From NCBI GenBank assembly GCA_964458665.1, contig CAYWOO010000056.1:10821-74820 (forward strand): a stretch of 64,000 bases of DNA, read 5' to 3'. The stretch is from an uncultured Dehalococcoidia bacterium (lineage in GTDB: Bacteria > Chloroflexota > Dehalococcoidia > DSTF01 > JACRBR01). Position numbers and translations under genes: made by a program. A model generated the notes under the pieces. That model searched no databases, was not told where the DNA came from, and saw nothing but the letters and a program-made list of their open reading frames with translations. This document shows positions 1 through 64,000 of the stretch, piece by piece; positions within the stretch are counted from its first letter, which is position 1, and each line of letters opens with the position of its first letter.

Positions 1-388
1 CGGATGTAGAGCGCTCGGGCCGGTCGTGTTGGCGCCGCTAAACACGAAGTCCGCGGCGCCGCCCGTCACGCTGCTGTTGAATTCGGATGTAGCGATGAGG
101 ACCGAATCGCCCTTCCAACCGTTCGTCACGCCTGACGGGAACGTGAAGGTCGCTAGGAGCGTTGCACCCGCGTCGAAGAACTCGAGCTTGTGACCTGTCA
201 GCGCCGTCTGGCCATTCGCGGACAGGCGCAATTCGACGTACTGGATGTTGTTGTCGCCGTTGAAGCCGCTCATGACGGCGTGAATCCGTATGCAGTGAAA
301 CGCGGCTTCGGCCGTCCGCGCCTGTTGTGCGGCGAAGACGGACAGCGACAGGCAGACGGCGAGAAGCACGGATAGCAAGGAGCGCATG
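1..388 (-). CDS. Secreted protein, N-terminal part; the 3' end runs off the window
   Basis: ATG at 388 (minus strand) preceded by AGGAGA about 7 nt upstream. Translation MRSLLSVLLAVCLSLSVFAAQQA... is a typical signal peptide. A different frame from the track ORF 38..499. Confidence 0.55.
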
Positions 389-521
389 GCCATTCTCCTG
401 ATCGCGGGATGACGATGACGGACCGGCTGACCGAGCCGGGTTTGCGTACGTAACAGCTACTATACGCGCCCCTGCTACGGCCGGACTTGCCTCCGACACA
501 GATATTTCGGAGAAAAGTTCG

Positions 522-1931
522 TCAGACGGCCGCCTCCACGCCTTCCGATGCCGGTGCTGGCGCCGCCCGCGGGGCCTCTGGCGTTGCCGCGCGAGCAGAG
601 GGAGCCGACTGCCTCGGCATCAGCCCCAGCACGCGCGCCAGCGGCCACGCCAGCGCGATGCTCGCCGGCACGTACACCGCCACGAGGAACGTCCACCAGA
701 CGGCGCTGGGGACATCTTCAAGCCGGAGTTGGCTCGCCACCAGCCGCATCGGGTCGTTCACGATGAGCAGCGCGTATGACATCACGCCGACCGTCGTCAG
801 CGCGCGCACCGGTACGCTCACATCGACGCGCGACGGCGGCTTCACGAGCAGCGGCAGGGCGAGCAGCGCCAGCCCCAACGTCACCAGCGGCAGCGCCAGC
901 GATTGCAGATACATGCCCGTACCGCCGGACGTCAGCTCTTCCGCCGTCCATCGCCCGATCCAGAGATCGCCCGCGGTGTGCGCCGCGAAGCCGAGCGCGA
1001 GCGCGCTGCCCAGCACATACGGGTTGCGCACGCGCGCGAGCCAGCGCCGGCCATCTGGCGCGATCAGCAGCCAGCCGATCGCCATGCCCGCGGTGAACTC
1101 GAACAGCCGGAACGGCGCCCAGCCGGTCACGAGAAAGAACTTCAGCTCGAGCGCGCCATACTCGTGTACGATCCACCAATTCGCCAGCACGGAAATGCCG
1201 AACGTCAGCGCGAGAAACGCCACGACGCCGATCTTGCGCATCACGAGGAAGAGCAGCGGGAACAGCAAGTAGTACTGCGCCAGTAGACCGACGAACCACA
1301 GCGCCAGCTGCGGCGCGAAGAACCACTGATCCTCGAACAGCCGCGGCACCAACGCGATGCTCGCCCAGACGACGCCGCTATCGATGAGGATGATCGTGTG
1401 CAGCGAGATCGTCAGGCCATGGCCGAAGTGGTCGGAGAACGAGCCATCGCCGATGCTCGCCTGCCGCCAGGCGATCGCCGAGATCACCGCGTACGTGATC
1501 GCCACGCCGACCCAGTACGGCAGCAGCAGCTTGCAGAAACGCGCGAAGAAGAATCGCGGCCAGCGCAGGCCGTCGCCGGCCCGGTACGCGGCGATGGTTA
1601 GCGATACGCCGCTGATCATCATGAACAGCGGCACACCCTGGAATCCGTCGCGGAAGAAGAGGTCGGTACACGCGGTGAAGACCGCCCACGGGCCGCTCCC
1701 GTGCTGCACCTGCCACGTGAGTTGCTCGTAGTACTCGCGCGGCACGCCAGGGAAGAACTCGAGGTCGCCCCAGAGGTGGAACAGCACCACCCAGAGGATG
1801 GCAACGCCCCGCAGGATGTCGATCGACACCATACGCCCGTGTACTGGCGCACTTTCCGGCTCGTTCAAGAACACTCCCTGACCCATTGCGAGGTTGAAGG
1901 CGACGATACTCCCTTCCAGCCCGAGCTTCAA
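522..1931 (-). CDS. Acyltransferase family 3 (OafA/NolL-like integral membrane O-acyltransferase)
   Basis: 469-aa multi-TM ORF with DILRGVAILWVVLFH motif near the N-terminus. Start uncertain: TTG at 1931, or alternative ATG at about 1832. Confidence 0.7.
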   Translation of the reverse strand: MKLGLEGSIVAFNLAMGQGVFLNEPESAPVHGRMVSIDILRGVAILWVVLFHLWGDLEFFPGVPREYYEQLTWQVQHGSGPWAVFTACTDLFFRDGFQGVPLFMMISGVSLTIAAYRAGDGLRWPRFFFARFCKLLLPYWVGVAITYAVISAIAWRQASIGDGSFSDHFGHGLTISLHTIILIDSGVVWASIALVPRLFEDQWFFAPQLALWFVGLLAQYYLLFPLLFLVMRKIGVVAFLALTFGISVLANWWIVHEYGALELKFFLVTGWAPFRLFEFTAGMAIGWLLIAPDGRRWLARVRNPYVLGSALALGFAAHTAGDLWIGRWTAEELTSGGTGMYLQSLALPLVTLGLALLALPLLVKPPSRVDVSVPVRALTTVGVMSYALLIVNDPMRLVASQLRLEDVPSAVWWTFLVAVYVPASIALAWPLARVLGLMPRQSAPSARAATPEAPRAAPAPASEGVEAAV

Positions 1932-2007
1932 GCCCCCCGCCGCGCCGGTGTCAACGTCGTACGTGTGCTAGCATCGCTTCGGCCACAGTTCGCTGGCCGG
2001 AGGCAGC

Positions 2008-3195
2008 ATGGACTTCCGCTTCGAGCCCGAGGAAGAGGCGTTCCGCGACGAGATCCGCGCGTTCGTCGCCGCCGAGCTGCCGCCGACCTTCGGCAGCTCC
2101 GCCTACAACGACCGCGAGGACGCGCCGAAGGAGCAGGGTGCGCTGGCGAAGGCGTTCCAGGCCAAGCTCGCCGACAAGGGCTGGCTGACGCTGGCGTGGC
2201 CCAAGGAGCACGGCGGGCTGGGCGCCGGCCCCATGCAGCAGCTCGTCTACAACGAAGAGATGTCGCGGCTGCGCGCGCCGGGCTTCGGCGGCATGGGCGT
2301 CGCCATGGTCGGCCCGACGCTGATGATGCACGGCACCGGCGACCAGCGCGAGCGCTTCCTCGGCCGCATCGCCCGCGGCGACATGAACTGGTGCCAGGGC
2401 TTCAGCGAACCGGGCTCCGGCTCGGATCTGGCGTCGCTGCAGACGCGCGCCGTGCTCGATGGCGACGAGTTCGTCGTCAACGGCCAGAAGATGTGGACGT
2501 CGGGAGCACAGCGCGCCGACTACTGCATCCTGCTGGTGCGCACGGATCCGGAAGCGCCGAAGCACCGCGGTATCAGCTATCTGCTGATGGATATGAAGTC
2601 GCCCGGCATCACCATCACACCGCTGACGAACATGCTCAACTCCGCCGCATTCAACCAGATGTTCCTCGATAACGTCCGCATCCCGCGCGCCAACCTCGTC
2701 GGCGAACTCAATCGCGGCTGGTACGTCGCCACGACGACGCTTGATTTCGAGCGGTCGGGGATCCAGCGCATCGTCTTCGCGCAGACGCTGCTCGATGATC
2801 TGATCCGCTACGCAGCGACGCGCCGGCCCGACGGAAGCCGCCAGATCGACGACACGCAAATCCGGCACCGCCTCGCCGAATTACAGATCGAGTTCCACGT
2901 CGGCCGGATCCTCGCCTACCGTGTGGCGTGGATGCAGGGACGCGGTCTGGTGCCGAACTCAGAGGCCTCGATCGCCAAGCTTTACTCAACCGAACTGCAG
3001 TCGCGATTCGCTGCCGCGGCGATCGGCCTCACCGGCCAGGCCGGCGTGCTCGCGCGCGGTTCGGCCCACGCGCCGCTCGATGGCCGGTTCGCGGCCTACT
3101 ATCTCGCGGCCGCGTCCTATACGATCGCGGCGGGCACCTCGGAAGTGCAGCGCAACATCATCGCGCAGCGCGGCCTCGGTCTGCCGCGCACCTAA
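2008..3195 (+). CDS. Acyl-CoA dehydrogenase
   Basis: 395 aa with ACAD-like layout (MDFRFEPEEEAFRDE..., GxG middle domain, C-terminal helical domain). GGAGG RBS 5 nt upstream. Confidence 0.9.
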   Translation: MDFRFEPEEEAFRDEIRAFVAAELPPTFGSSAYNDREDAPKEQGALAKAFQAKLADKGWLTLAWPKEHGGLGAGPMQQLVYNEEMSRLRAPGFGGMGVAMVGPTLMMHGTGDQRERFLGRIARGDMNWCQGFSEPGSGSDLASLQTRAVLDGDEFVVNGQKMWTSGAQRADYCILLVRTDPEAPKHRGISYLLMDMKSPGITITPLTNMLNSAAFNQMFLDNVRIPRANLVGELNRGWYVATTTLDFERSGIQRIVFAQTLLDDLIRYAATRRPDGSRQIDDTQIRHRLAELQIEFHVGRILAYRVAWMQGRGLVPNSEASIAKLYSTELQSRFAAAAIGLTGQAGVLARGSAHAPLDGRFAAYYLAAASYTIAAGTSEVQRNIIAQRGLGLPRT

Positions 3196-3219
3196 CCGCC
3201 ATACACGCAGGAGATCAAC

Positions 3220-4623
3220 ATGCAGCCATGGCTAGGTGACGCGTCCTCCCTCGCCGATAGCATCCGCCACGGCGACGTGCGCTCCGTCGATGCCGTGGAA
3301 GCATCGCTCACTGCGATCGCCGCTTCGAAGCTGAACGCTGTCGCATATCTCGATGCCGAGGGCGCGCGGCGCCGGGCCGCGGAGATCGACCGCCGCGTCG
3401 CCGCGGGCGAGGATCCTGGGCTGCTCGCCGGTGTGCCGCTGCTCGTGAAGGATCTCGAGCACGCGAAGGGCATGCCGACGACGCACGGTTCCATCGTCTA
3501 CAAGGACAACATCGTCGACTTCGACTCGATCGATGTCGGCCGTCTGCGGGCGGCCGGCGCGATCATCATGGGCAAGGCAGCCGCGTCCGAGTTCGGGCTC
3601 GTCGCGTATACCGCGACCAAGCTCCACGGCGTCACGCGCAACCCGTGGAACCTCGAGCGCACGCCGGGGGGATCATCGGGCGGTTCCGCCGCGGCCGTTT
3701 CCGGCGGCCTCGTGCCGGCTGCTACGGCGAGCGATGGCGGCGGCTCGATCCGCATCCCGGCGGGGTACACGGGGCTTGTCGGCATGAAGGGCACCTTCGG
3801 TCGCATCCCGCGCGGCCCGAAAGCCCGCAACGGCCCGTTGACCAGCAACTGGGGCACCGTCGCCCGCACCGTCCGCGACGCTGCTCGCTGGTACGACATC
3901 ACATCCGGCTACCACCCGCGCGACGCCTTCAGCCTGCCGCGCATCGATGGCTGGGAGGAGGGTCTCGGCACGCGCGATATCGCCGGCCTGCGCGTTGCCG
4001 TGGTGCCGGATCTCGGCGCGGCCGTGCTGGAGCGCGAGGTCGCGCGCGTCGTCACGGACGCGGCGGACGTGCTCGTCGCCGAGACGGGCATGCGCTGCGT
4101 TGATGCAAACATCCGGTTTCCGGAGAAGGCGGCCGCGTGGCTGAACGCCGGCGCGCCGGGGCTGTACAACGACCTCAAGCAGTTCTGGCCCGACTGCCGC
4201 GACGACCTCACGTACGAGATCCGCGTTGGCATGGAGTTCATGGAAAACTATCGCATCTGGCATGCGGCGTCGGTCGATCGCTTTCGCGCCGATTTGAACG
4301 AGCTGATGGCCGACATCTTCGAGCAAGTCGACATTGTGCTCTGCGCCACGAGCCCGCAGGAGGCGTTCGCCGCCGAAGGCCCGACGCCCAGCCGCGTCGA
4401 TGGCGAGCGCGTCGGCCGCAACAACAACGGCGCGCTGACGATCCCGGCCAACATCAGCGGCTACCCCGCAATCAGCATTCCCGCCGGACTCACCGTCAAC
4501 GGCTTGCCCGTCGGACTGCAGGCGATGACGCGTCGTCACGAAGACGCGCTGCTGCTCGACCTGGCGCTGACGATGGAGCGCACGCGCCCGTGGCCCCTCG
4601 TGGCACCGGACGCGCCGATCTAG
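3220..4623 (+). CDS. Amidase (amidase-signature family)
   Basis: GGSSGGSAAAVSGGLVPAATASDGGGSIRIPA amidase signature. AGGAG RBS. Confidence 0.9.
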   Translation: MQPWLGDASSLADSIRHGDVRSVDAVEASLTAIAASKLNAVAYLDAEGARRRAAEIDRRVAAGEDPGLLAGVPLLVKDLEHAKGMPTTHGSIVYKDNIVDFDSIDVGRLRAAGAIIMGKAAASEFGLVAYTATKLHGVTRNPWNLERTPGGSSGGSAAAVSGGLVPAATASDGGGSIRIPAGYTGLVGMKGTFGRIPRGPKARNGPLTSNWGTVARTVRDAARWYDITSGYHPRDAFSLPRIDGWEEGLGTRDIAGLRVAVVPDLGAAVLEREVARVVTDAADVLVAETGMRCVDANIRFPEKAAAWLNAGAPGLYNDLKQFWPDCRDDLTYEIRVGMEFMENYRIWHAASVDRFRADLNELMADIFEQVDIVLCATSPQEAFAAEGPTPSRVDGERVGRNNNGALTIPANISGYPAISIPAGLTVNGLPVGLQAMTRRHEDALLLDLALTMERTRPWPLVAPDAPI

Positions 4624-4701
4624 TGGGAGTCGGGCGACTGGCCGCGGCTCATCGAACGTACTCGCGTAGCCTTAGCTGCGCCCAATCGTAGGCCAAGAAG
4701 A

Positions 4702-5595
4702 GTGGAGACCCAACCGATCCGCCCGCGCGTGTACCTGATCGACGGGACGTACGAACTGTTCCGCCACTTCTTCGCGATACCGAGCGAGAAGGCCGCCGAC
4801 GGCACGGAAGTGGCGGCGGTGCGCGGCGTGCTCGCGTCGGTCATCTCGCTGTTGCGCGACGATGTCACACACATCGCCGTCGCCACCGATCACGTCATCG
4901 AGTCATTCCGAAACGGCCTCTGGCCCGGCTACAAGACCGGCGCCGGCATCGACCCGGAGCTGCACGCGCAGTTTCCCATCCTCGAAGAGGCGCTCACCCT
5001 GCTGGGCGTCGTCGTCTGGGCGATGACGGAGTACGAGGCAGACGATGCGCTCGCGGCAGGCGCCGCCCAGGCCGCGGCGCACGCCGAACAGGTGTTGATA
5101 TGCACGCCCGACAAGGATCTCGCGCAGTGCGTCGTGGGGGATCATGTCGTGCAGTTCGACCGCCGCGCACGGCGCATGATTAACGAAGATGGAGTCGTCG
5201 CGAAGTTCGGCGTGCTGCCGACGTCGATACCCGACTATCTCGCGCTCGTAGGCGACAGCGCCGACGGCTTTCCCGGCCTGCCCGGCTGGGGCGCGAAGTC
5301 GGCCGCAGCGGTACTCGCAAAGTTCATCCACATCGAGGCCATACCGGAAGATCCGGCGGCCTGGGGCGTGGCGGTGCGAAGTGCGCCGTCGCTGGCCGCG
5401 ACGCTCGCCGAGCAGCGAGATCTTGCGATGCTGTTCAAGGACCTCGCGACGCTCCGCACGGCGCTGCCGATCGATGCGTCATCTGTCGCGCTCCGCTGGC
5501 AGTCGCCGCGCCCCGAATTCAGCAGGTTCGCCGAGTACCTCGATGCGCCGCAACTGGCCGAGCAGATCGCGGCTGTTGCGGAATCGCGCCGCTGA
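4702..5595 (+). CDS. 5'-3' exonuclease (FEN/PIN-like, Pol I N-terminal domain-like)
   Basis: GTG start. YLIDGTYELFRHFFA, YKTG...EADDAL motifs typical of 5'-3' exonuclease family. Confidence 0.8.
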   Translation: METQPIRPRVYLIDGTYELFRHFFAIPSEKAADGTEVAAVRGVLASVISLLRDDVTHIAVATDHVIESFRNGLWPGYKTGAGIDPELHAQFPILEEALTLLGVVVWAMTEYEADDALAAGAAQAAAHAEQVLICTPDKDLAQCVVGDHVVQFDRRARRMINEDGVVAKFGVLPTSIPDYLALVGDSADGFPGLPGWGAKSAAAVLAKFIHIEAIPEDPAAWGVAVRSAPSLAATLAEQRDLAMLFKDLATLRTALPIDASSVALRWQSPRPEFSRFAEYLDAPQLAEQIAAVAESRR

Positions 5596-5650
5596 TCCGC
5601 CCCCGACCACATTTCCTACCATCAAGAATCTGTGCCAATCTGTGAAATCT

Positions 5651-6187
5651 GTGGACGATCAACCCCTCTACCACTTCAGCGAAGAGCCGGACATCGCCGT
5701 CTTCGACCCGCGGTCGCCGCCTGCGCGACGCGAGGTCGAGCCGCTCGTCTGGGCGATCGATGCATGGCACGCGCCGATGTACTACGTGCCGCGCGAGTGC
5801 CCGCGCGCCTGCTTCTGGCCGGGTCCGCGCACGTCGGACGAGGATCGCGAACGCTGGTTCGGCGGCATCGAAGCGAAGATGGTGATCGCCATCGAGTCGG
5901 CGTGGCTTGAGCGCGTGCGCGCGACGCAGCTCTACCGCTACACGATGCTGCCGGCGACGTTCGCGCCAAACGGCGACTCGGCCGGCCACTTCGTCAGCCG
6001 CGAACGGGTCGCGCCGCTGAGCGTCGAACCCGTCGGCGACCTGCTTGCCGCGCTCGCGGCGTCGAATGTCGAACTGCGCATCACGCCGCGACTCGTCCCG
6101 CTCTGGCAGCGCGTCATCGCATCAACGCTGGAGTTTTCGGGTACAAGGCTGCGGAATGCTGAGGGGTGGGGCGAAGCGTTCGCCTGA
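5651..6187 (+). CDS. Hypothetical protein
   Basis: Frame continues from a longer junk N-terminus. GTG at 5651 (or 5642) lies after the exonuclease stop. No family recognised (PLYHFSEEPDIAVFDP...). Confidence 0.45.
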   Translation: MDDQPLYHFSEEPDIAVFDPRSPPARREVEPLVWAIDAWHAPMYYVPRECPRACFWPGPRTSDEDRERWFGGIEAKMVIAIESAWLERVRATQLYRYTMLPATFAPNGDSAGHFVSRERVAPLSVEPVGDLLAALAASNVELRITPRLVPLWQRVIASTLEFSGTRLRNAEGWGEAFA

Positions 6188-6221
6188 TGGCCTGACGCGC
6201 TGACTAGCTGACGGCTTTCTG

Positions 6222-7085
6222 CTAGTCGAACACGACCGTCTTGTTGCCGTACACCAGGACGCGGTTCCGCAGGTGCAGGTCGACCGCGCGCGCCAGCACG
6301 ACGCGCTCGAGATCGCGGCCTTTGCGCACGAGGTCGGCGACCGAATCGCGGTGACTCACGGGCGCGACACCCTGGTCGATGATCGGGCCCTGGTCCAGCT
6401 CCGGCGTCGCGTAGTGCGCGGTGGCGCCGATGATCTTGACGCCGCGTTCGTGCGCCTGGTGGTATGGGCGCGCGCCGGCGAACGCTGGCAAGAACGAGTG
6501 GTGGATGTTGATGATGCGGTTCGGATACCGCCGCACAACATCGTCGCTGAGCACCTGCATGTAGCGCGCCAGGATCACGAGATCGATGCGGTGCGACTCC
6601 AGCAGCGCGACGATCTGCGCCTCCTGGGCGGCCTTGTCGCCGTTCGCGACCGGCAGATGCTCGTACGCAACGCCGAACTCCTCGACGATCGCGCGCCCGT
6701 CCGGGTGGTTGCTGATGACGACGGGAATCTCCGCATGAATCTCGCCCATTCGCCAGCGGGCGAGGATGTCGTACATGCAGTGGTGCATCTTCGATACGAG
6801 TAGCGCGACGCGAGGTACCTCATCGGAGAAGCGCAGGCTCCACTTCATGTCGAACCGCTCCGCGATCGACCGGAAGGCCGTCTCGATTTCGCTCCGGGCG
6901 ATCGCGAACCCGTCCAGCTCGAACTCGACGCGCTGGAGGAAGACGATCTCTTCAAGGTCCGTGTGCTGGTCGGCGTGGACGATGTTGCCGTCGTTCCGAT
7001 AGAGGAAGTCGGAGACGGCCGCCACCAGCCCCTTCTGGTCGCGGCAAGAGATCAGCAGCGTCGCGGTGACGTGTTCGTTCGCCAT
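6222..7085 (-). CDS. purU: Formyltetrahydrofolate deformylase
   Basis: 287 aa from MANEHVTATLLISC (ACT domain) plus a formyl-transferase domain (HHSFLPAF, GATAHY). The longer track ORF to 7163 is probably an N-terminal over-extension. Confidence 0.85.
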   Translation of the reverse strand: MANEHVTATLLISCRDQKGLVAAVSDFLYRNDGNIVHADQHTDLEEIVFLQRVEFELDGFAIARSEIETAFRSIAERFDMKWSLRFSDEVPRVALLVSKMHHCMYDILARWRMGEIHAEIPVVISNHPDGRAIVEEFGVAYEHLPVANGDKAAQEAQIVALLESHRIDLVILARYMQVLSDDVVRRYPNRIINIHHSFLPAFAGARPYHQAHERGVKIIGATAHYATPELDQGPIIDQGVAPVSHRDSVADLVRKGRDLERVVLARAVDLHLRNRVLVYGNKTVVFD

Positions 7086-7255
7086 TAGGAGGGACGATAA
7101 CATGCGCCGAAGGCGAGGGCTGTCGGGGAGACCGAGCATCGCGGTCCCTCGATTCCAGAACATTTGCCCTCAGCCGAACCAAAGATATATGCTCGCACCA
7201 CGGCGTCACCGACGACCGATGACCGTCGACCGGCGCCCGCACCCGGAGGTGCACC

Positions 7256-8356
7256 ATGAAGTTCGGCGTCTTCTACGAACTGTCCGTGCCGCGGCCGTGG
7301 ACACGCGAGTCCGAGCGCGACGTCTATATGAACGCGCTGGAGCAGGTGCGCCTCGCCGACGAGCTGGGCTTCGACCAGGTCTGGTGCGTCGAGCATCACT
7401 TCCTCGAGGAGTACTCGCACTCGTCCGCGCCCGAGCTGTTCCTCACGGCGTGCGCGATGCAAACGAAGAACATTCGCGTCGGGCACGGCATCGTCGTCTG
7501 CGTGCCGCAGTTCAACCACCCGATCCGCATCGCCGAGCGCGCCGCCGTTTTGGATATTCTCTCCGGCGGCCGACTTGAGGTTGGCACCGGCCGCTCCGCA
7601 ACGTGGACGGAGTTGGCGGGGTTCCAGGCGAACCCCGACGACACGAAGAAGACGTGGGACGAGATTGTCCGCGTGCTGCCGAAGATGTGGATGCAGGAAC
7701 GCTTCAGCTATCAGGGCGAGGCGTTCTCGATGCCGTCGCGCGCGATCCTTCCGAAGCCGTATCAGAAGCCGCATCCGCCCATGTGGGTCGCCGTCACAAG
7801 CCCCGGCACGGAGCTGGACGCGGCGGACCGCGGGCTCGGCAGCCTCGGCCTGACGTTCGGCGGCATCGCCGAGCAGGAGCACAAGATCGCCGAGTACCGC
7901 CGCCGCATCAAGTCGTGCGATCCCGTTGGCGCGTTCGTGAACGAGCAGGTGAACACGGTCAACTTTCTCTACTGCCACGACGACGCCGAGACGGGCATCA
8001 AGACCGGCCAGCGCCTCGCTGGAACATTCAGCTACCTTGCCGCGCAGCTCCTCGCGGCGCGCGAGGCGTATCCGACGCGCTCGTACCCGTCGCAGGGTCT
8101 GCTGCCACAGCTGCGCCAGGAATCGCAGAGCCCGGGCGAGGGCGGCCGCGTGCCCGAGGGCATCTGCATCGGCGACCCGCACCGCATCGCGCAGGTCGTG
8201 CGCGGCTGGGAGTCCGTCGGCGTCGACCGCATCAACTTCCTGCTGAACGCCGCCGAGACGGTACCGCAAGCACAAGTGCTCGACAGCCTGCGCCTATTCG
8301 CAAAGGAAGTAATGCCGCAATTCCAGAACGCCCCCGCCGCGGCCGTCGCCGGATAA
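7256..8356 (+). CDS. LLM-class (luciferase-like) flavin/F420-dependent oxidoreductase
   Basis: MKFGVFYELSVPRPW... luciferase-like monooxygenase fold. GGAGG RBS 7 nt upstream. Confidence 0.85.
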   Translation: MKFGVFYELSVPRPWTRESERDVYMNALEQVRLADELGFDQVWCVEHHFLEEYSHSSAPELFLTACAMQTKNIRVGHGIVVCVPQFNHPIRIAERAAVLDILSGGRLEVGTGRSATWTELAGFQANPDDTKKTWDEIVRVLPKMWMQERFSYQGEAFSMPSRAILPKPYQKPHPPMWVAVTSPGTELDAADRGLGSLGLTFGGIAEQEHKIAEYRRRIKSCDPVGAFVNEQVNTVNFLYCHDDAETGIKTGQRLAGTFSYLAAQLLAAREAYPTRSYPSQGLLPQLRQESQSPGEGGRVPEGICIGDPHRIAQVVRGWESVGVDRINFLLNAAETVPQAQVLDSLRLFAKEVMPQFQNAPAAAVAG

Positions 8357-8437
8357 TTTCTCGGCGGCGAGGCGTTAGGTGACACGGGCTGTCGGCGTAA
8401 CGTTGTTGTAGCCGCGCCAACCCCGCACAATCTTGCT

Positions 8438-8956
8438 ATGCCGCCAGATGCCTCTTCCGATGCCAGTACGCCGCTCGCGCGGATGTTCATGTACAACGAC
8501 TGGGCGAACGGGCGCGTCATCGACGTCTGCCGGAACCTCACCGAGGCGCAGCTCGACGCGCCGGACAGCAACGTCTTCGGATCGATACGCCAGACACTGC
8601 TGCACGTGGTGTGCGGACAGTACTCGTTTCTCGCGCGACTCGATGGCAATGCGCAGGATCCGCGAGCACTCGCTCCGCAGTGGCCCGAGTTCGAAGCGCT
8701 GATGGTGATCGCGGCGGAAACTAGCGAGGCTCTTCCTGCGGCGGCGAGCGCGCTCGACGTAGACGCCGATGTCGTGCTTTCGTATCAGCGCAAGGGCCAT
8801 CGCTATCCGAAGAGCTTCTTCCTGCTGCACGCGATTCAGCACGGCATCGAGCACCGAACGCAAATTGGAGTGATGCTCGCGCAGCTCGGGCATGAGGCGC
8901 CGAATCTCGATGGCTGGGCGTTCGCGGAGCACGCGGGACTGGGAGAGGAAGTATGA
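8438..8956 (+). CDS. DinB/YfiT-family (DinB_2-like) protein
   Basis: MFMYNDWANGRV... and C-terminal HAIQHGIEHR four-helix DinB-like motifs. Confidence 0.8.
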   Translation: MPPDASSDASTPLARMFMYNDWANGRVIDVCRNLTEAQLDAPDSNVFGSIRQTLLHVVCGQYSFLARLDGNAQDPRALAPQWPEFEALMVIAAETSEALPAAASALDVDADVVLSYQRKGHRYPKSFFLLHAIQHGIEHRTQIGVMLAQLGHEAPNLDGWAFAEHAGLGEEV

Positions 8957-9786
8957 AGTTCGGGTTCGTGTTGCCCACAGGTGATGCGCGTGTCGCTGCT
9001 GATCTCGCGCATGAGGCGGAGCAGGCGGGCTGGGATGGCTTCTTCGTCTGGGAGCCCGTGTGGGGGGTCGACGCGTGGGTATCGCTGACGGCCGCCGCGA
9101 TGCGCACCGAACGCATTCGCCTGGGCACGATGCTGTCGCCTGTGTCGCGGATGCGGCCGTGGAAGCTCGCCAGCGAGACCGCAACGCTCGATGACCTCTC
9201 TGGCGGGCGCGTCATCCTGTCCGTTGGCCTCGGCGCGACCGACACCGGGTTCGAGAACTTCGGCGAGGCGACCGATCGCAAACAGCGCGCCGAGCTGCTG
9301 GATGAAGGGCTGGACGTGCTGACGGGTCTGTGGCGCGGCCAGCCGTTCTCCCACAACGGCCAGCACTACCACGTCACTCCCACTGCGTTCGCGCCCGCGC
9401 CCGCGCTTGTCCAGCAGCCGCGCATTCCTATCTGGGTAGTGGGTGCGTGGCCGTTCGAGGCATCGATGCGTCGCGCCCTCCGCTACGACGGCCTGATCCC
9501 GACGGTGCGCAGCGATAAGGGCGCCATGCGCCAGCCTGAGGCGGACGAATTACGCGAAATCGCGGCTCGGGTCGCCGAGCGTCGCGTCGATGCTCGGCCG
9601 TTCGACATCATCGTTGAAGGCACGACATCGACGTCTGATCCTGCGCGCGCGGCGGCGAAGGTCCTGCCCTGGCGCGATGCTGGTGCGACCTGGTTCCTCG
9701 AAGCGCGGTGGGGTGGAAAGGAGGGCCCTGACGGGATCGACCAGCTCCGCCGCCGCATCGTCGCAGGCCCGCCACGTATCGGCTAG
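8953..9786 (+). CDS. LLM-class oxidoreductase, probably F420-dependent
   Basis: MKFGFVLPTGD... short luciferase-like protein. Start ATG overlaps the DinB stop (ATGA). Confidence 0.85.
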   Translation: MKFGFVLPTGDARVAADLAHEAEQAGWDGFFVWEPVWGVDAWVSLTAAAMRTERIRLGTMLSPVSRMRPWKLASETATLDDLSGGRVILSVGLGATDTGFENFGEATDRKQRAELLDEGLDVLTGLWRGQPFSHNGQHYHVTPTAFAPAPALVQQPRIPIWVVGAWPFEASMRRALRYDGLIPTVRSDKGAMRQPEADELREIAARVAERRVDARPFDIIVEGTTSTSDPARAAAKVLPWRDAGATWFLEARWGGKEGPDGIDQLRRRIVAGPPRIG

Positions 9787-9864
9787 CGCCCCGCGAGGCC
9801 ACGCGACACACTGCGTCCGAACGCCGCCTCCGACGACGGATGACCGACGACTGGAGCCCGAACC

Positions 9865-10608
9865 ATGGTCCTCATCGGCACTCGCGACATCGCAGCACTG
9901 CTCGAACGTGCGCCGCTCCTCGACAACCTTGATGCCGAAGCGTGGGAAGTCGAGGGCGTCGAGCTGCTGCACCTCCGCTACGAGATCAACGACAGTAATC
10001 GCGAGGCGCTGCTACCGCGCGCGCTGCATCCGACTATCCCGGCCACGGTGATCTTCACGGCCGCGCGCTACCCGGACAGCCCGGTGGGTTCCTTCATGCT
10101 GGCGCAGGTGCGCATCGGTTGCCGCTCCGCCGCACTGCCGCGCGGCTTCCTGCTGCGCGCATACACCGACTCGCCGGCGGCGGCCGACGCGCTCGCGCGC
10201 CGCTGGGGCTACGCGTGCGACATCGGCGATGTGAAGATCGCCCGTTATCACGACCGCATCGTCGCAACGGTTACGAAGGATGGGACGGATATCCTGCGCG
10301 CGTCGCTCGTCGACCCCGAGCCGATCTCCGGCGGCGATGTGCAGTACGTGGCGAATATGAACCTCGCCCGCCAGAGGGACGGCGAGCCAGTGCTCGTGCA
10401 GGTTGACCCGGAGTATCGTTTCCACCGCGCCGAGCGCGGCCGCTGCGAATTAGGTGCGTTCGATCGCGCGGCGTGGTCCGCCGAGGGCGTTGATCCGGTC
10501 TATCCCATCATCGCGTCGTTCACGCAATGCGATACCGGCTTCCCGGTGATCCGCTTCGTGCTCGATCCGGGTAAGACGGCCATCGAAGGCACGCGAAAGA
10601 TTCGCTAG
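9865..10608 (+). CDS. Hypothetical protein (possibly acetoacetate-decarboxylase-like fold)
   Basis: 247-aa ORF with good coding signature. Family assignment is weak. Confidence 0.5.
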   Translation: MVLIGTRDIAALLERAPLLDNLDAEAWEVEGVELLHLRYEINDSNREALLPRALHPTIPATVIFTAARYPDSPVGSFMLAQVRIGCRSAALPRGFLLRAYTDSPAAADALARRWGYACDIGDVKIARYHDRIVATVTKDGTDILRASLVDPEPISGGDVQYVANMNLARQRDGEPVLVQVDPEYRFHRAERGRCELGAFDRAAWSAEGVDPVYPIIASFTQCDTGFPVIRFVLDPGKTAIEGTRKIR

Positions 10609-10633
10609 AGGCGGGAGCTTGAGGCTACGTCGA

Positions 10634-10994
10634 CTACGAGAACTGCATGAGCTGTACGAGGTTGCCCTCTGGATCGCGGAGCGGCGCCATGAGCAGGCCG
10701 TTTCCAACATCGTTGACGTCTTCCACGATCTCGACGCCTGCGGCCTCCAATCGCGCCACTTCGCCGCGGCAATCGTCCGTATCGAGGGCGACATCTGGCG
10801 CGCCGGGTCGGCGTCCTTTCCGCGCACGTCACTGTGTGTGGCGAGGGCGAGCGAGATACCGTTCGGATCCCCCAGAAGAACGAACCCGGCGCCTCCATGC
10901 CCACGGCAAGCCCCAGCGTGTCGCGGTAGAACGGCAGCAGTGCCTTCGTCAGATCTTCGCTCCAGATAGATGCGCCGCGTAGTCCCTTCAGCAT
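10634..10994 (-). pseudogene. Glyoxalase/bleomycin-resistance (VOC) family gene disrupted by two frameshifts
   Basis: Strong AGGAGG RBS before ATG at 10994. N-terminus MLKGLRGASIWSEDLTKALLPFYRDTLGLAVGMEAPG in one frame, GDPNGISLALATHSDV in a second, and DVALDTDDCRGEVARLEAAGVEIVEDVNDVGNGLLMAPLRDPEGNLVQLMQFS* in the third. Confidence 0.6.
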
Positions 10995-11272
10995 CTGAAC
11001 CTCCTGATTCTGGCTCTTGCCCGGCCACGCGCCGGCCCGTGCTTGCGACAATTCCGCACGCTGGAAAACAAGAAACGAAGCTGATCTACTGCCCGATTCC
11101 GCATCGCTCCCGCCCCGAAAGCTTCGAAGCGCTCAGCACCGGCGGAGGCATCATCTGCCGTCAGCAATGGCGTTCGCGGCTTCCAGGGCCGGCGCCGTGC
11201 GCGCGATCGCCGGCCAGCGTATGATCCGGCCATGACAACCCTCTCTACGGCGCGCCCAACAGGCATCCGCGC

Positions 11273-11875
11273 ATGACCTCCGACCCGGCGAACCGCTGGC
11301 TCCGCACGCGCAGCGTCTCCGGCGACGACTACGATGCCACCTACGACCGGCGCGCGGCTGAGGGTGAGGATGTCCACGGCGAGGTGACCTTCGTCCAGCG
11401 ATTCGCCCCGGCCTCCGCGCTGGATGCAGGTTGTGGCACCGGTCGCGTCGGACGCGAACTCTCGCGCCGCGGCGTCGACGTCGTTGGCGTGGATATCGAT
11501 GAGGGCATGCTCGATACCGCGCGCCGAAAGACGCCCGATGTCCCATGGCTGCTGGCCGATCTCGCGACGCTGAACATCGGTCGGACGTTCGACGCCATCG
11601 TCATGGCAGGCAACGTGATGATATTCCTGGCGCCTCGCAGCGAAGCGCTCGTCGTCGCGAACATGGCGCGGCATCTCGCGCCCGGCGGCGTGCTCATCGC
11701 CGGCTTCCAGCTACAGCCCGGCCGGCTGAGCGCGGCTCGATACGACGAGTTGGCACACGACGCCTGCCTGTCGCTCATCGAGCGATGGTCGACCTGGGAC
11801 TGCGCGGCGTGGGATGACGCCGGTGGCTACGCCGTCTCCGTGCATCGCAAGCCAGCCGCTGGAGTTCAGCCATGA
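11273..11875 (+). CDS. Class I SAM-dependent methyltransferase
   Basis: LDAGCGTGRVGREL motif I. 200 aa. Confidence 0.85.
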   Translation: MTSDPANRWLRTRSVSGDDYDATYDRRAAEGEDVHGEVTFVQRFAPASALDAGCGTGRVGRELSRRGVDVVGVDIDEGMLDTARRKTPDVPWLLADLATLNIGRTFDAIVMAGNVMIFLAPRSEALVVANMARHLAPGGVLIAGFQLQPGRLSAARYDELAHDACLSLIERWSTWDCAAWDDAGGYAVSVHRKPAAGVQP

Positions 11876-12897
11876 GCGGCCAACGATCATCGGAGGCCAT
11901 CGACGCCCCGAAGGTCGACGCGTGGCTCACCGAGCACGTTTCCGGAGCCACGCCCCCATTTCGCTACGAGCTGATCACCGGCGGCCGCTCGAATCTGACG
12001 TTCAGCGTGACCGACGCCGCGGCGCACCATTTCGTGCTGCGCCGGCCACCACTGGGTACGCTGCTCGCCACCGCACACGATGTCGTGCGCGAGTACCGCA
12101 TCGCGGCAGCGCTGGCTGGTACGCCGGTCCCCGTCGCCAAGGCGCTCGCTGTGTGCGACGATACTTCGATCAACGGCACGCCGTTCGCCGTAACAGGATT
12201 CGTCGACGGCGTCGTGCTGGATACGATGGAGAAAGCCGCTCCACTGGACCTGGAGGCGCGACGAGTCCTCGCGTTCCACATGATCGACGTGCTCGCCGAT
12301 CTGCACGCTGTCGATCTCGAAGCGGTCGGGCTGGCCGATCTGTCGCGCCAGGACAGCTACATCGAACGCCAGCTCAAGCGCTGGTCCAGGCAGTGGGCGG
12401 GCTCGCGCACACGCGAACTGTCGCTGATCGACGACGTCGAGAAGCGGCTGATCGAACATCTACCACCGCAGCGCGGCGCAACGATCGTCCACGGCGACTT
12501 TCGCTTCGGCAACTGCATCTCGGACATCGCGGCGCGGCGCATCGTCGCCGTGCTCGATTGGGAGCTATGCACGCTCGGCGACCCGATGGCCGACCTCGGC
12601 CATCTCGCCGTCTACTGGTCCGATCCGCAGTCGCCGCTGTCGCTCACGAACGACCCGACCGCCGCCGGCGGCTTCCCGACGTATCGGGAGCTACTTCAAC
12701 GGTACGCAGTTCGCAGCGGGCGCGACGTCACGCGGGTCGACTACTACCGCGGCTTCGCCGCCTGGCGCCTGGCGATCATCGCCGAAGGCGTCGCATCGCG
12801 GCACCTCGAGCGCCACCCCGAAGACACGGCCGCCCTCGCCGCGTCGCACTCCGCCGTCGAGCGCCTGGCGCAGTTCGCGGCTGATTCGCTGGCGTGA
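11872..12897 (+). CDS. Phosphotransferase-family kinase (APH/CHK-like)
   Basis: HGDFRFGNC (Brenner HGDxxxxN) and [16 protein letters not shown] motifs. ATGA overlap with the upstream methyltransferase. Confidence 0.85.
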
Positions 12898-12988
12898 TGG
12901 CGGTCGGCGCTCGGCACCGCGTACGCCACTCGGCGCCGGTGTTGGTAAACTTGTCCACCTGAACAATGCATTGTGCACGAGGGCGGCG

Positions 12989-14800
<1,812 letters not shown>

Positions 14801-14870
14801 CGGGTCGCGATCATGCTACGGCGCTCTGGTTGCTCCGCGTTGTCAATCGGATCCAGGCTTTGCAGTGGGT

Positions 14871-14947
<77 letters not shown>

Positions 14948-14990
14948 ATGCGTGCTGTTTCGGGGCAGTGTATCACGCGCGACTGCGCGC

Positions 14991-16072
14991 TCAGGGCGTC
15001 GATGCGGGCTTCGTGACCTGCACCGTGACGTCGATGCGCGTGTACGCTGCGTCGTCCGCAAACTTGCCGACAATGATGCCGCCGACCAGTGTCTTCTCGT
15101 CGTCGGCGAACTGGATCGCTTCGGCGTCTTCCAGCGCAGACGCGCTCGCGTCGCTGTCCTGCACCGTCACCTTCGCATCCTGGAAGGTGTCGCGATAGAA
15201 GTCCAGCACGCCGGTCGCATCGCCCTTCGTGATGAACGACACCGCGAACGACCGGATGCCGGCCTTCTTCTGGTAGGCCGATTCGATCAGCGTCGCATCC
15301 GTGTACGGCGGCACGGCGTCGGGGAAGCCATCGGGCAGCGTGCGCGCGGCAACCGCCGAGAACGCCGGCGCTTTCGCGTCCTTCGCGCCCGCTGTGACCT
15401 GCACGCTCTGGAGGATCGTCGTCGTCTTGCCGTCTTTCGATGCCGCTACCAGCACGACGCCGCTGATGTTCGAATCGTCGATCTTGCTGAACTGGTGCAG
15501 CGTCGACTCCCGGCCGTCCTGACCGCCATCGATCTGCCACGGGTCGTCGTCGAACTTGCCGGCGAACAGCGCGGCGACCTTGTCGCGGCTGTCCTTCGTG
15601 TCGTAGATCACGACATAGCTCACATCCTCGTCGTGCACCTGCGCGAGCGATGACAGCAACTTCGCGCCGGGGTACCGCGGCAGGTCGTCCGGGAATCCCG
15701 GCGCCAACGTGCCCTCGTAGCGCGTTGTCGTCGTGCCTGGCTGACCCTGGCTGAAGGCGTTCAGCAGCGTCGTCACGTCGGCGCCCAGCCGCGACGAACT
15801 GCCTCCTCCGCCGGATGGGACGAGCAGCCAGACCGCGACGGCAACCACCGCTGCCGTAATAACTGCCGCCGCCGCTGCCAGCGGGAGTGGCACGCCGCGG
15901 CGCCGCGCATCAGCCGTCGCGACCTTTGCGCCGCCCGCGGTGCTGTCGTCGATCAGCGTGTACGAATAGCCGCCGGGCGTCGTCGCTTCGTCCGCCGCGA
16001 GAGTCTTCGCGTTGTTCGCGGACTCCGGCGCGGGATCCGTCACGGCGTCGTCCTGGAGCGGGTCGTCGGGCA
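14991..16072 (-). CDS. Membrane-anchored extracytoplasmic protein with two tandem homologous domains
   Basis: GTG start just below tRNA-His. One TM segment (PLPLAAAAAVITAAVVAVAVWLLV) followed by two similar domains (PGFPDDLPRYPGAKLL... / PDGFPDAVPPYTDATLIE...). Confidence 0.55.
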
Positions 16073-16102
16073 CGTGGCTGCGCCTTTCGGTGTAATGAAG
16101 GA

Positions 16103-16179
16103 TGGGGTGGACGGAGGGATTTGAACCCTCGGTCTCCAGGGCCACAACCTGGCGCGTTAACCGCTACGCTACGCCCACC
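16103..16179 (-). tRNA. tRNA-His (anticodon GTG) with genomically encoded G-1 and CCA
   Basis: Reverse complement GGTGGGCGTAGCGTAGCGGTTAACGCGCCAGGTTGTGGCCCTGGAGACCGAGGGTTCAAATCCCTCCGTCCACCCCA. Cloverleaf pairs cleanly; the extra 5' G is diagnostic of His. Confidence 0.85.
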
Positions 16180-16296
16180 ATGTGCACTCGCGATCGGCGA
16201 TAAAAATGCCCTGCGTACAACACACGCAGAGCACCGCGCCGGCCGCCCTGAACATATGCAAGTCTACCACCGGGCGTTTGGCGCGGCAAGAAATCG

Positions 16297-16722
16297 CTAG
16301 CGCCCGGTCGAGCCGTGTCCGCCCTCGCCGCGCGCCGTGGTCGATAGCTCCGTGACCTCCATCACCACCACCGGCGCCAGCGCGGCGAACACCAACTGGG
16401 CGATGCGGTCGCCGCCGCGCAGTTCGTACGACCCGGTCTCGCCGAACGTCCACATCGTCACATACAGTTCGCCGCGAAAGTCCGCATCGACTGTCCCGAA
16501 CGCCACGCCCACGCCCTTCGACGACAATCCGGACCGTGGCCGCACCTGGGCGTCGTACCCGCGCGGAAACTCGATCGCCACGCCCGTCGGCACCATGACC
16601 GGCGCCCGGGTCAGCAGCAGCGGCGCATCGAGGCACGCGTACAGGTCGAAACCCGTTGCGCCTTCGGTGGCGCGGGCGGGAAGCCGGCTCTCCGGTCGTA
16701 GTTTGCGGATCAGCAGTTCCAT
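16297..16722 (-). CDS. dut: dUTP diphosphatase
   Basis: GATGFDL, RSGLSSKG, GTVDADFRGEL dUTPase motifs. Confidence 0.85.
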   Translation of the reverse strand: MELLIRKLRPESRLPARATEGATGFDLYACLDAPLLLTRAPVMVPTGVAIEFPRGYDAQVRPRSGLSSKGVGVAFGTVDADFRGELYVTMWTFGETGSYELRGGDRIAQLVFAALAPVVVMEVTELSTTARGEGGHGSTGR

Positions 16723-16843
16723 GAGGTCACCACAGCGTAACAGCGCATCATCTCGGCGCCAGCCCGTTCGGCGTTGCTCAGCGCTCCATCTTGGCGCAGA
16801 ATCCCTTCGTCAGCCCGCATTGGGCGTGAGAGGGAGTACCCAG

Positions 16844-18145
16844 GTGAAATGGTTCATCGTTGCCGCATGCGGCGTTCTCGGCGCCGCGGGCTTGATCGCG
16901 GCGGCCCGATCGGCCGGCCCCACGCAGGCCGGCAACTTCGATATCACGCCCATGACCGCCACGCGGACGGCGACGCCGCTCCCCACCAGCACACCAACGG
17001 CGCCGACGCCGGTGCCGACACCTGTAGCACAGCCCAGCCTCGCGGCGCTGGGGCCGGGCATCATGGTGGCTGAATGCCGCGGTCTGGCGCGCGACGCGGT
17101 CCGCGTCATCTTCCTCTGGACTCCGTCAGGAGCGGGCGCGCAGTATGTCGATCTGAGCCTGCAGAACAACGGCTTCGCGCCGGGTACGTTCGTCAGTGCC
17201 GGCGGCTTCGGCCCGGGCATGTATGGCCTCGTCTGGGACGGGCTGCGCCAGGGGCTGACGCACTTCGCCCGTGTGAACACGTACACCAGCGCCGGCTGGC
17301 GAGAGAGCGGCACGCTTTCGTTCTACACGCCGCTGTGCGACCTCGCCGCCAGTGCGCCGCCCGCGCAGGCGCCGGATCTGCTCGCGTTGCGCGCCAGCAT
17401 CGCGGCAGCGATCGACGCGGGATCGATCGACACCGCCGTCGCGATCACCGACCTCCGTACTGGCGAAACGATCGACGTCGCGGGCAGCGATCGGCGGCTT
17501 CCTGGCTGCACGATCAATCTCTTCGCGCTGATGCAGGTCGTCGCCGATCTGCAAGGCTACCGCTATCCCGAGCCGGAGCCGGGCGACCTCATCGGTCAGA
17601 CGATCAATCGCTCCGATCCGGTGACGGCGCGCCGGCTTGTGCGCGACTGGCTGGGCGCGGGCAATCTCTTCGCTGGCATCGAACGTGTGAACAACTTCAT
17701 GCATGCGCTCGGCATGGGCGACACGCTGATGGATCATCCGCCCGCGTTCCCCGAGGAATCGCTGGCCGGCGCCGGCAACCGCATCACGGCGCTCGATGTG
17801 AACCGCGGCTTGCAAGCGCTATGGGACGGCCGCACGCTCGCACCGTTTTGGCGCGACTATCTCCTCCAGAAGATGACGTTGGTCAAGCCCGGACTGAACT
17901 ACCTCATCCCCGCCGGCACCAGCGCCGGCGCGACGGTCTCGCACAAGAACGGCTTCCTCTTCGAGGAGGGCTGGGCGGACAACGATGTTGGCATCGTCTG
18001 GTACGAGCGCGGCGGCGAACGCTATGGCTATGCCATCTCGTTCTTCACCGAGAATGTGCCTGGCAAGTACGACGACATCCCGCTCGGCCAGCAGATATCG
18101 TCGCTGGCGTATCAATGGTTCGTCGGGCGCTACGGGTATCCGTAG
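16844..18145 (+). CDS. Secreted/anchored class-A beta-lactamase-like (serine-hydrolase fold) protein with non-canonical active site
   Basis: GTG start with GAGGGAG RBS. N-terminal TM/signal, Thr/Pro linker, then a domain aligning to class A beta-lactamase (RSDP~SDN, HKNG~KTG). The SxxK position reads GCTINL, so Ser and Lys appear replaced. Confidence 0.6.
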   Translation: MKWFIVAACGVLGAAGLIAAARSAGPTQAGNFDITPMTATRTATPLPTSTPTAPTPVPTPVAQPSLAALGPGIMVAECRGLARDAVRVIFLWTPSGAGAQYVDLSLQNNGFAPGTFVSAGGFGPGMYGLVWDGLRQGLTHFARVNTYTSAGWRESGTLSFYTPLCDLAASAPPAQAPDLLALRASIAAAIDAGSIDTAVAITDLRTGETIDVAGSDRRLPGCTINLFALMQVVADLQGYRYPEPEPGDLIGQTINRSDPVTARRLVRDWLGAGNLFAGIERVNNFMHALGMGDTLMDHPPAFPEESLAGAGNRITALDVNRGLQALWDGRTLAPFWRDYLLQKMTLVKPGLNYLIPAGTSAGATVSHKNGFLFEEGWADNDVGIVWYERGGERYGYAISFFTENVPGKYDDIPLGQQISSLAYQWFVGRYGYP

Positions 18146-18174
18146 CTCTGCGTTTGGTCTGGTGAACCCACAAC

Positions 18175-18200
18175 GGCGCGGGCTGAACGCCCGCGTTCAG
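18175..18200. repeat. Dispersed GC-rich hairpin repeat copy (GGCGCGGGCTGAACGCCCGCGTTCAG)
   Basis: Stem GCGGGC/GCCCGC with a 5-nt loop. Shares the core GCGGGCGTTCAGC with the copies at 20195 and 62322 (opposite orientation). Confidence 0.45.
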
Positions 18201-18351
18201 AGAAGTGGCCGGCGCCATCTCCGGCGACGCTCCCGTTCTTTGAATCAGTAGTTCCGGCGGCCCTTCTGTGCAATCCGCGCAATCTGTGGTTTCGACTCAC
18301 CCCATGCACGCACAGAATTGCACGCCTCAGTGCCGGTGTTACCATGTAGCT

Positions 18352-18789
18352 ATGCCGGAACGCGACGAGGTCCAGATCGCACGCTGGGACGCCATCCGCA
18401 GCCGCATCGGCGGCGGACTGCGCGGCATGCGCGGGGCCAGCCGGTCTCAGGCGCAGCTTGCGTGGGAGCTGGACGAACTCGGGTTCCACATCAGCCAGAG
18501 TATGGTCTCGCGCTACGAGCAGGGCCAGGGTGAAGTACCGCTGACGCTGGAGCGGATGGTCGGCTGGGCGCTCTGCTGCGACGCGCTAAGTTCCGGGCAC
18601 TTGCGCGAGATTCTGGAGCTCGGCGGCTACTCGCTGCCGTGGACGCGTGGCGATATGACGCAGTTCGACGACCTGCTCCGCAAGTACCGCGCGCTCTCCC
18701 GCCCCGACCAGGGCGTCGTCCGCCGCTGGCTCTTGTGGCACCTGCTGGGGCTCCGACCCTCCGGCGCGCAGCAGGAGCAGCGCGTATGA
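18352..18789 (+). CDS. XRE-family helix-turn-helix transcriptional regulator with C-terminal extension
   Basis: SQAQLAWELDELGFHISQSMVSRYEQGQ HTH_3 motif. Start taken at MPERDEV; uncertain. Confidence 0.75.
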   Translation: MPERDEVQIARWDAIRSRIGGGLRGMRGASRSQAQLAWELDELGFHISQSMVSRYEQGQGEVPLTLERMVGWALCCDALSSGHLREILELGGYSLPWTRGDMTQFDDLLRKYRALSRPDQGVVRRWLLWHLLGLRPSGAQQEQRV

Positions 18790-19412
18790 TCGACACGGGC
18801 GTACTCGATGAAACCCGCCGCCAGATCGGTGGCCGTCTGCGGTCCCTTCCAATGGATGGCGACGCGCACACGCGCACATTCCGCCTCCGCGCCATGCTGC
18901 AAGAGATGGATGTGCACTGCGACGACACCGCCGAGCTGCAGGATGTCGACGCGGTCCTGCTCACGTCCGCCCGTGGCACGGAAGCACTTTTCGCCGCCCG
19001 CCTCGACGACGACAGCCGCCTCCGCACGTACGCACGCGTCATCGCGCGCGTGCTTGTGGGCGAGATGCACGGCCCCATCGACGCCAAGATCGAGTATCCG
19101 GCGAAGCACGCGACCGGCTCGCGGCAGGAACGCGAGGAGGATGCCGTCGTCGCCTTCCTTGCAGGCACGCTCGTCGATGGCCGGCTGGACGCCGCTCCGC
19201 GGCCGCTCTTCGAGGTCGTGCCGAAGCTTACGCTCGCGTTCACGCCGCGCACCGCGGCGCGCTCGACGCTCGGCGGCTTCCACCTCTGGAGCGACTTCTG
19301 GTACAAGCGCTCGAACATGTACCGACGCTGGCGCTCGCGCCGCGATGTTAGCAAAGCCATCGGCCGCATCTGCGTCGCCCTCGACCACAACCGTCTCGTC
19401 GCCGGGCACTAG
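18786..19412 (+). CDS. Hypothetical protein (208 aa), translationally coupled to the XRE regulator
   Basis: ATGA overlap with upstream stop. AGGAG RBS. No family recognised. Confidence 0.6.
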   Translation: MIDTGVLDETRRQIGGRLRSLPMDGDAHTRTFRLRAMLQEMDVHCDDTAELQDVDAVLLTSARGTEALFAARLDDDSRLRTYARVIARVLVGEMHGPIDAKIEYPAKHATGSRQEREEDAVVAFLAGTLVDGRLDAAPRPLFEVVPKLTLAFTPRTAARSTLGGFHLWSDFWYKRSNMYRRWRSRRDVSKAIGRICVALDHNRLVAGH

Positions 19413-19420
19413 CCGCGCAT

Positions 19421-20176
19421 ATGCCTGTCATCAGCTGCGTCTGCGGCCACCGGCTCGACTACGCAAATGACGCCGCGTTGTTCGCCGCCTACCGCGCGCA
19501 CTCCGACGAAGCGCATGCCGATCTCGCGATCACCGACGCGGATGTCCACACATCCGTAGCCGCGGCTGCGCGCATGACGCGCTGGGACGGCGCCAGGAAG
19601 CCAGTTGGTGGCCCCATCGAGATCAAAGCGCTCAAGCCCGAACTCGCGGACGACTTCCTCGCCTTCTTCGACCGCGATGCCTTCATGGACAACCCCGACT
19701 GGTCGGGGTGCTACTGCCTCTTCTATCAGTTCACGGGCGAAGACTGGGAAGACGCGACTCCGGAACAGAACCGCGCCGCGAAGGAAGCACTGATCGTCCG
19801 CGGGGAGGCGCATGGCTGCCTCGCGTACCTCGATGGCGCTCCCGTTGGCTGGTGTCACGCCGCTCCGCGCGCGTCGCTGCCTGGCCTCGACCGCGTCCCG
19901 GAGTTCTCTTGCGATGGCGATCCGGCCGAGATCGGCGCCATCGTCTGCTTCAACGTCGCGGCGCCGTATCGTGGCCAGGGCCTTGCGCGCCGCCTGCTCG
20001 ATACAGCCTGTGATGACCTCCGCGCGCGGGGCTTCGCGATCGCCGAGGCGTATCCGGCGAAGCGCGCGCGGTCGGACGCGCGCGACTACCACGGCCGCCT
20101 CGAGATGTTCCTCAAGGCCGGGTTCGCCATACACCGTGAGGGCGAGCGCTTCGCGATCGTCCGCAAGGCGCTCTGA
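19421..20176 (+). CDS. GNAT-family N-acetyltransferase with Cys/His-containing N-terminal extension
   Basis: C-terminal acetyl-CoA binding motif VAAPYRGQGLARRLLD. N-terminus MPVISCVCGHRLDYANDAAL. Confidence 0.75.
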   Translation: MPVISCVCGHRLDYANDAALFAAYRAHSDEAHADLAITDADVHTSVAAAARMTRWDGARKPVGGPIEIKALKPELADDFLAFFDRDAFMDNPDWSGCYCLFYQFTGEDWEDATPEQNRAAKEALIVRGEAHGCLAYLDGAPVGWCHAAPRASLPGLDRVPEFSCDGDPAEIGAIVCFNVAAPYRGQGLARRLLDTACDDLRARGFAIAEAYPAKRARSDARDYHGRLEMFLKAGFAIHREGERFAIVRKAL

Positions 20177-20194
20177 GGGCCGACTCCTCTCTTG

Positions 20195-20268
20195 GAGCGC
20201 GGGCGTTCAGCACGCATCGCTGCCGCGTGGTGCGGATCCAGTCTTCGGAGCGCGGGCGCTCGAAACGG
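20195..20268. repeat. Two tandem copies of the same hairpin repeat (GGAGCGCGGGCGTTCAGCACGC ... GGAGCGCGGGCGCTCGAAACGG), 52 nt apart
   Basis: Both preceded by TCTT(C)GGAGCGCGGGCG. Located right after the GNAT stop. Confidence 0.45.
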
Positions 20269-20363
20269 GATGGTACTCCGCCACCCACTAGCCCTACGAC
20301 CGCTCGTCCCGCATCCTTCTTACCGAAGACCGACGACCGACCGCCTGGATCAGGAGCCCAACC

Positions 20364-21275
20364 ATGCCGCAGATGCCATCCCTCTCGCTCGTTGCCGTCG
20401 CAGGCCGCCGACGCGCCACGATCGAACTCGCGCAGGAGATCGAGCGACGCGGCTACCAGGGCATCTACTTGCCGAGCTTCGGCGATGCGATGGGTCTCGC
20501 CGTCGCGCTTGCCTTGGAGACGAAGACGATCCCGTTTGGCACGACAGTGCAGCCGATCTATCTGCGCCAGCCGTCCGACTTCGCGGGACAGGCCGCGTTC
20601 ATCCACGAGATGAGTGGCGGGCGATTCCACTTCGGCATCGGCGTCACACACGGTCCCGTGCACCAGCGGCTCGGCGTTGCCGTCGGTAAGCCGCTCGCTG
20701 ATATGCGCAGCTTCGTCGCGGCCGTCCGCAAGGCGGGCGAGCAGGGCGCTGGTGAGCTGCCGCCGATCGTGCTGGCGACGCTCCGCCGCAAAATGGTCGA
20801 GCTTTCAGCCGAGATCGCCGAAGGCTGCGTGTGGGCGAACGGGTCCCGTTCGCATATGCAGGCATCGCTGGCGCACCTTCCGGCGGAGAAGCGGAACGAC
20901 GCGTCGTTCTACATCGGCGATATGATCCCCACCTGCATCTCTGACGATCGCGAGGCAGCGGCGGCCGTCATGCGCCGCACGCTCACTGGCTATGTCATGC
21001 TGCCGAACTACCGCAACTACTGGATCGAGGCCGGCTACGAGGAGGAGATGCGCGCCATCGAGGCGACGCAGGCCTCGGGCGATGTCGCGAAGATCCCTGG
21101 CCTGATGTCCGATCGGTGGCTGAAGGACTGCACGCTCTACGGCAGCGCAGCAGAGGTGCGCGAGGGCGTCGAGGCGTGGTTCGCCGCCGGCGTGCGCACG
21201 CCGATTCTTGTGCCGTCGAGTGCGTCGGGCGGCCAGATGAAGGCGTTCGAAGAGATGTTCGCCGCGTTCGCGTAG
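20364..21275 (+). CDS. LLM-class oxidoreductase, probably F420-dependent
   Basis: Luciferase-like TIM-barrel pattern. AGGAG RBS. Confidence 0.8.
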   Translation: MPQMPSLSLVAVAGRRRATIELAQEIERRGYQGIYLPSFGDAMGLAVALALETKTIPFGTTVQPIYLRQPSDFAGQAAFIHEMSGGRFHFGIGVTHGPVHQRLGVAVGKPLADMRSFVAAVRKAGEQGAGELPPIVLATLRRKMVELSAEIAEGCVWANGSRSHMQASLAHLPAEKRNDASFYIGDMIPTCISDDREAAAAVMRRTLTGYVMLPNYRNYWIEAGYEEEMRAIEATQASGDVAKIPGLMSDRWLKDCTLYGSAAEVREGVEAWFAAGVRTPILVPSSASGGQMKAFEEMFAAFA

Positions 21276-21356
21276 CGTCGCGTTGGCTATCGGGTGCGGT
21301 TCGCAGGCGTTACGCTGAACGAGTCAGCCGGGCGCACCCACTGAAGGGATCGCACA

Positions 21357-22171
21357 TGCCGTACGCGGCCGCATCCGGCGCGCGCCTCTACTACGAAGTC
21401 CACGGCCAGGGCGAGCCGCTGCTCCTCCACCCCGGCTTGGGCTGCACGGTCGAGATCTACTGGGCGAACGCGCAGCCGCTCGCCCAGCACTTTCGCGTGA
21501 TCGTGTTCGATCCCCGCGGTGCAGGCCGATCGAGCATCGGCGACGTATCGGCGACGCCGAAGACCTACGCCGACGACGCCGCTGCCGTGCTCGACGCTGA
21601 AGGCATTGCCGCGGCGCATGTCTTCGGCACGTCGTTCGGCGGCATGATGGCGCAGCACATCGCGCTCGAGCATCCGCGGCGTGTGCGGCGCCTCGTGCTC
21701 GGTTGCACGACGGCAGGCGGACCGCAGCACGTGCTGCCGGCGCCTGAAAACATGCTCAAGTTCATCGCCGCCAGCGATATCACAGATCCGGTCGCCGCGG
21801 TGCGATCGACCTACGCGCTGAACTACAGTGACGGGTACATTGCCGCGCACGACGCGGAGATCGTGGCGCGCTCGCAGGCGAACGCCGAGTTGCGCTCGAC
21901 CCGGGAGGGCCGTGCGACGCAGATCGCGGCGGTACAGGCGCACGACACGCGCGCGCGGCTGCGCGAAATCGCCCGTCCGACGTTCGTCGCGCACGGCACG
22001 GACGACGGTACGGTTCCCGTCGAGAACGGCCGCGTGCTCGCTGCCGGCATCCCCGGCTCGCGACTAAAGCTCTATCCCGGCGGGCGCCACCTCTTCTTCA
22101 TGGAGTGCGCGGACGAGTTGAACGCGGACATCGTCGCATTCCTGCGCGAAGGCGACGCGCCGGCGAAATAG
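21357..22171 (+). CDS. Alpha/beta hydrolase
   Basis: HVFGTSFGGMMAQ nucleophile elbow (GxSxG), HGTDDGTVP. Start at MPYAAAS after the LLM stop. Confidence 0.8.
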
Positions 22172-22182
22172 CAGCGTCTCGG

Positions 22183-22601
22183 ATGAATACGCCCTTACCC
22201 GAATACTCGAAAGTGATCTGCTATGTCGTGCGCCGAGATCGTGTCTTGGCGTTCAGGCATCGTGACCATCCTGAGGCTGGCGTGCAGGTCCCGGCCGGGA
22301 CGATCGAACCCGGTGAGGCGAGGTGGACTATCGATTCGACTATCCGCCGCGACTCGAACTGCACCACCGGCATTTCTTCCAGTTGCGGATTGCTACCGCT
22401 GACGAAGGTTGGTCGCACTTCGCTGAGGGCCAGTTCTGGTTCGATTTCGAGTGGTTGCCGCTGGACCCGGCACGCAGAGTTCGGAGCCCAGCAGGGCGCG
22501 CTCTTGCATCTCGTGCGCCCGGCTACGTAGTGCTGCTTCCGAGCCCGGCGACTGGCTGCTACGCTTGCGTGGCCCACGAGATACGAGAGGACTCTTCATG
22601 A
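22183..22601 (+). pseudogene. NUDIX-hydrolase-like gene remnant (frameshift; Nudix box not intact)
   Basis: N-terminus MNTPLPEYSKVICYVVRRDRVLAFRH...VPAGTIEPGE in one frame. The C-terminus VDYRFDYPPRLELHHRHFFQLRIATADEGW... follows in the +1 frame, ending in an ATGA overlap with the next gene. Confidence 0.45.
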
Positions 22602-23479
22602 CCATTGCGAAGATCAACGACATCGACATGTACTACGAGGAGCACGGCGACCCGAACGCAGAGCCGTTGCTGCTGATCATGGGGTTCGCGATGAACGCCA
22701 CGTCGTGGGCGCTGCAGATCCCTGCGCTCGCCGAGCGCTATCGCGTGATCGCGTTCGACAGTCGTGGTGTAGGGCGCACGACGCAGCCGGAAGGGCCGTA
22801 TAGCGTGCCGCAGATGGCCGCCGACGCGGCGGCCTTGCTCGACCACATCGGCATCGAGTCGACGCACGTCGTGGGCGCGTCTATGGGCGGCATGATCGCG
22901 CAGGAGTTCGCGCTCAGGCATCCCTCGCGTGTGCGCGGGTTGGTGCTGGCATGCACGACGCCGGGTGGCTCGCACTCGGTCGGCTACGAGGAGATGATGA
23001 CGCAGTCGGCGGAGGGCTTAGCGCTGACCGACCTCTCGGCGATGATGACGCCTGAGGGCGTGAAGGAAGGCATGGACCGCCTCTTCACGGCCGAGTTCCA
23101 AGCGCGTCCGAGCGCCGGTGCCATCCAGATGGGGCTTGCCGGCATGCTGTATCCGCAGACGCTGACCGGCATGAAGGGGCAGCTGGCCGCTGTGCGCGCG
23201 CACGACACGTACGATCGACTGCCGAAGATCACGGCGCCGACCCTGGTTATCGCGGGCGACGCGGATACCTTCGTCCACGCGGGGAACTCGCCGATTCTGG
23301 CGAGCCGCATACGGGGAGCGAAGCTGATCATGATTCCGGGGCAGAAGCACGGCTTCACGGCCGAGAAGCCGGACGAAACAAACAGCGCGATCCTCGATTT
23401 CCTTGCCCAGGCGGAGGCGATGGCGTCCGCGCCGAAGCAGTCGTTGTGGTCGCGGCTGTTCGGCCGCCGCGTGGCGTAG
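22598..23479 (+). CDS. Alpha/beta hydrolase
   Basis: HVVGASMGGMIAQ (GxSxG) and IAGDADTFV motifs. GAGAGGA RBS. Confidence 0.8.
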   Translation: MTIAKINDIDMYYEEHGDPNAEPLLLIMGFAMNATSWALQIPALAERYRVIAFDSRGVGRTTQPEGPYSVPQMAADAAALLDHIGIESTHVVGASMGGMIAQEFALRHPSRVRGLVLACTTPGGSHSVGYEEMMTQSAEGLALTDLSAMMTPEGVKEGMDRLFTAEFQARPSAGAIQMGLAGMLYPQTLTGMKGQLAAVRAHDTYDRLPKITAPTLVIAGDADTFVHAGNSPILASRIRGAKLIMIPGQKHGFTAEKPDETNSAILDFLAQAEAMASAPKQSLWSRLFGRRVA

Positions 23480-23493
23480 AGGGAGTCGGCACC

Positions 23494-24936
23494 ATGCGAG
23501 ATCTCGCTATGCGCGCGCTCGACACCGCGAAGTCGCGCGGTGCGGACTACGCCGATGTGCGGATCGTCCGCTTCAAGTCGGAGAACATCACCGTCCGCAA
23601 CAAGAACGTCGAGGCGCTGACCGCCGACGAGTCGCTCGGATTCGGCGTGCGCGTCATCGTCGATGGCTTCTGGGGCTTCGCCGCCAGCCACAAGATGACC
23701 CTCGATGAAGCCGCCGCCGTCGCTGCCGAAGCCGTCCGCGTGGCGAAGGCGTCCGGCCTTGTACGCGGGCCGCGCGCCGACATCGGCCCGCCGCAGTCCG
23801 TCAGCGGCACGTACCGGACGCCTGTGGTGAAGGATCCCTTCGCCGTGTCGCTCGATGACAAGATCGCCCTGCTGATTCGCGCCAACGAGACGATGAACGC
23901 CGTGCCGAATATCGTCGCCGCGGAGGGAAACATCTACTGCCAGCGCGAGGACAAGATCTTCGCCAGCACCGAGGACGCCTACATCGAGCAGGAGCTCTAC
24001 GAGACCGGCTGCGGTCTCGAGGCGACCGCCGTGGACGAGGGCGAGGTGCAGAACCGCTCGTACCCCAACAGCGTTGGTCGTCATCAAGGCACCGAAGGCT
24101 GGGAGTTCGTCGAGCGCTACGACCTCGCGGGAAACGCGCAGCGGGTCGCCGAAGAGGCGTCCGCGCTGCTGCGTGCAAGAACGATGGAGCCCGGCACTAC
24201 GACGCTCATCCTCGATGGCAGCCAGGTCGCGCTGCAGATCCACGAGTCGTGCGGCCACCCGATCGAGCTGGACCGCGTGCTGGGCACCGAGGCGGCGTTC
24301 GCGGGGATGAGCTTCCTCACGACGGACAAGCTCGGCTCGTTCATGTACGGTTCGCCACTCGTGAACATGACGGCCGACGCGACGATCCCCGGCGGCCTCG
24401 GCACGTTCGGGTTCGACGACGAAGGCGTGCCGGCGCACTCGACGCCGATCGTCCGTGAAGGCCGCTTCCTCGGCTACTTGACATCGCGCGAGACGGCAGC
24501 ATCGCTGGGGCAGCTCAGTCAGGGCGCGATGCGCGCGTCGGGCTGGAATCGCATCCCGCTGATCCGCATGACGAACGTCAGCCTGGAGCCGGGTGAGTGG
24601 ACACTCGCCGACATGATCGCCGATACCGACGACGGTGTGTACATGGAGACGAATCGCAGCTGGAGCATCGACGACAAGCGCTTGAACTTCCAGTTTGGCA
24701 CCGAGATCGGCCGCGAGATCAAGCACGGCAAGCTCGGCGATCTGATCAAGAACCCGACATACACCGGCATCACGCCGCGCTTCTGGGGCAGCTGCGATGC
24801 CATCGGCAATCGCGACGAGTGGGTGGTATGGGGGACGCCAAACTGCGGAAAAGGCCAGCCCGAGCAGGTCGCACACACCGGCCACGGCGCCTCGGCGGCA
24901 CGGTTTCGGAATGTGCAGGTCGGGTTGATGAAGTAG
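23494..24936 (+). CDS. tldD: TldD/PmbA-family metalloprotease (TldD-like)
   Basis: HESCGHPIELDRVLG metal-binding motif and overall TldD layout. GGGAG RBS. Confidence 0.85.
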   Translation: MRDLAMRALDTAKSRGADYADVRIVRFKSENITVRNKNVEALTADESLGFGVRVIVDGFWGFAASHKMTLDEAAAVAAEAVRVAKASGLVRGPRADIGPPQSVSGTYRTPVVKDPFAVSLDDKIALLIRANETMNAVPNIVAAEGNIYCQREDKIFASTEDAYIEQELYETGCGLEATAVDEGEVQNRSYPNSVGRHQGTEGWEFVERYDLAGNAQRVAEEASALLRARTMEPGTTTLILDGSQVALQIHESCGHPIELDRVLGTEAAFAGMSFLTTDKLGSFMYGSPLVNMTADATIPGGLGTFGFDDEGVPAHSTPIVREGRFLGYLTSRETAASLGQLSQGAMRASGWNRIPLIRMTNVSLEPGEWTLADMIADTDDGVYMETNRSWSIDDKRLNFQFGTEIGREIKHGKLGDLIKNPTYTGITPRFWGSCDAIGNRDEWVVWGTPNCGKGQPEQVAHTGHGASAARFRNVQVGLMK

Positions 24937-24942
24937 GGTGGA

Positions 24943-24980
24943 GTCGCTCAGTCTTTCGGTCTTTCGGTCGCTCAGTTTGG
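24943..24980. repeat. Left inverted/direct repeat block flanking the four-helix-bundle cassette
   Basis: GTCGCTCAGTCTTTCGGTCTTTCGGTCGCTCAGTTTGG. Its core CTCAGTCTTTCGGTCT is the reverse complement (15/16) of AGACTGAAAGACTGAG at 25421-25436. Confidence 0.5.
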
Positions 24981-25012
24981 CACGAACGTCGCTGTGGCGT
25001 TGAAGGTGAGCC

Positions 25013-25411
25013 ATGCAGGACTTTCGCAACTTGAAGGTTTGGGAGAAGGCACATCGTCTAACGCTGGACGTCTATAGCGCGACCGAAGCATTTCCATCGA
25101 AGGAACAATACGGACTCACGAGCCAGATTCGGCGGGCGTGCAGCTCGATCCCGGCGAACATCGCTGAGGGCTGCGGACGCATCGGTGACGCCGAGTTGGT
25201 GCGCTTCCTTGCGATCGCGATGGGCTCCGCGAGCGAACTGGAGTATCATCTGCTTCTGAGCCGCGACCTGCACTTCTTGGAACGTGATGCGCACGACCGT
25301 TTGTCGGACGAAGCACGAGCTGTAAAGAGCATGCTTGCATCGCTGATCCGCAAGATCCGTCCGGCGCCGAATCGGCGTGCTCCCGGGTCGGCGGACGCGC
25401 CCCCTGACTGA
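25013..25411 (+). CDS. Four-helix-bundle protein (the family formerly called 23S rRNA intervening-sequence protein)
   Basis: MQDFRNLKVWEKAHRLTLDVYSATEAFPSKEQYGLTSQIRRACSSIPANIAEG... is the characteristic family signature. Confidence 0.8.
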   Translation: MQDFRNLKVWEKAHRLTLDVYSATEAFPSKEQYGLTSQIRRACSSIPANIAEGCGRIGDAELVRFLAIAMGSASELEYHLLLSRDLHFLERDAHDRLSDEARAVKSMLASLIRKIRPAPNRRAPGSADAPPD

Positions 25412-25442
25412 ACGACAGAGAGACTGAAAGACTGAGAGACCC
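25406..25442. repeat. Right inverted repeat flanking the four-helix-bundle cassette
   Basis: CTGAACGACAGAGAGACTGAAAGACTGAGAGACCC, the reverse complement of the left repeat core. Confidence 0.5.
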
Positions 25443-26282
25443 ATGAAAACCATCGACTTCCACATCCACCCGCCCGGCCCCGGCGGCATGTCCGCTGCCG
25501 ATCAGGCAGAGATGGCCGCGTACTTTCGCGGCGATCCTCCGCCGGCGACGACCGAGGAGATGGCCGACTACTACCAGAAGCTCGATATGTTCGGCGTGCT
25601 GTTCGCCATCGATGCTGAGACGGTGACGGGGCGGCCGCCGGTGCCGAACCAGTACTTCGCTGACTGCATCAAGCGCTGGCCGGAGACGTTCACAGCGTTC
25701 GGCAACGTCGATCCGTGGAAAGGCGCGGCGGCGGTACGTGAGGCGCAGAACGTGAAGGATCTCGGCCTGAAGGGGCTAAAGTTTCACCCGTCGACGCAGC
25801 AGTTTTACCCGAACGATCAGCGCTTCTATCCGCTGTGGGAGAAGGCGCAGGAACTGGGGCTGATCGTGCTGTTCCACGCGGGCACGACGGGCGTCGGCGC
25901 GGGCAAACCGGGCGGTGGCGGTATCAAGCTGGGGTACGCGCGGCCCATCCCGTACATGGACGATGTGGCAGCCGACTTCCCCGAGCTGACGATCGTGATG
26001 GCGCATCCAGCGTGGCCGTGGCAGGAGGAGCAGCTCGCGATGCTCGTCCACAAGCCGAACGTCTACATGGACCTCTCGGGCTGGTCTCCGAAGTACTTCT
26101 CGCCATCGCTGATCGCCTACACCAACAACATGATCAGCGACAAGGTGCTATTTGGCTCCGACTACCCGGCGATCACACCCGAGCGCTGGTTGCGCGACTT
26201 CGAGACAGCGGGGTTTTCGGACGCCGTGAAGCCGAAGATTCTGCGCGAGAACGCGGCCCGTCTGCTAGCGATTGATCCGTAG
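25443..26282 (+). CDS. Amidohydrolase-2 family metal-dependent hydrolase
   Basis: MKTIDFHIHPP..., HPSTQQFYPND, HAGTTG and LFGSDYP TIM-barrel amidohydrolase motifs. Confidence 0.8.
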   Translation: MKTIDFHIHPPGPGGMSAADQAEMAAYFRGDPPPATTEEMADYYQKLDMFGVLFAIDAETVTGRPPVPNQYFADCIKRWPETFTAFGNVDPWKGAAAVREAQNVKDLGLKGLKFHPSTQQFYPNDQRFYPLWEKAQELGLIVLFHAGTTGVGAGKPGGGGIKLGYARPIPYMDDVAADFPELTIVMAHPAWPWQEEQLAMLVHKPNVYMDLSGWSPKYFSPSLIAYTNNMISDKVLFGSDYPAITPERWLRDFETAGFSDAVKPKILRENAARLLAIDP

Positions 26283-26432
26283 GAGCGGCCCTGTGTGGCC
26301 GCCCGTGCGGTCTCGATGCTCGTTCCAGAGGCGCAAGGCGCCGCCGCGCCCGCGCCGGGGAACCGCCGAACAAATGCAAACAGCGCCGATTGGATGGCGC
26401 TGTTTGGTCCGAGGATATCGTGAGGTGGCTAA

Positions 26433-26636
26433 CTACGCCGCGACGGGGCGCTTCGTCAGCGCTCGCCGGCGCCGGCGTGCAGCCTTGGCGCGTGCGATAC
26501 GACGACGTTCGCTCTTGGGGATGAAGTGGCGCCGCTGCTTGATCTCGCGCAGGATGCCGTCGCGCTGTACTGCCTGGCGAAAGCGCGTCAGCAGGTGCTC
26601 GCCTGACTCGCCGTCTCGAAGGTCTACTGCCGTCAT
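26433..26636 (-). CDS. rpsU: 30S ribosomal protein S21
   Basis: 67 aa, LLTRFRQAVQRDGILREIKQRRHFIPKSERRRIARAKAARRRRR. Confidence 0.85.
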   Translation of the reverse strand: MTAVDLRDGESGEHLLTRFRQAVQRDGILREIKQRRHFIPKSERRRIARAKAARRRRRALTKRPVAA

Positions 26637-26672
26637 GAACGCTCCGTTTCGCTCGCGCTGCCGCGAGTCCGA

Positions 26673-27230
26673 CTATTCGGCCGCTCGCGTCGCGACTGTT
26701 GCTCCACTGCCGTTAAGGGTGATGCCATTCTTTTTGTGCCAGCCGCCATCGCCGGCCCAGAGCGTGCGAATGGCGTCCCACTTCTCCTGTTTCGCGACCT
26801 CCAGCGTATGAAGCTGTTCGCGCACCAGGCTCTTCGAGCCGCCGCGTAGGGACGCGATCTGGCGCCCGATGTCCGCGATCTCGGCGAGCAAGCGCTCGTG
26901 CTCGCCTGCGCGCCAGCCGGGTGGAACGAGATCCGTCTCGGCGCGCGTGGCATCCATGGGTTCGCCCTGGCCCGCCTTGCGGAAGATCAGCTTGCGTTTG
27001 CCGGCCTCAAGCGTGCAGTCCACGGTGATGCCCCAGAGGTCGCGCGTGACCGTATCGGACACAGCGAGGACGATGCGTTCTTCGTAGCGGTAGGTGATGT
27101 CTTGTTCGATGGGTTCGTCGACGATGAAGCGGTAGTTGCCCTGGATGGTGCTGAGACGGAGGCATCGGTCGGCGGCGGCGCGAGACAGGAGATTGTTCAG
27201 TGCCTCGCAAGCTGCTTCAGTCACATGCAC
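26673..27230 (-). CDS. Hypothetical protein, weak HesB/IscA-like N-terminal pattern without the Cys motif
   Basis: GGAGG RBS 13 nt upstream. MHVTEAACEALNNLL...LRLSTIQGNYRFIVDE... Cotranscribed with rpsU. Confidence 0.6.
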   Translation of the reverse strand: MHVTEAACEALNNLLSRAAADRCLRLSTIQGNYRFIVDEPIEQDITYRYEERIVLAVSDTVTRDLWGITVDCTLEAGKRKLIFRKAGQGEPMDATRAETDLVPPGWRAGEHERLLAEIADIGRQIASLRGGSKSLVREQLHTLEVAKQEKWDAIRTLWAGDGGWHKKNGITLNGSGATVATRAAE

Positions 27231-27347
27231 GCCGACGAACCTCCATCCGCATCCGGCGGCGCCGCAACACGCGCACCGCTCGCCAATCCGCCTGTAGCGA
27301 ACCCGTATCTAACAGGAGACGTCCCTGAGGCAACTCCGGGATCGAAA

Positions 27348-27376
27348 CGATAACAGACTTGCCGCCGATTTGCAAT
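27348..27376 (-). promoter_or_regulatory. Sigma70-like promoter (TTGCAA-17 nt-TATCGT) for the hypothetical-rpsU operon
   Basis: Minus-strand reading TTGCAAATCGGCGGCAAGTCTGTTATCGT, about 120 nt upstream of the ATG at 27230. Confidence 0.4.
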
Positions 27377-27433
27377 CTGTAACTTGCCATAAAGGGGTGG
27401 AAATTCGCCGTTTCCGCACACCCTCTGAGCGAA

Positions 27434-27447
27434 GCCAAATATTTGGC
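27434..27447. promoter_or_regulatory. Perfect AT-rich 14-bp palindrome GCCAAATATTTGGC flanked by CTGAGCG direct repeats (candidate operator)
   Basis: Visible in the + strand. Unusually AT-rich for this genome and placed upstream of the promoter. Confidence 0.35.
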
Positions 27448-27533
27448 CGGCTGAGCGAGACCCTTCGCTAACGCTCAGGAAGACAGCGGTCCGTCAGGGA
27501 CACAGCGAACCGCGTGTCGAACTACGAACTCCG

Positions 27534-27998
27534 TCACCACTCATCGACTGCATCACGACGCGCCGGGCGCAGGATGGCGCGATCCGCCCAGGTGCCGAGG
27601 GTTGTGCTTGTGAGCGAGATGACGAGCGCGCCAAGGAACGCGGCCCAGAAGCCGTCCACCTCGAACGCCAGGTCGAAGAGCCCGGCGATCCACGCCGTCA
27701 GCGCCAGCATCAGTGTGTTGACGATCAGCGCGAAGAAGCCGAGCGTGGTGCAGGTCAGCGCGCACGACAGCATCGAGACGATGGGCTTGAGGAACGCGTT
27801 GACGGTGCCGAAGATGGCCGCGCCGAAGATGAGCGCCGGCACGCTATCGATATCGAACCCGCGAATGACCAGCTGCGAGAACCAGAGCGCGGCGACGGTG
27901 ATGACAAAACGGACCGTTAGCCCGAGCGCGCCGAACTGCTCGGCCTCTGGCCCCTTCCATTGGACGAAGAAGACGCTGCCTTCGCGACCGAAGCGCAC
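27534..27998 (-). CDS. Phage-holin-4/DUF360-family membrane protein
   Basis: Four TM segments. ...LMLALTAWIAGLFDLAFEVDGFWAAFLGALVISL... matches PF04020-like proteins. Start uncertain. Confidence 0.6.
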   Translation of the reverse strand: MRFGREGSVFFVQWKGPEAEQFGALGLTVRFVITVAALWFSQLVIRGFDIDSVPALIFGAAIFGTVNAFLKPIVSMLSCALTCTTLGFFALIVNTLMLALTAWIAGLFDLAFEVDGFWAAFLGALVISLTSTTLGTWADRAILRPARRDAVDEW

Positions 27999-28010
27999 GT
28001 ACCCGCCGTC

Positions 28011-28391
28011 CTAGCTCTTCTTGCCGCGGCGCAACTTCAGTTTGCGCAGCAGCCGCTTGTAGCGCTGGTCGCGCGCCGCCACGTGTACGGCCGCCTCGAT
28101 GTCCGCCGCCGTCAGCGAGGCAAATGCCTGGCCGGCGCTCATGCCGCGCTTCGTCTTGCGCGAGATCGCCACGGCAGCCATCAGCGTCGCAGCGCTCGAT
28201 ACGACCGCCACTGCGCCCGCGTACGCCTTGTAGTGGCCCTTCAGTTCGGGGAACTTCGCCACTGCGCGGTGAGCAAGGTTCAGCGTGCGGTGCGTTTCCG
28301 CATCGACCGGCTCACCCTCGGCCACCGCGCCCCAATCGAAGTCATCTTCGATCTGGTCGGGGTGCCGTACGTCGTCCGCCTTCACTGCCAT
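28011..28391 (-). CDS. Hypothetical small protein with central hydrophobic segment and KR-rich C-terminal tail
   Basis: GGGAGG RBS 7 nt upstream of ATG. 126 aa. Confidence 0.55.
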   Translation of the reverse strand: MAVKADDVRHPDQIEDDFDWGAVAEGEPVDAETHRTLNLAHRAVAKFPELKGHYKAYAGAVAVVSSAATLMAAVAISRKTKRGMSAGQAFASLTAADIEAAVHVAARDQRYKRLLRKLKLRRGKKS

Positions 28392-28483
28392 GTGCCCGCC
28401 TCCCTTCGCGGAGACCCCCGACTGCCCCGGGGGCGAGGCCGCACGCTTCTACGTTGTTTGTTCGCCCAATGGCGCCGTCCGAA

Positions 28484-28966
28484 TCAACCCTCGGCCAGGC
28501 GCCGCATTGTGTGCACCATTTCGATGGCCGTGAGTGCGGCATCGCGGCCTTTGTGCCCGGCGCTGCCGCCCACGCGATCCATCGCTTGCTCCTCGTTATC
28601 CGTCGTCAGCACGCCGAAGATCACGGGCACGCCCGTGTCCAGTGCCGCCCGCTGAAGGCCGCTCGCCGTCTCCGACGACACGAACTCGAAGTGCGGCGTG
28701 TCTCCTCGGATGACCGCGCCCAAGCACACCACCGCGTCGAAATGCCCGCTGCCAGCCAGCTGCTTTGCGACGATCGGCAACTCGAAGCAACCCGGCACTT
28801 CAATTGCGGTCAGCGTTTCGAGATCCAGACCTCGCGCACCTAACTCCTCACGACAGCCATCGTACAACCTGCTTGTTACGTGGGCGTTAAAGCGCGCCAC
28901 GACCACGGCCAGCCGCAGGCCGACCGCATCAAGCCCGCCCTCGAAGCTGAGTCCGCCCTTCGCCAA
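28484..28966 (-). CDS. ribH: 6,7-dimethyl-8-ribityllumazine synthase
   Basis: RLAVVVARFN...GAVIRGDTPHFEFV...TTDNEEQA lumazine synthase motifs. Confidence 0.9.
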   Translation of the reverse strand: MAKGGLSFEGGLDAVGLRLAVVVARFNAHVTSRLYDGCREELGARGLDLETLTAIEVPGCFELPIVAKQLAGSGHFDAVVCLGAVIRGDTPHFEFVSSETASGLQRAALDTGVPVIFGVLTTDNEEQAMDRVGGSAGHKGRDAALTAIEMVHTMRRLAEG

Positions 28967-29087
28967 TGATCCTCCCGGGATACGGCCAGTCCACCGAATC
29001 CGGCACGTTCATCATCGCGCCGAGGCCGCGCAAGCGACATGGTACGTATGGACTATCTTGAGGCGCCGGGCCGGGAATGGGGCGAAG

Positions 29088-30824
29088 TTATGTCAGGATG
29101 CGCACGATGCCGGCGTCGCCGTCCACCTCTACGCGCTGGCCGTCGCGAATGACCTGCGTCGCGTTGCCAGTCGCAACGACGGCCGGAATGCCGTACTCGC
29201 GCGCGATGATCGCGGGGTGCGAGAGGACGCCGCCGGTGTCGGTCACCAGCGCACTCACCTTCGTGAACAGGATGGACCAGACGGGCGATGTAATCGGGCA
29301 GACCAGCACGTCATCCGGCTGCAGCTTGTCGAACTCATGCTCGCCCATCACGATGCGCGCAATGCCGCTGCGCTTGCCCTTCGCGGCGGCGCGGCCGCGG
29401 ATCTCCGACGCGCCTGCTGCCGTGTGTACGCTGCTCTGCTCCGCCTCGAACACCTTCTCCTGCACGTACATCATCACTTCCATCACCTCGCGCGCCTCGC
29501 GCGGCAAGATGCTGAGGGGCGGCGCCGGCGGCTCATCGCCGTACGTCGCAGGCGGAACGAACGCCTCGGCGACCGCGAACGCGGAGCGGCGCTGGATGAC
29601 CCGTTCCGTAAACGCGTCCGAAGAAACGCGCAGTGCCGCGATCGCCTCGTCCCACCGGAGAAAGAAGACGTCGTCGAGCTGCGCGATGGAGTCGGACGCT
29701 ACGAGCCTTCGCGCTGCTTCCAGCGCGGCGAAACGACACAGCGCGAGCGGCACGCTGACTGTGTAGAACTCGTTGTCCTCGCGCACCGGATACACGCGTT
29801 CTGCCTCAGCCAACAGCGCTAGGAACTCGGCGCGGCGGGCGTCATCGGGCAATGCCGCAACCGCTTGTTCCTTCGCCGATGCGCGCGCCTGTGCCAGCGC
29901 CTCCTGGTCGGCCCGCATGTCCGATGGTCGGCGTAGTTGATCCTGCAGCAACTGCCCGACGAGGTGCGGCGTCTCCCCGAGCGTCGGTTCGACGACTTCG
30001 TAGCGAAGGGCGCGGCAACCGTAGTCGCTGATGTACTGCGCGAACGCCGCTGCCGCCGTGCCGCCGGCACGCGCGATGGTCGATGCCACGTCGGCCGGTT
30101 GCGCCTGTAGCAGGGCCGCACGCAGCGCACCGTCGCCGCGAAGACGGTCGGCGAGCTGCGCGAGGGCCGCTGCGGGCGCGCTGGACGCTTCCGAAAGGCC
30201 AGACATTAGCGACAGGGTCTGCAAATCGCTGTACGCCAGATGGTCGCGACAGAAGAACGCGAGCCGCGCCAGCGGGAAGCCGTTGGCGCCGCTGAGATAG
30301 AAGTGGACGTCGAACGCCTCGAACAGCCATGTCCGCAGGGACTCCAGATGATCCGCCAGGTCGCTGTTCGTGAACGGTGCCAGATCGATCGCGCGCAGCC
30401 GGGCGATGTCGGCGATGTAGCGCGGCCTCCACTCGTTGAACCACCGATCGATGAGCTGCTGGTCGAGACGCTCTGCCCTCGCCTTCTTGCCTACTGCTAT
30501 TCGCTTTCGAAACGCAGGATGCAGCCGCACGGCGAGCCAGAGCAGTGGCTTTGGCGGCATGCGACCGGCGCCGCCATTGGGCGCACCGAACGGTTTCAGG
30601 TGGTTGTAGACGTAGCCGCGGATCTCCGTATATTCGAGCGCTTCGATGAGCAGTCCAAAGTCGGCGAAAACCTTCCGGAAGGATTTGTCCACGCCTTCGA
30701 TGAACAGGCTCGAACCCATCGGCGTCAGGGGGCGCGGGTTGTGGCTGGCCTCGCGCTGCCAGTAGCCGGCGGGGATGGCCTGCTGGTCGCTCACGGCTGG
30801 CTGGTTGCTGGTTGTGGATGTCAT
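29088..30824 (-). CDS. PEP-utilizing-enzyme mobile (swivel phosphohistidine) domain protein; rifampicin-phosphotransferase/PpsA-like but lacking an ATP-grasp domain
   Basis: C-terminal LVCPITSPVWSILFTKVSALVTDTGGVLSHPAIIAREYGIPAVVATGNAT swivel domain with a conserved His. A roughly 440-aa N-terminal domain of unknown function. Confidence 0.75.
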   Translation of the reverse strand: MTSTTSNQPAVSDQQAIPAGYWQREASHNPRPLTPMGSSLFIEGVDKSFRKVFADFGLLIEALEYTEIRGYVYNHLKPFGAPNGGAGRMPPKPLLWLAVRLHPAFRKRIAVGKKARAERLDQQLIDRWFNEWRPRYIADIARLRAIDLAPFTNSDLADHLESLRTWLFEAFDVHFYLSGANGFPLARLAFFCRDHLAYSDLQTLSLMSGLSEASSAPAAALAQLADRLRGDGALRAALLQAQPADVASTIARAGGTAAAAFAQYISDYGCRALRYEVVEPTLGETPHLVGQLLQDQLRRPSDMRADQEALAQARASAKEQAVAALPDDARRAEFLALLAEAERVYPVREDNEFYTVSVPLALCRFAALEAARRLVASDSIAQLDDVFFLRWDEAIAALRVSSDAFTERVIQRRSAFAVAEAFVPPATYGDEPPAPPLSILPREAREVMEVMMYVQEKVFEAEQSSVHTAAGASEIRGRAAAKGKRSGIARIVMGEHEFDKLQPDDVLVCPITSPVWSILFTKVSALVTDTGGVLSHPAIIAREYGIPAVVATGNATQVIRDGQRVEVDGDAGIVRILT

Positions 30825-30909
30825 GGTGTGGAGAGCTTATTGCGCGACGGGCGTCAGGGCCAGCGCGCGGAACCACAAACTAAGAACCACGAACAACGAA
30901 CTCCCGCGC

Positions 30910-32166
30910 CTACCCCATCAGGTGCCCCATCTTGGTGCGCTTCGTTTCGAGGTAGCGGACGTTGTGCTCGTTGGGCTTCGCATGCACGGGGACGCGTTCG
31001 ACAACGTGCAGGCCGTACCCTTCCAGGCCGGCGCGCTTCTCCGGGTTATTCGTGAGTAATCGCAACTTGGAGAGCCCGAGGTCGACCAGAATCTGCATGC
31101 CGATGCCGTAGTCGCGGCGGTCCGCCGGGAAGCCGAGCGCCTCGTTGGCCTCGACCGTATCCATGCCCCCGTCCTGCAGCTTGTACGCCTTGATCTTGTT
31201 GTGCAGGCCGATGCCGCGGCCCTCCTGGCGCATGTAGACGATGACACCCTTGCCCGTCTCGGCGATCATCTTCATCGCCATCCGGAGTTGCTCGCCGCAG
31301 TCGCAGCGCTGCGATCCGAAGACGTCGCCCGTGACGCACTGACTGTGCACGCGCACCAGTGTCGGCTCATCCGTCGCGACATCGCCGTACACCAGCGCGA
31401 TGTGCTCGTCAGGGTCGGTCAGCGCGCGGTAGGCCACGCACTCCCATTCGCCGAATTCGGTCGGAAGCTTCGTCTCGGCGACGCGGCGCACCAGCTTTTC
31501 CTTGTGCATGCGGTACTGGATCAGCTGCGTGACGGAGATGATCTTCAGGTTGTGTCGCTTCGCGAACCGTTTGAGCTGCGGCAGTCGCGACATCGATCCG
31601 TCCTGGTTCATCACCTCACAGAGCACGCCGGCCGGGTAGAGCCCCGCCAGCTTGCACAGGTCGACCGTCGCTTCCGTCTGGCCGGCGCGCACCAGCACGC
31701 CGCCATCGCGCGCGCGCAACGGGAAGACGTGCCCGGGCATCACCAGGTCGCTCGGTCGCGTTTTCGGGTCGATCAGCACCTGCGTGGTGCGTGCCCGATC
31801 CGCTGCCGAGATACCCGTCGTCACGCCGGCGCGCGCCTCGACCGAAACCGAGAACGGCGTCCCGAAATGTGAGTCGTTGTGCGTCACCATCATGGGGATG
31901 TGGAGGTGTTCCAGGCGCTCCTGCGTCATCGGCGCGCAGATAAGGCCGCGGCCGTAGCGTGCCATGAAGTTGATCGCTTCCGGCGTGGCGAACTGTGCCG
32001 GAATCGTCAGGTCGCCTTCGTTCTCGCGCTCTTCGTCGTCGATGATGATGACGAAGCGTCCGTTACGGAACTCCTCGATCGCTTCTTCGATGGTCGCGAG
32101 GCCCTTGGAGCGGCGAACTTCCTTGTCTGAAATCTGCGGCAGTTCGGGTTGCATGTGGTTCCTCAC
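30910..32166 (-). CDS. ribBA: Bifunctional 3,4-dihydroxy-2-butanone-4-phosphate synthase / GTP cyclohydrolase II
   Basis: RENEGDL and DHBP synthase motifs in the N-terminal half. CDCGEQL...GRGIGL GTP cyclohydrolase II motifs in the C-terminal half. Confidence 0.9.
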
Positions 32167-32183
32167 CCCGGTCCGGGATAGAA

Positions 32184-32786
32184 CTACGGCGTCACGGTCG
32201 CGATGACGCGCCGATCCTCGAGCATGGCTTCGACGTAACGGGCAAAGATGTCGCTCTCGAGATTGACGCGATCGCCGGGTCCCTTGGTGTGCAGGTTGGT
32301 GTGGTCCTGCGTGTACTGCACAAGCGAGACCGAGAACGAGTGGTCGTCCTTCGCCATCACCGTCAGGCTGATGCCGTCGATGGCGACCGGGCCTTTCATC
32401 ACGATGTAGCGCAGAATCTCCGGCGACGCGTTGACGCGCAGGATGATCGCGTCGCCCTCCGCCGTGAACGAATCGATCGTGCCCGTTTCCTCGACGACGC
32501 CGCGCACGAGATGGCCGCTGATACGCCCGGCGAGTTGCAGCGACCGTTCAAGGTTCACGAGATCCCCGACCTTGAGGTCGCCGAGGTTGCTGCGGCGGTA
32601 GGTCTCCGGCATGACGTTGGCGATGAAGCCTTCCTCGTCGAAGTACTTGGCCGTGAGGTCGACGCCGTTGACCGAGATGCTATCGCCGAGGTTCGTGCCC
32701 CAGAGCACGACCTTCGCTTTGATCACGATTTCGCCTTCGACGTTGGAGCTGATGGTGCCGAGCTCTTCGATGATGCCGGTGAACAT
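32184..32786 (-). CDS. ribE: Riboflavin synthase alpha chain
   Basis: [12 protein letters not shown]... and a repeated SLTV-type lumazine-binding half-domain. Confidence 0.9.
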
Positions 32787-33005
32787 CGTTTCCTCCGAGC
32801 GGGGGGACTTGGTGTCACCTTAACACTAAGTCCACATAGCGTCAATCATCCCGACCGCAGGCTGACGAAAGCGCAGCGTTCGAGCTTCGCATTGCGAAAT
32901 CCGTCGCCATCGGGCAAAAGCGACCAGATCGGTCGGTGCTCGGGAACGCTCAAGTGTACCGCCGTCACTTGCAAGCCGGGCATCGTCGTCAATATGATCG
33001 CCCGG

Positions 33006-34091
33006 CTACACGTATCCGACGAACGCCACGTCCGCGCCCAGGCGCAGCACCTCGATATCGCGCAGCGTCACGGCATCCGCCATGCGCGCGACGCCCGCGC
33101 CGGCAACGGCGGGGTACGCACTGCCACCGACGATCTTCGGCGCGATGATCGCGTGTACTTTGTCGACCAGCCCGGCACCAAAGAAGCTGCCGTGCAACAC
33201 GCCGCCGCCCTCGACGAGCAGCGACAGTACTCCGCGCTCACCGAGCACGCGCAAGAGCGCGCCAATGTCGACGTGGCCCTGCGCATCCGCCGGGAGCACG
33301 CACACCTCTGCGCCAGCGGCCGTGATCGCGTCGCGCCAGGCCTGCGGCGAGGCGTCCGTCGTCGCAATGAGCGTCTGGCCGCCGGGGCCGAGCACCTTCG
33401 CTTTCGGCGGCGTGCGGCCGCGCGAATCGGCGACGATGCGCAGCGGCTGGCGCTCGGCCATCACGCCGCCGGGGCGCGACGTGAGCTGAGGATCGTCGAG
33501 CAGCACATTGTTGACGCCACACATGATCGCGTCGACCCGCGTGCGGAAGCCGTGTGCCCAGGCGCGCGCTTCTTCGCCCGCCACCCATCGGGAATCGCCG
33601 CTCGATGCCGCGATCTTGCCGTCAAGCGTCGCCGCGAACTTCGCGATGACGAACGGAACACCCGTCGTGCTGTGCTTGACGTACGCTTCGAGCAGCTTTG
33701 CCGCTTCCGCCGCACCATCACCAATGTCGACAGTCACGAGCGCCGAGCGCAGTGCCTTGACGCCGCGACCTGAGACCCTTGGATTCGGATCGAGCATCGT
33801 AATGCGGACGTTCGTCACTCCCGCCTCGATCAGCGCGTCGGTGCAGGGCGGCGTGCGCCCCTGGTGGGCGTGCGGCTCGAGCGTGACGTACACGTCGGCC
33901 CCCCGCGCGGCATTGCCCGCCTGGCGTAGCGCCATGACCTCAGCGTGCGCACCGCCGACGGGTTGCGTGGCGCCCTCACCGACGATGCGTCCGTCGCGCA
34001 CGATCACGCATCCCACACTCGGGTTCGGGCTCGTCGAGCCGAGCACGCCGTCCGCGAGTTCGAGCGCGCGCAACATGTGTGGTGTAGTCAT
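33006..34091 (-). CDS. ribD: Bifunctional diaminohydroxyphosphoribosylaminopyrimidine deaminase / 5-amino-6-(5-phosphoribosylamino)uracil reductase
   Basis: HAEVMAL...PCTDAL deaminase zinc motif and a C-terminal reductase domain. Start ATG overlaps the stop of the upstream GT4 gene. Confidence 0.9.
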   Translation of the reverse strand: MTTPHMLRALELADGVLGSTSPNPSVGCVIVRDGRIVGEGATQPVGGAHAEVMALRQAGNAARGADVYVTLEPHAHQGRTPPCTDALIEAGVTNVRITMLDPNPRVSGRGVKALRSALVTVDIGDGAAEAAKLLEAYVKHSTTGVPFVIAKFAATLDGKIAASSGDSRWVAGEEARAWAHGFRTRVDAIMCGVNNVLLDDPQLTSRPGGVMAERQPLRIVADSRGRTPPKAKVLGPGGQTLIATTDASPQAWRDAITAAGAEVCVLPADAQGHVDIGALLRVLGERGVLSLLVEGGGVLHGSFFGAGLVDKVHAIIAPKIVGGSAYPAVAGAGVARMADAVTLRDIEVLRLGADVAFVGYV

Positions 34092-35290
34092 GAGTGAAGG
34101 ATATCTGGCTTGCGACGGGCTAACTGCCGGTACAGCGCTTCCATCTTCGCCATCTCGTTCTCGTTGAGGCCACGCTCGTCGACGATCGCCCGGTTGCGTG
34201 CCGCTGCGGCGCGCCGAAGCTCGGGCTGGGCGAGGACCCGCTCGATGCGTTCGGCGAGGATCTCGGGGCGGTGCAGCGGCACGAGGAACCCGTTGACGCC
34301 ATCTTTAATCAACTCGCGCTGCGTCGGCAGGTCCGCGACGATCGGGAAGCAGCCGGCCGCCATCGCCTGAAGCAGCGCGACCGATGTCCCATCCGACGAC
34401 GGCACCGACACGAACACGTGTGCCTCTGTCATCGCATCCCGCAGCGCTGTGCGGTCGACGAAGCCGATGAACTCGATGCGGCCCGCGCTGGACGCCGCGC
34501 GTCGCGAAAGCTCCGCTGACTGCGAGCCGCCGTGCGCAACGATCAGCCGCACACCGGGCCGCGCGCGCACGATGTGCTCATACGCGTCGATGATCTCACC
34601 GATGTTGTAGAGCGCCTCATGCGCTCGCGTGCTCAGGACCGTCGGCGTGCGCGGCAGATCGGTCATGCGGACGTTGACCGATTCGGCGTGGCGTTCGAGG
34701 AAGAGGCGATCCGCGCCGAGCCTGATCAGATGAACCTTCACCCGTGCGGCGCCGAGCGTAACGATACGGTCTGCCATATGCGCGTTGTTCGATGTGACGA
34801 GATCGGCGCGTCCGAGCGTCCACCTCGCGATGAGCTTCGACACGGGATCGCGCCGTGGCTCGATCAGCACGTCGGACCCCCAGGCCGTCACAACGTACGG
34901 GTGGAAATCCGCCAGCGCACCATAGAACCCGTGTTCAACCAGGAAGTGCCCGTGAAACACGTCCGGTCGAATCTCGCGCACCACGCGTTGCAAGCCCGCC
35001 GCGCGATAGCGCAGGCCGTGGGCGAGGCGAACGATGCCGCGCGCGCGCGTCATTGGTCGCTCGTCAGCGGCCGCGCGTGCGCTGCCTGGCCGTGCCGCTC
35101 GTGCACCAGGTTTCAGTACGTGCAGCGCGACGCCATCGAGCGGCGCCAGCGGCGGGTAGTACGAGATCGCGTGCACGTCGTGCTCGCGCTCGACAAACCA
35201 TCGAAGCCACGAGCGCGTGTGTACGCCGTCAAAGTCGCCAAGGACGGCGATTCGCAGGCGCTGCTCCGCCGCGACGGGTTCGACGTCCAT
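34088..35290 (-). CDS. Glycosyltransferase family 4
   Basis: GTSVALLQAMAAGCFPIVADLP (E/GxxGxxxLEAMAxG-type) motif. Start MDVEP is 2 nt after the upstream stop. Confidence 0.8.
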   Translation of the reverse strand: MDVEPVAAEQRLRIAVLGDFDGVHTRSWLRWFVEREHDVHAISYYPPLAPLDGVALHVLKPGARAARPGSARAAADERPMTRARGIVRLAHGLRYRAAGLQRVVREIRPDVFHGHFLVEHGFYGALADFHPYVVTAWGSDVLIEPRRDPVSKLIARWTLGRADLVTSNNAHMADRIVTLGAARVKVHLIRLGADRLFLERHAESVNVRMTDLPRTPTVLSTRAHEALYNIGEIIDAYEHIVRARPGVRLIVAHGGSQSAELSRRAASSAGRIEFIGFVDRTALRDAMTEAHVFVSVPSSDGTSVALLQAMAAGCFPIVADLPTQRELIKDGVNGFLVPLHRPEILAERIERVLAQPELRRAAAARNRAIVDERGLNENEMAKMEALYRQLARRKPDILHS

Positions 35291-35292
35291 GC

Positions 35293-36702
35293 TCACCCGC
35301 CGCGTCCGCGCGGTGTAGCAGCCGTCGTCGTTGCGGCGGCCGATGACTCGCGGCGCGAGACCCACGCTATGACGCCGCGCAGCGCATCCGTGTACAAGCG
35401 CGCATCAGACGGACGCGGTATCACTGCTTCGAGCACCGGCTGCCCGGAGATGCGGCGATACGCGTAGAGCGCCGCACCAAGATGCGCCGCGTACGCGATC
35501 GAAGACGCTGCGGCCGCGCCGTTCACGCCGAACGGCGGTACGAGCGCGACGAGCGCGACGAGCGTCACGACGAGTGACGCAGTTGTGATCATCGTGTTCA
35601 CGAGCGGACGGCCCTGGCTGAAGATGTAGCTCGTGAGCACCTTCGAACCGGCTAGCGCTACGGTTCCGGGAAGGAGCAGCCAGAGCGCCGTCACCACGCC
35701 GTCGTAGGCGTCGCCGAAGAGCGCCGGCAGCAGCAGCGGCGCGATGACCGCGAGCGCACCGGCTGCCGCGGCCGCGATGAGGATCGTGTTGCGCGCAGCG
35801 ACCGGCGCCATCCAACGCGCATCGTCGACATCCGCCGATGTGAGACGCGGCTGCAAAACGATTGCGACGGCGTTGGCGACCATCCACACGGCTTCGGTCA
35901 TCGACGCCGCGACTGCGTAGATGCCGACACCCGCCAGCCCGACGAATGCCCGGACGAGATACTGGTCCAGGCGATAGTTCATCAATTGCAGGATGTTGCC
36001 CGCCTCGCCCTGCACCCCGAAGCGGGCGAGCTTGCGCAAGACAGCCCAGCGCGGGCGGACGATGTGCGCCAGATTGACATTGGCGACGCCGAGGAGGATG
36101 AGCGAAGCGAGCGCGGTCGCGCCGTTTGACGCGATCCAGAACGCCACCATGCGGGCGGGCGATGGGTCGCCGAGGCGATAGTCAGCGGCGACGAGCGCCA
36201 ACATCACAACCGGCTGCACAATCGTCGCGAAGCCCATCGCCACGAAACGGCTGAGTGCCTGCAGCAGCACGCGCAGCGCCGACGCGTAGATCAGCATCGG
36301 CACGGCGACGATGAGCAGCCACGGGGAGATGTGCTCGCCAAGTACGCTGTCGCCGGCCCACGGCGCGATCGCACCAACGATTCCCGCCGTGATCGCGAGC
36401 GCTCCGAGCGCCACAACGTGCGCCGCGCTCATCACGTCCCGCAACGCCAGCTCGCGCTTGTTGATGAAGTACAGGGCGGCGTTGCCGAAACCGATGCCCA
36501 GCACCATCTGTACTATCGCGGTCGACACGATGAACAGCGAAAACGCGCCGCGCCCGCCGGGGCCAAGGGCGCGCGCCACCAGCACGCCCGCCGCGAACGA
36601 TAGCGCCCCGTCGAGCACATACGTGAACATAACAATGTTCACGTGTCCGAGAAACGAGCCTTGTGGAGCTTCGAAAGGGCGCTCCGCCTCAAATTCATGC
36701 AT
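35293..36702 (-). CDS. Polysaccharide biosynthesis protein / oligosaccharide flippase (MOP/Wzx-like)
   Basis: About 12 predicted TM helices with typical Wzx-like hydrophobic periodicity. Start uncertain. Confidence 0.75.
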   Translation of the reverse strand: MHEFEAERPFEAPQGSFLGHVNIVMFTYVLDGALSFAAGVLVARALGPGGRGAFSLFIVSTAIVQMVLGIGFGNAALYFINKRELALRDVMSAAHVVALGALAITAGIVGAIAPWAGDSVLGEHISPWLLIVAVPMLIYASALRVLLQALSRFVAMGFATIVQPVVMLALVAADYRLGDPSPARMVAFWIASNGATALASLILLGVANVNLAHIVRPRWAVLRKLARFGVQGEAGNILQLMNYRLDQYLVRAFVGLAGVGIYAVAASMTEAVWMVANAVAIVLQPRLTSADVDDARWMAPVAARNTILIAAAAAGALAVIAPLLLPALFGDAYDGVVTALWLLLPGTVALAGSKVLTSYIFSQGRPLVNTMITTASLVVTLVALVALVPPFGVNGAAAASSIAYAAHLGAALYAYRRISGQPVLEAVIPRPSDARLYTDALRGVIAWVSRRESSAAATTTAATPRGRGG

Positions 36703-36726
36703 CGGCTGGATTGTATCCGCTTGGGA

Positions 36727-38364
36727 TTACTGCGGCGGCGGAACCGTGCGGGGCCCGGTGAGCCGGGTGATGATGTTCTCGGTGAGCTTCTTCAGGCGGT
36801 CGTCCGCGAACGCGCCGTAGCCCTCGTGGCCGTAGTCATCGAGGCCCCAACTCCAGGCAATCGTGCCGGCGGCGAACACGGTCGCGCCGCTCGCCGTCGT
36901 ATGCACGGCTGAGATGGACGTATCGGTGCCCAGGAAGCCGTTGACGGGAGAGCTGCCGACGACGGTGAGCCCCTCGGGGCGCTTGTCGGCGGGCGCCATG
37001 TGGTCGTACTCATAGCCGACGATGCCGGGGAACTCGTCGCCCTCCTCGATGCCGGTACCGGCGAAGATCCACGTATCCACATTCACCGGCTTCCACGCGA
37101 TGTAGTCGGGTTGCGTGTTCGATCCGTACGCGAGGCCCGAAAGCATGCTTTGCGGCCGGCTCACCGGCGGATCCGCGAACAGCACGGTCGCTTCTTTCGG
37201 GTTGTCCCGCGCCTCGGGGTCCAGCGATGCGTCCTTGTATACGGTCAGCACGCGCGCCTTCTCACCCGCTGACGACGATTCGATCCGGCTCTGCCAGTAG
37301 CACTCGTTGCCACTGAAGAACGCGATGTTCACGCCGCGGTCGCGCGCCTCCTCGACCGCATCGCGCTGCTGCTTCGACCAGTACTCGTCGTGGCCCAGCG
37401 AGACGAACAGCCGATGCCGCTTCAGCGTGTCGCCGCGCAGATGCACGTCGACGTTCGTCGTGTACGTCATGTCGAAGCCCATCGATTCGGCCCAGCGGAC
37501 AAAGTTGTACTCCCAGCGGAAGAATTCGCCGGCGCCGAGCTGCATCTTGTCGTTGATGTTGACGTCGTACGGGCGATCGTAGGACAACCGGTACGCACGT
37601 CGCGTCTTCTCGATGTAGCGCCGGTCCGCGCCGAATGATCCGTAGGCGCTCGCATCGCCCCAGACGTTGTATGCCTGCCACGTGTTCGTCGATGCCTGCA
37701 CGATGACCGGCGCGCTGGAATCGTCGTCACGAACGACGAACACGGCATAGACGGACGTGTCCGTCTTGATCTCGTGCAGCTTTACGAGATAGTAGCCGCT
37801 CACCCAGTCATCCGCGATCCTGATCTGCAGGCTGCGCTTCCAGTTGCACTCGATGAGCAGCGTGTCCGGGTCGACCTTGCACGTCGTGCACTCCTGCACG
37901 CCGCGCAGCGGATCCCATCGGCCTTGATTCTCGCCGTCGATGTTCTTGATCGATCGGACATTGCGCCCGCCGACGCCGCCGTACCAGCCCATGCGGTAGA
38001 CGTCGGCCTCGTACTTCGCGCCGTCCGTCATCGTGCTGACGTGTACGTCCAGCGTGTCGCCACGCTGGACGCTGACCTGCCCGCAATACGCGGTGATCTC
38101 GCCGATCAGCGCCGGGCGGGCGATCTTCCAGCCGTCGTCGCCGGCGAGTTGGTTCTCCTCCGCGATCGTCCGAACGCTACGCTCGGGCGTGCTCGTCGCC
38201 CGCGGACTTCCGGGCGAGCTGAACGGCGTCTTGTCGTCGCCTCCGCACGTCGCGGCCACGAGACCGGCGCCGAAGACGCCGAGCAGAAATCGCCTGCGAT
38301 CCACGCGCGCGAGTAGGGAGGGCGGAGCCTGGGAGGAAGCGTCGTCGATGCCGTCCATGCCCAT
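36727..38364 (-). CDS. Tat-secreted (lipo)protein, possibly N,N-dimethylformamidase beta-subunit-like family
   Basis: RRRFLLGVFGAGLVAATCGG twin-arginine signal with Cys. LFVSLGHDEYWS and IAFFSGNECYW motifs. Family call from memory only. Confidence 0.5.
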   Translation of the reverse strand: MGMDGIDDASSQAPPSLLARVDRRRFLLGVFGAGLVAATCGGDDKTPFSSPGSPRATSTPERSVRTIAEENQLAGDDGWKIARPALIGEITAYCGQVSVQRGDTLDVHVSTMTDGAKYEADVYRMGWYGGVGGRNVRSIKNIDGENQGRWDPLRGVQECTTCKVDPDTLLIECNWKRSLQIRIADDWVSGYYLVKLHEIKTDTSVYAVFVVRDDDSSAPVIVQASTNTWQAYNVWGDASAYGSFGADRRYIEKTRRAYRLSYDRPYDVNINDKMQLGAGEFFRWEYNFVRWAESMGFDMTYTTNVDVHLRGDTLKRHRLFVSLGHDEYWSKQQRDAVEEARDRGVNIAFFSGNECYWQSRIESSSAGEKARVLTVYKDASLDPEARDNPKEATVLFADPPVSRPQSMLSGLAYGSNTQPDYIAWKPVNVDTWIFAGTGIEEGDEFPGIVGYEYDHMAPADKRPEGLTVVGSSPVNGFLGTDTSISAVHTTASGATVFAAGTIAWSWGLDDYGHEGYGAFADDRLKKLTENIITRLTGPRTVPPPQ

Positions 38365-38438
38365 GCGTTGTAGCAGATTCGCCGTTCGAGCGTACGCGCG
38401 ACGTGCACCGGCACGGAGGTGCCGCTTCGAGTGTTGCG

Positions 38439-39962
38439 CTACTGCAACCCGAGGCGCGCCAGTTGATCTTCCGGAGCTTCGATCTCGATGAGAGCAGCAC
38501 GCAGGCGGTCGGCCGACTCGCGCTCGCGCCGCTCGCCCGCGCGATTTTCATCCTCCGTGGGGTCGTTGTACAGATCGTAGAGATGGTTGCCGCTGAACGG
38601 ACCGAGCGCCCAGAAGGGCAGGCGGTCGCCCTGCACGAATGGCTGACGGATCACCGGCACCTTCGAGCCAGGCATGCGGTCCAGAAACGCGCGATCGTCG
38701 GGCAGCGGCAGGCGCAGCTTCGGTCGCGCCGCGATCGGCATCGTTGACCAGCGATTCGACCACATTGAGATCGGCGCGTTGTCGCCGATGGGCGCGCGGG
38801 CGTACTTGCTCGTCTCGTCGATCAGATGGACCTCGCGGCCCCACACGCCCGACAGCGCGTAGTCGCGCACGGAGCTGGCTTCGCCGCGAATGATCGGGAT
38901 GAGCGACTTGCCGTGCGTGCGATGCTTCACGTCGGCGCCGAAGAGATCGACGAGCGTCGCGAAGATATCGACGTTCGTCGAGAGCGCCGCCGTTGCGCCC
39001 GGTTCAACGCCCGGCCACGACACCATCAGCGGGATGTGTCCGAGCGTCTCGTAAATCGGCACGTTCGGCTTCCCCCAGATGTCCTTCTCGCCCAGGTAAT
39101 GGCCGTGATCCGTGCAGACGATCACCGCGGTGTCCTCCCAGATGCCGTTCCGCTCGATCGTGTCGAGCACGCGTCCGAACCACGCGTCGATCATCGTCAG
39201 CTTGCCGCCGTAACACGCGCGCAACTGGTGCGCCTGCCTCTCGGTGAGCACGCCGGCCGCGATTGCGCCGCTGATGTACGGCGGCCAGATCAGGTGCGGA
39301 CCTTGCCACGAGTCGTCGTACATCAGCGCGTACTTGTCGGGCGTATCGAACGGCTCGTGCGGGTCGAACTCGTCGACGAACAGCAGGAAGCGGTCGTGGT
39401 AGCCGGCGTTGTCTTCGAGCCAACGCGCCGCCGCCGCCATCGTGCGCGGCCCGGGGAAGTCGGCCTCACCGCGGAAGTAGCCGCGTGAGTTGTCGTACGG
39501 CATCTGCGCGCGGCCCATGGGCGGCGCGCCCAGCCACGACGTATCGGGCCGCGTCTTCCACGGGTCACCTTCGTGACCGCGCTCGTAGTCCCAGGCGGTG
39601 AACTCGGTGTGGTAGTTCTCGCCGCCCGTCTCGAAGAGGTGTGGGTGGTCGGAGATCAGCATCGTCGTCACGCCCGCGTCGCGCAGGTACGACGTGATCG
39701 TGCGTTCCCAGATCTCCACGGAGCCCCACGGGCGCCAGAGGAAATCGAGCGAGCCGCAGAGCATATCGTGCCGCGCCGGCATGCACGGCAGCGAGCCGGA
39801 GTAGTGCTTCTCGAACCGCAGCGCCCGCGCAGCGAACCGGTCGAGGTTCGGCGTCAGGAACTCCGTGCCGCCGTACGCCCCCAGCATGTGCCGGTTGAGG
39901 CTGTCCAGCAGAATGACGATCGCGTTTTTCGGTTGTGTTGACATCGGCGCGTGTACTGGCAT
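38439..39962 (-). CDS. Sulfatase (arylsulfatase-family, Cys-type)
   Basis: AGGAAG RBS. SGSLPCMPARHDMLCG (C-x-P-x-R sulfatase signature), VDEFDPHEPFD, TDHGHYLGEKD. Confidence 0.8.
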   Translation of the reverse strand: MPVHAPMSTQPKNAIVILLDSLNRHMLGAYGGTEFLTPNLDRFAARALRFEKHYSGSLPCMPARHDMLCGSLDFLWRPWGSVEIWERTITSYLRDAGVTTMLISDHPHLFETGGENYHTEFTAWDYERGHEGDPWKTRPDTSWLGAPPMGRAQMPYDNSRGYFRGEADFPGPRTMAAAARWLEDNAGYHDRFLLFVDEFDPHEPFDTPDKYALMYDDSWQGPHLIWPPYISGAIAAGVLTERQAHQLRACYGGKLTMIDAWFGRVLDTIERNGIWEDTAVIVCTDHGHYLGEKDIWGKPNVPIYETLGHIPLMVSWPGVEPGATAALSTNVDIFATLVDLFGADVKHRTHGKSLIPIIRGEASSVRDYALSGVWGREVHLIDETSKYARAPIGDNAPISMWSNRWSTMPIAARPKLRLPLPDDRAFLDRMPGSKVPVIRQPFVQGDRLPFWALGPFSGNHLYDLYNDPTEDENRAGERRERESADRLRAALIEIEAPEDQLARLGLQ

Positions 39963-40192
39963 CGATTCTTCCTGTCGCTGCATGCGCGCGTGGCGCAGGC
40001 GTCCTCGCCTGCCTCCGCGCGCTTTGCGGACATCATCGCACGAACCGCTCCGCCAGCGCATCAAGCACAGCGGCATCGCCCGTGGCATCCTGCGGACGCG
40101 GGCATTCTACGGAATGCCCCTACGCCAGCATCGTGCCCTGCGTGGGGTCGCTGTATCATCCCGTCGCATCGCATCATAGATCAGGAGCGGTT

Positions 40193-41495
40193 CATGCCCA
40201 CAAAGATCACCGGCGTCCGCGCGCGAGACATCCGCATGCCGACGTCGCGCACGCAGGCGGGGTCCGACGCCATGCACACCGATCCCGATTATTCGGCCGC
40301 GTACGTGGTGCTGGAGACCGACGGAGCGGACGGCGTCGAAGGCCACGGCATGACGTTCACGATCGGCCGTGGCAACGAGATCTGTGTCGCCGCCGCGAAT
40401 GCGCTGGCGCCGCTGGTGGTCGGCGAGACGCTGGAGTCGATCGCCGGCGACATGGCGGGCTTCTGGCGCAGGATGACCGGCGACAGCCAGCTGCGCTGGA
40501 TCGGGCCGGAGAAGGGCGCCATCCACCTTGCGACCGCGGCGATCGTCAACGCCGCGTGGGATCTCTGGGCGAAGGTCGAGCGGAAGCCGGTGTGGAAGCT
40601 CGTCGCCGACATGACGCCCGAGCAGATCGTCGCCTGCGTCGACTTCCGCTACATCACCGACGCGCTGACGCCCAATGAAGCGCTCGGGATCCTTCGCCGC
40701 AACGTGCCGGAGCGCGCCGCACGCGAGGCGGAGATGCTCCGCGACGGCTATCCCGCCTACGTCACCTCGGTCGGTTGGATGGGGTACGCCGACGAGCGCA
40801 TCCGCGAGCTATGCCGCCAGGCGCTCGCCGACGGCTGGACGCGCTTCAAGCTGAAGGTGGGCCGCAACGCCGAAGAGAACGAGCATCGCTGCCAGCTCGT
40901 GCGCGAAGAGATCGGCTGGGACAACGCGCTGATGGTCGACGCGAACCAGGCGTGGGACGTTGGCGAGGCGATCGAGCACATGGCGCGGCTGCAACCGTAC
41001 AAGCTGCTCTGGATCGAAGAGCCGACGAGCCCCGACGACATCCTCGGCCACGCAACGATCCGTCGCGCCGTGAAGCCGATCGGAGTCGCGACGGGCGAAC
41101 ACTGCCCGAACCGCGTGATGTTCAAGCAGCTGCTCCAGGCCGAAGCGATCGACTTCCTGCAGATGGATACCTGCCGCCTCGGCGGGCTGAACGAAGTGCT
41201 CGCCGTGCTGCTGCTCGCGGCGAAGTTCGGCGTGCCCGTCTGCCCGCACGCCGGCGGAGTCGGCCTCTGCGAGTACGGCCAGCACGTCTCGCTGATCGAC
41301 TACATCGTCGTCAGCGGCAGCCTCGAGGACCGCGCGTTGGAGTACGCAGAGCACCTGCACGAGCACTTTGTCGACGAGATCGTCGTGCGCCGTGGCCACT
41401 ACATCCCGCCGACCGCGCCCGGCTTCAGCATCACGATGCACCCGCGTTCGCTCGATGATCACGAGTTCCCGAACGGGAAGGTTTGGCGGGCGTAA
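40193..41495 (+). CDS. fucD: L-fuconate dehydratase (enolase superfamily)
   Basis: MPTKITGVRARDIRMPTSRTQAGSDAMHTDPDYSAAYVV...KLKVG...VDANQAWDV...WIEEPTSPDD. Near-colinear with the Xanthomonas FucD as I recall it. Confidence 0.85.
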
Positions 41496-41570
41496 GAAGT
41501 GCGAGGTGGGACGTGGGAAGCGGAAAGCGGGAGACCGGAAGCGAGAAGCGGGAGGCGGAAAGTCGACGGA
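41496..41570. repeat. Polypurine tract made of degenerate GGAAGCG heptamer repeats
   Basis: gaagtgcgaggtgggacgtgggaagcggaaagcgggagaccggaagcgagaagcgggaggcggaaagtcgacggag is more than 85% purine on the + strand. Confidence 0.4.
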
Positions 41571-41601
41571 GATGCTGTCATGCAGAGCGAAGCGAAGCAT
41601 C
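41571..41601. terminator. Hairpin between convergent fucD and the lactonase gene (GATGCT...AGCATC)
   Basis: 6-bp stem with a 19-nt loop and no clear U-tract. Weak. Confidence 0.25.
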
Positions 41602-41659
41602 TACTCTGAACCAGCAAGATCCTTCGCGCTGCTCAGGATGACAGGCGTTTGACGTGTGG

Positions 41660-42493
41660 TTACGCGGTCAACCCGTAGAACTCCGCCGCAGCTCCGCCCG
41701 TGATCGCATCGCGCTCGCCCGCCGACAGCGCGCCGATCGCATCCGTGACGATCGCCATCACACCGGCGTACTCGCCCGCGAGCAGGCACACGGGCCAGTC
41801 CGAGCCGATCATTACGCGCCGCCCGAACACTTCGAGCACAGTCTCGATGTACGGCGCGAAGTCGGCTGGGCGCCAGCACTGCCAGTCGGCCTCCGTCACC
41901 ATGCCGGAGAGCTTGCAGTAGACGTTCGGTCTCGCGGCGATCGCTGTGATGCCAGCGCGCCACGCGTCGATGCTGCCGTCGCGGATCGCGGGCTTGGCCA
42001 TGTGGTCGATGACGAATGGCTGCTCCGGGAACGCGCGCGCGAGTGCGAGCGCCTCCGGCAACTGCCGCTCGTGGATGAGAATGTCGTACGTCAAACCGAA
42101 CTCCGCGAGCGCGGCGACACCGTGCTGGAAGTCGGGCCGCAGCATGAATCCGACCGGTTCGTCCTGCACGATGTGGCGGAAGCCGCGGAGGCGCGGGTGC
42201 ATGGCGACGCGCCACAGCTGCTCCGTCACGTCGGGTGCGCAGAGATCGACCCAGCCGACGACGCCCCGGATGAACGGATGCTCGTCGGCGAGCCCGAGCA
42301 GCCACTCCGTCTCCGCGATGCTCTGCTCCGCCTGCACGGCGATGCAGCCGTCGAAGCCGGCCGCATCGAGAAGCGGCTTGAGGTCGGGCGGCAGGAAGTC
42401 GCGCTTGATGGCGGCCATGCTGTCGTCGATCCACGCATGCGTCTGCGGGGAATAGCGCCAGAAGTGCTGGTGCGCGTCGATGCGAGGCGCCAT
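41660..42493 (-). CDS. Amidohydrolase-2 family protein, probable L-fucono-1,5-lactonase
   Basis: MAPRIDAHQHFW...GSDWP amidohydrolase_2 motifs. Sits inside the L-fuconate pathway cluster. Confidence 0.7.
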   Translation of the reverse strand: MAPRIDAHQHFWRYSPQTHAWIDDSMAAIKRDFLPPDLKPLLDAAGFDGCIAVQAEQSIAETEWLLGLADEHPFIRGVVGWVDLCAPDVTEQLWRVAMHPRLRGFRHIVQDEPVGFMLRPDFQHGVAALAEFGLTYDILIHERQLPEALALARAFPEQPFVIDHMAKPAIRDGSIDAWRAGITAIAARPNVYCKLSGMVTEADWQCWRPADFAPYIETVLEVFGRRVMIGSDWPVCLLAGEYAGVMAIVTDAIGALSAGERDAITGGAAAEFYGLTA

Positions 42494-42495
42494 CG

Positions 42496-43563
42496 TCAGC
42501 CGTCCGCCGGGATCGGGGTCGCGCCGTGCGCGCTCGATTCGTAACAGGCCTCCACGACCGCCATCGTCTTGTACGCGTCCTCAACGCTCGATACGAGCGC
42601 ATCGTCCTCGCCGGCGACGAAGCGCTGCACGTCCGACATCGGTCCTTCGAACGCCTCGAGGAACCATGATCCGCGCAACGGCACGCTCGCCCAGTCACCG
42701 CCTGCGTGAACGATCGTCAGTTCATCGGGCTCGCCGTCGGGGTAATTGAGGTTCACGCCCATCTTCGCGATCGCCGCGCCCTTGGTGCCCTCGATCTTGA
42801 TCTGCGACATGGCGTAGCGCGGGACGAACGTGTGCGTGTGATTCAGCGTCAGGCTGCAGCGCACCATGTCGCCGTAGTCGAGGATGATGCTCGTGCGCGC
42901 GTCCGGGTACTTCGCGAGCTTCGGATGGCGTGCGCCGCGGCAGTAGACGCCGGAGGGCTCGCCGATCAGCGAGCGGATAAGGTCGATGTAGTGGATCGAG
43001 TGCATCAGCACCTCGAGGCGCGGCACGCCTTCGAGGAACGCCCAGTACTCCCACGGCGTGTGCAGGTTCAGCCGCACTTCGACGTCCGTCACGTCGCCGA
43101 GCATCCCGCGCGAGAGTGCGTCGCTCAGCGCCAGCATGTTCGGCGCGAATCGCAGTTGGAAGTTGACCGCCGCAACAAGCTTCCGCTCGCGGCAGATCGC
43201 GCGGATGCGGTGTGCTTCTTCGAGGTCGCGTCCCATCGGCTTCTGGATCAGCACGCCTGCGCCTGTGGGCATGCGCTCGAGGATGCCCGCGATGTGCTGC
43301 GGTGGTACGGCAACATCGAACACAGCGCCCTGCGTTGCCAGCGCGTCGTCGAGTGAGTCGAATATGCGCGCGATCCCGAGCGCGGCTGCCCGCTCGCGCG
43401 CAGCCGCGGCGTCTACATCGAAGATGCCCGCAACCGGAAAGTCAAGCCGCAAGTACACGGGCAGATGCGCGTCGCGTACGATACTGCCGGCGCCGATGAC
43501 GACGATAGGCCGCGGCGCGGACGGCAACGGCCACTGCTGGCGTAGGTCGGCAAGAGCGGTCAC
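42496..43563 (-). CDS. Gfo/Idh/MocA-family NAD(P)-dependent oxidoreductase (candidate L-fucose dehydrogenase)
   Basis: GTG start overlapping the mutarotase stop (GTGA). PIVVIGAGSIVRDAHLPVY Rossmann motif. Confidence 0.75.
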   Translation of the reverse strand: MTALADLRQQWPLPSAPRPIVVIGAGSIVRDAHLPVYLRLDFPVAGIFDVDAAAARERAAALGIARIFDSLDDALATQGAVFDVAVPPQHIAGILERMPTGAGVLIQKPMGRDLEEAHRIRAICRERKLVAAVNFQLRFAPNMLALSDALSRGMLGDVTDVEVRLNLHTPWEYWAFLEGVPRLEVLMHSIHYIDLIRSLIGEPSGVYCRGARHPKLAKYPDARTSIILDYGDMVRCSLTLNHTHTFVPRYAMSQIKIEGTKGAAIAKMGVNLNYPDGEPDELTIVHAGGDWASVPLRGSWFLEAFEGPMSDVQRFVAGEDDALVSSVEDAYKTMAVVEACYESSAHGATPIPADG

Positions 43564-43892
43564 AGCTCGAACACCAGTTGCATGTTCGCCCACAGTTCGC
43601 CCGGCTGCGCGCCCGGTGCGGGCTGCTGCAACGACGCCATCAGCTCCTGCCACTCGCGGATGCGCGGATCGCTCTCGATGTAGCGCGCGAAGTCGCGGTC
43701 AGGATCGAACGCATCGACGGTCTCCATCAACATGAAGAGCCGCCGGCCCAGCCGCCAAATGCGCATCTGCTCGATGCCGATCGCGCGCAGCCCGCGCTGC
43801 ACCTCCGGCCACACCGCACGATGATGCTCGTCGTACGCTGCGATGCTGATCGGGTCGTCCCTGAGGTCCAGCGTCTGCGCATAGGTCTTCAA
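43560..43892 (-). CDS. L-rhamnose/L-fucose mutarotase (RhaM family)
   Basis: 110 aa, MKTYAQTLDLRDDPISIAAYDEHHRAVWPEV... typical RhaM-like. Confidence 0.75.
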   Translation of the reverse strand: MKTYAQTLDLRDDPISIAAYDEHHRAVWPEVQRGLRAIGIEQMRIWRLGRRLFMLMETVDAFDPDRDFARYIESDPRIREWQELMASLQQPAPGAQPGELWANMQLVFEL

Positions 43893-43954
43893 GTTCGTCT
43901 GATCCTCGCATCGAGCAACTCACAGCCGGGGACGGCTGTGCCACTCCCGCTGTG

Positions 43955-44725
43955 CTAGAACACCAGCACTCCGCCATCGATGGGGTACGCCTGGCCGGTG
44001 ATGAACGAGGCCTCGTCCGAACAGAGATAGAGCGCGAGCGCGGCGACCTCCTCCGGCTCGGCCATGCGGCCGATCGGCTGGTACTCGGACAGCACCTTGA
44101 ACATCTCGTCTTCGCGGCCGGGGTACGTGTCGCGCAGATAGCCATCGACGAACGGCGTGTGCACACGCGCCGGGCAGACGCAGTTGCAGCGGATGCCTTG
44201 CTTGATGTAGTCGACGGCGATCGAGCGCGTCATCGTCAGCACGGCGCCCTTGCTCATCGAATACGCAAACCGCTCCTCGAGGCCGATGAGCGACGCGATC
44301 GACGCGAGGTTGAGGATGACCCCGCCGCCACGATGGATCATCTTCGGGATCGCCGCCTGCGAGCAGAGGAAGACGCCCTTGACGTTGACGCTGTAGATGC
44401 GGTCGAGGTCGGCTTCGGTCGTGGTCTCGACCGTGCCGATGTGCGCGATTCCGGCGTTGTTGACGAGAATATCGATACGGCCAGCGGCGGTGTAGACGCG
44501 GTCGAACGCGATCGTCACCGATGCCATACTGGACACGTCGCACGCGACGACGTCGGCGGTGCCGCCATCAGCGCGAATGCGCCCCGCGGTCTCGGCGCCG
44601 GCGGCTTCGTTCAGTTCGAGCACGAAGACGCGCGCGCCCTGCTTCGCGAACGTGTGCGCGATCGCCTGACCGATGCCGGAACCCGCGCCAGTGACGACGG
44701 CGATCTTGTTGTCGAGTCGGAACAC
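43955..44725 (-). CDS. SDR-family oxidoreductase (candidate 2-keto-3-deoxy-L-fuconate dehydrogenase)
   Basis: GTG start with GGAGG RBS. KIAVVTGAGSGIGQAIA, NNAG, YSMSKGAV catalytic YxxxK. Confidence 0.8.
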   Translation of the reverse strand: MFRLDNKIAVVTGAGSGIGQAIAHTFAKQGARVFVLELNEAAGAETAGRIRADGGTADVVACDVSSMASVTIAFDRVYTAAGRIDILVNNAGIAHIGTVETTTEADLDRIYSVNVKGVFLCSQAAIPKMIHRGGGVILNLASIASLIGLEERFAYSMSKGAVLTMTRSIAVDYIKQGIRCNCVCPARVHTPFVDGYLRDTYPGREDEMFKVLSEYQPIGRMAEPEEVAALALYLCSDEASFITGQAYPIDGGVLVF

Positions 44726-44745
44726 GAGGCCTCCGTGTCTGGCCG

Positions 44746-46002
44746 CTACGTCAGCGGCTTGTCGGCGAAATCGATGGCGATCACGGTCGCGTTGTCGTCG
44801 ATGCTCGATTCCGGCACGGCAATCGTCAACTCGCCAAGCGGGTCCGTATTGAGGAACTGGTCGATCAGGGACGTGCGCGTCTTGAACTCGAGCGCCGCCC
44901 CGTCCGACAGCGCCGTCACGGCCTTCACGCGCTTTGTGCGCACGCCGCGCACAGAGATCGTGTCGTACGGGCGCGAGAGCAGATGCACGTACACCCGGCC
45001 GTCGCGCTGCGTCGACGGGCCATAGTGCTGCCACGGCTCCAGGCCCGGCGTGGTGCCGACGATGCTCTCGCCGTTGCGCGCCATCCACTGCTCGATGACG
45101 GCGAAACGCTCCGTGAACTCCGGCTGCAGGCCGCCGTCGTCCATCGGTCCGACGTTCAGCAGCAGGTTACCGCCCTTGCCGGCGACCTCGCACAACGTCT
45201 GGATGATGCGCCGCGCCGACTTGAACTCGCGATCCGCCGGGCAGTAGCCCCACGTTTCGTTGATCGTCAGGCACGTCTCCCACGGGCCGGGCGGCGGTTG
45301 CGCCGGCACGAACTGCTCCGGCGTCACATAGTCGGCGACACCTGGGAGGCGATCGTTGATCATGATCTCCGGCTGCAGCTCGCGGATCATCGCTTCCAGC
45401 TCCTTCGAGCGCCACTGCGTCGTCGAGCGCTCCCAGCCGCCGTCGAACCAGATGACGTCGATTTTGCCGTAATTCGTCAGCAACTCGCGGATCTGCGCGA
45501 ACATCACGTCGATGAAGCGCGCCCACGCCTCCGGCTCCGGCTGCCTCCAGCGTCCGAATACGTATGGCTTGTCGGCATCGGTGAACGCTGGGTAGTCAGG
45601 GTGGTGCCAGTCGATCAGCGAGAAATACACCCCGACGCGGATGCCCTCGGCGCGCATCGCGTCGGCGAATGCGCGAAAGATGTCGCGCCCGTACGGCGAG
45701 TGCATGACGCCATATTCCGATGTCGCCGTGTCGTACATCGCGTAGCCGTCATGGTGTTTCGCCGTGAAGACGGCGTACGTCATCCCGGCGCGCTTCGCCA
45801 TGCGCGCCCACTCCCCCGGGTCGTAGCGCTTCGGATCGAACGTCGCGGCGGTTGCGTGATACTGCGCGACCGCCATGTCCTTCGCGCTGGGAGCGCTGAA
45901 GACGCCGCCAACGAGCGGCCACGACAGCTCGATGCCCTGCTGGCTGCAGTGGCTCCAGTGGACGAACATGCCGAAGCGGGCGGTATCGAACCAGGACGTC
46001 AT
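44746..46002 (-). CDS. Alpha-L-fucosidase (GH29)
   Basis: FGMFVHWS...TAKHHDGYAMYDT...IWFDGGW GH29 pattern. Confidence 0.8.
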   Translation of the reverse strand: MTSWFDTARFGMFVHWSHCSQQGIELSWPLVGGVFSAPSAKDMAVAQYHATAATFDPKRYDPGEWARMAKRAGMTYAVFTAKHHDGYAMYDTATSEYGVMHSPYGRDIFRAFADAMRAEGIRVGVYFSLIDWHHPDYPAFTDADKPYVFGRWRQPEPEAWARFIDVMFAQIRELLTNYGKIDVIWFDGGWERSTTQWRSKELEAMIRELQPEIMINDRLPGVADYVTPEQFVPAQPPPGPWETCLTINETWGYCPADREFKSARRIIQTLCEVAGKGGNLLLNVGPMDDGGLQPEFTERFAVIEQWMARNGESIVGTTPGLEPWQHYGPSTQRDGRVYVHLLSRPYDTISVRGVRTKRVKAVTALSDGAALEFKTRTSLIDQFLNTDPLGELTIAVPESSIDDNATVIAIDFADKPLT

Positions 46003-46045
46003 CGCGTGATCGTAGCGCGTCCGCGCGCACGCGCCAGCACGGCGG

Positions 46046-46948
46046 CTACGGCTCGTCGATCACCTGGTTCTCCAGCACGCCGAGGCCGCTGATCTCGACG
46101 CGCACGACATCGCCGGCCTTCATGTAGCTGGGCGGTTTGCGCCCGAGGCCGACGCCCGCTGGCGTGCCGGTGAAGACAACATCGCCCGGCTCCAGCGTGA
46201 ACGCCGCCGACAGATACTCGATGATGGCGCCGATGCCAAAGATCAGGTGCTTCGTGTTCGAGTTCTGTACCAACTCGTCGTTCAGGTACGTCTTCACGTC
46301 GAGGTCGTTGACGTCGCGTATCTCGTCATTCGTCACGAGCCAGGGGCCGATCGGGCCGTGCGTGTCGAAGCCCTTGCCCCTCACCCATGTCGGCGCGTGG
46401 AACTGCCAGTCGCGCACCGAGAGGTCGTTGCCGTTGCAGAAGCCGGCGACGTACGACATCGCATCGGCAGCGGCGATGTGCCGCCCGCGCTTGCCGATGA
46501 CGAAACACAGCTCGCCTTCCCAATCGAGCGCCGAGCTGACTTTCGGCAGGTGGACGGGCGCTCCCGTGCTCGTGATGCACGTCGACATCTTGGCGAAGAC
46601 GATCGGGCGCTTCGGGATCTCTGCGCCCGTCTCCTCCGCGTGGTCGCGGTAGTTGAGGCCGATCGCCAGCACCTTGCCCGGTCGCGGCACGGGGGCTTCG
46701 AGACGTGTGCCCGGCACATCGAGCGAGAAGATCACGGCGGTCGCGGAAGCGCCCGCCGCACCGGCAGCGCGTGCGGCATCGACCGCGGTCTTCGCCACCG
46801 CCATCGCGTCATCGCCCGCATTCAGGAAGCCGATCATGTCGGCCGGCAACTTGCCGCCGCTGGCGCGATTCAGATCGACGATCGTCCTGTCGTCGAGCAT
46901 CGCTCCGAGCCGTGTGTTGCCGCCGCTGGTGTAGGTGACGAGTTTCAT
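46046..46948 (-). CDS. Fumarylacetoacetate-hydrolase-family protein (candidate 2,4-diketo-3-deoxy-L-fuconate hydrolase)
   Basis: GLNYRDHAEE, metal-binding E/D residues and GTPAGVG FAH-family motifs. Confidence 0.8.
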   Translation of the reverse strand: MKLVTYTSGGNTRLGAMLDDRTIVDLNRASGGKLPADMIGFLNAGDDAMAVAKTAVDAARAAGAAGASATAVIFSLDVPGTRLEAPVPRPGKVLAIGLNYRDHAEETGAEIPKRPIVFAKMSTCITSTGAPVHLPKVSSALDWEGELCFVIGKRGRHIAAADAMSYVAGFCNGNDLSVRDWQFHAPTWVRGKGFDTHGPIGPWLVTNDEIRDVNDLDVKTYLNDELVQNSNTKHLIFGIGAIIEYLSAAFTLEPGDVVFTGTPAGVGLGRKPPSYMKAGDVVRVEISGLGVLENQVIDEP

Positions 46949-47059
46949 CTTCTTCTCTCCGGTAACTCACAGCAGCGGGCGGTACGAGCACCTCACCCGC
47001 GCCGTCGGCGCCACCCTCTCCACGCCGTGGAGAGGGTTCTTGGTCTCGACGGTTTGTGC

Positions 47060-47989
47060 TTATTTGGCTGGGTGGCTCCCCGCCATCAGCTCCGCCAAAT
47101 CGTCCGGGCGGATGAACGATGCGGGCGGTGGCGGCCCCCACGAGTACAGCGACCGCATCCCTTCCCACACCTGCGGCTTCCACAACTGGTCGTCGACGAT
47201 CACATCGAGGTCGCTGTAGTACTCCGAGAAGTTGCCGGCGGGGTCGCGGAAGTACCAGAAGAAGTTCGAGCCGATGTGGTGCCGCCCGAACCCCCATACG
47301 TGCCGAGACGGGTCCTTCGTCAGCAGCGCCTGCGCTCCCAGTCCGATCTCATCGACGTCAGCGACCTGCCACGACGTGTGGTGCAAGAACTGCACCGGCG
47401 ACTTCTGGACGAGCAGGTTGTGGTGGTCCTGCGAGCACCGCATGAAGTGCGCGATGCCCTTCACGCTGTCGCTGACCTTGAAGCCGATGCCCTCCGTGAA
47501 GAACTTGTTGCTGACCTCGATGTCCGTCGAGCCCGCGACCACGTGGCCGAGCTTGCGCGGCCGCGCGCCGACGAGCGAGTCGTCCGGACGCAACCGCGGC
47601 GAACGGCCCTCGCGGTCGATGCGGCCCGGCCCGTTATAGGCGGTCGCCTGCTCCTCGTCCTGCACAATCTTCGGCGCGATCTCCACCCGCACGTTGACGC
47701 CCGTGCCCGCGTCGACAGCGCTGACGCTCGATCCGGCGCGCTGCGGCGTCACACCGATCGTCGTGAGCTGCGACGCGACGCGATCGATATCGTCCGGATC
47801 CGCGGCGCCGATCGATACTTCGACGAGCCGTCGAATCGGCGCGTGAACGATCCGCAGCTGCTCGCCGCCGTCCGGCGTCGCGAACACGCCCGGCTTCGTC
47901 TCCGTCAGCCCGAACTCGCTGTAGTACGCCGACGTGGCTGCCACGTCGGGCACGCCGATTGTTACGGAGTTCATGCGGTGCAGTGCCAT
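47060..47989 (-). CDS. VOC-family two-domain protein (extradiol ring-cleavage dioxygenase-like)
   Basis: Two glyoxalase-like modules (LHRMNSVTIGVPDV... / LGHVVAGSTDIEVSNKFF...). Confidence 0.7.
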   Translation of the reverse strand: MALHRMNSVTIGVPDVAATSAYYSEFGLTETKPGVFATPDGGEQLRIVHAPIRRLVEVSIGAADPDDIDRVASQLTTIGVTPQRAGSSVSAVDAGTGVNVRVEIAPKIVQDEEQATAYNGPGRIDREGRSPRLRPDDSLVGARPRKLGHVVAGSTDIEVSNKFFTEGIGFKVSDSVKGIAHFMRCSQDHHNLLVQKSPVQFLHHTSWQVADVDEIGLGAQALLTKDPSRHVWGFGRHHIGSNFFWYFRDPAGNFSEYYSDLDVIVDDQLWKPQVWEGMRSLYSWGPPPPASFIRPDDLAELMAGSHPAK

Positions 47990-48112
47990 ATCGGTTACAT
48001 CTCCACTTTCAATCCGGGAACGTCACTGCGCTGATCATCTAGAACAGCCCGGCCTCGACGAGCCCCGGAGTCCTAACGATATCAAGTAGAGTTCACAGAG
48101 CGGAGGATCACC

Positions 48113-48544
48113 ATGCCAGCGACCGCTGAGCAGCAAGCATTCCTCGAGAGCCACCGGCTCGTCATCGTCGGCATCGGCCGCAAGGGCGGGCCGCCGCACA
48201 TGTCGCCCGTCTACTACGTGATGGATGGCGCCGACGTCATCATCTCGACGACCGCATCCCGCTTCAAGGCGCGCGCCGTCCGCAAGAGCGAGGATATCTC
48301 GCTCTGCGTGCTCGCCGAGGAGTTCCCGTTCCCGTACCTACTCGTCTACGGCAAGGCGTCCATCGAGGAGCACGGCGCGGCGGCCGCCATGCGCCGCGTC
48401 GGCGAGAAGATGACGGGCAACCCCATCCCCGACGCGGCGCTGCCTGCCATCCAGGAGCGCGCGGCGAAGGAAAGCCGTGTCGTCCTGCGCGTGAGGCCGA
48501 CAGAGTTCTTCTCGACCATGCCCCTGCCGCAGCTAAGGAAGTAA
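48113..48544 (+). CDS. PPOX-class (pyridoxamine 5'-phosphate oxidase-like) probable F420-dependent oxidoreductase
   Basis: FLESHRLVIVGIGRKGGPPHMSPVYY split-barrel motif. GGAGG RBS. Confidence 0.75.
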   Translation: MPATAEQQAFLESHRLVIVGIGRKGGPPHMSPVYYVMDGADVIISTTASRFKARAVRKSEDISLCVLAEEFPFPYLLVYGKASIEEHGAAAAMRRVGEKMTGNPIPDAALPAIQERAAKESRVVLRVRPTEFFSTMPLPQLRK

Positions 48545-48696
48545 TGCGTGGCCCGCGCGGAGCCTGGACTTCAGTCCGTGCGAACCTCATTCGGCATGCG
48601 ATTCCCGTCAATTCGAACGTCCGCACGCCCCTGGCTATCGCCACACTCCCTCCTGTCATCGTAGAATTGCACGACGGGACCCACCAGGAGGCGACC

Positions 48697-50109
48697 ATGT
48701 CCACCAACGGCGCATCATCACAGCCTGATCACGAGAAAAAGCCGCAGATCTTCCCCGCGAACTCGCGCGCGGACGAGCGCGCCGCGGCGATCGAACGCCG
48801 GAAGGCGTACCCGTATCGATTCCCGCGCGACACCCGCGAGCTTGGCGGGAAGTTCACCGTTGCCGAAAACAAGCGCCGTCTACTTCGTTACTTCTACTTC
48901 GAGCGGCGGCTCGCGCAGGCGCTCGGCTCATGGACGCTAGCGATTCCCGACTTCGAAGTGAAGATCGAGACCGGACGCCACATCTTCTATCACGCCGACG
49001 CCGCGCGGTTGTTCCGCGAACGTCTGACCGAACAGGAGACCCCGCGCATCGCCGACGTCGACGGTTTCCGAGACGCGGCGATCGATCGTCTGGTCGACGA
49101 GATGCTCTCCGCGACAGACACCGCCGAGTTACTCGTCGGCGTCCACCAGGTCGTCAGCGCCGCGCTTGCTACTGCCTATCGCCACCACATTGACGATACG
49201 GACCAGGTCACCGACGCACCGACGATCCGGCTGATGAGGCGTGTGCTCACGGACTACGAGCCGATGCTTGCGTGGGCGGAGGCCGCGATCGGCGCTTACC
49301 TGGAAGGCGGCATCGAGGAGGCGCGGCTGGCGGCGTGGCGCTGGCACATGAAACGCGTGCTCGGCAGCATCGGCGGCGTAAGCGGCGCGGACGCAGCTTG
49401 CGACGAGCCAGTGGAGATGCGCGTCGACGTGACGCCGTACGTGCGCGGCACGGTGCCGATGCGCGACTCGCGGATGCTGACGTTCACCAACACCGGCGAC
49501 TACGACAAGGCGGACGGCGGTCCGCGCTTCACACAGAACACCTACGAAGCGATCCGCATGTACTTCATGCGGACCCAGCGCGACGAGGTAGATGCGATCG
49601 AGGCGTTTGGAACGTTCATCTGGGATGTGCGCTTCGTGGAGTTCGACACGGAATACCAGCTCGCGCGCATCACCTGGGACGAGGCACGCCACACCGAGAT
49701 CGGCCATCGCGCGCTCGCCGCGTCGGGCTACGACCCGTGGGAGCTGCCGAACCGCCTCAGCCCATCGGTTTGCCGCGGACCGATGGAGCCCGAGTACGCG
49801 ATGGCGCAGATCAACCTCTTCGGCGAGGTCGCCATCCTCAAGACGATCAGCCGCTTCATAGAAGAAGCGGAGAAGCGCAACGACTCGATGGTCGGCCACA
49901 TCGCCGACTTCATCCGCTCGGACGAGCGCACCCACGTGAAGAAGGGCCAGCACATCCTGGGCGTCATGACCGATATGAAGCTCCAGGATCTGGAGTTGAA
50001 GACGCGTGAGCTGTTCACGGAATGTCTCGTCACGCTGGGCGCCGTCGCGTCGGAGGGCGACGCCTTCATCCTGACGCGCGAGGAGATCGAGAAGCTGGTC
50101 GGCGAGTAG
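48697..50109 (+). CDS. Ferritin-like diiron-motif protein (two DExxH motifs), function unknown
   Basis: AGGAGG RBS before MSTNGASS. Motifs WDEARHTEIGH and RSDERTHV sit about 90 aa apart. An alternative ATG at 48544 overlaps the PPOX stop (TAATG). Confidence 0.55.
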   Translation: MSTNGASSQPDHEKKPQIFPANSRADERAAAIERRKAYPYRFPRDTRELGGKFTVAENKRRLLRYFYFERRLAQALGSWTLAIPDFEVKIETGRHIFYHADAARLFRERLTEQETPRIADVDGFRDAAIDRLVDEMLSATDTAELLVGVHQVVSAALATAYRHHIDDTDQVTDAPTIRLMRRVLTDYEPMLAWAEAAIGAYLEGGIEEARLAAWRWHMKRVLGSIGGVSGADAACDEPVEMRVDVTPYVRGTVPMRDSRMLTFTNTGDYDKADGGPRFTQNTYEAIRMYFMRTQRDEVDAIEAFGTFIWDVRFVEFDTEYQLARITWDEARHTEIGHRALAASGYDPWELPNRLSPSVCRGPMEPEYAMAQINLFGEVAILKTISRFIEEAEKRNDSMVGHIADFIRSDERTHVKKGQHILGVMTDMKLQDLELKTRELFTECLVTLGAVASEGDAFILTREEIEKLVGE

Positions 50110-50190
50110 CGTGCGCATCGAGGCGATCTGGGACGCAGGCCCGCCTTGTGAACTCCGCGTGATCTGGCTCTACTGACGCCGGAGGAACGC

Positions 50191-51261
50191 GTGCCCCACT
50201 CCGATCCCTCGAATGTCGGCGCGCGGCCGCAGCGCAGCCCGGTCGCGCACATCGCCCGCAGCGCGTGGACGTTCCAGATCGTGTTCGCCGCCGTGCTGCT
50301 GGCGCTGGCCGTCTGGCAGATCGACCTGAGCGAACTGCTCCACGCGTTCGACCACGCCGCGTACGGCTGGCTCGCGGTGGCGCTGTCCATCTACTTCGCG
50401 GCGCGGATGGTCCACACCGTCGAATGGCAGATCACGCTCGTGAAGGTCGGACGCGCGCCATTCGGCGGCCTGTTCGGGGCGACCCTGATCGGATCGCTCG
50501 TCAATGCGGTGGTCCCGGCTGCGGCTGGTGACGTCGCGAAAATGCAGATCGTCGCGAATCGCTACGGGCTGTCGCGCGTGGGCCTCATCACGAGCCGCGG
50601 TGCGGAAAGCATCGTGAACGCATTCGTCATGGTGCTGTTCATCGCGCTCAGCTTTGCGCTTCCGGCTGCGGGCGTTGCGTCTGGCGGTGTGCTGCTGCTG
50701 ATGGCGGCAGGCGCAGTGATCGTGTTCGCCGCGGCGGCGGTCGGCAGCAGACTCATTCCGGAGGAATTCCCGGACTGGCGTGTACTCACCTGGCTGCCTG
50801 CGCGGGTACAGAGCCCGCTCCGCCAGCGATGGCCGAGCTTCCACGAAGGCCTCGAACTGGTGCGTAACCCGCGGCTACTATCTGTCGCGTTCGTCCTCAA
50901 CATCGTCGGGTGGGTCGTCGACATCGCCATCATCTGGGCATACGGACGGACGTTCCACCTCGATGTTCCACTTGGAGCGTACGTATCGATCACGGTCGCG
51001 GTCGCAGTCATCACCGTGTTCCCGCTGACGCCCGGCAACCTCGGCACCTATGAGGTTATCTTGCTCGGCGTGCTCAAGGCGTACCAGGTGCCCACGGAAC
51101 AGGCGCTCGCCTTTGCCGTCGGGATGCACCTGATCAGCACGGCGTTCAACATCGCGCTCGGGCTGGTGGCGATGTGGATGATGGGGATTCGCCCAGGCGA
51201 ACTGCTGCGCGTAAAGTCGAGCGCGAACAAGGACGCCGACACGGCCGCGGCATCGTCCTGA
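50191..51261 (+). CDS. UPF0104/lysyl-phosphatidylglycerol-synthase-TM-domain-like (flippase-like) membrane protein
   Basis: GTG start. 8 TM helices. AAGDVAKMQIV, LTPGNLGTYEV patterns. Confidence 0.65.
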   Translation: MPHSDPSNVGARPQRSPVAHIARSAWTFQIVFAAVLLALAVWQIDLSELLHAFDHAAYGWLAVALSIYFAARMVHTVEWQITLVKVGRAPFGGLFGATLIGSLVNAVVPAAAGDVAKMQIVANRYGLSRVGLITSRGAESIVNAFVMVLFIALSFALPAAGVASGGVLLLMAAGAVIVFAAAAVGSRLIPEEFPDWRVLTWLPARVQSPLRQRWPSFHEGLELVRNPRLLSVAFVLNIVGWVVDIAIIWAYGRTFHLDVPLGAYVSITVAVAVITVFPLTPGNLGTYEVILLGVLKAYQVPTEQALAFAVGMHLISTAFNIALGLVAMWMMGIRPGELLRVKSSANKDADTAAASS

Positions 51262-51321
51262 CGCAAAATCAGCGCCGCCACCGATTTGGTGTTCCGTTAT
51301 GGTGTTCCGTTGCGCGGGCTG

Positions 51322-52494
51322 TCAGCCCGCGTGCTGCCTCGAAAGCGCGAGCCGCTCCAGCGCCGGTAGGGAGATCCGCGCCATCATGATGTTTGATGGC
51401 CGGAACATGCCCATCACCCACGTGATGTCCTTATCGGGCGGGCTCGTATAGTACGAGGCGTACAGCTCGTCGCCCTGCATGACGACGCCGGCGTACGACG
51501 TGTCGCCCGCGCTCGGCAGATCCGTGAGATACCGCAGGGCCTTCTCTTCGACGAGAAAGAGCGATGTGCGCTTGCGGCTGTACATGCCGCCCAGCTCCAC
51601 GTACTTGCGCGCGTGCGTCGCCTGGTAGCGCGCGATGGCGTAGACGCGCCCGTTGTAGGGGAACAGGCACGGGCCATCGAGCCGCGTTACGGTGCTCTTC
51701 GCGTAGGTCCACGATTCGTACGGCGGCGGCGCGAGTGCGATCAGCGTGCATGCATCCGGGTCGCCCCACTGCGTGTCGGCGTGGCCCTCCAGGCGCGCAG
51801 TCGCCAGCATGCGGCCGTCCGGCAGGAACTCGAAGTCCGTCTCGTCGTTTCCCTCGCCCTCGTACACCTGCGATACCTGCGTCCACTGCTCGCCGTTGGT
51901 CGACTTCAGCAGGATCGAGCGGCCGTGATCGTGCCAGTACGCAGTCACGTACCACGTGACGCCGTCGAGCGTCTTCGGCCGCCAGAACAGCCACCCCGGC
52001 GGGTCGATCGGCGCCATCGGCGTCCAGGTCTCACCGTCCGCGCTCGAGGTGTACACCGTGCCGGTAGGCACCGCGCGTAGCGTCAGGTTGGGCAGCACGT
52101 ACAGAAACAAGCGCCCGTGGATCACTGCGAACTTCGGGTCGCGGTACTCGCGCCCGGTTTCGTTCTTGAACTCACGTACCTTCTCCCACAGGCGAGCCTC
52201 TCGTGAGCGCCAGAGCAACAGCCGGCTGCGGCGTGACCCCATGTGGTACGGCGACGTCTGGTGACAGAGATAGAACCAGCCGTCGAAGAACGCGAGATCG
52301 GTGTTGGAGTTGTGCCAGCCGCCGGCAACGGCGTCCCACGTCTCGGGTACGACATCGCGGTTCACGCCAGCAATCTTCGGCCGCAGCAGCACGCCCGCGA
52401 TCACACCGGGCGCCTGGAACTGCAGCCGCTGGACGCGGCCGCGCAAGCGCCTGATCGTCCGATTCATGGCGATTCCTTCCGCTACGCGAGTCAA
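51322..52494 (-). CDS. BNR/Asp-box repeat protein (sialidase-like beta-propeller)
   Basis: Two S-x-D-G-x-T-W Asp-boxes (SSADGETWT, STNGEQWT). Start possibly at MNRTIRR (52467). Confidence 0.55.
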   Translation of the reverse strand: MTRVAEGIAMNRTIRRLRGRVQRLQFQAPGVIAGVLLRPKIAGVNRDVVPETWDAVAGGWHNSNTDLAFFDGWFYLCHQTSPYHMGSRRSRLLLWRSREARLWEKVREFKNETGREYRDPKFAVIHGRLFLYVLPNLTLRAVPTGTVYTSSADGETWTPMAPIDPPGWLFWRPKTLDGVTWYVTAYWHDHGRSILLKSTNGEQWTQVSQVYEGEGNDETDFEFLPDGRMLATARLEGHADTQWGDPDACTLIALAPPPYESWTYAKSTVTRLDGPCLFPYNGRVYAIARYQATHARKYVELGGMYSRKRTSLFLVEEKALRYLTDLPSAGDTSYAGVVMQGDELYASYYTSPPDKDITWVMGMFRPSNIMMARISLPALERLALSRQHAG

Positions 52495-52593
52495 GCTAGA
52501 TCACGCTTGCGCGCGGCGGAAGCAAAGAGACGGCCGATGCACAAGAATTACCATGCCACGGCCGGATTGTGCAGAGCGCCGTACTGGCGCTCG

Positions 52594-53718
52594 CTAGACG
52601 GCCGGCGTCAGCGCCCACATGTCGTCGATCTCGCCCTTGCCGTCGTTGCCGCCGAAGATGTACAGCTTGCCGCTCGCGTACACCGCGTCGGTGCTGTACC
52701 GCGCGGGTGGCGCCTCACCGGCAGCATCGACGCGCGACCAGGCCGCTGTAGCGATATCGTACACCCAGGTCTCGGCGTTCGGCCCGTCCGGTGTGTTGCC
52801 ACCGACGGCGTACCAGCGCTTGCCGCTTTCGCCAAGGCTGGCGCCATAGAGGTTGCGCGGACCGGGCAGAACCGGTGGCTTGTTCTCCGCCCATACTCCC
52901 TTCGCCACGTCGAGTGTCCAGAAGTCGCCCAGGAATGGATTTGTGTCCGTCTGTCCGCCGAATAGCAGCATCGATCCGGATGCAGGCAGCCACAGGCAGC
53001 GCGTCAGGCAGCGTTCGATCGGCACTTCACCCGATGTCGCAATGTTCGTCCAGGCACCGCCGTTCAGGTCGAACGCCCATGTGTCGTCGAAGCGCCCGCG
53101 ATCCGTGAACCCATGCGAGATGAGGATGCGTCCGCCAGCCGCATCGTACGCACCGCCGGCCCCATAGCGTATCTGCGGCCGATCGGCCGATGCCGCATCG
53201 AGCTGTGTCCACCCCGAAGCGTCGAACGCCCAGACATCGTTGAAGAACGCGTCGCCGTTACCCTGACCCAGCGCGACGATCAGCCGTTTCTTCGCGCCGT
53301 CGTACGTGGCGTTGTGCGCGAAGCGCGGCTCCGGCGCCGCGCCTGTAGGCGCCATCTGCCGCCAGGACGCCGCTTTCGGATCGAACGTCCACAACTGGTT
53401 GTCCGCGACGCCCTTCGCGCGTCCGCCAAACAGGTAGATCAGCCCGTCATCCGGATTGAAGGTCAGGCTGTGGTCACGCCGCGCGGCAGGGCCCGGTCCA
53501 GCCGGCACCCGCGTCCACGCGGGTTGCACCGGAGCTGCCGTCGGCGATGCGGCGGGCTGCGTCGTCGCGCCGCTGGTTGGCGATGGCGCAACCGTAGAGA
53601 GCGCTTTCTTCGCGTCATCGCCGCAGCCAGCGATTGCTATCGCGCCGATGCCCGCCGCGCCCGCCGCGGCGTTCCGCAGCAATGCGCGCCGTGAGATAAC
53701 CATCTTGAACCTGTCCAT
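52594..53718 (-). CDS. Kelch-repeat (galactose-oxidase-like beta-propeller) Tat lipoprotein
   Basis: RRALLRNAAAGAAGIGAIAIAGCGDD twin-arginine signal plus lipobox. Repeated LYLFGG / WTFD / GxxxW Kelch blades. Confidence 0.7.
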   Translation of the reverse strand: MDRFKMVISRRALLRNAAAGAAGIGAIAIAGCGDDAKKALSTVAPSPTSGATTQPAASPTAAPVQPAWTRVPAGPGPAARRDHSLTFNPDDGLIYLFGGRAKGVADNQLWTFDPKAASWRQMAPTGAAPEPRFAHNATYDGAKKRLIVALGQGNGDAFFNDVWAFDASGWTQLDAASADRPQIRYGAGGAYDAAGGRILISHGFTDRGRFDDTWAFDLNGGAWTNIATSGEVPIERCLTRCLWLPASGSMLLFGGQTDTNPFLGDFWTLDVAKGVWAENKPPVLPGPRNLYGASLGESGKRWYAVGGNTPDGPNAETWVYDIATAAWSRVDAAGEAPPARYSTDAVYASGKLYIFGGNDGKGEIDDMWALTPAV

Positions 53719-53831
53719 GATCCTCCTTGGAGACGATTTCCTGACGCAGGGTATACGCGTTCGAGAGCTTGGCGGTTCTCGGCCGAGGTCACGCCGGCGC
53801 TGCTCGCTCCATCATCCGCGCGTGATCCGGT

Positions 53832-54632
53832 ATGCCACTTGTCAACGGCTGGATGCAGCGGCGAATCGCCAACGCCACCGCGGCGCCCCCCCGCCGTCTA
53901 CGTTGGCGCTTCGGCGGATTCCGCCAGCACGGTATAGTCGCGCTGATGGTGGACGATACCGGCTCCGAGCCTGCCGATGACCTGGACGGGACGCCGGCCT
54001 CCGACAAAGATCGAAGCGTCATCGCGGCGCTGCGTGCCGGCGATGACGACGCGTTTGCCGCGCTCGTCGAACGCTACAGCAGCCGACTTCAGCGACTGGC
54101 ATTCGTCTACGTGAGGGATCGGCATGTCGCCGAGGAAGTGGTCCAGGAGACGTGGATCGGCCTGCTACAGAGCATCCACCGCTTCGAGGGCCGCTCGTCA
54201 CTCAAGACGTGGCTCTTCCGCATCTTGCTGAACGTTGCCCGCAGCCGCGCCCGCCGAGAGTCGCGTACGATCCCGTTTTCATCGCTCTTCGACGCGTCGA
54301 CCGAAGCGGGCGAACCGTCCGTCGATGCCGACCGCTTCCAGCCGGCGGGCGCCCGCTGGCCCGACCACTGGACGACGCCCCCGGGCCAGTGGAGCCAGAA
54401 CCCCGAATCGCAGGCCGCCTCGTCGGAGACGCGGGCGCACGTCAGTGCTGCCATCGGAACGCTGCCGGACAACCAGCGCGAAGTGATCACGCTGCGCGAC
54501 ATTGACGGACTCACGTCGTTGGAGGTCTGTAACCTTCTCAAGATTTCCGACACTAATCAGAGAGTGCTTCTGCATCGGGCGCGCGGCAAGGTCCGCAAGG
54601 CGCTGGAAGTCTACGTCGGGGAGGCGCGGTAA
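53832..54632 (+). CDS. RNA polymerase sigma-70 factor, ECF subfamily
   Basis: Region 2 (LQRLAFVYVRDRHVAEEVVQETWIGL) and region 4 (REVITLRDIDGLTSLEVCNLLKISDTNQRVLLHRARGKVR). Start may be an internal ATG at 53946. Confidence 0.75.
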   Translation: MPLVNGWMQRRIANATAAPPRRLRWRFGGFRQHGIVALMVDDTGSEPADDLDGTPASDKDRSVIAALRAGDDDAFAALVERYSSRLQRLAFVYVRDRHVAEEVVQETWIGLLQSIHRFEGRSSLKTWLFRILLNVARSRARRESRTIPFSSLFDASTEAGEPSVDADRFQPAGARWPDHWTTPPGQWSQNPESQAASSETRAHVSAAIGTLPDNQREVITLRDIDGLTSLEVCNLLKISDTNQRVLLHRARGKVRKALEVYVGEAR

Positions 54633-54635
54633 GGA

Positions 54636-54899
54636 GTGAGCATCGACGACGAGATCACCTGCAAAGAGATTGTGGAGTTGGTGACCGAGTATCTCGAGTC
54701 TGCCATGTCCGAGCCCGATCGCGCCCGCTTCGATGACCACCTCAGCATATGCCGCGGCTGCGCCAACTACCTTGATCAGATGCGCGAGACGATCCGCGTC
54801 ACCGGTACGCTCACGGAGGATTCGTTGTCGCCGGCCGCGAAAGCTAACCTGCTCACCGCCTTTCGCGACTGGAAGCGCGGCGCCGCGCCTTCAAGCTAG
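54636..54899 (+). CDS. Zinc-finger (zf-HC2) anti-sigma factor
   Basis: GTG start 4 nt after the sigma stop. DHLSICRGCANYLD is an HxxxCxxC motif. Confidence 0.6.
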   Translation: MSIDDEITCKEIVELVTEYLESAMSEPDRARFDDHLSICRGCANYLDQMRETIRVTGTLTEDSLSPAAKANLLTAFRDWKRGAAPSS

Positions 54900-54917
54900 C
54901 TCCTCGCAGGGCCATCC

Positions 54918-55691
54918 TCACCCGTGCCGCGTCGAAATCCCGCCGTCGACCGGAATCACCGTACCCGTGAGGTACGAGCCCGCGCGCGACGCGAGGAAGA
55001 TCGCCGTCCCCGCCATGTCATCGGGTCGCCCAATGCGACGCAGCGGGCACGATGCCCGGATTGAATCGCCAAACTTCTTCAGCGTGTCCGCCATCATCTT
55101 GCTCTCGAACGGTCCCGGCGCGATCGCGTTGACGGTGATCCTGCTGCCTGCCAGCCGGTGCGCCAGCGTGCGCGTCAGGTGGTGCACCGCTGCCTTGCTC
55201 GACGAGTATGCGTACGTCTCCAACGCGGGCGCCTGCAACCCGTCGATCGAGCCGATGTTGATCACACGCGCCGGATCGTCGTCGCTGGCGGCCCGCTCCA
55301 GCAGCGGCGTCATGAAGCGCGTCAGGTTGAACACGCCCTTCACGTTCAGCGCGAACACCTTGTCGAACGCCCCGTCCGGGTACTCGGCCAGCGGCGCACC
55401 CCAGTTGGCGCCCGCGTTGTTCACCAGCACGTGCACCCGCTCTTCGCGTGCCCCAACGGCCGCCGTCAGTTCGCGGCACCCGGCCTCCGTGCTCAGGTCC
55501 GCGGGAATCGCGACGCAACTCCCGGCCTTCGACAGCTCCGCCTCTACCTCGCGGCAGACTTCGGCGTTGCGCGACGAGATGTAGACTTTCGCGCCCGCTT
55601 CGACGAACCCGCGCGCGATCATCAGCCCGATGCCACGCGACCCGCCGGTCACGACGACGACCTTGCCTTCGACGGAGAACAATCCACTCAC
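54918..55691 (-). CDS. SDR-family oxidoreductase
   Basis: GTG start with AAGGAG RBS. KVVVVTGGSRGIG, NNAG, YSSSKAAV (YxxxK). Confidence 0.8.
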   Translation of the reverse strand: MSGLFSVEGKVVVVTGGSRGIGLMIARGFVEAGAKVYISSRNAEVCREVEAELSKAGSCVAIPADLSTEAGCRELTAAVGAREERVHVLVNNAGANWGAPLAEYPDGAFDKVFALNVKGVFNLTRFMTPLLERAASDDDPARVINIGSIDGLQAPALETYAYSSSKAAVHHLTRTLAHRLAGSRITVNAIAPGPFESKMMADTLKKFGDSIRASCPLRRIGRPDDMAGTAIFLASRAGSYLTGTVIPVDGGISTRHG

Positions 55692-56055
55692 GAGCGCGGC
55701 TCCTTTCAGCCAGAGAACAGATCCGGAACGCCGCGCTCCAGCCGACGGCGCGGAACGCGGGCAGCCTGCGTTAGGGCGATGAAGGTCGCTTCGGATTATC
55801 ATGGAAGCGCAAGTAGGCGGCCAATCACGGTCAGCACGCCAACACCTCAGCGCTCTCCGCGGTGAATCGATGCTTATTGCTGTGCTGGAAGGTGCTGTAT
55901 CGTCAGATTCGCACGGACCGACTGCGATGCCGCGTCGTCAGATCCAGACCCACCCAGCCGAAATCGGGGCGGTACGCCTGTACCCATGCGTGTAGGCGCG
56001 GATCTGTCTGTCCGCATGCGGGCACAATGCTCCTGCGACGCACGCGGGTACGGCG

Positions 56056-56892
56056 CTACTCGGAAATCGTCACGAGAAATCGATCGTGAAATCGCACCAG
56101 CACATCCAGCACAGGCCGCCCCGCGACGGCGATGAGCACCGCGTTCGCAACCGCGCGCCACGCGTCCCATCCAGCCGACGTCAGCACGTAGAACGCCCAG
56201 TAGTGACGCAGCGTCGGTACGAATCCCAGGCCCGCGTGCCACGAGATGTCCTCGCTCGTCACGGTGTACGGCCAGAACCAGATGTTCATCAGCGCGCCGA
56301 AGGCGAAGCCCGCTACGATGCCGAACGCCATCAGCAACACGATCTCGCTGCGCCTTCCGCGGACGAACGACGGCCGCACCGCGCCCAGCCAGCCGCTCGT
56401 CATCCCCAGCCAGCCCGAGGCGAACATCTGAAACGGCACCCACGGACCGAACCCGCCCGAGACGAACGCCGACACGGCCAGCGACAGGGCTCCGAGCAGA
56501 AAGCCGAAGCGCGGCCCGAAGACGTACCCGCTGAGGATGATCAGAAAGAAGAACGCGCTCGCGCCAGCCGGCAGCGTCGGCAAACGCAGCGCGGCAGCGG
56601 CCACGGTCAGCACGGCCAGCGCCGACGCGACCTTCGCGTTCATGCCACCCGATGCCAGCTCGATGAGGAAGAGCAGGGCGGCGAGGCCAGCCAGCAGGCC
56701 GAAGATCAGCGGCGCATCGCCGGCGTGCGCGCCGGTTTCGGTCCGCGGCGCCGTCGAGAGCACGAACGGGTACAAGAACGCCGCCACGCCGACGGCACTC
56801 GCCACCAGCAGCGTCAGCGGCGACGCCATGCGCGCCAGCGCCGGCTTCGGCATCGCCGGCACGCGCGCCAGTTCGAGCGTAGCGTCACGCAT
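56056..56892 (-). CDS. Multi-TM membrane protein, candidate ECF-transporter substrate-specific (S) component
   Basis: GGAGG RBS. Start ATGCGTGA overlaps the upstream stop. 6-7 TM helices, Trp/Gly-rich. Last gene of the ECF operon. Confidence 0.45.
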   Translation of the reverse strand: MRDATLELARVPAMPKPALARMASPLTLLVASAVGVAAFLYPFVLSTAPRTETGAHAGDAPLIFGLLAGLAALLFLIELASGGMNAKVASALAVLTVAAAALRLPTLPAGASAFFFLIILSGYVFGPRFGFLLGALSLAVSAFVSGGFGPWVPFQMFASGWLGMTSGWLGAVRPSFVRGRRSEIVLLMAFGIVAGFAFGALMNIWFWPYTVTSEDISWHAGLGFVPTLRHYWAFYVLTSAGWDAWRAVANAVLIAVAGRPVLDVLVRFHDRFLVTISE

Positions 56893-57941
56893 CGAGCTGC
56901 CTCCGCCGATACCACATGAAGCCGCCCACCGCGGCCAGCGCCGCCACGACCGAGCCGAAGCCCGCGACCGGCACGATGTCGAAGCCGTCACCGTTGCGTC
57001 GCTGCGCCGTTGACGCGTTTCGCAGGCCGGCATCCGGCTCCACGATCGCGACGCCGGCCTTTGGAGTGTTGGTCGGCACGTCGGGGCTCGCCGTGGACGA
57101 AGCGCCCGCGCTCACCGATGCAACCGGCGTCACCGCTGCTCCCGCGACAGCGTTCACGGATGACGCCGACGCGGCAGCGTTCGGCGCGCTCGCCGAATTA
57201 GGAGGCGCGTCCGTTGCCGCCGTCGGTGCCTCGGATGTGGAGCCGGCGGGCCCCGCGAGCGACGTCGTCGCCGCGGACGGCGTCGCAGGACGAGGCGTCG
57301 AGGCGGGTGGTTCCGATGGCTCTTCCGCTGGTGCTGACTCCACGGTTGCCGGTGTTGGTGTCGCAGTCGGCGGCTGCGACGTTGCCGTCCGTGTGGGCGT
57401 CGTCGTCGGCAGGGGGCAGACCGAACCAGGACCCTCTGGCGCGGCGCCGTTGCCCGGGCCCCACGACCAGCCGTCCGTATCGCCGTCGTGAATCACGCGC
57501 AACGCACTCCCTACTGGAGAGAGCTGCCACGCGTTGTTCTTCCACTGAAAGTACGCCCAGTACTGGCAGGGATTGCTCTTGCAGAACTTGAAGCAGTCCG
57601 CTGAGTCGGTGCTCCCTGTTTCGTCGATAGCGCATACGCCCACGCCGCCCGTGCTGCCCAGCACGAGACTTAAACCGGAACGTTGCAGCAGATCAAGGCC
57701 GCTGATCGAGTCTTCGTTGAACAGAACGCAGATCTTCCGAGTCGGCTTACCATCACCGAACGTGATGACGATCGCGGCGGAATGCACGTCGGCAGCGTTC
57801 GCTGCGCTCTCTGCCGGAACACAAACCGAAGCTCCGCCCGCCGTGCTCGCCGCCGAACTCGCCTGCGCCGTCGTTCCGAGCCCGATCGCCAACGCGAGTG
57901 CGAAGAACAGCGCACCTGCCATCGCAAGGCGAAGCCTCATC
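56885..57941 (-). CDS. Surface-anchored protein with Cys-rich DUF4430/transcobalamin-beta-like domain, Thr/Pro/Ala linker and C-terminal TM anchor
   Basis: ATGA overlap with the ATPase stop. Signal peptide MRLRLAMAGALFFALALAIG. Domain SVCVPAES...CAIDETGSTDSADCFKFCKSNPCQYWAYFQWKNNAWQ. C-terminal VVAALAAVGGFMWYRRRQ. Confidence 0.55.
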
Positions 57942-59529
57942 GCATCGCCTCCGCGCGAGCCTGCGCGATCGCGTCGTCGGCCGTCAGCACTCCGCCGCCA
58001 AGCAGCTTGTTCGCCTGCGTGCTGAAGGCGATCGAGCCCGCCAGCACGCTGCGCACCGGCCCGTCGTCGATCACTTCGCCCTCCGCCAGCAGCACGACGC
58101 GATCCGCGCAGCGCCCGGCAAGCTCCACGTCGTGGCTCGCGATGACGATGCTCGCCCCGGCGTCGCGCCGCCGCCGCAGCTCGACAAGTAGCAGCTCTTT
58201 CGTGTGCGCATCCATGCCGCGCGTCGGCTCGTCCAGCAGGATCAGCCGCGGCGATCCCACGAGCATCGCAGCCAGGGCGACGCGCTGCCGCTCGCCGACA
58301 CTGAGGTCGCGCGGATCGCGCTCCGCCAACTCCTCCAGCTCCCACGCGCGCAGCGCTTCTCCGACCGAACCGTCGCGGCGCGTCCCTTGCAGAACGTCAC
58401 CGATCTCGCGCGCCACGGTCCGCTGATACAGCATCGACGCCGGATCCTGCATCACGAACGCGAGGTGACGGTATCGTTCATCCTGCATCTCCGGCCGCGC
58501 GAACACAATCGCGGCAGAGTTCTGTGCGACGAGCCCGGCGAGTGCGCGCAGCAACGTCGTCTTGCCGGCGCCGTTCCGCCCCATGAGCGCGACGATCTCC
58601 CCGGCTCGCAGATCGAGCGTCACGCGCCGCAGCACGTCGCGGCCGCCGAGCTGCACCGAAAGATCGCGCACGCTGGCGATCACGTCTCCCGCCGATTGGG
58701 CAACGACCACCGTCGGACGTTCGTGCCGCGGCCCGGCGAAATTGCGCGCTTCCGCCACCGAAAGCGGCAGCGGCGACCACCCCAGTGCCGCTCCGATCAG
58801 ACTTACCGGCGGCGCCGATGGCGATGCGGCCATCGCGTCGCGCGGCGCTGCGATCGACACACTGCCGTCGCCCGGCATGTGCATCATGCGGTCGGCGTGC
58901 TGCACCAGCCGGTCGAGCCGATGCTCCGACGCTATCACCGTGAGGCCGAGGTCGTCACGCAGCTCCAGCACCTTCGCCAGCACGTCCTGCGCGGCCTGCG
59001 GGTCGAGTTGCGACGTCGGCTCATCGAGCAGCAGGACGCGCGGGTGCATCGCTAGCACCGCCGCCAGTTCCACGCGCTGTTGCTCGCCGCCGGATAGCGA
59101 CGCCGGCGCCCGCGCCCGCAGGTGCGCGATCCCCAGCGCGTCCAGCATCTCCTCCAGCCGCCTGCGCGTCAGCGCGCGATCGCACCCGAGGTTCTCCAGC
59201 CCGAAGACGATCTCGTCTTCGACGGTCTGTGCGACGATCTGCGTCTCCGGCTCTTGAAACACCATCCCGGCCACGCTCGCCATCTCGCGCGGCTGGCGCG
59301 TGCGTGTATCGATGCCAGCGATGCGCACGCAGCCTGAGAATGCGCCGCCGTGAAAGTGCGGCACCAGGCCGTTGAAGCAGCGTAGCAGCGTCGATTTGCC
59401 CCCACCCGACGGCCCCCAGACGACCAGCAGTTCGCCTTCGTCGACATCGAAGCAGACATCGGACAGAACCGGACGTGGCGCGTTCGCGTACTGAAACCCG
59501 AGTTGGCGCGTCTCCACGATTGTGGTCAT
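57937..59529 (-). CDS. Fused double ABC ATPase (EcfA-EcfA' type energy-coupling module)
   Basis: Two Walker A (GPSGGGKST, GRNGAGKTT), two signatures (LSGGEQQR, LSVGERQR) and two Walker B (LLLDEPTS, LILDEPTR). Confidence 0.85.
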   Translation of the reverse strand: MTTIVETRQLGFQYANAPRPVLSDVCFDVDEGELLVVWGPSGGGKSTLLRCFNGLVPHFHGGAFSGCVRIAGIDTRTRQPREMASVAGMVFQEPETQIVAQTVEDEIVFGLENLGCDRALTRRRLEEMLDALGIAHLRARAPASLSGGEQQRVELAAVLAMHPRVLLLDEPTSQLDPQAAQDVLAKVLELRDDLGLTVIASEHRLDRLVQHADRMMHMPGDGSVSIAAPRDAMAASPSAPPVSLIGAALGWSPLPLSVAEARNFAGPRHERPTVVVAQSAGDVIASVRDLSVQLGGRDVLRRVTLDLRAGEIVALMGRNGAGKTTLLRALAGLVAQNSAAIVFARPEMQDERYRHLAFVMQDPASMLYQRTVAREIGDVLQGTRRDGSVGEALRAWELEELAERDPRDLSVGERQRVALAAMLVGSPRLILLDEPTRGMDAHTKELLLVELRRRRDAGASIVIASHDVELAGRCADRVVLLAEGEVIDDGPVRSVLAGSIAFSTQANKLLGGGVLTADDAIAQARAEAMR

Positions 59530-60647
59530 TGCGGACGCCCTCGCTCGTACAACAGAGCTGGAGCCAGCAGCATCAGCGCGGCTCCCGCGCCGGCCGGGCC
59601 GAACGCCGGCGCCGCGACCTCCGGGAACGGCAGGTACGTGATGCCGCCGCGCTCAGTCGCGCGCAGGATCACGAACATCGCTGCGCCGAACAGCGCCGCC
59701 ACGAGCACGCCGCCGTCGCGCGGGGACAACGGGAGTCGCCGCATACGGACGGCGGCGTTCCCGCTCCCCTGTCGCCAGACCGCGAGCAGCGCCGCGCCGC
59801 TTGCGGCGACCGCGATCGTCATCATCAAACCGTGATGCGCCGTGTAGTACGACGCGAATGCTGTCGACGCGGCGATCGCGACGCACGCCACCGTTAACAC
59901 CGAGGCCGTCGCGCTCGATCCGGCCTCGAGGCGGCCGAAGCCGCGTGCGTCGAGTGACTCAGCGCGCTGTACAGATCGTTCCAGCGACTCCGCCAGTAGC
60001 GGGATGAGCAGCGCCGTGTACGATCGCAATCCACCGCGATGCCCGCGCAGCACGCGCGCTTCGCGCAACGCCGCGGCGCGCGCAACCGTCTCCGGTATCA
60101 GCAGCAACGCCACCGTTACGATGATCCCCAGTTGCGCCAGTCCCGGCGGTACGAGCTTGAGCAGCCGGAAGTGGTCGATCGCGCCGTTGAAGGCGCATAC
60201 CATCACGACGATCGCGATGATGCCGACGGCGCGGCTCGCGGCGTACGCCAGGGATTCAGCGGTGATCGTGCCGCCGAAGGTGACGCTTGCAAGCCATCCA
60301 GGAAGCGTCACTTCCGGCAGATCGAAGAGCGGCGTCGCACCGGTGCTCCCTGTCAGCAGATTGAGCGGCAGCATCGACAATGTGAACAGCAGGGAGATCG
60401 GCAGCAACAGATCGAGACTTCGTCGATCGGTGCGGCGCGTTGTCCCGTATACGACGAACGCAACGAGCGCGACCGTCGCGAGGTACAGCGGATTCGACGT
60501 GAGGAACACCATCGTCATGCCCGCTGCCAGCCACCCGGCCCACGCCGCGGGATGTGCGGCGGGCGAGCGCGGGCGCGCCGGCATCGCTCCCGGGACGCGC
60601 CGCGCTCTGCTGGATTCGGCCGCTGCGCTCACACCGTGCCTCGCCAT
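59526..60647 (-). CDS. ECF transporter transmembrane (T) component (CbiQ/EcfT family)
   Basis: C-terminal ...ERSVQRAESLDARGFG (AxxxRG hallmark). Start uncertain; internal MTMVFLTSNPLYL at about 60518 is possible. GTGA overlap with the ATPase. Confidence 0.65.
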   Translation of the reverse strand: MARHGVSAAAESSRARRVPGAMPARPRSPAAHPAAWAGWLAAGMTMVFLTSNPLYLATVALVAFVVYGTTRRTDRRSLDLLLPISLLFTLSMLPLNLLTGSTGATPLFDLPEVTLPGWLASVTFGGTITAESLAYAASRAVGIIAIVVMVCAFNGAIDHFRLLKLVPPGLAQLGIIVTVALLLIPETVARAAALREARVLRGHRGGLRSYTALLIPLLAESLERSVQRAESLDARGFGRLEAGSSATASVLTVACVAIAASTAFASYYTAHHGLMMTIAVAASGAALLAVWRQGSGNAAVRMRRLPLSPRDGGVLVAALFGAAMFVILRATERGGITYLPFPEVAAPAFGPAGAGAALMLLAPALLYERGRPQ

Positions 60648-61960
60648 CTGCGCATGGAAACAGTGCCCGCTCCGAGCAAACCGCCACCCATCAGCAGCAG
60701 AACAATCGCCGATGCGGGCGTGCCGGCGTCGCCATCGGGACCCGCGCCCGCGCTGGGCAGGCGGAACTCACCCGCAACCGCCGCCAGCCGCGTCGGCGCG
60801 GCTGCGGAACTGCCATTCACCACGCCACCGGCCGGCGCAGTCGATGTCGCCGCAGCGACGGGCGTCGCCGTGGCCGGCACACTCGTCGCGGTCCTCGTCT
60901 TCACGTGCGCGGTAGACGTCGACGTGAAGGTCGCGGTCGGCGTCGCCGGGGTCGCCGTAGCCGTCGGCGTGTTCGTGGACGTGCGCGTCGCGGTGCTCGT
61001 CGAAATCGTGCCTTCGGTAGAATACTCCGCTTGCTCCGGGAAGGCTGACAGCATCAGTCCCGCCACACCCTGGTACGTCGCGAACGCGCTGTCCGTGCCG
61101 AAGTACTGTAGCTCGCCCGTCGTCGCGTTTTGGGATGCCTTCAGCGCGACGAGCGGCGTTGCGCCGGCGCCCGCGTCCCACGCGCCGCCCGCGTCGAGAC
61201 TCCCGCCCACTGCCACGATCGCCTGGATGGCATATGCGGTTGAGTTTGGATCGGACGATCCCGGCGCGGAGTACGGTATGCCGCCGTCCGGCTGCTGGCT
61301 CGCCTTGAGGTACGCAACGCCGTTGACGATATGCGTATCGCTCGCAGCAACACCGGCGGCGATCAGCGCGCGGATCGCCAGCGCTGTCGCGTTCGTGTCC
61401 TCGCCATATGCGCAGCAGAACTCCCAACCACCGTCCGCCTTTTGCAGCGAGTTCAGATATGTGATCGCCTCTGTCGGCACGCTTCGCCCTAGCGCAGCGT
61501 CCGCCAGCATGAACAGCGACTGCGCGAACACGTCGGCTCCGTAGGCGCCCGTTGCCGTGGTGTAGTTCGCATCCATGAGCGCTAGCGGGTTCACGCCGCC
61601 GAACGCCGCCGGATCAAGATCCATCGTCGCCAGCCCCACGACGAGCTTCGCCGCGCCTCCCGGCGTCGCCGAGAACGCCGCCGCTTGCGTCGCGAGAAAG
61701 TCCGCGGGCGAATGGCCGTTCTTCTTCACGGTAGCCGGATTCAAACCGAACGCCGCTAACGCGAACGTCGCCTCGAGCGTCATTCCCGGCGACGACGGTG
61801 CGACCGCCGCGGCATCGCGGAAGCCGCCGTCGTCGTTTTGGAGCGTGTAGATGAAGTCGATAGCATGCTGCGCCGCAGCGGTTTCCGGTTGCGCCGCGTA
61901 GAGTTGTGTGCCGCCCAGCGCGAACGCCAGACCCAGGCACGCGAGAGCGATGAGTCGCAT
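60629..61960 (-). CDS. Secreted prenyltransferase/squalene-cyclase-repeat (alpha/alpha toroid) protein with Thr/Pro linker and C-terminal TM anchor
   Basis: Signal peptide MRLIALACLGLAFALGGTQLYAA. Repeats QNDDGGF, QKADGGW, QQPDGGI. C-terminal AIVLLLMGGGLLGAGTVSMRRWRG. Confidence 0.6.
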   Translation of the reverse strand: MRLIALACLGLAFALGGTQLYAAQPETAAAQHAIDFIYTLQNDDGGFRDAAAVAPSSPGMTLEATFALAAFGLNPATVKKNGHSPADFLATQAAAFSATPGGAAKLVVGLATMDLDPAAFGGVNPLALMDANYTTATGAYGADVFAQSLFMLADAALGRSVPTEAITYLNSLQKADGGWEFCCAYGEDTNATALAIRALIAAGVAASDTHIVNGVAYLKASQQPDGGIPYSAPGSSDPNSTAYAIQAIVAVGGSLDAGGAWDAGAGATPLVALKASQNATTGELQYFGTDSAFATYQGVAGLMLSAFPEQAEYSTEGTISTSTATRTSTNTPTATATPATPTATFTSTSTAHVKTRTATSVPATATPVAAATSTAPAGGVVNGSSAAAPTRLAAVAGEFRLPSAGAGPDGDAGTPASAIVLLLMGGGLLGAGTVSMRRWRGTV

Positions 61961-61992
61961 CACGTACAGCCTTTCGATAGTGGTGATCGTCG

Positions 61993-62035
61993 AGTTGAGA
62001 AAAACAGTGACCCCGAACGAATTCGTTCGGGGTCA
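61993..62035 (-). terminator. Rho-independent terminator (perfect palindrome GACCCCGAACGAATTCGTTCGGGGTC followed on the minus strand by CTGTTTTTCT)
   Basis: 11-bp GC-rich stem, 4-nt loop and a downstream U-tract in minus-strand orientation. Lies between the methyltransferase/TlpA genes and the ECF operon start. Confidence 0.5.
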
Positions 62036-62321
62036 GGCGTCAGAAATGCTGAAACATGATCCTGCCCCTTTCACGCGAAGGTTCATGGATTTGCTTGAGG
62101 AAGGTATTCTGGCTCGGCCGCGATGGAACGGCCTCACAGTTGCGCGACAGCGCCGGATTCGCACCGGCTTCCCCTGTCCGACTCAGCCACACGGGCGTGA
62201 GTCGCCTCAAGCGCATCGATATTCGGTTGTCACCCCACGCTACCCCCGCAGCCATCGAACGTCAAGCTGTAGTGACAAGAGCACGGAGCGCTGCGGGGGT
62301 GCGCTGAAGATCCCCCACGGC

Positions 62322-62344
62322 GGAGCGTGGGCGTTCAGCCCGCG
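62322..62344. repeat. Hairpin repeat copy (GGAGCGTGGGCGTTCAGCCCGCG)
   Basis: Same core as the 18175 and 20195 copies. Sits in the 370-nt untranslated stretch downstream of the methyltransferase. Confidence 0.45.
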
Positions 62345-62404
62345 ACATGCCGCATCATGGACCCAACATTGGACGCGAAGCGTGCAGGGCGGTCGTCCCG
62401 GCTG

Positions 62405-63208
62405 TCAGAAGCGTGCCAGTACTTCGCCGTGTGGCACGGAGAAGTACGCATCCGGACGCGCCGCCCACTCCCGCCAGGCGCTCGCGATATCCGTCAGTTC
62501 GGCTCGATCGGTCAGACCGTAGGACAGCGCCTGCTCGCCGAACGCCGACAGCTCGCAACGGTCGGCCCAGAGTGCGCCCCACCAGCGGCAGGATTCTGGC
62601 TCCGCGTACGTCCACGTGGAACTCGATGCTTGAACATCGCTGAAGCCCGCGGCGAGCGCCCAGCCCTTCAAGAAGCGCGCCGCATCCGGCTCGGCGCCGT
62701 TCCGCCGGGCTACGGCGCGATAGAGCTCGAGCCAGCGGTCGAGGCGCGGATCAAGCGGCGCCCAGGAGAAGCATGAGTAGTCGGCGTCGCGCAGCGCCAC
62801 CACGCCGTCCGGCCGCGTCACGCGCCGCATCTCCGTCAGCGCGCGGACAGGATCGGTGAGATGTTGCAACACCTGATGCGCGTGTACCACGTCGAAGGAA
62901 TCGTCGTCGTACGCGAGCGCGTACACGTCACCGGTCTCGAACGTCACGGCCACGTCCTGCTCTGTGGCGTACTTCGCGGCCTGCGCGACGACTTCGTCCG
63001 AACGATCGATGCCGACCACGCGGCCGGGCGCGACCCGTCGCGCGAGATCGACCGTAATCGTGCCGGGGCCGCAACCCACATCCAGTACCTCCAGCCCGGT
63101 CCATAGCGACGGAATGAGGTACGCGGCGGAGTTCTCGATCGTGCGTGAGCGATGGCTGCGCAAGACCGAGTCGTGGTGTCCGTGTGTGTAGACGTCGCGC
63201 TCGCCCAT
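62405..63208 (-). CDS. Class I SAM-dependent methyltransferase
   Basis: AGGGAG RBS before MGERDVY. VLDVGCGPGTITVDLA motif I. Confidence 0.8.
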   Translation of the reverse strand: MGERDVYTHGHHDSVLRSHRSRTIENSAAYLIPSLWTGLEVLDVGCGPGTITVDLARRVAPGRVVGIDRSDEVVAQAAKYATEQDVAVTFETGDVYALAYDDDSFDVVHAHQVLQHLTDPVRALTEMRRVTRPDGVVALRDADYSCFSWAPLDPRLDRWLELYRAVARRNGAEPDAARFLKGWALAAGFSDVQASSSTWTYAEPESCRWWGALWADRCELSAFGEQALSYGLTDRAELTDIASAWREWAARPDAYFSVPHGEVLARF

Positions 63209-63306
63209 GCCCTGCTCCCTATCGTCATTGTCCGCCGCCGCGCAGTCACGTAGACGAGCGCGCATAGGGCGTGAGTTTCGACAGCACAACTTCGCTCCCT
63301 GTTCAG

Positions 63307-63918
63307 TTAGTCCGTTCGTTGCGGCGACTTCGTCTCCGCGAACCGCTGCTGCATTGCCTCATATGTCAGGCCGCCGTGAACGACGACGCGTACGTAGCCG
63401 TCCTTGTCAATGAAGAAGCTGTGCGGGAGGCCCGCCGGCAGGTTGTAGGCATCGCTCACGGACTCGTCGCGGTCGAGCGCAAAGGCGAGGGCCGTGAGCC
63501 CGCGTGCGTCCGACCATGCCTGCGCCGTACCGCTGCCTTCTGCCTGATTCACAGCCAGTACGACCAAGTCGTCAGGATGTTCGGAGGCCAATCGCTGCAT
63601 GTCGGGCATTTCTTCTGCACAAGTCGTGCACCAGGTTGCCCAGAAGTTCAACAGCACCGTCTTGCCACGGTAGTCGGCGAGCCGTATCGCCCGACCATCG
63701 TAACCCGCGAGGACGAAGTCGGGTGCGATGGAGCCTTCACGCGGTGCAGCGGCGGGTGTGTCGACCGGGCCGGTCTCAACACGCGTGCCATCGGCTTCGA
63801 GCGCAGTTGGCGGGTCGCCCTTCTGCAGGTAGACATATCCCAGCACGCCGACGATCACAAAGACTGCCGCTACTCCGACGGCGGTTCGAAGCCACCGCAT
63901 GGTTTCGAGTTTCTGCAT
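63307..63918 (-). CDS. TlpA-family thiol-disulfide oxidoreductase (membrane-anchored thioredoxin-like)
   Basis: N-terminal TM. WATWCTTC CxxC motif. Start taken at MQKLETM because it sits 1 nt after the upstream stop; alternative start at 63927. Confidence 0.75.
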   Translation of the reverse strand: MQKLETMRWLRTAVGVAAVFVIVGVLGYVYLQKGDPPTALEADGTRVETGPVDTPAAAPREGSIAPDFVLAGYDGRAIRLADYRGKTVLLNFWATWCTTCAEEMPDMQRLASEHPDDLVVLAVNQAEGSGTAQAWSDARGLTALAFALDRDESVSDAYNLPAGLPHSFFIDKDGYVRVVVHGGLTYEAMQQRFAETKSPQRTD

Positions 63919-63919
63919 G

Positions 63920-64000
63920 TCAACCATCCGATGTCATGGGGAGTAGGATCGTGAACACAGACCCGGTGCCCGGCCGGGATCGCACCTGCACCTGGCCGCC
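63920..64000 (-). CDS. C-terminal end of a probable sensor histidine kinase; the 5' end runs off the window
   Basis: ...GGQVQVRSRPGTGSVFTILLPMTSDG* resembles an HATPase_c C-terminus. Only 27 codons visible. Confidence 0.3.
   Translation of the reverse strand, partial: GGQVQVRSRPGTGSVFTILLPMTSDG

What the first reader, a model, noticed from the sequence alone, without database searches (positions are those of the whole stretch)
56056..61963. ECF-type importer operon interleaved with two surface-anchored proteins that together resemble a split transcobalamin-like receptor
Five same-strand genes run 61960->56056 and are tightly coupled (59526/59529 overlap, ATGA at 57937/57941, ATGCGTGA at 56885/56892). 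In order they are a secreted alpha/alpha-toroid protein, EcfT, a fused double ATPase, a second secreted protein, and a multi-TM putative S component. The first secreted protein carries three prenyltransferase/squalene-cyclase Q-x-x-D-G-G repeats. The second carries a Cys-rich domain of about 130 aa that I recall as DUF4430-like, that is, like the transcobalamin/intrinsic-factor beta domain. Both secreted proteins share a signal peptide, a Thr/Pro/Ala-rich linker and a C-terminal TM helix with an RRR/RRWR stop-transfer tail. Eukaryotic transcobalamin is an alpha6/alpha6 barrel plus a beta domain; here the two halves would be separate cell-surface proteins delivering ligand to a dedicated ECF transporter. 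Such an arrangement in a high-GC organism would be an unusual corrinoid or other cofactor capture system. A sigma70-like TTCTCA-16-TATCGA promoter lies immediately after the upstream terminator.
Basis: partly seen in the sequence, partly recalled or inferred. Interest (0 to 1): 0.78.

Follow-up and report, generated by a model that had tools for sequence, protein, structure and literature searches.

The report
B12-riboswitch ECF importer with transcobalamin-like surface proteins
This is a five-gene vitamin-B12 (corrinoid) uptake operon from a Chloroflexota bacterium, switched off by a B12 riboswitch, in which an ECF-type importer comes with two membrane-tethered surface proteins that look like the two halves of animal transcobalamin; the design was already predicted in 2007 and described in a Lactobacillus, so this is a well-supported new example and not a new kind of system.

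The parts
62237..62265 (-). Candidate sigma-70-type promoter TTGACG-17 nt-TAGCGT. The -10 element ends 12 nt before the aptamer start.
   Evidence: Read from the sequence. It was not called by the consensus scan because the -10 matches only 3 of 6 positions. Inference only.
62082..62224 (-). Cobalamin riboswitch aptamer (RF00174). Short form: the model's 61-nt peripheral insert is replaced by 10 nt.
   Evidence: 64.2 bits against a gathering score of 31.5, E 3e-14, full model 1-189. Homologous aptamers lie upstream of related operons.
61998..62035 (-). Intrinsic terminator forming the riboswitch expression platform. The scan counts a 12-pair stem (11 pairs in the RNA fold), a 4-nt loop, then CUGUUUUUCU. 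It lies 46 nt after the aptamer and 34 nt before the start codons.
   Evidence: Terminator scan. RNA fold of 62085-61995: -33.5 kcal/mol, z -3.2.
60629..61960 (-). P1, 443 aa: signal peptide (aa 1-22), (α/α)6 toroid (aa 23-310), T/A/P/S-rich linker (aa 311-415), C-terminal TM helix (aa 416-436) and an RRWRGTV tail. Proposed α-like half of the corrinoid receptor.
61031..61894 (-). Toroid domain of P1 (aa 23-310), the part that was modelled.
59526..60632 (-). P2, EcfT (CbiQ-type) transmembrane coupling subunit, 368 aa from GTG 60632 (373 aa from ATG 60647). Longer than usual, with extra C-terminal hydrophobic segments.
   Evidence: PF02361 25.8 bits against a cut-off of 25. Public gene call of 368 aa overlapping P1 by 4 nt. 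Hydropathy. Conserved in related loci.
57937..59529 (-). P3, fused EcfA-EcfA' double ABC ATPase, 530 aa.
   Evidence: Two PF00005 domains, 192.8 bits. TIGR04520 301 bits and TIGR04521 282 bits.
56885..57940 (-). P4, 351 aa: signal peptide (aa 1-25), Cys-rich β-grasp domain of the SCO2322 family (aa 28-178), T/P/A/S-rich linker (aa 179-318), TM helix (aa 319-343) and an RRRQLDA tail. Proposed β-like half of the corrinoid receptor.
57407..57859 (-). β-grasp (transcobalamin-β-like) domain of P4 (aa 28-178), the part that was modelled.
56056..56892 (-). P5, ECF substrate-specific (S) component, 278 aa, multi-TM. Its own family, with no detectable sequence similarity to CbrT or BtuM.
   Evidence: PF12822 35.4 bits against a cut-off of 30.7; PF07155 28.2 bits. 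No PDB S-component hit by sequence or profile. Conserved in 54 related loci.

Best explanation
This is a dedicated (group I) ECF-type corrinoid/vitamin B12 importer whose operon is repressed by a cobalamin riboswitch.

**Regulation.** When intracellular cobalamin is high, the leader aptamer binds it and the downstream hairpin plus U-run terminates transcription. When cobalamin is low, the five translationally coupled genes are expressed.

**Capture.** P1 (toroid) and P4 (β-grasp) are exported through their signal peptides. Each stays tethered to the membrane by one C-terminal helix, at the end of an extended Thr/Pro/Ala-rich stalk of 100-140 residues that lets it reach into or through the wall of this monoderm bacterium. 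They capture free corrinoid, most likely by sandwiching it between toroid and β-grasp domain as transcobalamin, intrinsic factor and haptocorrin do.

**Import.** They pass the corrinoid to the membrane S-component P5. P5 docks on EcfT (P2) and is driven by the fused EcfA-A' ATPase (P3).

**Shown here:** the riboswitch and terminator, the gene identities, both folds, the export and anchor signals, conserved synteny with the riboswitch, and the domain fusions.

**Inferred:** corrinoid binding by P1 and P4, their heterodimerisation, hand-off to P5, and P5's specificity.
For: **Regulation**
- Cobalamin riboswitch at 64.2 bits, directly followed by an intrinsic terminator and then the operon.
- The same aptamer appears in 13 of 13 related operons tested with Rfam and again in L086.
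- With a custom model, 62 of 79 Chloroflexota loci carry it. Of the 61 loci with at least 700 nt upstream, 54 carry it and 51 have it directly upstream of the first gene.

**Transporter**
- ECF T, A-A' and S components are all present and translationally coupled.

**Accessory proteins**
- P1 is extracytoplasmic and lacks the DxDD catalytic motif.

**Gene linkage**
- Toroid, β, S, T and A-A' genes co-occur in three different gene orders.
- Fusions exist: toroid-β (P0196), β-β-toroid (P0119, P0129), β-toroid (P0049), and S-component-toroid (P0050-54, P0056, P0060, L003, L086).
- In L003 and L086 a genuine DUF4430 gene takes the β-protein's place in a riboswitch-controlled ECF operon. L086 sits next to a PduO-type cobalamin adenosyltransferase gene.

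**Literature**
- Burroughs et al. 2007 inferred B12 scavenging for TC-like SLBB plus toroid proteins in CbiO/CbiQ operons (PMC1796856).
- ECF-CbrT shows that ECF transporters can import cobalamin (PMC5997447).
Against: - There is no biochemical evidence for any member of this family.
- P4 and 40 relatives do not match the DUF4430 HMM. A profile comparison with one DUF4430 protein was not significant.
- The toroid is structurally nearer to terpene cyclases than to the transcobalamin α-domain. The 'α-half' assignment therefore rests on context and fusions, not on a specific fold match.
- P5 shows no sequence similarity to the validated B12 S-component CbrT, or to BtuM.
- The only experimentally studied operon with this architecture (L. 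sakei lsa1836-1840) was linked to heme uptake, not B12.
- Cobalamin riboswitches also control cobalt transporters.
- 7 of 61 loci with enough upstream sequence lack any riboswitch. Rfam found none in six of them (L016, L019, L024, L036, L045, L076); L049 was searched only with the custom model. Most of these are orphan β-genes.
Confidence: 0.72

Rival explanations
1. The system imports heme or another non-corrin tetrapyrrole, as proposed for the architecturally identical L. sakei lsa1836-1840 ECF-like operon. On this reading the two surface proteins capture heme.
For: The L. sakei operon encodes S, fused A-A', T, a β-like and an α-like transcobalamin protein, and its authors constructed a deletion mutant and report the system as acting in heme uptake (bioRxiv 10.1101/864751). 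An ECF heme importer is reported in S. lugdunensis (PMC7299338, listed). P5 is not detectably related to CbrT.
Against: A cobalamin riboswitch precedes this operon and about 54 of 61 related Chloroflexota loci, as well as the DUF4430-type versions. Every high-scoring structural match of the β-domain is a corrinoid binder or DUF4430. One related locus neighbours a cobalamin adenosyltransferase gene.
Confidence: 0.07
2. The system is a cobalt (or nickel) ECF importer feeding B12 synthesis, functionally like CbiMNQO. On this reading the surface proteins serve some unrelated envelope role.
For: Cobalamin riboswitches commonly control cobalt transporters (PMC3766115). P2 and P3 best match CbiQ/CbiO-type models.
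Against: No CbiM or CbiN is present; the S-component matches PF12822/PF07155 instead. CbiQ/CbiO models match ECF T and A subunits generally. The toroid and β genes are conserved inside the riboswitch-controlled unit, and the toroid is fused to the S-component in relatives. That is hard to explain for a metal-ion importer.
Confidence: 0.06
3. The operon imports corrinoids, but P1 and P4 do not form one transcobalamin-like sandwich. They act separately. For example, P4 alone might bind corrinoid as the isolated TC β-domain can, while P1 binds a different part of the pathway, another cobamide precursor, or a wall component that positions the complex.
For: The toroid's nearest structural neighbours are terpene cyclases, not TC. 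Many loci carry two β-genes or two toroid genes, and a few have orphan β-genes. A structure of the TC β-domain alone bound to cyanocobalamin exists (5np4, listed).
Against: Toroid-β fusions occur in both orders. The two genes are adjacent in 63 of 79 loci. The identical domain pair forms the corrinoid pocket in TC, IF and HC (PMC1796856).
Confidence: 0.13
4. P1 is an extracytoplasmic terpenoid or prenyl-modifying enzyme, and the operon concerns isoprenoid or envelope lipid transport.
Against: There is no DxDD motif. Scores lie far below the cyclase equivalog cut-offs (33-38 bits against 322-431). P1 has a secreted, tethered topology away from isoprenoid diphosphate pools. The riboswitch and ECF context is invariant in the clade that contains P1.
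Confidence: 0.02

Closest known systems
Bacterial transcobalamin-like SLBB (DUF4430) plus α/α-toroid surface proteins encoded with CbiO/CbiQ genes (Burroughs, Balaji, Iyer & Aravind 2007, Biol Direct 2:4; PMC1796856)
   Same: - Secreted or surface-anchored β-grasp domain of the transcobalamin clade.
- Partnered with, or fused to, an α/α toroid.
- Encoded in operons with ECF-type ATPase and T subunits.
- Predicted to scavenge B12 or its precursors.
- Paralogous second β-proteins are common.
   Different: - Here the β-domain is a separate, Cys-rich sequence family (SCO2322/PF28005) that the DUF4430 HMM does not detect.
- The host is high-GC Chloroflexota, not Firmicutes or archaea.
- Anchoring is by a C-terminal TM helix, not an LPXTG motif.
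- Riboswitch control is documented here across about 60 loci.
Latilactobacillus sakei lsa1836-1840 ECF-like system (bioRxiv 10.1101/864751)
   Same: It has the same five parts: S-component, fused A-A' ATPase, EcfT, a separate β-like protein and a separate α-like (toroid) transcobalamin-type protein. Both accessory proteins have export signals.
   Different: - The L. sakei system was assigned to heme uptake from a deletion mutant and docking.
- The passages read mention no B12 riboswitch there.
- The gene order is different.
- Per the authors' HHpred analysis, the L. sakei β-protein is readily matched to the β-domains of haptocorrin, intrinsic factor and transcobalamin.
Transcobalamin / intrinsic factor / haptocorrin (PF01122; PDB 2bb6, 2pmv, 4kkj)
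   Different: - Here there are two separate, membrane-tethered polypeptides.
- No sequence-level similarity was found (no PF01122 hit).
- The toroid is closer to terpene cyclases.
- There is an extra Cys-rich insert.
- Delivery is to an ECF transporter, not to an endocytic receptor.
ECF-CbrT (L. delbrueckii; PMC5997447) and BtuM
   Same: ECF-CbrT is an ECF-type (S-component-based) route for cobalamin and cobinamide uptake in bacteria that lack or supplement BtuCDF. BtuM is a predicted B12 uptake protein that binds B12 (PMC6072759, listed).
   Different: - CbrT shares a general ECF module (group II) and has no accessory surface proteins.
- P5 shows no detectable sequence similarity to any solved chain, which would include CbrT and BtuM.
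- The module here is dedicated and has a fused ATPase.
DUF4430-type riboswitch-controlled ECF operons with an S-component-toroid fusion
   Same: A cobalamin riboswitch, then β-protein(s), CbiQ-type T, fused A-A' ATPase, toroid and S-component. This is the same functional parts list.
   Different: - The β-protein there is a true DUF4430.
- The toroid is covalently fused to the S-component and not separately tethered.
- The riboswitch is the long form (182-184 nt).

Membership tests
ECF transporter, dedicated-module (group I) type | EcfT (CbiQ-family) transmembrane subunit | tested here: met
   PF02361 25.8 bits against a cut-off of 25, which is marginal. Orthologues in L002, L003 and L086 are labelled CbiQ.
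ECF transporter, dedicated-module (group I) type | Two ABC ATPase domains of the EcfA/EcfA' type | tested here: met
   Two PF00005 domains in one 530-aa protein. TIGR04520 scores 301 bits (cut-off 315) and TIGR04521 282 bits (cut-off 330). These are the best-matching models but lie just under the equivalog cut-offs.
ECF transporter, dedicated-module (group I) type | Integral-membrane S-component encoded in the same operon | tested here: met
   PF12822 35.4 bits against a cut-off of 30.7. 8-nt overlap with P4. Conserved in related loci.
Cobalamin riboswitch (Rfam RF00174) | Score above the gathering threshold over the full model, on the operon's strand and upstream of it | tested here: met
   64.2 bits against 31.5, model positions 1-189, at 62224-62082 on the minus strand.
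Cobalamin riboswitch (Rfam RF00174) | Expression platform able to switch gene expression | tested here: met
   Hairpin (11-12 pairs) plus U-run, 46 nt downstream of the aptamer. Ligand-dependent switching cannot be tested here.
Pfam DUF4430 (PF14478) | Match to the family HMM | tested here: not met
   No hit at E<=1 for P4 or for any of 41 family members. hhalign against one DUF4430 protein gave E 0.089 and probability 0.6%.
Transcobalamin-like clade of the SLBB β-grasp superfamily (fold level) | β-grasp core whose closest structural matches are the transcobalamin-clade β-domains | tested here: met
SCO2322 family (Pfam PF28005 / NCBIfam NF040672) | Match to the family model | tested here: inconclusive
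   NF040672 scores 20.1 bits against a cut-off of 85, so it is not met. The Pfam search reported no PF28005 match for P4. Orthologues in the same operon position and 40-47% identical relatives carry precomputed PF28005 labels.
SCO2321 family membrane protein (NCBIfam NF053823) | Score above the equivalog cut-off | tested here: not met
   69.2 bits against a cut-off of 300. Related, but not an equivalog.
Eukaryotic cobalamin-binding proteins (Pfam PF01122) | Sequence match of the toroid to Cobalamin_bind | tested here: not met
Class II terpene cyclase / squalene-hopene cyclase | Catalytic DxDD motif and scores at family level | tested here: not met
   No D.DD in P1. TIGR01507 scores 33.5 against 431 and TIGR01787 scores 38.3 against 322. 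Only the repeat/domain models PF13243 and PF00432 pass.
CbrT and BtuM (known or predicted B12 membrane binding proteins) | Detectable sequence similarity of P5 to CbrT or BtuM | tested here: not met
   phmmer and a 30-sequence profile against all PDB chains at E<=10 returned no S-component. This assumes the ECF-CbrT and BtuM crystal structures reported in PMC5997447 and PMC6072759 are in that PDB copy.
CbiMNQO / NikMNQO metal ECF transporters | CbiM/NikM S-component and a CbiN-type partner | tested here: not met
   No CbiM or CbiN family hit among the five proteins.
Corrinoid-binding function of P1, P4 and P5 | Direct binding or transport of a cobamide | not testable with these tools
   Requires biochemistry or a ligand-aware complex prediction.

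The most novel reading that the evidence does not exclude
The two tethered proteins form a heterodimeric, transcobalamin-like clamp around a corrinoid and hand it to the S-component. That would make this widespread family (about 1800 clusters at 50% identity) a class of ECF transporters that depend on extracytoplasmic binding proteins, against the textbook rule that ECF transporters have none. It would also represent the unfused bacterial state from which animal transcobalamin, intrinsic factor and haptocorrin arose. A further speculative twist is that one of the conserved cysteines of the Cys-rich insert ligates cobalt, as in BtuM.
Probability: 0.45. Interest if true: 0.65.

Novelty: new member of a known kind. 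Interest (0 to 1): 0.45.

Why it matters
**What is already known.** The parts list and its B12-scavenging reading were predicted in 2007, and an identical architecture is on record in L. sakei. The kind of system is therefore not new.

**What this adds.**
- The large, unnamed SCO2322/PF28005 family is a transcobalamin-β-like fold, which sequence HMMs miss.
- In Chloroflexota it is locked into a cobalamin-riboswitch regulon with a toroid protein and a dedicated ECF module, in three gene orders.
- Fusions tie toroid to β-domain, and toroid to S-component.

**Why it matters.**
- It gives a concrete, testable candidate for how abundant soil, sediment and subsurface Chloroflexota, including Dehalococcoidia, scavenge cobamides. 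Cobamide supply is known to limit growth in that lineage.
- It provides a clean case for testing whether some ECF transporters use extracytoplasmic binding proteins.
- It bears on the bacterial origin of animal B12 carriers.

Tried and rejected
- **Word-index homology search with the P4 domain** found nothing. Exhaustive phmmer was needed.
- **Profile of the β-family against PDB sequences** gave only noise.
- **hhalign against a single DUF4430 protein** was not significant, although the register looked right.
- **The 41-sequence alignment** was too diverse to seed the genome scan. A 12-sequence subset worked.
- **The afdb50 fold library** was unavailable.
- **Rodionov et al. 2009** (PMC2612444) is not held. 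Whether this system was named there (for example as CbrTUV) could not be checked.
- **Literature searches** for SCO2321-2325 and for DUF4430 with ECF gave nothing relevant.
- **Source organism.** The exact-sequence look-up returned only a 2.9-kb Logan contig and no name. The taxonomic placement (Chloroflexota, probably Dehalococcoidia) rests on the nearest relatives.
- **Rejected: P1 as a terpene enzyme.** It has no DxDD, is exported and sits in a riboswitch/ECF context. Distant Streptomyces homologues (L004, L085) sit in non-ECF or terpene contexts and serve as negative controls.
- **Rejected: a sortase or other sorting signal.** The only hit is GVDTG_CTERM at 16 bits against a cut-off of 29, and the few relatives' C-termini I read share no motif.
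It sits between the terminator and the RBS, its -10 hexamer runs into the GAAAGG ribosome-binding site, and it fails the scan.


Full report

Yes. The ORF list and the junction sequences show five minus-strand genes.

| Gene | Coordinates | Size | Identity |
|---|---|---|---|
| P1 | 61960-60629 | 443 aa (GTG also at 61963) | secreted toroid protein |
| P2 | 60632-59526 | 368 aa from GTG (in-frame ATG at 60647) | EcfT |
| P3 | 59529-57937 | 530 aa | fused EcfA-A' ATPase |
| P4 | 57940-56885 | 351 aa | secreted Cys-rich protein |
| P5 | 56892-56056 | 278 aa | ECF S-component |

- The long ORF 58345-56885 is an upstream extension of P4 into P3.
- The junctions are GTGA, ATGA, ATGA and ATGCGTGA, so all five genes are translationally coupled.
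- Pfam and NCBIfam give:
  - P1: SQHop_cyclase_C/Prenyltrans, about 33 bits.
  - P2: CbiQ, 25.8 bits, just above the cut-off.
  - P3: two ABC_tran domains, with the ECF ATPase models scoring best.
  - P5: ECF_trnsprt, 35.4 bits.
- Hydropathy and composition confirm that P1 and P4 each have an N-terminal signal, a T/P/A/S-rich linker (105 and 143 aa) and one C-terminal helix followed by RRWR or RRR.
- The three QxxDGG repeats are present.
- The flanking genes are unrelated, so the unit is discrete. They are an ECF sigma factor with an anti-sigma factor, an SDR, a methyltransferase and a thioredoxin-like protein.

**2. The leader decides the question.**

- Rfam finds a full-length cobalamin riboswitch aptamer at 62224-62082 on the operon strand: 64.2 bits against a gathering score of 31.5.
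- An intrinsic terminator lies 46 nt downstream, at 62035-62008, followed by CUGUUUUUCU. It ends about 34 nt before the start codons.
It fails the consensus scan and would give a transcript without an RBS, so I reject it.
- A plausible promoter, TTGACG-17-TAGCGT, ends 12 nt upstream of the aptamer. This is inference only.

**3. What are the two secreted proteins?**

*P4*
- P4 has no Pfam match, and none of 41 family members hits DUF4430.
- A word-index search found nothing. Exhaustive phmmer found 1799 cluster representatives, 1062 of them below 1e-10.
- Relatives carry the precomputed label PF28005 (SCO2322).
- An AlphaFold2 model of residues 28-178, built on a 41-sequence alignment, has pLDDT 89.5.
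- Foldseek independently ranks the same proteins in places 1-19.
- P4 is therefore a transcobalamin-β-like β-grasp domain with a Cys-rich insert. It is related to DUF4430 in fold but not detectably in sequence.

*P1*
- The P1 model (pLDDT 96.3) is an (α/α)6 toroid.
- It lacks DxDD, scores far below the cyclase equivalog cut-offs and is exported. An enzymatic terpene role is unlikely.
- More distant Streptomyces homologues sit in real terpene clusters or in non-ECF contexts. They act as negative controls.

**4. Is the association conserved?**

- A scan of one genome per species found 268 relatives of the β-domain. The best 79 loci are all Chloroflexota: Dehalococcoidia, Anaerolineae, Chloroflexia, Thermoflexales, Ardenticatenia and Caldilineales.
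- Searching their six-frame ORFs with the five window proteins shows a toroid gene on the same strand in 63 of 79 loci and ECF T or S genes in 62 of 79. Most of the rest are truncated contigs.
- Three gene orders occur:
  - toroid-T-AA'-β-S, as in the window and typical of Dehalococcoidia;
  - toroid-β-S-T-AA';
  - toroid-β(β)-T-AA'-S.
- Constant content with shuffled order is strong evidence for functional linkage.
- Rfam found the cobalamin riboswitch in 13 of 13 related operons tested.
- A covariance model built from these aptamers found the riboswitch in 62 of the 79 loci. Of the 61 loci with at least 700 nt upstream, 54 carry it and 51 have it directly upstream of the first gene.
- Of the seven exceptions, Rfam also found no riboswitch in the six it searched. 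L049 was searched only with the custom model. Most are orphan β-genes.

**5. Fusions.**

- Among the retrieved proteins are toroid-β (P0196, the TC domain order, with a C-terminal TM helix), β-β-toroid (P0119, P0129) and β-toroid (P0049).
- Seven proteins fuse an S-component to a toroid (P0050-54, P0056, P0060).
- In L003 and L086 a riboswitch-controlled operon reads DUF4430 (one or two copies)-CbiQ-AA'-S::toroid.
- In L086 the operon lies next to a PduO-type cobalamin adenosyltransferase gene.
- A genuine DUF4430 therefore occupies the place of the SCO2322-type protein, and the toroid can be physically attached to the S-component.

**6. Mechanism.**

The best-supported reading has four steps.
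1. At low B12 the riboswitch permits read-through.
2. P1 and P4 are exported and held at the membrane on long flexible stalks.
3. They capture corrinoid, probably jointly as toroid and β-grasp do in TC, IF and HC.
4. They pass it to S-component P5, which uses the dedicated EcfT and fused EcfA-A' module for ATP-driven import.

- Shown: the regulation element, component identities, folds, topology signals, synteny and fusions.
- Inferred: ligand binding, heterodimerisation, hand-off and P5's specificity.
- P5 has no detectable similarity to CbrT or BtuM. That lowers 'is a CbrT' but does not lower 'works like ECF-CbrT'.

**7. Rivals.**

- **Heme uptake.** This was proposed for the L. sakei operon with the same architecture. 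The riboswitch argues against it here.
- **Cobalt uptake.** This fits the riboswitch but not the absence of CbiM/N or the TC-like binders.
- **Independent action of P1 and P4.** This remains open because no complex could be modelled.
- **A terpene enzyme role for P1.** This is rejected.

**8. Comparison with what is known.**

- Burroughs et al. 2007 (PMC1796856) defined the transcobalamin-like SLBB clade. They noted bacterial fusions to α/α toroids in both orders, surface anchoring, paralogous second proteins and operons with CbiO/CbiQ, and they inferred B12 scavenging.
- The L. sakei preprint (10.1101/864751) describes exactly S, A-A', T, a β-like and an α-like protein. It remarks that this breaks the rule that ECF transporters lack soluble binding proteins.
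- ECF-CbrT (PMC5997447) established cobalamin import by an ECF transporter.
- The present locus is therefore a new member of a known, still biochemically unproven kind. Three things distinguish it:
  - a divergent Cys-rich β-family (SCO2322/PF28005);
  - TM-helix tethering;
  - very consistent cobalamin-riboswitch control in Chloroflexota.

**9. Verdict.**

- Interest is moderate.

Noticed in passing
window 62082-62224 (-); L001, L002, L005-L013, L021, L029, L061, L075 versus L003:1632-1813 and L086:2606-2789: The riboswitches in front of the SCO2322-type operons are short (134-151 nt). In the window, the model's 61-nt peripheral insert is replaced by 10 nt. Those in front of the DUF4430-type operons are long (182-184 nt). 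From my own knowledge, short forms without the peripheral extension recall class II cobalamin riboswitches that prefer MeCbl or HOCbl. Ligand selectivity was not examined.
   Followed up: no
L002:12607-12687: A ZMP/ZTP riboswitch (52 bits) lies directly downstream of the operon, in front of a purH-like gene (AICARFT_IMPCHas). It is unrelated to the finding.
   Followed up: no
L005-L083: The five gene families occur in three different orders. Many Anaerolineae and Chloroflexia loci carry two β-genes and/or two or three toroid genes. L040 and L042 have two toroid-β pairs, and L042 has two riboswitches. This suggests diversification of binders, perhaps for different cobamides.
   Followed up: partly
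L016, L019, L024, L036 (and L015): These loci have orphan SCO2322-type genes with no adjacent toroid. L016, L019, L024 and L036 also lack a riboswitch (Rfam and custom model). In L015 the ECF module lies on the opposite strand behind its own cobalamin riboswitch (13116-13255, minus strand).
   Followed up: partly
window 57407-57859 (-), P4 domain: P4 has seven cysteines in the domain, an odd number. Relative to the family consensus GxGC...CFCxCxGGxC, it and its closest relatives lack two cysteines (GS...CFKFC), which suggests paired loss of one disulfide. Whether a free thiol remains could not be determined.
   Followed up: no
window 59526-60632 (-), P2: This EcfT is long: 368 aa here and 307-362 aa in relatives. 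From my own knowledge, canonical EcfT is about 265 aa. It has extra hydrophobic segments in the C-terminal third. The family-level CbiQ score is only marginal.
   Followed up: no
L086:2042-2596 (-): A PduO-type ATP:cob(I)alamin adenosyltransferase gene (PF01923) lies divergently next to the riboswitch of a DUF4430-type version of the operon. This is extra contextual support for a corrinoid substrate.
   Followed up: partly
window 53832-54899 (+), 54918-55802 (-), 62405-63289 (-), 63307-63927 (-): The flanking genes are an ECF-type sigma factor with a zf-HC2 anti-sigma factor, a short-chain dehydrogenase, a class I SAM methyltransferase and a TlpA/AhpC-like thioredoxin-fold protein with an N-terminal TM segment. 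None is conserved with the operon in related loci.
   Followed up: partly
window 14875-14947 (-), 16106-16178 (-): Two tRNA genes. Apart from the riboswitch, they are the only Rfam matches in the 64-kb window.
   Followed up: no
L085:5382-9954; L004: Distant Streptomyces toroid homologues (E about 2e-5) sit beside a terpene synthase and a P450 (L085), or in a context with no ECF genes (L004). They mark the boundary between real cyclases and the ECF-linked binding-protein clade.
   Followed up: yes
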